A stretch of 32,967 nucleotides of DNA. It comes from an uncultured Syntrophaceae bacterium (lineage in GTDB: Bacteria > Desulfobacterota > BSN033 > UBA1163). Within the stretch, counting starts at the first letter, position 1; every line of letters begins with the position of its first letter. A program made the position numbers and the translations under genes. The stretch is taken from assembly GCA_964353925.1 (NCBI GenBank), contig CAYGWV010000036.1:1-32967 (forward strand), in the 5' to 3' direction. The notes under the pieces are model-generated. The model did no database searches. It was given only the letters and a program-made list of their open reading frames with translations, and was not told where the DNA came from. Shown here piece by piece: positions 1-32,967 of this stretch.

Positions 1-347
1 GTAAAACCACCTCCTGCAGCAGCACCATTCACTGCCGCGATGATCGGCTTCTTCATATTTCGCATGATCTGGGGAATCCACGGCAGGCTGTCCTGAATGG
101 GCGTAGCCTGCAAATCAAATTCGCTCGGCCCTTGGGTCGCCTCCTCAAGGTCCAGACCCGCCGAGAAAGCGCGGCCCGCACCGGTAATGATAACGACCCT
201 GATCTCATCGTCCTGGTCTACTTCGTGGAGTGCTGCAATAAATTCCTGGAACGCAAGGGCGCTCAGTGCGTTTAATTTGTCGGGACGATTGAATGTAATG
301 GTGCCGATGTTCTCTTTTTTCTCGATCAGCAGAGTTAAATAATTCAT
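1..347 (-). CDS. Enoyl-CoA hydratase/isomerase (crotonase) family protein, N-terminal part (runs off window start)
   Basis: Manual translation from ATG at 347: MNYLTLLIEKKENIGTITFNRPDKLNALS...VIITGAGRAFSAGLDL...KKPIIAAVNGAAAGGGF; classic crotonase motifs; GGAGA RBS upstream. Not in the ORF track because it is truncated. Confidence 0.9.
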   Translation of the reverse strand, partial: MNYLTLLIEKKENIGTITFNRPDKLNALSALAFQEFIAALHEVDQDDEIRVVIITGAGRAFSAGLDLEEATQGPSEFDLQATPIQDSLPWIPQIMRNMKKPIIAAVNGAAAGGGF

Positions 348-376
348 TTTATCTCCCTATTCGTCATAAATAATGC

Positions 377-410
377 TTTTCCAGAGGTAATGGTTTTTAC
401 CTCTGGAAAA
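377..410. terminator. 14-bp stem hairpin (terminator or RNA-stability element) between thiolase and crotonase
   Basis: TTTTCCAGAGGTAA-tggttt-TTACCTCTGGAAAA perfect inverted repeat. Confidence 0.5.
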
Positions 411-437
411 TATCTTCTAACCGCTTGGCTCGTGAAG

Positions 438-1586
438 CTAAATTTTTAAAATCGTAACACACGAGTGCCCCAGTGCCCCTCTGACGTGGGCAAGCCCTAC
501 CTTCGCGTTGGCAACCTGTCTGGGTCCTGCCTGCCCCCTTAGCTGGACAACGGCTTCATATATTTGACCCAGGGCTGAGGCGCCCACAGGCTCTCCCTTG
601 GATATGATCCCACCGTCTGTACTGATCGGAAGCCTGCCTCCAATTTCCGTCACTCCTTGATTCACCGCAGGCCCCCCTTCACCCTCCTTGAACAAAAGGA
701 GCTCCTCTGAGAATAGGATCTCTCCGGAGGCATCGGTATCCTGCAGTTCTGCGAATGATAGGTCTTCCGGGCCAATACCTGCCTTTTCGTAAGCTTCCAT
801 GGCAGCAATAGTGGTCACTGCTTTATTCCCCGTTTTGTATCCGAAATAGTTACCCACCCCCATTTCAGGATACGGATTGAGTCGATGAGCACAGGAAGCT
901 AAAATGACCGGCTTTTTGGTATATTTCTTGGCTACTTTCTTGCTGCACAGTACAACTGCTGCGGCCCCTTCATTAGGAGCACAAAACATATAGAGCGTCA
1001 GGGGATCACAGACGACCCGGGAGTTCAGCACCTCTTCCAAGGTCATTGCCTTTTGATACATCGCATTCGGATTCAAGACTCCATTCTTGTGATTCTTCAC
1101 GGATACCTGTCCGATTTGTTCGATGGTTGTCCCATATTTGGCCATATGCAGGCGGGCATCCATCGCCCAGTACATGGGATTCTCATCCAACCCGGCGAGA
1201 GCTTGCCAGGGCTCATAGCCAGAGACAGCCGGAGCCAGGAACCCACGCGGTTGTTTTTCTACTCCAACAGCGAGCACAATGTCATATTCCCCTTGTTTGA
1301 TGGCCATCTGTGCTATTCGCAAACAGGCGCCTCCACCGGAACAGGCTGCCTCGACATTAACAATGGGTATCGTCGTTCTTCCGAACAAAAAAGCTGTCTT
1401 CGGCCCTATTCCAGGATAAATGGTCCCGCTGTTGGATAGGAACATGGCCTGCACATCTTTGAATTCAATATGGGCATCAGCCAACGCCATATCGATAGCG
1501 TACTTCCCCAACTCTTCGACACTTTTCTCGGGAAACCGGCCAAATTTATGTATCCCTACACCCGTTATGACTGCTTCATTTGCCAT
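438..1586 (-). CDS. Thiolase family protein (SCP2/BbsB-like, partner of DUF35 subunit)
   Basis: GVGIHKFGR start, nucleophile motif NVEAACSGG, ELQDTD in place of the classical motif, GEPVGASALGQ..QLRGQAGPRQV; adjacent Zn-ribbon/OB-fold gene. Confidence 0.88.
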   Translation of the reverse strand: MANEAVITGVGIHKFGRFPEKSVEELGKYAIDMALADAHIEFKDVQAMFLSNSGTIYPGIGPKTAFLFGRTTIPIVNVEAACSGGGACLRIAQMAIKQGEYDIVLAVGVEKQPRGFLAPAVSGYEPWQALAGLDENPMYWAMDARLHMAKYGTTIEQIGQVSVKNHKNGVLNPNAMYQKAMTLEEVLNSRVVCDPLTLYMFCAPNEGAAAVVLCSKKVAKKYTKKPVILASCAHRLNPYPEMGVGNYFGYKTGNKAVTTIAAMEAYEKAGIGPEDLSFAELQDTDASGEILFSEELLLFKEGEGGPAVNQGVTEIGGRLPISTDGGIISKGEPVGASALGQIYEAVVQLRGQAGPRQVANAKVGLAHVRGALGHSCVTILKI

Positions 1587-1604
1587 CGTTTTCTCCTTCG
1601 TTTA

Positions 1605-1699
1605 CCCCGTTAGAAATAATGCCCTGCTACTCTACATCGGGGTTGGGTTTTTTAGTAATTCCTGCGGGGTTCAATGCCCCGCTGGAATTTCTAACAGGG
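1605..1699. mobile_element. MITE-like element, TIR CCCCGTTAGAAA, flanked by 4-bp direct repeat TTTA
   Basis: TTTA|CCCCGTTAGAAAT...ATTTCTAACAGGG|TTTA (1 mismatch in TIR); same TIR as 10678-10785. Confidence 0.75.
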
Positions 1700-1700
1700 T

Positions 1701-2129
1701 TTACTTGATTAATTTGAATTTGTACATCACCACATCATTTCCTTTATCGTCCACCCAACCCTTGCCCAGGTCTAACTCCACCCGCTTACCAAAGTCTAAT
1801 TCATCCAGACCGCATCCTGTAATCTCGGAGACGAGGAAGAGCCCGTCTTCCAATTCCACCCAGGCCACGGGAAAGGGTTTGAACGACTCCTGCGGATAGG
1901 GCGGAGGGGGAGCGTGGCGAATAACGGTGTACGAGTATATCTTCCCGTACTTGCTAAAGACGTACTCTTCCACATCTTTGCTTGTGCAGTTGATGCAATA
2001 CTTGCTTTCGCCTAAGGCAAGACTGCCGCAGGCCCGGCATTTAATGCCCTTCAGCCGAACGCTTTCCAGCGGAGACAGGGGCGTCGTCAGCAAACCTTCT
2101 TTGAAAGGGACTTGTCCAGCCATATTCAC
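1701..2129 (-). CDS. Zn-ribbon/OB-fold DUF35 protein (BbsA/ChsH2-C-like)
   Basis: CRAC...CINC zinc ribbon, GKIYSYTVI, PFPVAWVELEDG OB-fold; AAGGAG RBS (start may be ATG at 2123). Confidence 0.9.
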   Translation of the reverse strand: MNMAGQVPFKEGLLTTPLSPLESVRLKGIKCRACGSLALGESKYCINCTSKDVEEYVFSKYGKIYSYTVIRHAPPPPYPQESFKPFPVAWVELEDGLFLVSEITGCGLDELDFGKRVELDLGKGWVDDKGNDVVMYKFKLIK

Positions 2130-2267
2130 ACTCCTTTGAAAAATTTATTTAGAGTTTATCCACAATTAACCTCCCCCCTTTCGCAAAGGGGGATTTACGA
2201 GACTATCTTTATATCTTATTATCACCTCCCTTACTTATCTTCCTGGTCTGTTTTACTGAAGCTCTTC

Positions 2268-2498
2268 CATGTTGCCGAAAAACCATTGTTTGCCAGGCTG
2301 ATCAAAAATGCCCCTGCCTTCGTCCCGCAAGGCGGGACTACGCGCAGGCAGGCAGATGCAAGTTGAGCCCTGCGAAATCCCGTTTGCGGGGGCGCCCGAA
2401 ATCCTTCCGTAGGGGCAATTCATGAATTGCCCCTACAAGTACGCCGTAATGACGAAGGAAAAGGGCAACGCGGCAGATGGGCCTTTTTCATCAGCTTG
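2268..2498. mobile_element. Composite MITE-like element with nested palindromic inserts
   Basis: Inverted ends CAGGCTGATCAAAAATGCC[insert]CAGATGC vs GCAGATGGGCCTTTTTCATCAGCTTG; contains CCTGCC...GGCAGG insert (2313-2352) and GTAG palindrome (2409-2436). Confidence 0.65.
2409..2436. repeat. GTAG-type REP-like perfect palindrome
   Basis: GTAGGGGCAATTCATGAATTGCCCCTAC, 28-nt perfect palindrome. Confidence 0.8.
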
Positions 2499-2504
2499 CC
2501 AAGG

Positions 2505-3260
2505 TTACTTTCCTTGCCACTGGGGCTTTCGCTTTTCGCTCAGCGCCTTCATCCCTTCAGCGTGATCTTTGCTTCTCAAAACACGGCTATTGGTCGTTTC
2601 GTAAATGGCAGCAGCCGTGCGGTAATCCAGATCTTTACTTTTCATAAACATCTCTTTCAGTCCCCTCATTGCCAGAGGAGAATTATTCGCCAGCTTTCCT
2701 GCCATTGCAGCCGCTTCACTCATCAGTTTATCCTGAGGGACAACCCTGTTGACGAGGCCAACCTCGTAGGCCCTCTGGGCATTCATCTTTTCACCGAAGA
2801 AGAGCATCTCACGAGCAATCCCTGGGGGGACAAAACTTTGGAGAACGTCTGCCCCGCCGGGAATAACGCCAAACTTTACCTCCGGAACGCTGAATTCCAC
2901 GTTTTCAGCGGCAATCCTGATATCGCAAGCAAGTACCAGTGAGATTGCACGACCGATCACCGGTCCGTTGATAGCGCATAGAATCGGCTTATAGACCTGG
3001 TAATGATTAGGATCTTCGCGCAGAACGTTGAACCCCTCCTGTATCCCCGGCTCGCCAATGCTCTGGAAATCAGCGCCGGCACAAAAGAGTTTTCCTGACC
3101 CCGTTAAAACAGCGACCCAGACGCTATCGTCATCTCTAAAATCGACCCAGGTGTTTGCCAACTCATTCATGAGCTCGGTATTGATGGCGTTCATTTTATC
3201 CGGACGATTCAAGGTAATGGTTGCAATCCTATCTTTCTTTTCATAGATAAGCACTGACAT
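2505..3260 (-). CDS. Enoyl-CoA hydratase/isomerase family protein
   Basis: ITLNRPDKMNAI, FCAGAD, KPILCAING, PEVKFG, EKRKPQWQGK; first catalytic Glu position reads Ser (GRAIS), second Glu retained; AAGGAGG RBS. Confidence 0.92.
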   Translation of the reverse strand: MSVLIYEKKDRIATITLNRPDKMNAINTELMNELANTWVDFRDDDSVWVAVLTGSGKLFCAGADFQSIGEPGIQEGFNVLREDPNHYQVYKPILCAINGPVIGRAISLVLACDIRIAAENVEFSVPEVKFGVIPGGADVLQSFVPPGIAREMLFFGEKMNAQRAYEVGLVNRVVPQDKLMSEAAAMAGKLANNSPLAMRGLKEMFMKSKDLDYRTAAAIYETTNSRVLRSKDHAEGMKALSEKRKPQWQGK

Positions 3261-3344
3261 AAAAGCTCCTCCTTACGTGCCACTACTCAGGCAACTGGGA
3301 TATCAGGGTGAAACCTAAAAAATAAATCCTAATGGCAGAATTAA

Positions 3345-3420
3345 TCCCGCGCTTCGCGGGACAAAATTAGCAATATTTTGAATTGCTAATTGATCATTGT
3401 TAATTGACCATTTTGCAATG
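3345..3420. repeat. Short palindrome plus degenerate heptamer tandem array
   Basis: TCCCGCGcttCGCGGGA followed by AATTGCT/AATTGAT/CATTGTT/AATTGAC/CATTTTG units. Confidence 0.5.
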
Positions 3421-3435
3421 ATCTTTCCTGCATAA

Positions 3436-4653
3436 CTACTCAAAAACTCCCTCGGCTAGTAACTCTATGAATTCCTCGTCAGGCATTCCAAGAATCTGTG
3501 TACACACATATTCCGTATGCTCACCCAAACACGGGGCAGGCATGCGGAGTTCAGCCGGAGTTTCGGACAGTTTAAATGGGGGACCATCATACGCACAGAT
3601 CCCCATTTCAGGATGATTCAGGTACCAAAAGTGATGACGGTGTTTTAGCTGAGGGTCTTTAATGAGGTCCTTTCCACTCTGGACCACCCCTGCTGCAATC
3701 CCGGCGTCTTGCATCCGATGCATCACTTCCTCAGCCGGCAATTTCGATGTCCAATTCTCCACCCGCTTGTCAAGCTCCTCTTCGTTTGCTTTTCTGGACA
3801 GTACTGTAGCAAACTTTGAATCCCGGGTCCATGCCGGGTTACCAAGAACCTTGCAGAACGCCTCCCATTCCTCGTCGTTAAACACGGCAATCGTGCACCA
3901 TCTCTCCTCTCCCTGGCAGCGGTACGCGCCGTGGGGAGCTGCGTCCGGATGGTGGTTGCCTATCTTGCCCCCTTCGCGTCCATTTGCCGTGTAGTCCAGG
4001 ATAGCCGGAGCCAGGTGCTGGACAGCAATTTCATGCTGGGAAAGGTCAATGTATTGTCCCTTGCCTGTTCTACGGCGATACTCTAAAGCGGCCATGATAG
4101 CAATCACCGCGATGGGAGGGCTGACGGTGTCCGTGTATGGGTAACCCACCGCAACCGCTTCCTGATCAGGCCAGCCTACGAAATGAGTGAAACCGGCTCT
4201 ACTGACGAGTTCAAGCCCAAAGCCTGGTTGTTGTGACTCCGGCCCGGTTTGTCCAAGCCCGCTTGTACTGAGCATAATAATATCGGGTTTTATCTTTTTC
4301 ATTCCCTCATATCCCAGTCCCCATTTCTTTTCCATGGTTCCTGGAGTAAAATTTTCAACCGCAACATCCGCCCAGGCGACAATCTTTTTAGCCACCTCCA
4401 ACCCTTTCGGGTGCTTCAGGTTAAGTGCCATTCCATATTTGTTGCTATTATAATTGGCATAACAGCCGCTACGGTTTATGCCTGGGATGCCGTCTTTGAA
4501 CGGCTCGATACCCCTCAGTTCATCTGGCCTCGTCAAGGATTCTATCCGAATGACCCGCGCTCCATGATGGGCAAGCCACATGGAGATACTCGGACCCGCT
4601 ATATACCAGGAGAAATCAGCGACTTTCAGTCCTTCCAGTGCTTGCGCTGTCAA
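3436..4653 (-). CDS. Family III CoA-transferase (CaiB/BaiF), BbsF-like subunit with active-site Asp
   Basis: LEGLKVADFSWYIAGP, ENFTPG, YPYTD (catalytic Asp position), GKGQYIDLSQ, APCLGEHT; TTG start. Confidence 0.92.
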   Translation of the reverse strand: MTAQALEGLKVADFSWYIAGPSISMWLAHHGARVIRIESLTRPDELRGIEPFKDGIPGINRSGCYANYNSNKYGMALNLKHPKGLEVAKKIVAWADVAVENFTPGTMEKKWGLGYEGMKKIKPDIIMLSTSGLGQTGPESQQPGFGLELVSRAGFTHFVGWPDQEAVAVGYPYTDTVSPPIAVIAIMAALEYRRRTGKGQYIDLSQHEIAVQHLAPAILDYTANGREGGKIGNHHPDAAPHGAYRCQGEERWCTIAVFNDEEWEAFCKVLGNPAWTRDSKFATVLSRKANEEELDKRVENWTSKLPAEEVMHRMQDAGIAAGVVQSGKDLIKDPQLKHRHHFWYLNHPEMGICAYDGPPFKLSETPAELRMPAPCLGEHTEYVCTQILGMPDEEFIELLAEGVFE

Positions 4654-4699
4654 ATTAAACCCCTGTCAGAATAGTTCAAACCTATCCTTTCATTAATTA

Positions 4700-4830
4700 G
4701 AGTCTGTCCATAAACGGCCATTTCCGTCATGCCGGACTTGATCCGGCATCCAGAAGGTTTTGAAAGGACTGGATTCCGGCTCTCGCCGGAATGACAATTC
4801 TGATTCAGGCGGCTATTTATAAACAGACTC
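4700..4830. mobile_element. MITE-like element with TIR GAGTCTGT(C/T)(C/T)ATAAA carrying a GTCAT-type REP doublet
   Basis: TAATTA|GAGTCTGTCCATAAA...TTTATAAACAGACTC|TAATTA; internal GTCATGCCGGACTTGATCCGGCATCC...GGATTCCGGCTCTCGCCGGAATGAC (4726-4795). Confidence 0.7.
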
Positions 4831-4833
4831 TAA

Positions 4834-6078
4834 TTAAATAATCCCACTCTGCTTTAACCTAGAGAGCGTTTCTTTGGTAAACCCGAACTCTCCCTCATAG
4901 ATCTCGCTATTGTGCTCACCCATCAATGGAGCACGACAAAATTTCCACGTAATCTCAGATGATTTATACAACGCGCCAGGATAGGTAATGGTCGTTCCCA
5001 GTTCAGGGTAGTCTACTTCCTCCCAGTAATCCCTGGCTTCAAGTTGAGGGTCTGCGAGCAAATCTTTTGGGGTACTTGCTGGAATGAGTACAATGCCCCT
5101 GACAAGCGCTTCTCTGCAAAGTTCTGCTTTCGTATGACTTTTAAAAAAATCTCCAAAAAGTTCCTGCCAATGATAGAACTTTTCTGAAGGCACAGTAAGC
5201 AAATCCATCTGCTGCCAGTTCACTTCTGCGAGCTCGCCCGCCTGCCCTTCGCTCTCCATCCACTCTACCAAAGCCCGTGTCTTCACTCCCAAGCCGCCTC
5301 CAAACAATCTCCAAGCGATATAACCGTCTTTACAAGGCCAGAGATGACGCACACGCTTCCTGGCCCGGGACAAATAAGCACCTTCTCTTGGCCAGATAAA
5401 CTTCTGGAGGTCCCAGGCCTGTGGAACTGTCAGTGCGGACAGCACAACGCTTTCCTGTGTGGAGGTATCTACATACTGCCCTTTCCCGGTGGCTTCACGA
5501 TAGTAATGGGCGATCATCGCACCCATTGCTCCCTGAGCACCCGCAATCACATGGGCCTGATCCACGCTGACCCTCGCCGGAGGACGGTCAGGACTTCCCG
5601 TGATGTGGGATAAGCCACCCATCGCGATTGCCACAATATCAGAAGCCTTCCAATCCTTATAGGGACCATCCTGTCCGAACGGAGTAATGGAAACCATAAT
5701 GACACGGGGGTTAACACCTTTTAGAACTGAGTAACCTAATCCTATCTTATCCACGGTGCCGGGATCAAAGGACTCGATCACGAAATCTGCAGTCTTCGCT
5801 AACCTCTTGAAAATCTCTTGCCCATCACGGGTTTCGATGTTGAGAGTGATGCTCCTCTTATTCGTATTATAGGCAAAGAAATAAAGGCTCTTCTCTTTAC
5901 CCGGGAGGTCATGATAAAAAGGGCCGATATTCCTTCCTGGGTCGCCTTCTGGCGGCTCTATTTTAATAACGTCGGCGCCCAGGTCAGCTAGGATTTTCCC
6001 ACAAAAATAGCCCTTCCCATTGGTCAGATCCAGGACTCGATAAGGGCTCAATGGTAAATCAGGTGTCTCTTTGTTCAT
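4834..6078 (-). CDS. Family III CoA-transferase, BbsE-like subunit
   Basis: LSPYRVLDL, LADLGADVIKIEPP, AYNTNKRSITL, SITPFGQDGPY; position equivalent to the catalytic Asp appears to be His (DQAH), consistent with the non-catalytic partner of a heterodimer. Confidence 0.9.
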   Translation of the reverse strand: MNKETPDLPLSPYRVLDLTNGKGYFCGKILADLGADVIKIEPPEGDPGRNIGPFYHDLPGKEKSLYFFAYNTNKRSITLNIETRDGQEIFKRLAKTADFVIESFDPGTVDKIGLGYSVLKGVNPRVIMVSITPFGQDGPYKDWKASDIVAIAMGGLSHITGSPDRPPARVSVDQAHVIAGAQGAMGAMIAHYYREATGKGQYVDTSTQESVVLSALTVPQAWDLQKFIWPREGAYLSRARKRVRHLWPCKDGYIAWRLFGGGLGVKTRALVEWMESEGQAGELAEVNWQQMDLLTVPSEKFYHWQELFGDFFKSHTKAELCREALVRGIVLIPASTPKDLLADPQLEARDYWEEVDYPELGTTITYPGALYKSSEITWKFCRAPLMGEHNSEIYEGEFGFTKETLSRLKQSGII

Positions 6079-6145
6079 ATTTAAAGCTCAACCCCCGAAA
6101 AAGGTTTGGAAGCCTCTCCACCTGTCTTTCCAGGGACCATCGTAT

Positions 6146-7015
6146 TTAGTTTAGGATACTTCCATCGTTTCTTATGACGAAGGCCTTTACTCCATCCAAC
6201 TCCCCGATCAGCTCAATGCCCTTTTCTGCTTCTAATATAAACATACAAGTGGCCAACATGTCGGCATCCATTGCCTTCTCGGTAATGACAGTTGAACTTA
6301 ATACTCCTTGAGCAGGTCTTCCTACCTTGGGATTGATGATGTCGCTGAAAGATCTCCGGTAGGTTCCACTGGTTGCTATCGCTTGGTCATGAAGTTCAAC
6401 GGCAGTGACGATTCGGGTTTTATTCCTGGGATCCCGTATGGCAATTCTCCAAGGGATGTTCTCGTCTTTTCCCCCAATAACCCTGATATCCCCTCCGGCA
6501 TTTACCAGCGCATGCCTAATATTCCCCCGACTCAGAGCTTCAATCGCTTTATCGACAGCATATCCTTTGGCAACTCCCGCCAGAGTGATGCCCATCCCTC
6601 GTTTCCTAAAACGGATGTTCTTGTCTTCGATAAGAATATTCCTGTAATTAACAAGCTCCAATCTTTGACTGATTTCTGAATCCGTGGGAATCTTGCTCTT
6701 AGAAAAGTTCTCTTCCCACAATTCCAAAACGGGCAATACAGTGATGTCGAAGGCACCTTCCATCCGTTCAGAGAACGAGTTTGCCCTTTGAATCACGTGC
6801 CTTGTATCGTCGCTCACACCTTCATAATAACCTTCTCTGTTAAGAACGCCCACTTCGCTACTTTGCTTATGGACATTCATCAAGTCATGGATTCGATGGA
6901 CCTCATCAAAAGCAGCGCGTACTGCGCTGATTCCTTCGCTTACATCGGGATGCACTACCGTGATGGTCACGAACGTACCTAATGCACCTTGTACATCCTT
7001 TACGATATGCACCAT
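6146..7015 (-). CDS. apbE: FAD:protein FMN transferase (ApbE/Ftp) homolog, no signal peptide
   Basis: LGT, FDITV.P...LW, AGVAKGYAVD, NAGGD, PWRIAIRDP, IATSG, ADMLAT motifs; starts directly at the catalytic domain with no lipobox or TM segment. Confidence 0.88.
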   Translation of the reverse strand: MVHIVKDVQGALGTFVTITVVHPDVSEGISAVRAAFDEVHRIHDLMNVHKQSSEVGVLNREGYYEGVSDDTRHVIQRANSFSERMEGAFDITVLPVLELWEENFSKSKIPTDSEISQRLELVNYRNILIEDKNIRFRKRGMGITLAGVAKGYAVDKAIEALSRGNIRHALVNAGGDIRVIGGKDENIPWRIAIRDPRNKTRIVTAVELHDQAIATSGTYRRSFSDIINPKVGRPAQGVLSSTVITEKAMDADMLATCMFILEAEKGIELIGELDGVKAFVIRNDGSILN

Positions 7016-7046
7016 TCCCCTTAATAAGCCTTCGAATTCAGCTCAT

Positions 7047-7499
7047 CTAAGGTTTCGCTTTTGCCTTCTTAATTATTTCTTTTACTTTTTCTCGTATCCC
7101 ATCCGTAATCCAGGTTGAAGAGAGAGTAGCATCGGTAATGGCATCAATCTTACCATCAGGGGATAAGTTGACTTCTTCGACCATCAGGCCAATAAATTGT
7201 TTCTCGAAGCCAGGTTCGGCAACATCCATGGTCCATGGCTCCTTGACCATTTCTGGATGGATCGCTATGTCAAGGTTGATAATCTTGTATTCTTTCGGAT
7301 CAATGATACCGAAAACCTGATACTTATCCATATCCTCTGCACCTGGAATATCAGCTACTGCCTCAGGGATGTCTTTGGCAAAAGCATAACCGATGAGCTC
7401 GCCTGACTCGTCATAGGCCTCCCAGCAGACGATTTCACCATCGCCGACCAGTTGCCTCATCTGTGCTATCTGCGGCAATAATCTCTTAAAATCTTCCAT
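7047..7499 (-). CDS. Stand-alone FMN-binding domain protein (RnfG/NqrC-like), no membrane anchor
   Basis: GELIGYAF, FEKQFIG, KIDAITDATLSS (variant of the Dxx[ST]GA[TS] flavinylation motif); lies between the flavoprotein and ApbE genes. Confidence 0.75.
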   Translation of the reverse strand: MEDFKRLLPQIAQMRQLVGDGEIVCWEAYDESGELIGYAFAKDIPEAVADIPGAEDMDKYQVFGIIDPKEYKIINLDIAIHPEMVKEPWTMDVAEPGFEKQFIGLMVEEVNLSPDGKIDAITDATLSSTWITDGIREKVKEIIKKAKAKP

Positions 7500-7521
7500 C
7501 CTGAATTGCCCTTAAAATAAT

Positions 7522-8919
7522 CTACCAGGAGGATTCTTCGACTGCATTCTTGGCTGCGAGGCGACCGAAAGTCATGGATACGGTGACCATGGTACAGGGT
7601 AAATAGGTCGAATCATTCCCCCAGAGACCTCCGGTTAACTCGCCAGCAGCATAGAGACCCGGGATCACCTCGCCATACTGATTGACCACTTGCATCTTGG
7701 GATTAATCTTTATACCCCCCTTGAACGAAGAAGTTGCTCCCGTGCACTTATAGCCGTAGTAGGGAGGTTTATCGAGTTTGATCGGTTTTCCTTCACAACC
7801 CTCCTGGGTCCTCCTGTCGAATTCTGAATCATACCCAAACGTATCAAGATCATGGTTATATTTTTCCACGGTCGCCTTTAACCCCGCCGGGTCGATCCCC
7901 ATCTTTTTTGCCAGATCTTCAATCGTGTCTGCTTGAACCGGCTTGGCCTTGTGCATCATTTCAGGCCGTAAGGTAGCGGTTTTCATTTTGTCGTCAATGA
8001 TTGCGAACCAAACATGCCCTGGCTGCTTCATTCCTTCTTCAGAAACCATGCCGTAAAACTTGAGTCGCATTCCCTCATCTGAAAATCTCTTGCCATCAAC
8101 GTTCACGAATAGGCCCCCAGCATATCCCACAAAATCCATGATGCCGGATTTTGATTCCACGTCGACTGCAAAAGATCCTGAGACAGCGCGGCCGATGTGG
8201 GCCGTGGCTGCACCTTGTTCCAAGGCCATTTTCAGTCCATCGCCCAGATGCCCGTGGGCCATGGTAGGAAGCCAATTGATGAAAGTAGGTCCAAATTCTG
8301 CTACCAGTTCGGGATTCCGCCCGAAACCGCCCGTAGCCAGAATCACTGCCTTCTTTGCCTTAAAGCTCTGCTCTTCCTTTTCCTTTACTTTCACTTTCAG
8401 TCCAAGAATTCTGTGCGTCTGGGGGTCGACAATCAATCTCAGTGCCCTATGCGAGAATTTTATGTCCACTCCCTTGTCCTTAGCGGCCTTCTCAAGGGTC
8501 CGAGTCATCTCTGGTCCTTTTTTCCATATCCCTCTCTTGATTCTATGTCCGGGCGGGGAGAAAAGTGCTTTTCCGAACCCCATGCCGATTTGCTGGCACC
8601 AATAATAGGTCTCAAGCTGATTGTCAGCAAATACTCTCCATAGTACAGGATCACCTTTAGCGAGTTCCACACCGTCTTTATAGTATTCATCCGGTGAGTC
8701 GTTGATCCCCAATTCTTTCTGTACATCGGTGCCGGCAAAAGCTGGCCCCACGTTGATCAGGGAAAGACTTGGGGCGGTATACGGCAATAGCTCGAGAACA
8801 CAGACTTTCGCACCTGCCTCTGCTGCCACCCATGCGGCTGGTAAACCCGCCGTGCCTGCTCCCACAACAACAATATCCGCTTCATAATCCCATTTCTTAG
8901 GCATTGATACTGGCACCAT
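7522..8919 (-). CDS. FAD-dependent oxidoreductase, flavocytochrome c/KstD/fumarate-reductase flavoprotein family (FAD_binding_2)
   Basis: DIVVVGAGTAG Rossmann motif, VILATGGF, GDGLKMA, VNVDGKRF, GGIKIN, IPGLYAAGE; ATG at 8919 follows AAGGAGG (preferred over TTG 8934); no signal peptide. Confidence 0.9.
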   Translation of the reverse strand: MVPVSMPKKWDYEADIVVVGAGTAGLPAAWVAAEAGAKVCVLELLPYTAPSLSLINVGPAFAGTDVQKELGINDSPDEYYKDGVELAKGDPVLWRVFADNQLETYYWCQQIGMGFGKALFSPPGHRIKRGIWKKGPEMTRTLEKAAKDKGVDIKFSHRALRLIVDPQTHRILGLKVKVKEKEEQSFKAKKAVILATGGFGRNPELVAEFGPTFINWLPTMAHGHLGDGLKMALEQGAATAHIGRAVSGSFAVDVESKSGIMDFVGYAGGLFVNVDGKRFSDEGMRLKFYGMVSEEGMKQPGHVWFAIIDDKMKTATLRPEMMHKAKPVQADTIEDLAKKMGIDPAGLKATVEKYNHDLDTFGYDSEFDRRTQEGCEGKPIKLDKPPYYGYKCTGATSSFKGGIKINPKMQVVNQYGEVIPGLYAAGELTGGLWGNDSTYLPCTMVTVSMTFGRLAAKNAVEESSW

Positions 8920-9141
8920 TTTAACCTCCTTCAATTGTTATTCTATGGTTAATAGTTAACATCGTAATAGAAGCCAATACTTGATCCGCCCCTTGCCGTT
9001 CTAAAAAGAGGGGATTAGGTTCTCTCCTGTCTACTTCTTCGCTTTTGGCAAGAACAAGGCGATCTGTGGAAAAGCAATTAATCTGGCTACGCATAGCGTC
9101 TTGGCAGGCACAAGATCAATTCTTGATAACCTAAATTTATC

Positions 9142-9157
9142 TACTGACCGGTTGGTA
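9142..9157. promoter_or_regulatory. Putative TetR-family operator
   Basis: TACTGACCGGTTGGTA imperfect palindrome centred on ACCGGT, immediately downstream of the putative promoter of the catabolic cluster. Confidence 0.55.
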
Positions 9158-9162
9158 AAAAA

Positions 9163-9190
9163 ACTATCATAAAAAAAAATGGATTGTCAA
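9163..9190 (-). promoter_or_regulatory. Putative sigma70 promoter of the catabolic cluster
   Basis: TTGACA-16 nt-GATAGT on the minus strand. Confidence 0.45.
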
Positions 9191-9525
9191 GCCTTTTTTT
9201 AGAATGCTCACATCTATCCTTAATCTATTGATTTAAAAAGATATTATTGATTTGCTTCTTATAATAGAGTGTCAAAAGGTCTATTTTCCCCTACTTATTT
9301 CCTTTGGATTGGAACAAGGCGTTTAGCGGAAAGGCTCCCATTGGAGCGACCCATGCCGCCATCTCTATCAAAAAGAGGCAACGCCTCTTGGAATCTTAGA
9401 AGAGAATATTTTTTGCGATACCCATCAAGACCTAATCTTTCGAAGTTAACACCCCCCCCTTGAAGGCGAGGGGTTCTTTAGCCTTTTGTCGGCTTGAATT
9501 CGGCCCTACCCTTTCTTTAATACCG

Positions 9526-9554
9526 TTGACAACTTATTGAGTAGATGCTAATTT
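9526..9554 (+). promoter_or_regulatory. Putative sigma70 promoter
   Basis: TTGACA-17 nt-TAATTT with extended -10 TG. Confidence 0.55.
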
Positions 9555-9603
9555 CTAAATCATCCTGCTCAGGAATTCCGGATTTTCAGAATGGAGGAGA
9601 ATC

Positions 9604-9915
9604 ATGGCCATTTTAGAAATCAGCGTCGTACCCATTGGCACCGGCGATACAAGCCTCAGTGCTTATGTGGCGGATTGCCTTCAGATGTTGAAGAAAGAAA
9701 AGGTACGTTACGAACTCTCATCCATGGGAACAAACATTGAGGGAGATCTTAAAGACTTATTCAAAATCGCCCTCACCATGCATCAGGTCCCCTTTAAGAA
9801 AGGAGCGAGACGAGTCGTAACCACGATGAAGATCGATGACCGTAGAGATAAGAAAGGCACTCTAGAAGGGAAAAAGAAGGCGGTCGAGAATAAATTGAGA
9901 AAAAAGGGTAATTAA
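9604..9915 (+). CDS. MTH1187/YkoF-like thiamine-binding protein (DUF77)
   Basis: EISVVPIGTG.TSLSAYVA, YELSSMGTNIEG, RVVTTMKIDDR.DK; GGAGG RBS. Confidence 0.9.
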   Translation: MAILEISVVPIGTGDTSLSAYVADCLQMLKKEKVRYELSSMGTNIEGDLKDLFKIALTMHQVPFKKGARRVVTTMKIDDRRDKKGTLEGKKKAVENKLRKKGN

Positions 9916-9950
9916 TTTTGAGTTTTGAGTTTTGAGTTATGTGTTATGAG
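9916..9950. repeat. Heptamer tandem repeat (TTTTGAG)n
   Basis: TTTTGAG x3 then TTATGTG, TTATGAG directly after the stop codon. Confidence 0.75.
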
Positions 9951-10019
9951 TCATGCATTGTGCTGACTTTCCTATTCGCCTCGTTAACCTGGAGTAACCC
10001 TTAAATTTAGGAGGTTTTC

Positions 10020-10676
10020 ATGAAGGTCAAGTGGTACGGGCATGCAGCTTTTCTGATCACATCCGATCAGGAGACTAAAATCATAATAGACCCCTACGAA
10101 CCCGGGGCTTTTGGTGGCCAACTTTCTTACGGGAAAATAAAGGACCAGGCCGATATCGTTTTAACCAGTCATGACCACGCCGATCACAATTATACCCAGG
10201 ATCTTCCCGGAACTCCCCAGGTCGTAAAAGGAAGCGGTTCCAAAACAATAAAAGGAATTTCGATGAAGGGCATTTCGACCTATCACGACCCTTCTAAGGG
10301 GAGCGAACGAGGTGCCAACACCATCTTCACAATCAAGATCAATAATATTCAACTCTGTCACCTTGGAGACCTGGGCCATTTGCTGAGCGACAAGGAATTG
10401 GCTGAGATCGGTCCGGTGGACATTCTGCTGATTCCTGTAGGTGGTTTTTTTACCATCGACCCAAAAGAAGCGACCCGTGTCGCGGAACAGCTAAAGCCGA
10501 GAATCCTCATCCCCATGCATTTCAAGACGGAGAAATGTGGTTTTTCGATCGCACCCGTGGAAGACTTCTTGAAAGGCAAAACAAACATAAAGCGACCCAA
10601 GGCGAGTGAAACCACTTTCGACAAGGCGACCCTTCCTCTGCAGATGGAGATCGTGGTCTTAGAACACGCCCTGTGA
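10020..10676 (+). CDS. Metallo-beta-lactamase fold hydrolase (Lactamase_B_3/UlaG-like)
   Basis: WYGHAAF, IDPY, SHDHADH, HLGDLGH, IPVGG, IPMHF; AGGAGG RBS. Confidence 0.92.
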   Translation: MKVKWYGHAAFLITSDQETKIIIDPYEPGAFGGQLSYGKIKDQADIVLTSHDHADHNYTQDLPGTPQVVKGSGSKTIKGISMKGISTYHDPSKGSERGANTIFTIKINNIQLCHLGDLGHLLSDKELAEIGPVDILLIPVGGFFTIDPKEATRVAEQLKPRILIPMHFKTEKCGFSIAPVEDFLKGKTNIKRPKASETTFDKATLPLQMEIVVLEHAL

Positions 10677-10677
10677 A

Positions 10678-10785
10678 CCTCGTTAGGAAAGGGTGAGGCT
10701 TAAACCCTTGCCCTTTCTTGGGATTGAGATAAGGATAGGGATTATTATTCAATCTTACTCAAAGGGATCAGGTTTTCTAACGGGG
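10678..10785. mobile_element. MITE-like element, TIR CCYCGTTAGRAAA, flanked by 4-bp direct repeat TGAA
   Basis: TGAA|CCTCGTTAGGAAA...TTTTCTAACGGGG|TGAA; same TIR family as 1605-1699. Confidence 0.72.
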
Positions 10786-10793
10786 TGAAGCAT

Positions 10794-11336
10794 ATGGAAG
10801 GATATCGTCTCAATCCACTGCTCTCTCAGGAGCAGATCGCTTCCATCGTCCAACATCTGGCCGATCAAATCTCGAAGGATTATGGCGGAAGAGAATTGGT
10901 TTTGGTCTGTATCCTGAAAGGGGCCTTCATGTTTCTTTCCGATCTGGTCCGACATCTCAAGGTCCCCGTCAAAATTGATTTTGTCCGCCTGGTCAGCTAT
11001 GGTTCCGGGATGGAAACTTCCGGCATCATCGAAATCACCAAGGATATTGAGATCCCCATTGAAGGAAGGGATGTTCTCATTATCGAGGACATCATCGATA
11101 GCGGCCGGACCCTCCAATTCTTAAAGGATCGTCTCTCCCTTGCAAACCCTCTCTCTGTAAAGACATGCGCCCTTTTAGATAAGAAAGCTCGTAGAGAGGT
11201 TGAGATGGAGGCGGATTATCTTGGAACCGAAGTAGAGGACGTCTTTATCGTAGGTTACGGGATTGACTTCAATGAGGACTATCGCCATTTACCCGAGGTT
11301 TATTATGTTACTTCCATCGATCGCCCCAAAAAATAG
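10794..11336 (+). CDS. hpt: Hypoxanthine phosphoribosyltransferase
   Basis: CILKGAFMFLSDL, PRPP-binding VLIIEDIIDSGRTL, LLDK, FIVGYGID..E.YR.LP; ATG 10794 preferred over GTG 10785, which overlaps the MITE end. Confidence 0.95.
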   Translation: MEGYRLNPLLSQEQIASIVQHLADQISKDYGGRELVLVCILKGAFMFLSDLVRHLKVPVKIDFVRLVSYGSGMETSGIIEITKDIEIPIEGRDVLIIEDIIDSGRTLQFLKDRLSLANPLSVKTCALLDKKARREVEMEADYLGTEVEDVFIVGYGIDFNEDYRHLPEVYYVTSIDRPKK

Positions 11337-13077
11337 AGGATGGAAGTTTGTCCTCGCCCTCCTTTTCTTGCTCTTCTTGCAAGGCCCTTCCTTCGCTCAG
11401 CCCCAACCCGACGATTCAGTTCTCTTCAGAGAAGGAGAAATCCTTCTTTCAAAAGGCGAAACAGAAAAGGCACTTTGGCGTTTTAAGAGCTTGACCACCG
11501 AATTTCCTCAAAGTCCTCTCTTTAATGAAACCAAATTCAGGATGGCGATATGTTATACCCGACTCAAAAGACCTCAAGATGCCATTCGTATTCTGAACGA
11601 ACTCTTTACTACCTTCCTTTCCTCATCCAGAATGGTCCAAATCTTCACTCTGTTGGGAGACAACTACCTTGAATTAAAGGAGCGGCTCACGGCCCTCCAT
11701 TGGTATGGCAAGGGTCTTCTCGTTCCTGGTCCACCCAATGAGGAACTGAGGAAGAAGGTGAAATCCATCCTGGATGCCTCTCATACAGAAGAAGAATTAA
11801 AGTCCATTGAATCCCTCTACCGCGGAGCCTATGCAGGAGGGTATGCCAAATTAAGGTTGGCCCAGATAGCGAAGGGTCAAGGAAACGATCCGCTCGCAAA
11901 AAGATATTTAGCAGAATTAGAAAAAGAATATCGAGTCATGGACTATATGGCCCAGGCAAGAGGGCTCTTTGAAACCGTTTCTCCTTCCATCAGATCCAAA
12001 TATGTCGTGGGGGTCATTCTCCCTTTAACCGGAATTCATGGTCCCTTTGGAGAAAGAGCCCTCCAGGGAATCCGATCGGCCATCAAAGAAACGGATTCCC
12101 CTCTTGTCTCACTGGCCATCCGGGATTCCAAGGGGGAGCCAGAAGAGGCAGAGAAGGCAGTTGAGGAGCTGGTGAACGTGGAAAAAGTAATCGCTATCAT
12201 CGGACCCCTTCTCAGTATCGATGTGGATAGTGCAGCAAAAAAGGCCCGGGAGTTAAGAGTCCCCCTTCTCACCCTGTCACAAAAGGAGCTCCCTGCCGGC
12301 AAGGGGGATTTCGTTTTCCAAAATTCCCTCACTCCTCCTGAGCAGATCCAGAGCCTTGCTCACTTTGCCGTTAAAGAATTGGAGCTTCGCACCTTCGCCA
12401 TCTTTTATCCAAACTCCCCTTACGGACTTTATTTCAAAAACCTGTTCAACCAAGAAATAACGCGAAGAGGTGGAAAATTATTGGGATCCGTTGTTTATCA
12501 AGAGGGTCAGACAGATTTCAGTCAGGAGATCAAAGGGTTCTTCAAGGTCAGGGTCCTTTCAAAACCCGACGCCAAGAAAAAGAAAGAGGATGAGTTCAAA
12601 CCCCTTCTTTTTGTCGATGGAATTTTCATCCCTGATACCCATGATCGCGTGGGCATGATCCTTTCCCAGATGGCTTTTTTCGATGTAAAAGCAGCTTTTC
12701 TAGGAACCAATTTATGGAACGGCCCAGGCTTGATTTCTATCGGCGGGAAAGCAGCTGAAGGAGCGATCTTTGTCGATACCTTTCTTGCAAAAGACCCCTC
12801 CTCTTCGGTTGCCCGATTCGTAGAGGAATTCCGAAAATCATTCCAACGGGATCCCGAAACCCTCGAAGCCCTGAGTTACGATGGGGCGAAACTTATAAAA
12901 GAAATCCTTCAATCCAAATCGATCTCCTCTCCTCTTCAGATGCAAGAAGAACTCCGACAGGTGAAAAGTTTTCAGGGAGTCACTGGCTTAAAGGGTTTCG
13001 GAGAAGATGGGAAATCAATTCGGACTCTTTCCATCCTGGCGGTCAAAAAAGGCCAAATTGAAAAAATTTCTCCCTGA
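11305..13077 (+). CDS. Exported TPR + periplasmic-binding-fold protein (LpoA/LppC-like penicillin-binding protein activator)
   Basis: Sec signal (KFVLALLFLLFLQGPSFA), TPR-like N-domain, VGVILPLTG, IIGPLLS, YDGA, FQGVTG; start at ATG 11305 after GAGG. Confidence 0.75.
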   Translation: MLLPSIAPKNRGWKFVLALLFLLFLQGPSFAQPQPDDSVLFREGEILLSKGETEKALWRFKSLTTEFPQSPLFNETKFRMAICYTRLKRPQDAIRILNELFTTFLSSSRMVQIFTLLGDNYLELKERLTALHWYGKGLLVPGPPNEELRKKVKSILDASHTEEELKSIESLYRGAYAGGYAKLRLAQIAKGQGNDPLAKRYLAELEKEYRVMDYMAQARGLFETVSPSIRSKYVVGVILPLTGIHGPFGERALQGIRSAIKETDSPLVSLAIRDSKGEPEEAEKAVEELVNVEKVIAIIGPLLSIDVDSAAKKARELRVPLLTLSQKELPAGKGDFVFQNSLTPPEQIQSLAHFAVKELELRTFAIFYPNSPYGLYFKNLFNQEITRRGGKLLGSVVYQEGQTDFSQEIKGFFKVRVLSKPDAKKKKEDEFKPLLFVDGIFIPDTHDRVGMILSQMAFFDVKAAFLGTNLWNGPGLISIGGKAAEGAIFVDTFLAKDPSSSVARFVEEFRKSFQRDPETLEALSYDGAKLIKEILQSKSISSPLQMQEELRQVKSFQGVTGLKGFGEDGKSIRTLSILAVKKGQIEKISP

Positions 13078-13087
13078 TAACTATACA

Positions 13088-13116
13088 ATCCCCCTCCCAC
13101 TGAGGGAGGGGAGGAA
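13088..13116. repeat. CCCCTCCC...GGGAGGGG short palindrome (REP-like/terminator)
   Basis: TCCCCCTCCCactgaGGGAGGGGAGGA; related C-rich/G-rich palindrome at about 2170-2195. Confidence 0.5.
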
Positions 13117-13125
13117 TTTTGAATA

Positions 13126-13860
13126 ATGAAACCACTCCATCTCTGGAACGTCAGCGTGGAGGAAGCCATTCAGATTCAGCACGCTTTGAAAGATCGAATC
13201 ATCCTGAAGAAAACATTTTCAGAAGTAAGAACCATTGGAGGAGGAGATGTGGCCTATTCACAAAATGGGAATCTTCTCTTCGGTGCGATTGTCGTTCTCT
13301 CATTCCCCGAAATGGAAATCCTCGATACGGCCACGGCTGATGGAAAGATCCCCTTCCCCTATATCCCAAGCCTTTTAAGCTTTCGAGAAGGCCCGATTCT
13401 GATCAAAACCTTTCAGAGGCTAAGATTAAAACCCGATATGATGATTTATGATGGTCAAGGTATTGCCCATCCCAGAGGAATGGGGCTTGCCTCACACATG
13501 GGCTTATGGCTCGACCTTCCGTCGGTTGGTTGTGCCAAGACTCCTTTGTTACAAGAATTTATCTCCCCAGGCCCCTCAAGGGGAAGTTTTGAATGGATTC
13601 GAAAGGAAAAGAAAAAAGTGGGTGCTGTTCTTAGGACCAAAGAAAACGTAAAACCTCTTTTCATCTCACCCGGTCATCGCATCGATTTTTCGACGAGCAA
13701 TCAATTCATTCTCGAAAGCTGCAGAGGATTTCGTTTTCCCGAACCCCTAAGAAAAGCCCACCAACTTGCAGAGCGCGTAGGGCATGGAGCATGGCGCAAA
13801 CCAAAAGCAGAAAACTCATCGTCATTGCGAGCCCGAAGGGAGCGGCAATCTCATGGATGA
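13126..13860 (+). CDS. nfi: Endonuclease V (deoxyinosine 3'-endonuclease)
   Basis: GGDVAY, FPYIPSLLSFREGP, DGQGIAHPR.MGLASH, GCAK, PLFISPGHR, PEPLR.AH; extra C-terminal tail derived from repeats. Confidence 0.95.
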   Translation: MKPLHLWNVSVEEAIQIQHALKDRIILKKTFSEVRTIGGGDVAYSQNGNLLFGAIVVLSFPEMEILDTATADGKIPFPYIPSLLSFREGPILIKTFQRLRLKPDMMIYDGQGIAHPRGMGLASHMGLWLDLPSVGCAKTPLLQEFISPGPSRGSFEWIRKEKKKVGAVLRTKENVKPLFISPGHRIDFSTSNQFILESCRGFRFPEPLRKAHQLAERVGHGAWRKPKAENSSSLRARRERQSHG

Positions 13861-14002
13861 CCAATACTCATCGTCCTGTTTCGGCAAGCACCATTCCAAT
13901 GGCATTTTAGTGGTACTGTCGATAATATTAAGAGTTCATGATGTGTTCAGATGCTGAACCGAGCCTGCCCTAAAGAGATTCTGAACCAAGTTCAGAATGA
14001 CA
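13771..14002. repeat. Cluster of heptamer and GTCAT/ATGAC-type REP-like repeats
   Basis: AGAGCGC/AGGGCAT/GGAGCAT heptamers; GTCATTGCGAG...GCAATCTC (13821-13852); GATGCTGAA...GAGATTCTGAACCAAGTTCAGAATGAC (about 13949-14002). Confidence 0.6.
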
Positions 14003-14062
14003 TTTTCAACATAGAGGCTGCACATTATAGAACCTTGGAAAAGAAGAAAGGAGGATTGTAAA

Positions 14063-14761
14063 ATGATCGGAAAGACCGAGATGGGTCGGCGGAGCTTCTT
14101 AATCTTGGCCGGTGGAGCCATCAGTGCATGGACGCTGTCTAACGATAAGGTGATTGCGCAGGAAACCCGACAGCCGGCAGTAGAATTCAATAAATCGAGT
14201 TATGAAAAGGATGGGAAGATGAAGAACAGATTATTAATAGCTTATGGTAGCCGGTGCGGGTCTACGGGTGGAGTGGCTGAGACGATTGGGCAGGTATTGT
14301 CTGTAGCAGGAGCAGCCGTGGATGTACGCCTTGTGAAGAATGTGGATGATCTCAGTCCTTATCAGAGCGTGATTGTAGGGAGTGCCATTCGTATGGGTAA
14401 GTGGTTGCCCGAGGCTGTGGAGTTCTTAAAGGCACACCAGGACACACTGAGTCGGGTACCTGTGGCTTACTTTACCGTCTGTCTGACCATGAAGGATGAT
14501 ACGGCGGAGAACCGGCGCAAGGCATTGGGTTATCTGGATCCGGTGCGCAAGCAATTTCCACAGGTAAAGCCAGCGGACATTGGTCTCTTTGCAGGGGCGG
14601 TAGACTACAAAAAGCTGTCCTTTGCTTATAGCTTGATATTGAAGGTGAAGGGGGCCCCTGAAGGGGATTTCCGCAATTGGGAGGCCATCCGAACCTGGGC
14701 TACTGGCATCCGCCCGGCGCTGGACGACGGTAAATGGGGTCGGTTCAAGGCAAGTAATTGA
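14063..14761 (+). CDS. Flavodoxin-fold protein (HemG/Flavodoxin_5-like) with twin-arginine signal peptide
   Basis: GRRSFL followed by hydrophobic ILAGGAISAW and VIA-Q; FMN loop YGSRCGST, VGSAIRMG, FAGAVD, GDFRNWEAIRTWA; AAGGAGG RBS before ATG 14063. Confidence 0.85.
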   Translation: MIGKTEMGRRSFLILAGGAISAWTLSNDKVIAQETRQPAVEFNKSSYEKDGKMKNRLLIAYGSRCGSTGGVAETIGQVLSVAGAAVDVRLVKNVDDLSPYQSVIVGSAIRMGKWLPEAVEFLKAHQDTLSRVPVAYFTVCLTMKDDTAENRRKALGYLDPVRKQFPQVKPADIGLFAGAVDYKKLSFAYSLILKVKGAPEGDFRNWEAIRTWATGIRPALDDGKWGRFKASN

Positions 14762-14908
14762 ATGTTCAAATCAATGTTGGAGAAAAACCGAAGGGTCGGC
14801 CCTTGACACGGGACAAATTGAGCAATTGATTGAAAAGAATATTTTACACGCAACGGCAGATTATACAGCCAAAAGATTGACATTCAAATGCTACGTACTT
14901 TTTTTGCC

Positions 14909-16051
14909 TTATTTATAACGCTCCACATATCTTCCCAACCTGTTCATCCCTTCCTCAATATTCTCCAAAGAATTGGCGTAGCAAAATCGTAGATATCCTT
15001 CTGCATTCGTCCCAAAATCGATGCCGGGTGCCACGGCAACCTTTGCCTCTTGTAGAATATCGAAGGCAAAGCGATAAGAATCTTTAGAAAACCTCTTGGC
15101 ATTGGCCAGGATGTAAAAGGCTCCTGTGGGCTCTACCGTGATTCCAAACCCCAACGCTCTCAGCTTTGGAATCAGAAAACGCCTTCGTCGGTCGTAGGTT
15201 TCCCTCATCTTTTGAACATCCTTTTCGGTCTCCTTCAGGCCGGCCACGGCGCCCCATTGGGCAAAAGAACTTGCCGAGATGAAGAGATTCTGCTGGATTT
15301 TTTGCATGGGCCGCATGAACTCTTTCGGCGCAATCACATACCCCAGCCTCCATCCGGTCATCGCATAGAGTTTTGAAAACCCGTTGATGACAAAAGCGCG
15401 ATCCGTGAATTCGAGAATGGTATGAACCTCCCCTTCATAGACCAGTCCATGATAGATTTCATCAGAGATGATGAAAGGAGGCAATTTTGCAATCGCCTCC
15501 ATCCTCTCCGCAGGCATCACATTTCCGGTGGGGTTGGAAGGTGAATTGATCATGATCCCTTTCACGCTTGGGCTCAGTTTCTCCTCGATCATCTCAGGAA
15601 GATACTGGAAGCCTTCTTCTTCCAACACCTGGACAAATACAGGAGATCCGTCAACAAACCGAATGATATTGGGATAACATGGATAGTAAGGATTGGAGAG
15701 GATGACTTCGTCGCCGCGTTCCAACAGGGCAGAGAAGAGGAGAAGCATGGCTGGGGAGGTTCCTGAAGCAACCAGAATCTGGTCCGGTGAAACCTTCACC
15801 CGATATTTCTTCCAGTAATCCTCGGCAATCGCCTCCCTCAGCTCGATCAAACCCAGGCTGTGCGTGTAATGGGTCTTTCCGTCACAGATCGCACGGTAAC
15901 CGGCTTCACTGATGCATTCCGGAGTGTCGAAATCCGGCTCCCCCACTTCGAGATGGATGATATGCTCCCCGCTTCTCTCCAGTTCTTGAGCTTTCTCCAG
16001 AACATCCATCACAATGAAAGGAGGAATCTCCTGAGCCTTCTTTGAAATCAT
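14909..16051 (-). CDS. PLP-dependent aminotransferase class I/II (aspartate aminotransferase-like)
   Basis: LEVGEPDF, NSPSNPTG, SDEIYHGL, GFSKLYAMTGWRLG; ATG 16051 after GGAG preferred over 16072. Confidence 0.93.
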   Translation of the reverse strand: MISKKAQEIPPFIVMDVLEKAQELERSGEHIIHLEVGEPDFDTPECISEAGYRAICDGKTHYTHSLGLIELREAIAEDYWKKYRVKVSPDQILVASGTSPAMLLLFSALLERGDEVILSNPYYPCYPNIIRFVDGSPVFVQVLEEEGFQYLPEMIEEKLSPSVKGIMINSPSNPTGNVMPAERMEAIAKLPPFIISDEIYHGLVYEGEVHTILEFTDRAFVINGFSKLYAMTGWRLGYVIAPKEFMRPMQKIQQNLFISASSFAQWGAVAGLKETEKDVQKMRETYDRRRRFLIPKLRALGFGITVEPTGAFYILANAKRFSKDSYRFAFDILQEAKVAVAPGIDFGTNAEGYLRFCYANSLENIEEGMNRLGRYVERYK

Positions 16052-16155
16052 TCTGCACTCCCAAAGCGGCATATGGCTATTGGTTTATCGCAAATAGCAA
16101 AAAACCATATTCTATCGTTTCGCGTATGAAGCTTCTTTACATTCATACTGATACC

Positions 16156-16242
16156 GTCATTCCCGCCCCGATTTTCATCGGGCTAAACTCTAGCGGGAAT
16201 CCGGCCCCAAAAGACTGGATTCCGGATCAAGTCCGGAATGAC
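16156..16242. repeat. GTCAT-type REP doublet flanked by heptamer arrays
   Basis: GTCATTCCCGC...GCGGGAATCC and GGATTCCGGATCAAGTCCGGAATGAC; heptamer-like arrays at about 16072-16100 and 16281-16312. Confidence 0.7.
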
Positions 16243-16309
16243 AACCAAAAGAAAGAGACTACTGAGACACTCTACTACATGCCATAAGCCATCGGCTATA
16301 TGCTATAGG

Positions 16310-17104
16310 CTATTCGCCTATTATGATTTGAATCGGATCTCCTCTCTTTGCCTTCAGCATCTTTTGGGCATTCCCTTCTCTCACAGAGATTTCGAGAAAA
16401 CCACCACTCCCCAGAAGAGCAATCGGCTCGTCCTTCTTCCCTTCCCAGTATCCCTTCTTCAAGCCACGGATGGTCTTTCTCCTTGCCCGGATGACAAAAG
16501 GACGCCCTTGAATAAACCGAAAAAGCTTTCCTTCATCGATGTTGCTGACAAGGTTTCCGAAGGTATCGACGTGGAGAATCTCTCCCAATAACTTCCCTTC
16601 TTTGATGAAGGGTCCTTCAAATCCTAACCATTCCAATGAGTCGATCTTATGCCCGAGGGCATTCGGCTTGATACCCAGCGAGAGATGCGCAGCCACCGGA
16701 GCAAAGATGTCTCTTCCATGAAACGTCGTGCTGACTTTTGAAAGATGATATTTCTGTTTATCAAGCGCTATTATCTGTTTCACGCTTTCCTTCTGGGTAA
16801 TCATTGTGAAAAGGCCATTGTCAGGGCCGATGAAACAGTAATTTTGGGTTACGAGAAGAAGAGGCTTCCTTGCCCCCCCTACCCCCGGATCCACCACGGA
16901 GAGATGGATTGTTCCTTTTGGAAAATAGGAATAGGCATTGGCTAGTATAAAGGCTCCTTCTCGAATATCATGTGGGCTTACCTGGTGGGTAATATCGATG
17001 AGGAGACACCGGGGGTTGATATTCAAAATCACGCCCTTCATCGACGCCACATAATGGTCTTTTGTGCCAAAATCGGTGAGCAGAGTGATGACAAGCTTCC
17101 TCAT
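16310..17104 (-). CDS. SAM hydroxide adenosyltransferase / SAM hydrolase (DUF62; chlorinase-fluorinase superfamily)
   Basis: ITLLTDFG..D.YV..MKG, VVDPGVGGAR, GPDNG, STTFHGRDIFAP, DTFGN, LEISV; Asp-Arg-His hydrolase triad present. Confidence 0.92.
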   Translation of the reverse strand: MRKLVITLLTDFGTKDHYVASMKGVILNINPRCLLIDITHQVSPHDIREGAFILANAYSYFPKGTIHLSVVDPGVGGARKPLLLVTQNYCFIGPDNGLFTMITQKESVKQIIALDKQKYHLSKVSTTFHGRDIFAPVAAHLSLGIKPNALGHKIDSLEWLGFEGPFIKEGKLLGEILHVDTFGNLVSNIDEGKLFRFIQGRPFVIRARRKTIRGLKKGYWEGKKDEPIALLGSGGFLEISVREGNAQKMLKAKRGDPIQIIIGE

Positions 17105-18228
17105 CAGCCCTCTTTGGAGTTCCGGGTTCGGTAGGGAACGCCTGCCTCTCTGGTAGGTAGGGTTTGAAACCGTTCCGTAAAGGAGTTTGGAGTTGCAAAC
17201 AACGTTTTCAAATTCTTCCGAAAAGGCTTCCGAATAATCCCTTTCTCGGTGATGATGCCATGGATGAGGGAGTGGGGAGTCACATCAAAAGCGGGATTAA
17301 AGGCTTTCACGCCTTTGGGAGCGATGGGGTACCCATGAAAATGGGTGACTTCTTCAATATTTCTCTCCTCAATCGGTATCTCTTCTCCGGAGACTAACGA
17401 GAGGTCGAGAGTGGAGGTCGGGGCAGCCACATAAAAAGGAATACCATGAGATTTTGAGAGAACAGCAAGTCCGTAGGTCCCAATTTTATTGGCTGTATCT
17501 CCATTTCCTGCAATCCTATCCGCACCAACCAAAACGAGATGGACCTCACCTTTTTTCATCAGCCAACCTGCCATGTTGTCTGTAATCACGGTAACAGGTA
17601 TCTTTTCCTGGATCAGTTCCCAAGCCGTCAGCCTGGCCCCCTGAAGCTGGGGCCGTGTCTCATCTGCAAAGACATGAAACCTTTTTCCTTGAGCTCTGGC
17701 CGCATAAATCACTCCCAGCGCCGTTCCGTATCCAGCTGTGGCTAATGCCCCGGCATTGCAATGAGTAAGGATTCCGTCCCCCTCTTTGATCAATTTCTTC
17801 CCGTACTTTCCGATTTTGCGGTTCACTTCAATATCGGTTTCAAGGATTTGAAGGGCCTCTCGCACCAACCTCCTCTTGGTCTCCTCGACTCCATCGCTTT
17901 CAACGCGTTCCAACATCTTTTCCATACGATCCACGGCCCAAAAGAGATTCACTGCCGTAGGCCTGGTCTCTCTCATCTCCCGGCATACCTTTTCAACAGC
18001 TTTAGCAAAAACCCGGGGATACCTGGACCAATTTTTCTTGGCCCCGAGGGCAATCCCCATAGCAGCCGCTACCCCGATAGCAGGTGCTCCGCGGATGGCC
18101 ATGGTTCGAATGGCTTCCGCCACAGAAGAAGCATTCCGGCAATCCAGGTAGTGAACCTCCTGGGGGAGCTTCCTTTGATCCAGCATTCTTACCCGGTCAC
18201 CTTTCCATTCTATGGTTTTGAATTTCAT
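17104..18228 (-). CDS. mtnA: S-methyl-5-thioribose-1-phosphate isomerase
   Basis: LDQRKLP, IRGAPAIG, RPTAVNL, THCNAGALAT, DETRPQLQGARLT, GADRI, NKIGT, NPAFDVTP; stop overlaps DUF62 start (TGATG). Confidence 0.96.
   Translation of the reverse strand: MKFKTIEWKGDRVRMLDQRKLPQEVHYLDCRNASSVAEAIRTMAIRGAPAIGVAAAMGIALGAKKNWSRYPRVFAKAVEKVCREMRETRPTAVNLFWAVDRMEKMLERVESDGVEETKRRLVREALQILETDIEVNRKIGKYGKKLIKEGDGILTHCNAGALATAGYGTALGVIYAARAQGKRFHVFADETRPQLQGARLTAWELIQEKIPVTVITDNMAGWLMKKGEVHLVLVGADRIAGNGDTANKIGTYGLAVLSKSHGIPFYVAAPTSTLDLSLVSGEEIPIEERNIEEVTHFHGYPIAPKGVKAFNPAFDVTPHSLIHGIITEKGIIRKPFRKNLKTLFATPNSFTERFQTLPTREAGVPYRTRNSKEG
17131..17179. repeat. GTAG-type REP palindrome with nested 21-nt CCTGCC...GGTAGG insert, inside the mtnA 3' end
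   Basis: GTAGGGAACG[CCTGCCTCTCTGGTAGGTAGG]GTTTGAAACCGTTCCGTA. Confidence 0.7.
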
Positions 18229-18242
18229 AGAGCCTAAGCGGC

Positions 18243-18311
18243 AGGTTCAGGTTAAGATTTAGGTTCAGGTAAAAACCTTTTTTGCTCTCAACCTTAGCCT
18301 CAGCCTCAACC
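18243..18311. repeat. Inverted pair of hexamer tandem arrays
   Basis: (AGGTTC/AGGTTA)n then (CTCAAC/CTTAGC/CTCAGC)n; the gatB stop TGA lies within the array. Confidence 0.65.
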
Positions 18312-19745
18312 TTTTAATTTCTTTCTGAGTATCTCATTGACCAATTTAGGATTCGCCTTTCCTTTGGTTTGCTTCATCACTTCTCCCACGAAAAAGCCGA
18401 AGAGCTTCTCCTTGCCTTTGCGATAATCCTCCACCTGCTTTGGATTGGCCTGTATCGCTTTTTCTATGGCCCTTTCGATTTCCCCTTCATCCAGAATTTG
18501 AACCCACCCCTTGTCTCGAACGATCTTTTCCGGGCGTTCCCCCGTCCGATACATCTCTTCAAAAACATCCTTGGCGATCTTCCCGCTGATCGTCCCCTCT
18601 TTCATCATCGAAAGCATTTCTGCCAAATGTTGGGGAGTGACGGGGCATTGGTCGATTTCCCTCTCATCATGTTTCAACTCCCTGAGAAGCTCCCCCATCA
18701 TCCAGTTACTGACGGTCTTGGGCTCCGGAAAAAGGCAGACACATTCCTCATAGTAAACCCCCATGGCTTTTGTAGAGGTGAGGATCTCGGCATCGTATTC
18801 AGGAATCTGGTATTGCCGCACAAACCGTTCCTTTTTTTCATCAGGAAGCTCAGGAAGGCTTTTACGAATCTCTTCCACCCATTTTTCTTCAACCCTCAAG
18901 GGAACGAGATCCGGGTCGGGAAAATAACGATAATCATGGGCCTCTTCTTTTCCTCTCATTGAAATCGTGATCCCCTGATCGACATCCCAGAGCCGGGTTT
19001 CTTGAAGGACATCCTCTCCGTCCTCCAACAAAGCTATCTGACGCTTGATCTCATACTCTAACGCCTTCTCCACATGCCGGAAAGAGTTCATGTTCTTCAA
19101 TTCAGCTCTTGTCCCGAATTCCTTCTGGCCCATTGGCCTGACCGAAACATTGGCATCGCATCGAAATGTCCCCTTCTCCATATCCCCTGTGCAGATCTCC
19201 AGATATTGAAGGATCGCCCGAAGTTTTCTTAAATAATCGCCTGCCTCCTGAGGAGACCGAATGTCCGGTCCGCTCACAATCTCAACCAAAGGGACGCCTG
19301 TGCGATTAAAATCCACGTAGCTAAACGAAGCTGTCTCCGGCGTCTCGCCATGCTTCAACTTCCCGGCATCCTCTTCCATATGAATCCGGATGATATGAAT
19401 TCGTTTCCTTTGTCCCTCTAACATGATCTCAACGAAACCATTCTCTGCGAGAGGATACTCATACATCGAAATCTGGTAGCCCTTGGGAAGATCTGGATAA
19501 AAATAATTTTTTCTGGCAAACAGACTGGAAGGATTAATCCGGCAAGAAGTGGCCAACCCCAATTTGATGGCAAACTCCACAGCCTTCCGGTTTACGACAG
19601 GAAGAGACCCCGGCTGACCTGTACAGACCGGACAGGTTTGCGTATTAGGTTCTTCCCCAAATGCGGTGGAACATCCACAGAATATCTTCGATCGGGTCAG
19701 GAGCTGGGCATGGACTTCCAGGCCAATCACGGGTTCATATTCCAC
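18306..19745 (-). CDS. gatB: Asp-tRNA(Asn)/Glu-tRNA(Gln) amidotransferase subunit B
   Basis: [63 protein letters not shown]; GTG start with AGGAG RBS. Confidence 0.98.
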
Positions 19746-19777
19746 AAGGTTCTCCTATCTGAACGAAATATTGCTTA

Positions 19778-19806
19778 AAAATATAATAAACTCCTTCACT
19801 TGTCAA
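19778..19806 (-). promoter_or_regulatory. Putative sigma70 promoter of the gatB-mtnA-DUF62 operon
   Basis: TTGACA-17 nt-TATTTT on the minus strand. Confidence 0.6.
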
Positions 19807-19851
19807 TTGACAGAGGACCTCACCCCGGGACTAATCCATTGAGTGAGTCAG

Positions 19852-19880
19852 TTGACAAACCCGGGCGATTCCATTACTTT
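19852..19880 (+). promoter_or_regulatory. Putative sigma70 promoter of the Kdo-kinase-like gene
   Basis: TTGACA-17 nt-TACTTT ending 8 nt before the ATG. Confidence 0.55.
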
Positions 19881-19888
19881 AGTCAAAA

Positions 19889-20773
19889 ATGCTTAAGCAT
19901 ATTCAAACCCTCACCTCCTTTTCTCTGATTGAAAAAGGGAAGGTTTCTCTTCTACTTAAGGAAGAGTACAAAAACCTTCTCCTGGCGCAGGGGATCGATG
20001 ATTTAAAAACCTTTCTCAAAAAAAGCAGGCAGACCGCTCACTATCTCAAGGGTCGAACTCTTCATCCCTCCATCTCTTTTGAGGAGGGGAAGAGAATGGT
20101 TCTTCGCCAATATTCACACGGCGGGCTGTTGCGCCCCATCACAGGGAATCTCTACCTCTTCGGGGCGAGATCTTTCCGGGAACTAGCCTTAACAGAGGAA
20201 ATCCGATCCTGTGGAATTCCTACGATCCGATCCATCGGCGCCATCCACCATTGGATTTTCTTTCCCTTCTACCAGGCTTACTTTCTTTCCCTGGAAGTCC
20301 CTTTTGCTGTGGATCTGGTTCAATATTTTGATGGAACCGGAACCCATCCTTCCCTTGAAAACATTTCCTCGAAGCGAAAAACGATTCGATCTGTCGGGCT
20401 TCTTATTCAAAAATTTCACCAAGCTGGCTTTTTCCATGGCGACCTTCAGCTTAAGAACATTCTGGCCGCAGGAGACCAACTTCTCCTGATTGATTTTGAT
20501 CGCTCCTATCGAAAGCCGACCCTTTCTGTCAAAGAGAGGATCAAGAATCTCCTTCGCCTCAACCGTTCTGCAGAAAAGTGGAGACGCCTTGGGCTGCCAA
20601 TCACGCGGACAGACCGTTGGCGTTTCTTTTTGGCCTATGCGGGAGACGACAAAAAAATCAGGGAAACCATGGTAAAGACCCTTCGAACTTATTCGCTTCG
20701 GTTTTTATTCTATCGATTGGGCTGGACAGTTGAAAAGATAGTTGGGAGTTCGAAACTAAGGACTCCGAACTAA
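19889..20773 (+). CDS. Lipopolysaccharide kinase (Kdo/WaaP/InaA family), KdkA-like
   Basis: GR, VLRQYSHGGL, RSFREL, FHGDLQLKNIL, LIDFDRS, NLLRLNRS. Confidence 0.85.
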   Translation: MLKHIQTLTSFSLIEKGKVSLLLKEEYKNLLLAQGIDDLKTFLKKSRQTAHYLKGRTLHPSISFEEGKRMVLRQYSHGGLLRPITGNLYLFGARSFRELALTEEIRSCGIPTIRSIGAIHHWIFFPFYQAYFLSLEVPFAVDLVQYFDGTGTHPSLENISSKRKTIRSVGLLIQKFHQAGFFHGDLQLKNILAAGDQLLLIDFDRSYRKPTLSVKERIKNLLRLNRSAEKWRRLGLPITRTDRWRFFLAYAGDDKKIRETMVKTLRTYSLRFLFYRLGWTVEKIVGSSKLRTPN

Positions 20774-20792
20774 ATACTCCGAACTCCGAACT
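20743..20792. repeat. Heptamer array (TCCGAAC)n at the convergent overlap of two genes
   Basis: ACTCCGAACT repeated three times; both stop codons fall within the array. Confidence 0.6.
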
Positions 20793-21417
20793 TTCTAAAA
20801 AATTCCCTCAGCGGCTGGATGAGGAAACGAATGTGGGAAATGAGGAAGTGATCCGCTCCCGGAATAAGAGCTAAGGATTTCGGTTCCTCGAGTTGTTGAT
20901 ACCACCCTTTCAACAAAGACGGCGGACAGAAAGAATCGTGGTCTCCTGCAATGAAAAGTTTCTTCTTTTTGCATCCCTTCAGAAATCCAAAATCATAGAT
21001 TTCAAGAGGTGGGGCGATAGCCACCATCCCCTCAAATTTTTCATCCTCGACGGCAATGGGAAAACCTGCCCAAGCTCCAAAAGAGTATCCCACCAAAATA
21101 AGCAGGGGGGAATCGCCCTTCAGTCTTGAATAGAAGTAGTTGGCAACAGCCTTTACATCCTGCCTCTCCCCGATCCCTTCTCCATAAGATCCTTCGCTTT
21201 CACCCACCCCTCTGAAGTTAAAACGAAGTGTGGAGAACCCTTCTTGAAAAGCGGCCTCCAATGCCGTCGTCATCACAGGGTGGTTCATATCTCCGCCATA
21301 CTGTGGGTGAGGATGGCAGCAGATGACCCCGCCTCTAAAAGAAGGGGCCTCTTGAATACTCAAGAGGCCTTCCAATTGAATCCCATCAGACGGAATAAAA
21401 ACCTTTTCTTCTCTCAT
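20770..21417 (-). CDS. Alpha/beta-fold hydrolase
   Basis: CHPHPQYGGDM, LRFNFRGVGESEG, GYSFG nucleophile elbow, GDHD, GADHF. Confidence 0.92.
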   Translation of the reverse strand: MREEKVFIPSDGIQLEGLLSIQEAPSFRGGVICCHPHPQYGGDMNHPVMTTALEAAFQEGFSTLRFNFRGVGESEGSYGEGIGERQDVKAVANYFYSRLKGDSPLLILVGYSFGAWAGFPIAVEDEKFEGMVAIAPPLEIYDFGFLKGCKKKKLFIAGDHDSFCPPSLLKGWYQQLEEPKSLALIPGADHFLISHIRFLIQPLREFFRKFGVRSI

Positions 21418-21848
21418 CCCATTTTAGAGAATCGCAGAACTTCCTGATTCGTCACGCGAAACGCTCCTTTCCTATCCTTCTTGATCGGTTTTTCCTTTTC
21501 ATAAGACTCAATCTTCGCATCAACCTTCTCTTTTACCCATTCCAAAATATTTCTTATAATCTCTAAAAAACGGACCCCGAAACGGGTGACGTCCTCGCTT
21601 TCAATCCTGTCATTCAGTTTTTTTAGCCATTCGTCCAACTTTTTTTGTATTTCCTTCAAAATCTGAAGCATGTGAGGATCCGCGTCTCCCTTTTCCTTCT
21701 CATCTTGGACCAGGATAACGGGGTATCCATCTGTTTTTGTTTTCCCGTGAAATGTCTGTTTTAGATTGGAGAAAGAACCGAAAACTAAACCTATTCCCAG
21801 GATAAGGATCAATGATAAGGATATGAGAGGGCCGATCCATTTTTTCAT
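21414..21848 (-). CDS. Hypothetical protein with N-terminal signal/TM segment and helical domain
   Basis: MKKW + hydrophobic stretch; AAGGA RBS; ATGA overlap with the downstream hydrolase. Confidence 0.7.
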   Translation of the reverse strand: MKKWIGPLISLSLILILGIGLVFGSFSNLKQTFHGKTKTDGYPVILVQDEKEKGDADPHMLQILKEIQKKLDEWLKKLNDRIESEDVTRFGVRFLEIIRNILEWVKEKVDAKIESYEKEKPIKKDRKGAFRVTNQEVLRFSKMG

Positions 21849-21878
21849 ATCCGCTAGTCCTTCGATACTAAAAAAGAG

Positions 21879-21955
21879 TGGCGGGCGATGCGGGAGTTGA
21901 ACCCACGGCCTTTGGTTCCGGAGACCAACGCTCTATCCAACTGAGCTAATCGCCC
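21879..21955 (-). tRNA. tRNA-Arg (anticodon CCG)
   Basis: GGGCGAT-TAGCTCAGTTGGATAGAGC-G-TTGGT CTCCGGA ACCAA-AGGCC-GTGGGTTCAACTCCCGC-ATCGCCC-G-CCA; full cloverleaf, encoded CCA. Confidence 0.97.
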
Positions 21956-22036
21956 ATTCTAAGCTGACCACCATTAAGGTTTAACGCCCTGGTATGCCTT
22001 CCCATTCTCTGAAAAGACATTTCCACCCTTGGGGAC

Positions 22037-22065
22037 TTTTTACCATGTTCAAGGGTCGCTGTCAA
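22037..22065 (-). promoter_or_regulatory. Putative promoter of tRNA-Arg
   Basis: TTGACA-17 nt-TAAAAA with TG extension. Confidence 0.4.
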
Positions 22066-22119
22066 TTTCTTGATTGATAGGAATCTTCCGAATCCCCTTC
22101 TTGGCCTTGACGATTTATA

Positions 22120-22554
22120 TCACTTGATTTCAGATCCTATGTCAGGTCCTTGAGCAAATAGAGCAAAACTTTTGTGAAATTCGACTTCACTGAGCCTCCT
22201 CATAGTATCCACGCTCCTCCTTGCTTTTGTAATGACTGTCACCTTGGATTGGTCTTTATCGATAGGTTCTATCCAGACCCCTATCAGAGTTCCTTTATAA
22301 TACCAGTCCGCCCCACTTTTAATGAGCATATATCCCTCTGCCCGATTTTCTCTTATGTCACCTATTCCTTCCCATTGCGAAACTCTTTTAGCAATTTCCC
22401 AGGCCCGGTCAGCATCTACTTTATAGACTCTACTCATCCCTTCTCCTGCTTCTTTCGACCTCACTAAATCGCCAAATGTGGTGGCACATCCTGCGAGAAT
22501 TAAAAGCGATAATGCAACAAGGACAACTCCCAACTTCCCCGATAACAATTTCAC
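22120..22554 (-). CDS. Hypothetical lipoprotein
   Basis: Signal peptide ending in lipobox LAGC; GGAGG RBS upstream of GTG. Confidence 0.8.
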   Translation of the reverse strand: MKLLSGKLGVVLVALSLLILAGCATTFGDLVRSKEAGEGMSRVYKVDADRAWEIAKRVSQWEGIGDIRENRAEGYMLIKSGADWYYKGTLIGVWIEPIDKDQSKVTVITKARRSVDTMRRLSEVEFHKSFALFAQGPDIGSEIK

Positions 22555-22618
22555 TCATCTCACCTCCTTCTCTTTGCCTCTTGGCCGTCCCCACACTCGA
22601 TCCCGTTTTGCATTCAAA

Positions 22619-23005
22619 TCATCCTCCAAGACTCCCCAAAAAGTTTTTTAGATTCCTGAGGTCGTCGATAGAGATATCAACATACCTTACACCAGTCCGG
22701 CATTCCCCCCGATCCTTTCTCGGATCAACATCCATCCAAACAACCTGTGTTACCATTCCGATGACATGGAACGCGGAACAGGAAGGAAAAAAGAGTTTGA
22801 TTCTCAGATATTGACCCTCCTCCATCGGCTCAGAAAAATGGGCTAACAAACCCCCTTCGCTGGCATTGATCGCTCGATCCTGTCTCACAACCAAATCCCT
22901 CCGAGTATACTCTATCGGCAGATCAATACCAAACCTGGGATATCTTCTCTTTTCGAGATCCCCAGTCCCGTGACTGGCCTTAGGTTCTCTCTCTCGGTTT
23001 CTCAC
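22619..23005 (-). CDS. PilZ domain (c-di-GMP receptor) protein
   Basis: EKRRYPRF (RxxxR) and NASEGG ([DN]xSxxG), VVW, GVRY; start uncertain. Confidence 0.85.
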   Translation of the reverse strand: MRNREREPKASHGTGDLEKRRYPRFGIDLPIEYTRRDLVVRQDRAINASEGGLLAHFSEPMEEGQYLRIKLFFPSCSAFHVIGMVTQVVWMDVDPRKDRGECRTGVRYVDISIDDLRNLKNFLGSLGG

Positions 23006-23067
23006 TGAATCTTTCTTCAGAAAAATTGCAGAAAATGGAAAAAGGGACAGCTCGTTTTTTCCTGCCG

Positions 23068-23313
23068 TTACCTTAATAGTTCCTGTAATTCTTCCATCCT
23101 TCCATAAAGTTCTCTCGCAATTTCTAACGATGCAAAAATAAGATACGATGTGTACATCATGACGACAATCGTCAGTATTATTTTTGATGCCTTGCTGAAT
23201 TTAGGGCTCTTATAAAGCAGGGGTAAACCAAAAGGTCCTAATACCAAAAATAATAGAAGAACCACACCGATGGGTCTTAAATACCATTTAATTTTTCCGT
23301 CTTCTTCGCGCAT
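23068..23313 (-). CDS. Small hypothetical membrane protein (2 TM)
   Basis: KWYLRP.GVVLLLFLVLGPFGLPLLYKSPKFS + second TM; start at ATG 23313 or TTG 23325. Confidence 0.7.
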   Translation of the reverse strand: MREEDGKIKWYLRPIGVVLLLFLVLGPFGLPLLYKSPKFSKASKIILTIVVMMYTSYLIFASLEIARELYGRMEELQELLR

Positions 23314-23370
23314 TCTAAATCCCAAACCACTTGATTGTTCCCACTTCTAAGGATAATCACGTCTTCTCTT

Positions 23371-24441
23371 TTATAGCCATTTCTTTTTCTTAAAATAAAT
23401 CAACATCGAGATGCCGATGATAACGACAATGAGCCAAATGGCCGGATAACCCCAGCGCCACTCCAGCTCGGGCATATATCTAAAATTCATCCCATAAATT
23501 CCAGCGATGAAGGTGAGGGGCATGAATATTGTAGCGATGATCGTAAGCACTTTCATCACTGAATTCAGCCGATTGCTTACGCTCGAAAGATAAATGTCCA
23601 GCATCCCCGAAAGCATCTCTCGATAGACCTCTACGGTATCCATCACCTGGACAATATGATCATAGACGTCTCTGAGATAGATCTCCGTGGTCTCCTTAAC
23701 TAGGGGCGATTCCTTCCTTCTCAGACCACTGATGACCTCTCTCAAAGGCCATACCACTCTCCTCACAAAGATCATCTCATTTTTAAATTTTTGAATTTCC
23801 TGGAGTGTCGTGGTGGTTGGATGGGCCACCAGTTCCTCTTCGAGAAGCTCTATTTTCTCCCCCAGTCTTTCAAGGATTAAGAAATAATTGTCTACAATTG
23901 TATCAATCAGGGAATAGGCGAGAAAATCTGATCCCATTTTTCTGATAAACCCTTTCTCACTCCTGATCCTCTCCCTCACCGGATTAAAAACGTCTCCTTC
24001 TTTTCCCTCTTGAAAGGAGACCACAAAATTCGAGCCGAGGATCAGACTCACCTGTTCCGATTCTACCAACCGGTTCGGGTCGCCCCCGGAGAGCATCTTT
24101 AGAACGATGTAGATATACTCCCCCCCGTAGATTTCTATCTTGGGGCGCTGGTCCGTGTTTAAGATGTCTTCAAGCACAAGGGGATGGAGTCCAAAACAGT
24201 TCCCAAGCTTCTCAACCACCTCCACCCGATGGACTCCTTCCACATTGATCCAGGTGACGGTAGGCTTTTCTCGAAAAGAAAAGCATTCCTCTACCATTTT
24301 AACCTCGCCCTCTTGAAAATTAGCCTCATCGTAATCGATCAGCGCAATTTTAACTTCTCCGGCCCTTTTCTCCCCGATGTGAACAAGCGTCCCGGGAGGA
24401 AGACCGGCTTTTCTGGATCTTTTTTTAATCAGTTTTGCCAT
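23371..24441 (-). CDS. corA: Magnesium/cobalt transporter CorA
   Basis: GLPPGTL, LHPLVLEDI..QRPK, MKVLT, YGMNF signature, MPEL. Confidence 0.97.
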   Translation of the reverse strand: MAKLIKKRSRKAGLPPGTLVHIGEKRAGEVKIALIDYDEANFQEGEVKMVEECFSFREKPTVTWINVEGVHRVEVVEKLGNCFGLHPLVLEDILNTDQRPKIEIYGGEYIYIVLKMLSGGDPNRLVESEQVSLILGSNFVVSFQEGKEGDVFNPVRERIRSEKGFIRKMGSDFLAYSLIDTIVDNYFLILERLGEKIELLEEELVAHPTTTTLQEIQKFKNEMIFVRRVVWPLREVISGLRRKESPLVKETTEIYLRDVYDHIVQVMDTVEVYREMLSGMLDIYLSSVSNRLNSVMKVLTIIATIFMPLTFIAGIYGMNFRYMPELEWRWGYPAIWLIVVIIGISMLIYFKKKKWL

Positions 24442-24447
24442 ACGAAA

Positions 24448-25029
24448 TCACCACCCCTTCATCCCGATCGCTCTCCTCACGGCTTCACCAAATACGCGAA
24501 GTCGATCCGTGTCGTTTCTGAGCAAATCGCGAACCTTTCGGCTGACCTCCAATTGCACGCCCTGTCTTAATTTGCCTCGATTGCAGATATTTTGGGGATC
24601 GGTCCCCATCAATCCTTCTGTCGGAGGTCGAGTTTGAAAACCGGCTCCCTCTAATTGGTGTTCTATTTTTGAACGTAAGTGGGTATGAAGACCCCCTGCC
24701 ATAATAAATTCGTCTCTCTGGTCAATCTGCCCATGCACGGTTATTACTACATCGGCAATTTCGACGGCTTTAAGTGCACGAGGTTCATCAAAAAGATGAC
24801 TTTCAATATGAAGCCCCCTGTTCCCATCTTTCTTTTGTCCTTCAAAGGCATAAAAAGAGTAATTCGTTCCCGCAATCGCCTCAGCAATTTCGACTGTGGC
24901 GGGCTCAATCCTTCCCCCGTGGGGCGCCATGATCAGAACACGTGGATTCCTCAATTTGATCCTGATTCGATAGTCCTGCCCTTCCACTTCGCAATCTGCA
25001 AGTTCTTTAAAACTCGAATAGGAAGTCAT
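24448..25029 (-). CDS. Poly-gamma-glutamate hydrolase family protein (DUF867/YjqB/PghP-like)
   Basis: YSSFKEL, APHGGRIEPAT, LHIES..FDEP, TVHG, NICN, GVQLE; start at ATG 25029 because GTG 25143 overlaps the predicted promoter. Confidence 0.88.
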   Translation of the reverse strand: MTSYSSFKELADCEVEGQDYRIRIKLRNPRVLIMAPHGGRIEPATVEIAEAIAGTNYSFYAFEGQKKDGNRGLHIESHLFDEPRALKAVEIADVVITVHGQIDQRDEFIMAGGLHTHLRSKIEHQLEGAGFQTRPPTEGLMGTDPQNICNRGKLRQGVQLEVSRKVRDLLRNDTDRLRVFGEAVRRAIGMKGW

Positions 25030-25141
25030 CTCATCCACTCTGAAAATGTGGCTTTGCCCGAAAGCCCAGCCCGTACTCACGATAATATTCAGACGATTGC
25101 ACCGCCCAGAAAACTGCCGTACCCCATGGGCGGGTAGCTTC

Positions 25142-25169
25142 ACTATAGCAAAAAGATCGAGGTTGTCAA
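25142..25169 (-). promoter_or_regulatory. Putative sigma70 promoter of the DUF867-corA operon
   Basis: TTGACA-16 nt-TATAGT with extended -10 TG. Confidence 0.6.
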
Positions 25170-25194
25170 CAGATCGTGTAGGCTGTGGGAAAAT

Positions 25195-25221
25195 AAAAAG
25201 GGTGCCTTAGGCACCCTTTTT
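25195..25221. terminator. Bidirectional rho-independent terminator
   Basis: AAAAAGGGTGCC-tta-GGCACCCTTTTT. Confidence 0.8.
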
Positions 25222-25256
25222 ACTCAATATTTAAAAACCTTCTTAGATACAGCTAA

Positions 25257-25440
25257 GTAAAGAACCCCGCCCACAGGGCGGGCATTTAAGACCTAAATTC
25301 ATCAACCAAAAAACGAGATCGAGAAATCGATAGATCCTGAATCAAGTTCAGGACCTGGTTCGGGATGACAAAAAGACCAGAACCGAACCGTCATGTCATG
25401 AACCTTGGACTGATGAAGATCAGGCTTGTTTCAGCATCTG
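25257..25440. repeat. Cluster of REP-like/MITE-remnant palindromes
   Basis: TAAAGAACCCCGCCCACAGGGCGGG...AAGACCTAA (end motif also inverted at about 9465-9480); GATCCTGAATCAAGTTCAGGA, GGATGAC/GTCAT, GTTTCAGCATCT. Confidence 0.55.
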
Positions 25441-25485
25441 GTTTGCTTATTTTCTGCTTTCAGTGGATTGTTTGATAGGACGTTC

Positions 25486-25746
25486 TCAAGCCATAAATTT
25501 TGGACGATACCTTCGTGCCTTGGCCTTTGCTGGGGCAATACTTTCCTTTGGAGAGAAATAGTTCTTATTGGGTAAGAATCTTGACTTCTCCTTATAGAGA
25601 CTTTCTAATTTTTCTTCCTGCTGTTCCGTGAGCATATTCTTTTGATTGAAAACAACCTCTGCTGACTTGACAAATTGATCTTCTTTTTCGGCTAATTTAT
25701 ATCGGTTTAATCCCGATATAATCCACTCAAGTCTTTCATGGTTCAT
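25486..25746 (-). CDS. Small hypothetical protein, basic C-terminus
   Basis: ORF with AGGGGGG RBS before ATG 25746, co-oriented downstream of the RRM gene. Confidence 0.65.
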   Translation of the reverse strand: MNHERLEWIISGLNRYKLAEKEDQFVKSAEVVFNQKNMLTEQQEEKLESLYKEKSRFLPNKNYFSPKESIAPAKAKARRYRPKFMA

Positions 25747-25846
25747 GATCGCCCCCCCTTTGCATGCTGGCAATCCAGGTTGTTCTCATCTACCTTAACG
25801 ATAAACCCCTCAGAACGAGTTAGCCATAGCAGCTGTCCTCTTGGGA

Positions 25847-26134
25847 TTACCAATTCTCTCGAAAACCACGGCTGACTCTGGCCTCTTTTACCAGTAGATC
25901 CTTTCCCATGAAGTTCTTTCGATTCAACATCGAGACAGCCCTTCGGGCCTCCCATTGGGTAGACATCTCCACAAAGGCAAATCCTCTTGGTTGGCTGGTC
26001 TGTCTGTCCTTTACGATCTTGACAGACATCACATCCCCGGCACTGGAGAAAAGGGCTCTGAGTTCGGGTTCACTGGTCTGTAAAGGAAGGTTAGCGACGT
26101 AAATTTTCTTACTTATTTTCGGTTTCCGATTCAT
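25847..26134 (-). CDS. RNA recognition motif (RRM) RNA-binding protein
   Basis: RNP2 IYVANL, RNP1 RGFAFVEM, L.VKEAR; GGAGG RBS. Confidence 0.95.
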   Translation of the reverse strand: MNRKPKISKKIYVANLPLQTSEPELRALFSSAGDVMSVKIVKDRQTSQPRGFAFVEMSTQWEARRAVSMLNRKNFMGKDLLVKEARVSRGFRENW

Positions 26135-26225
26135 TTTTTCCTCCGCCTTAAATTGCCTTCACTCGTAAATTGATCCTTTCGCAATGAACTCGCCATCGGA
26201 ACCCTCAGATGGTTCGATATCTCCA

Positions 26226-26270
26226 TAAAAAAAGCCCGTGAAGAAGTTGTTTAGAGTTCTTTGCGGGCTT
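26226..26270 (-). terminator. Intrinsic terminator-like hairpin in the RRM gene leader
   Basis: Minus strand AAGCCCGCAAAGAA...TTCTTCACGGGCTTTTTTT. Confidence 0.7.
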
Positions 26271-26315
26271 AACTTCCGTAGTCTAAAGAGGCTCCAGGCA
26301 ACTAGTTTTCTTTTG

Positions 26316-26344
26316 ATTATATGTTTTTATTAGCCTCAAAGCAA
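26316..26344 (-). promoter_or_regulatory. Putative sigma70 promoter of the RRM gene
   Basis: TTGCTT-17 nt-TATAAT on the minus strand. Confidence 0.65.
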
Positions 26345-26370
26345 GAAAAATCGTCAGACTTTAAAGGGAT

Positions 26371-27426
26371 TCAGTTTGATCGGCGGTGACGGTAAAAGTT
26401 TCTGAGTGCTATGGACTGAGGGTCGAGGTTGGTTAATCCATATTTTTCGGCCGAGTCCATTGCTTCTAAAAATTCCTGTGCAGTAATTCCACGAGCGATC
26501 TCTGGATAATCATAAGCCTTATATTCAACACGATATTGAGCCATAATATTTACATAAGTGGATTTGGGAAGGGTTTCCGCCATCCATTTGACGAATTTCT
26601 CTGTTCCGGCCACGCGATTGGGCATCACCAAATGCCGGATGATTACTCCGCGAATAGCAATTCCCCGTTTATCCAGTTTGAGCACTCCCACCTGCCGATG
26701 CATTTCAACGATGGCTTTCTTTGTCACTTCGGGATAATCGGAAGCCCCGGCTGAATATTTTGCCGCTTTTTCACCATCCATGTACTTCATATCTGGCTTG
26801 TAGATATCTACAATGCCTTCCAACATTTTCAGTATCTCCAGAGGCTCGTATCCGCTCGTGTTATACATTAAAGGCAAATGGAGCCCTTTCTTTAAGGCAA
26901 TCCGTGTGGCATTGAGGATATTGGGCATGACATGGGTGGGTGTGACGAGGTTGATGTTATGGCAACCCATCTTCTGGAGATGAAGCATCCTGTCAGCTAG
27001 GTCTTCGTCTTGAACCTCTTTCCCCTTTCCCTCATGGGCAATAGGCCAGTTCTGGCAGAAGACGCACCGAAGATTGCAGTTGGAGAAGAAGATGGTGCCA
27101 GATCCTTTCTCACCCACCAAAGACATTTCTTCGCCAAAATGGGGGTGGTAGCTAAAAATTACGGGTTTGACCGGAGCCTGACAGAATCCCTTTTCTCCCT
27201 TTTGCCGATTCACACCACACTTCCTTGGACAGAGCTGACAGTTTTCGAAGATGGCATAGGCCTGTTTAATCCTTTGAGCCAATTTACCTTCCATCTCCAG
27301 TTTCTCATAGGCCGGAATCCATCGAATCTCGTTTCTTTGTCCGGCATGAAACAGAACAGGAGAAAGGAGCAATGAACTCCCCAAGAATAGAGAATGCTTC
27401 ATGAAGTGGCGACGTGTAAACTTCAT
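26371..27426 (-). CDS. Radical SAM protein, PflX-like, with twin-arginine signal peptide
   Basis: TRRHFMK + hydrophobic h-region; N-terminal CQLCPRKC..GFC; HFGEE, GSGTIFF; CNLRCVFC; HNINLVTPTH, RHLVMPN, NIMAQY. Confidence 0.9.
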   Translation of the reverse strand: MKFTRRHFMKHSLFLGSSLLLSPVLFHAGQRNEIRWIPAYEKLEMEGKLAQRIKQAYAIFENCQLCPRKCGVNRQKGEKGFCQAPVKPVIFSYHPHFGEEMSLVGEKGSGTIFFSNCNLRCVFCQNWPIAHEGKGKEVQDEDLADRMLHLQKMGCHNINLVTPTHVMPNILNATRIALKKGLHLPLMYNTSGYEPLEILKMLEGIVDIYKPDMKYMDGEKAAKYSAGASDYPEVTKKAIVEMHRQVGVLKLDKRGIAIRGVIIRHLVMPNRVAGTEKFVKWMAETLPKSTYVNIMAQYRVEYKAYDYPEIARGITAQEFLEAMDSAEKYGLTNLDPQSIALRNFYRHRRSN

Positions 27427-27454
27427 ATGGAGTATTCCAATGCTTACAGTAACG

Positions 27455-27578
27455 ATATTACTCCTGTACGGAACCCTTGTAAAGATATCTCTGCTCTTCG
27501 TTTCTCTCTCCCAGGAGACCGCTAGGCAAGCATAAGAAAGAGAGAGCTATTGACTACTGAGTTGGATCCGATTAATTT
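27455..27578. promoter_or_regulatory. Divergent pair of putative sigma70 promoters for the two radical SAM genes
   Basis: Minus: TTTACA-17-TAATAT (27455-27483); plus: TTGACT-17-TAATTT (27550-27578). Confidence 0.5.
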
Positions 27579-27622
27579 AATAGCATGAATGTCTGACCTT
27601 CGGTCTGACAGGGAAATAGACG

Positions 27623-28810
27623 ATGAATAAACCAAGCAATAACCAACTTTTGTTACGACATGAAATAACCTCCGATCCTGGTCTGACGAAGCGGGAGTTT
27701 CTGAAGTTCTGTGGTGCGAGCTTTTGCGTCTTCTCGTCTGCATATCTCATCGGCTACCCGGAAACCTCACGCGCACAAGCGGCCAAGAAGGGGCTCATAA
27801 AAACAAAACTATCTCCCTTTTTCTCTTCGCTCGAGGGAGGAGAAATCCAGTGTGAACTGTGCCCTCACCGTTGTCGTGTAGCCAAGGGAAAAAGGGGAAT
27901 TTGCAGGGTGCGGGAAAACCGCGATGGGAGATATTACAGCCTGGTCTATGGAAATCCTTGCGCGGTTCATCCAGACCCCATTGAAAAGAAACCCTTCTTC
28001 CACGTCCTTCCTGGCACGATTTCTTACTCCCTCGCAACAGTGGGATGCAATTTCCAGTGTAAGTTTTGTCAGAATTGGGAAATCTCGCAGGCATCTCCGG
28101 AGGATGTTTACAGCAAGGAATTTTCACCCGAGATGGTTGTGAGGGAGGCCAAAGAGATAAGAGCCCGTTCTGTCGCCTATACTTATGTGGAACCAACCAT
28201 CTTTTATGAATATATGTTAGACATCGGTACTCTTGTGAAGAAGTCAGGACTTCTAAATGTCTACCACTCCAATGGCTTTATCAATCCGGATCCTCTCAAA
28301 AATCTATGTAAAGTGTTAGATGCGGCTAATATCGATTTAAAGGGATTTACAGAAAATTTTTATCACGAACTGTGTAGTGGCGAACTCACCCCTGTTCTTG
28401 AAACATTGAAGACGCTGAAAAAGGAAAAAATCCACCTGGAGATCACAAACCTCATCATCCCTACAAAAAATGATGACCTGTCTGTGTTAAAAGAGATGTG
28501 CCTCTGGATAAAAAAAGAATTGGGAGCAGATACTCCGATCCATTTCTCTCGATTCTATCCTCTTTACAAACTCAAGAGCCTTCCTCCGACCCCGGTTTCA
28601 ACGCTTGACAAAGCACGGGAGGCAGCTTTATCTGCGGGCCTTGAATTTGTTTATGTCGGAAACATCCCAGGGCACGCAAGCGAAAATACTTTTTGTCCAA
28701 AATGCAAGAAGAGGATCATCCAGCGGACTGGGTATATGGTTGGAGAGATCAACATGAAGGATGGAAAGTGCAGGTACTGCGGAAAACCTATCCCTGGCAT
28801 CTGGGCGTAA
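27623..28810 (+). CDS. amrS: AmmeMemoRadiSam-system radical SAM enzyme with Tat-like (KR) signal peptide
   Basis: TKREFLK + h-region + SRA/AQA; CELCPHRC..GIC; DPIEKKPFFH; CNFQCKFCQNWEISQ; AYTY.EP, ANIDLK, HFSRFYP, YVGN, C-terminal CPKC...CRYC. Confidence 0.92.
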   Translation: MNKPSNNQLLLRHEITSDPGLTKREFLKFCGASFCVFSSAYLIGYPETSRAQAAKKGLIKTKLSPFFSSLEGGEIQCELCPHRCRVAKGKRGICRVRENRDGRYYSLVYGNPCAVHPDPIEKKPFFHVLPGTISYSLATVGCNFQCKFCQNWEISQASPEDVYSKEFSPEMVVREAKEIRARSVAYTYVEPTIFYEYMLDIGTLVKKSGLLNVYHSNGFINPDPLKNLCKVLDAANIDLKGFTENFYHELCSGELTPVLETLKTLKKEKIHLEITNLIIPTKNDDLSVLKEMCLWIKKELGADTPIHFSRFYPLYKLKSLPPTPVSTLDKAREAALSAGLEFVYVGNIPGHASENTFCPKCKKRIIQRTGYMVGEINMKDGKCRYCGKPIPGIWA

Positions 28811-28824
28811 GGCAAAAATCTCAA

Positions 28825-29004
28825 ATGGAGAATAAATTACCCTTTTCCTGCCCGGTCTGTGGTCGAAAAAAGGAATACCTTGTGACGGAGTTGGTAGAAG
28901 GGGCAGTCCTCACCTGTCCCTTTTGTAAGCTCACCGTCACTCTCCACGGCCACATGTGGCAGGACGTTCAAAAAGAAATCAAGAAATTAGAAGAAAAGAG
29001 CTGA
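28825..29004 (+). CDS. Small zinc-ribbon protein (59 aa)
   Basis: CPVC...CPFC pair; ATG 14 nt after the amrS stop. Confidence 0.75.
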   Translation: MENKLPFSCPVCGRKKEYLVTELVEGAVLTCPFCKLTVTLHGHMWQDVQKEIKKLEEKS

Positions 29005-29131
29005 CCTTTCCTTCCAAATATTCCGCTCAATAAATAATTGGAGAGACTTACATGCAGATTTCACCTACCTTCACTCCGGCAGAGGGAATCTAATTGAAGA
29101 TTTCCGATTGAAAATGTTCGTGGCAATGTTT

Positions 29132-30028
29132 TTAGAGAGTAGTTGAACGATTCAACATATAATCCAAATACCTAAAAGGAAAAGAAAGACTTCGGGCAAG
29201 TCCGTCAAGCCCAGGAAAAAGTGTAGCGGCTGTCACGTTCATTCTAAACAACTCAGTGAGTGCTTTTGAGTGCAATTTGTATGGAATAATAATTTTCATA
29301 ATTGAGATACCTGAAGAATCAACTTTGTCAATATCAGAGAATTTCAAATCCAATGAATTCTTATCTGAAAGGTCTTTAAAAGTAAGTTCGAACGCTGAGC
29401 ATAAATTATGCTCAAAAGGCTTTTCTATATCGCCAGGAAAGAGAAAAAGACCTTGCTGTATTGAAATTCGTTCATGCTGGTGAAAAGGCTCAACTACGTA
29501 CACAATATCAACACTTCGCCTGTCTTTGATGACTGTCTCAGCCCACTGATTGGTCTGAGCTACTGTATCTTCATATCCATACCCCTTTTCTATCATGTTG
29601 AAATCGGTAATTCTCGATAAGTGCTCCATCCATTTGTTGATATTCACTGCCCATATAGCCGAATCAACGACTGATGCTTCGACGGCAAAAAAAGCCGCAA
29701 CATAAAATGAGTATGTAGAATCAAGAAGCCGAGTTGGCCCTCCATAATGCTGTATCACGGACAACCATTCTATGTCATTTTCTGGAGGAGGTAAGTTTTG
29801 AAGATATTGGTGTGCTTTACGTTGAAATTCTTGTAATATTGTCTTTTCACGATTTTTGAAAAAATAACTGTCACATTGATATTTTTTTGCTTCTCGTTCA
29901 AATTTCGTGGACAATCCCCACCTCCAATCAGATTGACCCCTAAATGCCCAGATTGGAACCTTACGAATAATTTTGTCAAATAGCGAAAGGGCATCCTCCC
30001 AAGAATCAATAATAATTTTATAAAACAT
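29132..30028 (-). CDS. FRG domain protein
   Basis: WAFRGQS, QHYGGPTRLLD, VAAFFA, RISIQQGLF, TLFPGLDG; visibly AT-rich. Confidence 0.92.
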   Translation of the reverse strand: MFYKIIIDSWEDALSLFDKIIRKVPIWAFRGQSDWRWGLSTKFEREAKKYQCDSYFFKNREKTILQEFQRKAHQYLQNLPPPENDIEWLSVIQHYGGPTRLLDSTYSFYVAAFFAVEASVVDSAIWAVNINKWMEHLSRITDFNMIEKGYGYEDTVAQTNQWAETVIKDRRSVDIVYVVEPFHQHERISIQQGLFLFPGDIEKPFEHNLCSAFELTFKDLSDKNSLDLKFSDIDKVDSSGISIMKIIIPYKLHSKALTELFRMNVTAATLFPGLDGLARSLSFPFRYLDYMLNRSTTL

Positions 30029-30260
30029 GTTCTACCCGCACATGTTTATTTAACTAATCCAACATTCATTTCTATTTTGCAGAATAAAAATAAAACTTTA
30101 GCACATTCATAATTTCACAGTTTGTTATCTCGGATGTTTAGACAACCTACCTCCCGTGGATTACTCGGAGAAATATACAGATTTTATGGAATTTCGTCAA
30201 TCAAAAGTTTCAGGAAGATATCTATCTAATATGATAAAAAGATGTTGTGGCATTCACCAA

Positions 30261-30884
30261 TTACGGTTTAACGCCAGAGTGCTTCAGCTCAAAGATTTCT
30301 CCCGGTTTGGAATACAGGTTAGCTCCTACTCGTCCGATGACTTTCAAGCGACGTGGATCTATCTTGCCATCAGCCCAGACCTCATCCTTTATGTGAGCAA
30401 GTACAACTTCGCCAAAGATTACAGCCCGGAGGCCCGGTCCCTCTTTATATTCCTCAATGAGTTCCAGCTTCTGCACCAGCTTGCATTCCAGGCTAACCTT
30501 AGCTTCAGAAATGCGGGGTGATTTGATCATATCGCCTTTGATGGCAGTGAGTCCCGTTACCTTAATTTCGTCTACGCCACAGGGGTAGTCAGCTGATGCC
30601 TGGATTACCTGCTTGATTATGCTCTCGTCAACGCAGTTGACGACAAAATCGTGGGCATATTCAATATTTCTGATAGTATCCTTCTTTTGACCTGTTCGCA
30701 GACCAATTGAGACGAAAAGGATGGGTGGCTTTGAGCACACTGGTGCGCAGAAGCTGTACGGAGCTGCATTGTTGGTGCCGGCTGGACCTACCGTGGAAAT
30801 AAAGGCGATGGGCAGAGGTCCCATGGCGGTACCGATGAGATCGTGAAGTTCCATCCGTCCAGTTTTTGCTGCTTCAATCTTCAT
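30261..30884 (-). CDS. Flavin reductase-like, FMN-binding split-barrel protein
   Basis: PIAFIST, NAAPYSF, KDTIRNI..FVVN, SPRI.E..LEC, FGEVV..H, IGRVG..Y; GGAGG RBS. Confidence 0.92.
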   Translation of the reverse strand: MKIEAAKTGRMELHDLIGTAMGPLPIAFISTVGPAGTNNAAPYSFCAPVCSKPPILFVSIGLRTGQKKDTIRNIEYAHDFVVNCVDESIIKQVIQASADYPCGVDEIKVTGLTAIKGDMIKSPRISEAKVSLECKLVQKLELIEEYKEGPGLRAVIFGEVVLAHIKDEVWADGKIDPRRLKVIGRVGANLYSKPGEIFELKHSGVKP

Positions 30885-30997
30885 ATTTACCTCCTCCTTT
30901 TTGGGGGATTTGATTTTTTATAAAATATGGTTCTTCAAAGTCCTTTGTCAAGACCAATAGCATTATTCTTTTCTGCACCTTCCGATGCTGGAAAGGG

Positions 30998-31297
30998 CTA
31001 GAAGAGATCCTTATACGTATGCGCAGCAGTATAAACGCATCCCACCCCGCTAATGTATTGGGCTACCCTAAAAGTCTCCATGATCTCTTCTTTTGTAGCA
31101 CCAGCCTTCATTGCCTGCTGAGTCAACGCTTTAACTCCTTCAACGGTCCCGTGTGAAGCATCGAGAGCCATCGCCATCAGAAGCTTAACCTTCCTGGGTA
31201 AAACCCCATCTCCAAGGGCAAGTGTCTGCGTGGCCTCAACGTTCCTAAATAATTCCAGATCGAGTTTCTCGATAATCTTTAAAGGATTCTCAGCCAT
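30998..31297 (-). CDS. Carboxymuconolactone decarboxylase/AhpD-like protein (no CxxC)
   Basis: DGVLPRKVKLLMAMAL, AMKAGATKEEIME; AAGGAGG RBS. Confidence 0.88.
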   Translation of the reverse strand: MAENPLKIIEKLDLELFRNVEATQTLALGDGVLPRKVKLLMAMALDASHGTVEGVKALTQQAMKAGATKEEIMETFRVAQYISGVGCVYTAAHTYKDLF

Positions 31298-31535
31298 GAT
31301 GATAACCTCCTTTATTAAGGATTTGAGCTTTGTTCTTTAAAATTAACCCATTTTTTGTTTCTTTAACATGGAACAAAAAAAACATTTTCTGGCCCCCCGG
31401 AGATACCCCACATGAAAATGATGGTTGAGAGGGTTGCGGACAGCACCTACTAATCTTCATCTAACGTTAGCTGTGAAAGGTGATGATTTCGGAAACATAC
31501 ATTATTGAAAGAAGCAGGATGTCATTGTGGCCTCT

Positions 31536-32333
31536 TCAATAACCGTAAGTCAACTGCCCACCAAAAAATCCAATGGCCAATACATCGATAGCAAGGAAGA
31601 GCACCAAACCCAAATAGACCCATCCCCTTGTATTCTTCTCAAACGGTCTCCCCATTCTGATAAGCAGGCATGTAATTTCAACAAGGACCAGAATGATCGA
31701 GAGCGAAATCTTGTAAAACACTTGTGGTGAGGGTTGTAAAGAAAAGGCTACCCACCAATTCCATAATCCTGAGACAATTGCTGGGGGTGTGAATATAATC
31801 CCCATGACCAGCATCATAAAGGCCGTTTGCTCAAACTGGGCCACTCTCGGGCGGTATAGATAGAGGAGTATAAAGACAGCCCCCCCGAATAGAAAAACCA
31901 AAGGAAAATGCACGAAAAAGGGATGTGGGTGACGGCGAACGACTGGATAGCGTTCGAGGAGAGTTTCCACAAAGGTCGGAAGCTGATCCTTCTCTGTCTT
32001 GAGTAGGACACCTACTACGGCCATGTTTCGTAAGACCTCTTTCCCATGGGGTGCACGCTGTAACTCATCGGTTAGGTCAAGCCCAGAATGATGAATTTCA
32101 TGATGGCCGTTTTCCCAAAATCGGCTCTTCGATACATGGTATACCTTTCCTTCAACTGCCACGTATGCTGGCCTTCCGTTTGTGCCATTGTAGAGTAAGA
32201 GTTCTTTGGGTGTGAATGTTCGATTCTTTGTTTCCTGGGCAAGAGCGGGAAGGACTAAAACCGTGACAAAACCCACTAAAGCAATGGAGATGAATACTGT
32301 TAAACATTTTCGGTACTTCATCGGAATCTCCAA
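31536..32333 (-). CDS. Cytochrome b5-like heme/steroid-binding domain fused to DUF2231-type membrane domain, with signal peptide
   Basis: Signal ending ALA-Q; FT..EL..YNG..G.PAYVA..GKVY.VS..W..G.H..H..G.DLT..APHG; HPFFVHFP followed by four TM helices; start 32333 or 32321. Confidence 0.85.
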   Translation of the reverse strand: MEIPMKYRKCLTVFISIALVGFVTVLVLPALAQETKNRTFTPKELLLYNGTNGRPAYVAVEGKVYHVSKSRFWENGHHEIHHSGLDLTDELQRAPHGKEVLRNMAVVGVLLKTEKDQLPTFVETLLERYPVVRRHPHPFFVHFPLVFLFGGAVFILLYLYRPRVAQFEQTAFMMLVMGIIFTPPAIVSGLWNWWVAFSLQPSPQVFYKISLSIILVLVEITCLLIRMGRPFEKNTRGWVYLGLVLFLAIDVLAIGFFGGQLTYGY

Positions 32334-32601
32334 TCTGAGAATCTCGTCATTGGATTCTTTGTCGTAAAGTTTGAGATTGAGTAAACTTCAATTTGTTCTA
32401 ACCTAAAAGGCTTGATAATTAAAAGTAGTAAATGGCTAAGCAAGAGAAGTCAATAACTTAATTCCCTTATTCCCCGAAATATCGCTGTTGATTTCTGGTA
32501 TTTCGGTATGGGTGGGGCGTCTCTTGTGGATTATTACTTAAAATATTGCATAAAGGGAAGAGATTCAAAAATCACTGTTTCAGGAAGCGATCCTCGGAAA
32601 C

Positions 32602-32634
32602 AAAAAAGGCAGGGCCATTTCTGAACCTGCCTTT
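32602..32634 (-). terminator. Rho-independent terminator (minus strand)
   Basis: AAAGGCAGG-loop-CCTGCCTTTTTT on the minus strand. Confidence 0.65.
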
Positions 32635-32967
32635 GTAATGAGGCTGAAAAGGATGAGTTACTGATAGGATAATAAGAAGTGGAGCCAGTGTCTATTGGAC
32701 TTTGGTCTTATAGGAGTGGCAAGTAGCAGGTACCGAGGGGACCAAGTGTCTTTGGAATTAGCCGACTATTCGACAAAAGGGAGTAGGTTGTCACGAATTA
32801 AGGAGCACCAATTATTACCGATTCAAATCGTGTATACTTTGACAAAATGCTGAGTTGTTGAGGAAGAAACAAAGGTCACCCCCTCCTGTTCTTTCTCTTC
32901 ACCTCTTTTGTAGTACTCAGATATTTGGGGGATCAAACTCTTAGCTCTCGAACTTGATGCGATCTTT

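Follow-up and report, generated by a model that had tools for sequence, protein, structure and literature searches.

A divergent pair of radical SAM genes with predicted Tat-type export leaders in an uncultured Syntrophaceae bacterium

The window analysed here is the whole of contig CAYGWV010000036.1 (assembly GCA_964353925.1), a stretch of 32,967 nucleotides from an uncultured Syntrophaceae bacterium. It carries two radical SAM genes that stand head to head: a PflX-like gene (26371..27426, minus strand, 351 aa) and an AmrS-like gene (27623..28810, plus strand, 395 aa). Both are in the open reading frame list with ATG starts, and by their coordinates a divergent intergenic region of 196 bp (27427..27622) separates them. 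Membership in the radical SAM superfamily is evident from Pfam PF04055, which scores 47.3 bits on the PflX-like and 73.2 bits on the AmrS-like protein against a cut-off of 29.5. The AmrS-like protein also belongs to TIGR04337 (379.2 bits, cut-off 220; profile positions 3-333 on residues 66-394). The PflX-like protein, with 21.6 bits, falls outside that family, and none of the NCBIfam profiles reaches its cut-off on it.

Two cysteine motifs are common to both proteins. The N-terminal one has four Cys, spaced C63-x2-C66-x3-C70...G80-x-C82 in PflX (27181..27240, minus strand) and C77-x2-C80-x3-C84...G92-x-C94 in AmrS (27851..27904, plus strand), the latter spacing being retained in the exported and canonical AmrS clades described below. 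The second is the radical SAM cluster motif, C117-x3-C121-x2-C124-Q-N-W in PflX (27046..27078, minus strand) and C142-x3-C146-x2-C149-Q-N-W in AmrS (28046..28078, plus strand). All these Cys, with Q125 and N126 of PflX, are invariant in alignments of 45 PflX and 47 AmrS sequences; the AmrS cluster motif is invariant as a whole and present at 100% in both clades. AmrS has in addition a C-terminal four-Cys motif (C358, C361, C383 and C386; 28694..28780, plus strand), invariant in the 47 sequences and kept at 95% or above in both clades.

The N-terminus of PflX reads MKFTRRHFMK. Its leader (residues 1-29; 27340..27426, minus strand) has the motif T4RRHFMK10 in the n-region (27397-27417, minus strand), an h-region of 16 uncharged residues (H11-F26) and a weak c-region, H-A-G; with so poor a signal-peptidase site (F-H-A-G), PflX may stay anchored. 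Over the 45 sequences (56-85% identity) R5 never varies, and conservation of R6 and F8 reaches at least 90%; the AlphaFold model has a pLDDT below 50 at residues 19-32. The AmrS leader (residues 1-53; 27623..27781, plus strand) carries T22KREFLK28 in its n-region (27686-27706, plus strand), with R24 at least 90% conserved in the 47-sequence alignment, an h-region of 17 uncharged residues (F29-Y45) and a good A-x-A site, A51-Q52-A53. Both motifs follow the Tat consensus S/T-R-R-x-F-L-K, that of AmrS as a KR variant, and both leaders have an h-region and cleavage site of the Tat kind. The first-pass annotation had described Tat-type leaders on both frames and the shared cysteine motifs; on a second reading the coordinates, motifs and hydrophobic stretches stand, and the cysteine motifs are real. 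The curated Tat-signal model TIGR01409 (cut-off 16.7 bits) gives 12.9 bits on the window PflX leader, below its cut-off, and no match on the AmrS leader. Within the PflX family, 16 of 45 sequences match it at E <= 1, the best of them at 7.4e-05, and the 25 families listed for the AmrS alignment do not include it. The host genome has TatC (PF00902, 165.9 bits on contig C66, with a second, partial copy on C150) and molybdoenzyme-type TRRxFLK leaders on contigs C48, C53, C134, C146 and C152.

Would another choice of start codon remove the leaders? In the first 95 codons of AmrS, in-frame ATG, GTG or TTG is found only at codon 1 (ATG, with a stop codon one codon 5' of it) and codon 10 (TTG), both of which precede the T22KREFLK28 motif; the next candidate is a GTG at codon 96, beyond the first Cys cluster (C77-C94). 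Since canonical starts are absent between motif and cluster, no alternative start removes the AmrS leader, and as regards canonical starts the earlier claim that this signal is no product of a mis-called start stands. PflX has alternative in-frame starts (ATG9, TTG15, TTG19 and ATG45), and Met9 is taken as the start, giving 343 aa, in 10 of the 120 closest homologues listed. The T-R-R-x-F residues 5' of Met9 are conserved down to 55% identity and across many phyla.

Among the 120 closest PflX homologues listed, 107 have RR and an uncharged run; the remaining 13 comprise the ten Met9 calls, two N-truncated proteins and one that reads T-R-Y. A Tat-type leader is present in 119 of the 120 closest AmrS homologues listed (112 KR, six RR, one RK). 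At 80 related loci from many phyla, where 78 PflX and 62 AmrS proteins were evaluable, 75 and 60 of them respectively have it, and the orthologous AmrS neighbours have RR in 35 of 60 cases and KR in 24 of 60. In both leaders the RR/KR motif, the uncharged run and the small-residue end are kept while the h-region varies, which is conservation of a signal and not of a sequence. How the leader is predicted to end depends on the type of envelope. In Thermodesulfobacteriota the copies have A-x-A-like sites there, and Bacillota and Chloroflexota leaders terminate in a lipobox-like Cys and a linker; an L-x-[AG]-C end with a P/E/T-rich linker is found in Clostridia, Syntrophomonadaceae, Anaerolineae and Limnocylindrales, and also in several Spirochaetota and Planctomycetota copies.

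Signal-less paralogues exist in both families and set in just where the leader stops. In the PflX tree, 54 leader-bearing and 10 signal-less rows are separated by one change, at SH-aLRT 99, all ten signal-less rows being from a single phylum. These signal-less PflX-like proteins, which we take to be COG1313, differ from the window protein in having no leader and in lying on the other side of that branch. They begin exactly at the W-x-P-A-Y motif, where the leader ends, and have about 50-56% identity over residues 36-340. Of the 201 genomes in the phylum sample 172 have them, often alongside a leader-bearing copy, and they have no curated model in the profile libraries searched. In the AmrS tree, a side of 62 rows holds all 32 Tat-type clusters, all five TM/Sec-type and 11 of the 12 N-fused ones, and on the opposite side 85 of 86 rows are without a signal; the basal split is weakly supported (FastTree 35 and 80). 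The host genome encodes a 337-aa signal-less canonical AmrS on contig C145, a gene separate from that of the window. Judged from the trees, the leader-bearing PflX and AmrS are old, coherent branches beside cytoplasmic paralogues. The proposal of the first-pass annotation that Tat-bearing AmrS and PflX form clades is thus matched by the well-supported PflX branch and by one side of the AmrS family tree, and the N-terminal extensions, whose conservation it had made decisive, are shared by distant as well as close relatives.

Of 55 alignment columns with at least 90% conservation in the canonical clade, 46 are retained by the exported AmrS clade, all 11 Cys among them; this speaks for the same catalysis as in the canonical enzyme. 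Other members of the branch are fused to FMN_bind, NapH-like Fer4_5, DsbD_2, beta-propeller or CBM_11 domains. Five representatives have an N-terminal hydrophobic anchor without an RR pair, and one protein (P0387) is a Memo-AMMECR1-AmrS fusion with a Sec-like signal; these are hard to reconcile with export of a folded Fe-S domain.

At 66 of the 80 related loci the PflX and AmrS genes are direct neighbours, in varying orientation (46 convergent, 13 divergent and seven tandem). Thirty of the 80 contain a fused MFS/spermidine-synthase gene, which usually overlaps the AmrS start, and the host genome has an orthologue of it (C29:202-2514). The consensus topology of this membrane partner, which is drawn from hydropathy and the positive-inside rule only, consists of seven helices, a 366-residue spermidine-synthase-like domain and six further helices (13 in total). 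Mean K+R in the alignment consensus is 18.7 in even loops versus 6.1 in odd short loops, a bias that places the spermidine-synthase-like domain outside, so that it is predicted to face outward. Helix prediction sequence by sequence was discarded: it gave five to eight helices before the domain (15 out, five in, seven unscored), and because these counts are inconsistent the alignment-based consensus was used instead. Other conserved neighbours were sought and rejected, as the clusters common to several loci are local synteny or antisense ORFs. No glycyl-radical enzyme gene was found among the scanned neighbours of PflX and AmrS in the window. An exported flavodoxin (window 14063-14761; Flavodoxin_5, with a GRRSFL leader) was considered as a regular electron donor and set aside as too rare beside the pair, this protein being found in 15 of the 201 phylum-sample genomes, in none of six same-family genomes with the pair and at none of the stored loci.

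The Memo and AMMECR1 families are conserved up to humans. The host genome encodes a Memo-AMMECR1 fusion with a Sec-type signal (N-terminus MRTCISLIFLISFSLLTGSIAMA|Q) on contig C89, cut by the contig end; the AMMECR1 Pfam model has no match in this genome because the fusion gene leaves C89 after about 30 residues of the AMMECR1 domain. A strict hydrophobic-run test is passed by 86 of the 120 closest Memo-AMMECR1 homologues listed, the others being mostly shorter gene calls. In all 21 inspected operons where Memo/AMMECR1 lies beside an exported-branch AmrS, its N-terminus is signal-like, and the AmrS has RR in 18 of the 21; one operon (L117) encodes Memo and AMMECR1 separately, and both proteins carry a signal of their own. 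The suggested co-occurrence of signal-bearing AMMECR1/MEMO1 proteins with Tat-type AmrS is therefore seen both in the host genome and in the operons. Is the pair then no more than the radical SAM component of an exported AmmeMemoRadiSam operon? This simple identification was rejected. Memo and AMMECR1 were found neither within the stored flanks of the 80 pair loci nor adjacent in the window. Among five distant genomes with the three-gene module of the pair and the membrane partner, one has a signal-like Memo-AMMECR1 fusion, so the pair does not always have such a partner.

The AlphaFold model of PflX (pLDDT 90.5) has the PFL-activating enzyme 3cb8 as its best PDB match (E 1.3e-09, TM 0.68 on target), and the same enzyme (3cb8/3c8f) is the single PDB sequence match of AmrS (E 4.4e-05). 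Complex prediction of PflX 30-351 with AmrS 56-395 gave scores of 0.68, 0.69 and 0.21 (median 0.68), against 0.01 for the best of three controls. The mark applied is reached by 58 of 80 solved complexes and two of 110 mismatched pairs, reference counts that hold only roughly because custom alignments were used. The runs have no fewer than 5% of contacts in common, the partners reach a pLDDT of 87 or more, and W127-I129 of PflX lie in the predicted interface, which adjoins both cluster loops. On these models, PflX and AmrS probably form a heterodimer.

How does the pair compare with known systems? The C-x3-C-x2-C cluster loop is common to the window proteins, the PFL-activating enzyme and other glycyl-radical activases, but the activase models TIGR02493 (17.6 and 48.8 bits for the two proteins, cut-off 231.75) and TIGR02494 (15.6 and 38.5 bits, cut-off 174.35) fall well short of their cut-offs. 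Unlike these cytoplasmic activases, both window proteins have the extra N-terminal four-Cys motif, AmrS also has the C-terminal one, and no glycyl-radical enzyme lies beside the genes; the resemblance is at fold level only. Canonical AmrS (TIGR04337), which goes with AmrA (AMMECR1) and AmrB (Memo), is like the window AmrS in model score, conserved columns and Cys, and Memo-AMMECR1 genes accompany many members of the window protein's branch. The window AmrS differs by a 65-residue N-terminal extension with the Tat-type leader, by its separate side of the tree and by the PflX-like enzyme that stands beside it in the window in place of AmrA/AmrB. Hydrogenase small subunits, NrfC/DmsB-type ferredoxins and Rieske proteins are Fe-S proteins exported by Tat, and the pair would follow the same logic, in which an Fe-S protein behind an S/T-R-R-x-F-L-K leader is exported once it has folded around its cofactor. 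To our knowledge those are all electron carriers or respiratory subunits and none is a radical SAM enzyme, whereas the proteins of the pair are, and need SAM as well. F0 synthase CofG/CofH, a cytoplasmic two-subunit radical SAM enzyme of known chemistry, is alike in that the genes of two paralogous radical SAM proteins are neighbours; for the pair, mutual binding is predicted here. NapH-like proteins with extracytosolic FMN-binding domains are presented, in passages of PMC8238504, as transmembrane electron-transfer modules; modules of this kind (FMN_bind, Fer4_5, DsbD_2) are those fused to members of the exported AmrS branch, but the window PflX and AmrS are not fused to them. The word ‘radical’ does not occur in the main text of PMC8238504. 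In the literature searched, PflX was nowhere discussed together with radical SAM.

The reading that we consider probable is that PflX and AmrS are a Tat-exported pair that acts at the outer membrane face or in the periplasm and belongs to a widespread exported branch. The two proteins, PFL-activase-like radical SAM partners from an exported branch of the PflX and AmrS families, would be loaded with their Fe-S clusters in the cytoplasm, cross the cytoplasmic membrane folded via the Tat translocase, and work on its outer face or in the periplasm, probably as a heterodimer. The leaders may be cleaved, AmrS having a good A-x-A site, PflX a weak one and monoderm lineages a lipobox-like end. SAM, or a SAM-derived cofactor, would be brought outside by the membrane partner or travel pre-bound, donors in the periplasm or spanning the membrane would supply the electrons, and the substrate would be a molecule of the cell envelope. 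The leaders suggest that radical SAM chemistry also runs outside the cell membrane. As to the first-pass proposal of an exported radical SAM system, each sequence-level test run favoured it, export itself being predicted.

It is unlikely, on our estimate, that the leaders are real and the enzymes nevertheless stay on the cytoplasmic side, the Tat-like peptide being a membrane tether or a handle for a chaperone or assembly checkpoint, and the radical SAM chemistry ordinary cytoplasmic chemistry at the membrane. NarG, with its remnant Tat leader, offers a likeness. In its favour, SAM and reductants of low potential are found in the cytoplasm, the KR variant of AmrS and the sub-threshold TIGR01409 score fit a degenerate signal, and the conserved partner is a polytopic membrane protein, beside which work is plausible on either face. 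A remnant leader, however, would need neither a signal-peptidase site nor an envelope-dependent lipobox-like Cys and linker, and the counts of intact RR given above (107 of 120 listed PflX homologues, 35 of 60 AmrS orthologues) also speak against it. The Sec-type signals of the partner proteins make sense only outside, and under the positive-inside rule a protein with a positive N-terminus ahead of one hydrophobic helix has its remainder outside.

Improbable too is export without radical SAM turnover outside. PflX and AmrS might act a single time inside the cell, on one another or on a partner, and then be exported together with what they acted on; or they might have an Fe-S redox or binding role outside, with SAM a fixed cofactor or unused. 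No outside pool of SAM would be needed, and one pre-bound SAM could suffice if it were regenerated each cycle, as it is by the radical SAM enzyme lysine 2,3-aminomutase. The predicted interface next to both cluster loops also fits this reading. An abstract on the HXS defence system describes a radical SAM enzyme that matures an effector, which then acts in the periplasm, a precedent for modification inside and action outside. Against this, the exported AmrS retains the residues of the canonical enzyme, and the outward spermidine-synthase-like domain and the electron-module fusions resemble provision of cofactor and electrons outside. That the leaders are start-codon artefacts or chance hydrophobic N-termini is highly improbable: the Met9 calls and the alternative starts of PflX would allow it, but AmrS has no canonical alternative start, T-R-R-x-F is kept ahead of Met9 and the signal-less paralogues form a separate branch, so that, as far as sequence can do so, this reading is refuted.

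Radical SAM enzymes are textbook cytoplasmic catalysts, given their need for SAM and for an electron donor of very low potential. An exported branch of them would force a question: by what route do SAM and electrons reach the outside? A broader and more tentative picture, which we hold possible, is that many anaerobes of at least ten phyla carry out SAM-dependent radical chemistry outside the cytoplasm. A Tat-exported heterodimer of the two enzymes would cooperate with the 13-helix partner, which would turn its SAM/decarboxy-SAM-type domain outward and export the cofactor; the electron donors would be periplasmic or transmembrane, and the product a modified envelope molecule. If true, SAM or a derivative would be deliberately delivered across the cytoplasmic membrane. 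If a conserved branch that spans phyla is made for export, radical SAM chemistry would acquire a new compartment, and the enigmatic AmrS, PflX, Memo and AMMECR1 families would gain a concrete handle in an envelope-located substrate. The literature searched contained no report of SAM outside the cytoplasm and no description of an exported (Tat or periplasmic) radical SAM enzyme, and it is within that literature that the pair may be called undescribed, as it was at first; titles and abstract openings of the AmmeMemoRadiSam papers carry nothing on export.

Three sediment metatranscriptome runs from one study contain short contigs near-identical to parts of both genes. They were not accepted as expression evidence, as the transcript start cannot be seen and DNA carry-over is possible. 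None spans the RR codons; an example corresponds to positions 27134-27381 of the window, with one difference.

The PflX-like gene (26371..27426, minus strand; an ORF of 351 aa with PF04055 at 47.3 bits) and the AmrS-like gene (27623..28810, plus strand; an ORF of 395 aa with PF04055 at 73.2 bits; cut-off 29.5 for both) stand head to head with 196 bp between them. The 395-aa protein scores 379.2 bits against TIGR04337 (cut-off 220) and is, by this match, an AmmeMemoRadiSam-type enzyme; the match begins only at residue 66, so AmrS carries about 65 extra N-terminal residues. The 351-aa protein reached the cut-off of no model in the NCBIfam profile search, and the profile libraries searched contain no curated PflX model; the label 'PflX-like' follows the first-pass annotation. 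Its AlphaFold model (pLDDT 90.5, pTM 0.86) is confident apart from residues 19-32 and has as its top solved relative the pyruvate formate-lyase activating enzyme 3cb8 (E 1.3e-09). With 24% identity over 229 residues (E 5e-10), the two proteins are distant paralogues.

Both proteins begin with leaders. In PflX, M-K-F-T-R-R-H-F-M-K is followed by 16 uncharged residues and H-A-G; in AmrS, T22-K-R-E-F-L-K28 is followed by 17 uncharged residues and A51-Q-A53. Could these be products of mis-called start codons? For AmrS, the first-pass annotation had argued that they could not, and this holds: within codons 1-95 canonical starts occur in frame at codons 1 and 10 alone, both upstream of the T22-K28 motif, and a stop is located one codon 5' of codon 1. 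In PflX, later in-frame starts exist, and Met9 is the called start in 10 of the 120 close homologues listed. The residues before Met9 are nevertheless kept as protein well beyond the close relatives, which speaks for the leader despite this alternative.

The first-pass annotation had made its reading depend on conservation of the N-terminal extensions, and they are conserved in many phyla. Among the 120 closest homologues listed for each protein (79-100% identity; by source names Thermodesulfobacteriota or Syntrophaceae MAGs), RR plus an uncharged run is found in 107 for PflX, and the leader motif plus an uncharged run in 119 for AmrS (112 KR, 6 RR, 1 RK). A wider scan, with one genome per species, gave 80 loci of 55-85% identity from Thermodesulfobacteriota, Acidobacteriota, Spirochaetota, Planctomycetota, Kiritimatiellae, Chloroflexota, Bacillota, Gemmatimonadota, Trueperaceae, Latescibacterota, Aminicenantes and others. 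Here a Tat-type leader is present in 75 of 78 evaluable PflX copies and in 60 of the 62 AmrS neighbours that could be evaluated (35 RR, 24 KR, 1 RK); by these counts, KR in the window's lineage is derived from RR. Copies from the window's phylum have leaders ending in A-x-A-like sites. In Clostridia, Syntrophomonadaceae, Anaerolineae and Limnocylindrales, as well as in several Spirochaetota and Planctomycetota copies, leaders end in L-x-[AG]-C and a Pro/Glu/Thr-rich linker, which we read as a typical lipoprotein appearance. The leader end tracks envelope type. Counting against export are a weak PflX cleavage site and the scores of the window's leaders under TIGR01409, the curated Tat-signal model: 12.9 bits for PflX, under the cut-off of 16.7, and no match for AmrS. 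At E <= 1, the model matches 16 of 45 members of the PflX family.

Do the leader-bearing proteins form lineages of their own, as the first-pass annotation had asked? For AmrS, 8171 relatives were found among 1.84 billion cluster representatives; the best 150 of these, with the two AmrS of the host genome added and 4 partial rows removed, made a set of 148 rows, of which 32 were given the label Tat-type, 5 the label TM/Sec-type and 12 the label N-terminally fused. In the FastTree tree, one side (62 rows) holds all 32 Tat-type rows, all 5 TM/Sec-type rows and 11 of the 12 fused ones. The other side is without signal in 85 of 86 rows and includes the second AmrS of the host genome, a leaderless protein of 337 aa on contig C145. 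The Tat label changes 13 times on the tree, against a mean of 29.2 when shuffled, and none of 500 shuffles was as low. Of the rows scored 'none' on the exported side, several are fragments truncated at the N-terminus. Tat-bearing AmrS group together, and the basal branch has weak support, which counts against the reading. Also against export through Tat, the N-termini of some exported-branch relatives are plain hydrophobic anchors or Sec-like signals, and these cannot carry a folded Fe-S domain. Genomes of the same family have 3-5 AmrS paralogues each, including tandem pairs separated by few bases (G011:C11:6823-8951, G156:C42:15874-17981, G053:C24:27926-30036 and G090:C12:3070-5246), in which the match of one member begins in the leader region, at query residue ~20, and that of the other at ~57-63 (41 in G090).

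The phylum sample comprises 201 genomes, and 172 of them encode a PflX relative, most of these relatives being signal-less proteins of ~310-325 aa whose match begins at about residue 36. Twenty signal-less and intermediate relatives were fetched (L161 was left out, its ORF not being extracted). All nine intermediates of 55-60% identity (L148-L156) have an RR or KR leader, and 10 of the other 11 begin directly at a P-A-Y motif. The leader-bearing PflX form a clade: in an IQ-TREE quick tree, a single branch (SH-aLRT 99) splits 54 leader-bearing from 10 signal-less rows.

Residues expected of working enzymes are retained. Conservation in the canonical AmrS clade reaches 90% or more in 55 columns, and the exported clade retains 46 of these, among them those of the three radical SAM Cys and of four Cys near each terminus. 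The N-terminal four-Cys motif and the C-x3-C-x2-C-Q-N-W loop, earlier noticed in both proteins, are indeed common to the two enzymes and invariant in PflX. If all these motifs bind clusters, such proteins would be natural Tat clients.

PflX adjoins AmrS in 66 of the 80 loci (46 convergent, 7 tandem and 13 divergent, the window's arrangement). Among the 14 loci lacking an AmrS neighbour, 5 (L033, L056, L070, L084, L086) have a flank shorter than 2.1 kb on one or both sides of PflX, and 5 have ~10 kb on both sides. Complex prediction with the mature proteins gave scores of 0.68, 0.69 and 0.21, the best of three controls reaching 0.01; contact agreement was at least 5% and partner pLDDT at least 87. 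Of 80 solved complexes, 58 reach the mark applied, as do 2 of 110 mismatched pairs, counts that are only rough where our own alignments are used. The predicted interface takes in residues just after both cluster loops. The models support binding of mature PflX and AmrS to each other, and as no such complex is, to our knowledge, among the solved structures, the prediction is unlikely to be memorised.

A spermidine-synthase-family ORF occurs in 31 of the 80 loci. Of these ORFs, 26 have their full length (at least 740 aa), 4 run off a contig end and one is an ordinary SpeE of 280 aa, not counted as the third conserved gene. The product of that gene matches NF037959, 'fused MFS/spermidine synthase', at 43-56 bits (cut-off 40) and PF01564 at 90-97 bits; the gene usually overlaps the AmrS start. 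In the host genome its orthologue (C29:202-2514) is not clustered with the pair. In a hydropathy profile computed from the alignment, 7 helices precede a 366-residue domain and 6 follow it. The even loops have a mean K+R of 11.0 + 7.7, the odd short loops one of 3.7 + 2.4, and this excess would place the domain on the outer side, a crude topology estimate. The fusions are of two types with 28-31% mutual identity, one represented by L039, L053 and the host's own C29:202-2514 and the other by L063, L067 and L073. The L063 type retains D-x-P-D-P after the Rossmann motif, a stretch we take to be catalytic in spermidine synthases; the host-genome type has G-L-S-S-P-x-E-L instead.

The suggested co-occurrence with signal-bearing Memo/AMMECR1 proteins stands in part. 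The host's Memo-AMMECR1 fusion (contig C89) has an N-terminal Sec-type signal, and 86 of its 120 closest homologues listed pass a strict signal test, the other 34 being mostly gene calls that begin within or after the signal. In the phylum sample, signal-bearing fusions occur in 13 of 13 genomes with a PflX of at least 69% identity, and some 10 other fusions have no signal. Memo/AMMECR1 beside exported-branch AmrS has a signal-like start in 21 of 21 operons, the AmrS having RR in 18 (3 unclear). Of five distant genomes with the three-gene module of PflX, AmrS and the membrane fusion, only one has a signal-bearing Memo-AMMECR1 fusion; the pair is thus not everywhere tied to it. At locus L117 (G105:C18:24500-29500), Memo and AMMECR1 are separate genes, each with a signal-like N-terminus, followed by an AmrS with T-R-R-Q-F-L-K. 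In G148 (G148:C44:6643-7713; L132), an exported-branch AmrS beside a signal-bearing Memo-AMMECR1 has one in-frame TGA, through which its N-terminus is unreadable; a sequencing error, a broken gene and selenocysteine are candidates.

Fusions within the exported AmrS branch involve FMN_bind, NapH-like Fer4_5 and DsbD_2, beta-propeller or CBM_11, and Memo plus AMMECR1. The fused members are P0363, P0365, P0378, P0382, P0368, P0380; P0366, P0377; and P0387. Some have FMN_bind with NapH-like Fer4_5 and/or DsbD_2 membrane modules, others a signal with a beta-propeller or CBM_11, and one a signal with Memo and AMMECR1. PMC8238504 gives NapH-like proteins with extracytosolic FMN-binding domains a role in moving electrons through the membrane and notes that most of these systems carry out unknown reactions; the word 'radical' is absent from its main text.

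The catalytic residues are intact, the Tat-type leaders are adapted to the envelope, adjacency is conserved, the clades are separate beside cytoplasmic paralogues and partners carry Sec signals. The earlier reading of an exported radical SAM pair is supported by this evidence from leaders, clades, linkage and retained residues, and a genuine extracytoplasmic function is, judged from sequence, fairly probable. The host assembly (1.76 Mb, ~69% complete) encodes TatC, and in a simple pattern search, molybdoenzyme-like ORFs on five further contigs showed typical TRRxFLK leaders. How might the pair work? Clusters would be loaded in the cytoplasm and both enzymes then exported folded via Tat, AmrS probably being released by signal peptidase after A53 and PflX perhaps left anchored in this lineage and lipid-anchored elsewhere. 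The two could act as a heterodimer on the outer side of the membrane, with the membrane spermidine-synthase fusion as best candidate to bring or hold a SAM-type cofactor outside, and with electrons from periplasmic donors or, in fused relatives, NapH/FMN/DsbD-type modules. An envelope lipid or polyamine-bearing molecule is our guess for the substrate; it draws on the family of the spermidine-synthase partner and on the abstract of Burroughs et al. 2019, which reportedly connects Memo systems with the modification of isoprenoids or bases.

SAM is not known to occur outside the cytoplasm, and the literature search returned nothing relevant on it, which counts against an extracytoplasmic function. 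The search also gave no description of radical SAM enzymes that are periplasmic or carry a Tat tag; a paper beyond its reach, Burroughs et al. 2019, cited for 'Memo-Ammecr1 systems' in PMC7159879, may bear on novelty. In HXS, a radical SAM enzyme reportedly matures an effector that acts in the periplasm, a different arrangement. New here are PflX-like as a second predicted exported enzyme, its conserved pairing with AmrS and their predicted binding, and a three-gene module with a predicted outward-facing SAM-type domain.

A 59-aa ORF with two C-x2-C pairs (28825-29004, plus strand) begins 15 bases past the AmrS stop codon; its rubredoxin and zinc-ribbon matches are weak, all under cut-offs. 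A 232-aa Flavodoxin_5 protein (14063-14761, plus strand; PF12724 at 103.3 bits) has a Tat-type leader, M-G-R-R-S-F-L-I-L-A-G-G, and radical SAM enzymes outside the cytoplasm would have a natural reductant in an exported flavodoxin-like protein; the protein occurs in only 15 of 201 phylum-sample genomes and in none of six same-family genomes. About 9 kb from the pair, genes for a SAM hydroxide adenosyltransferase (PF01887/PF20257) and an IF-2B/MtnA-type isomerase (PF01008) overlap by one base (16310-18228, minus strand), representing SAM and methylthio-sugar salvage functions.
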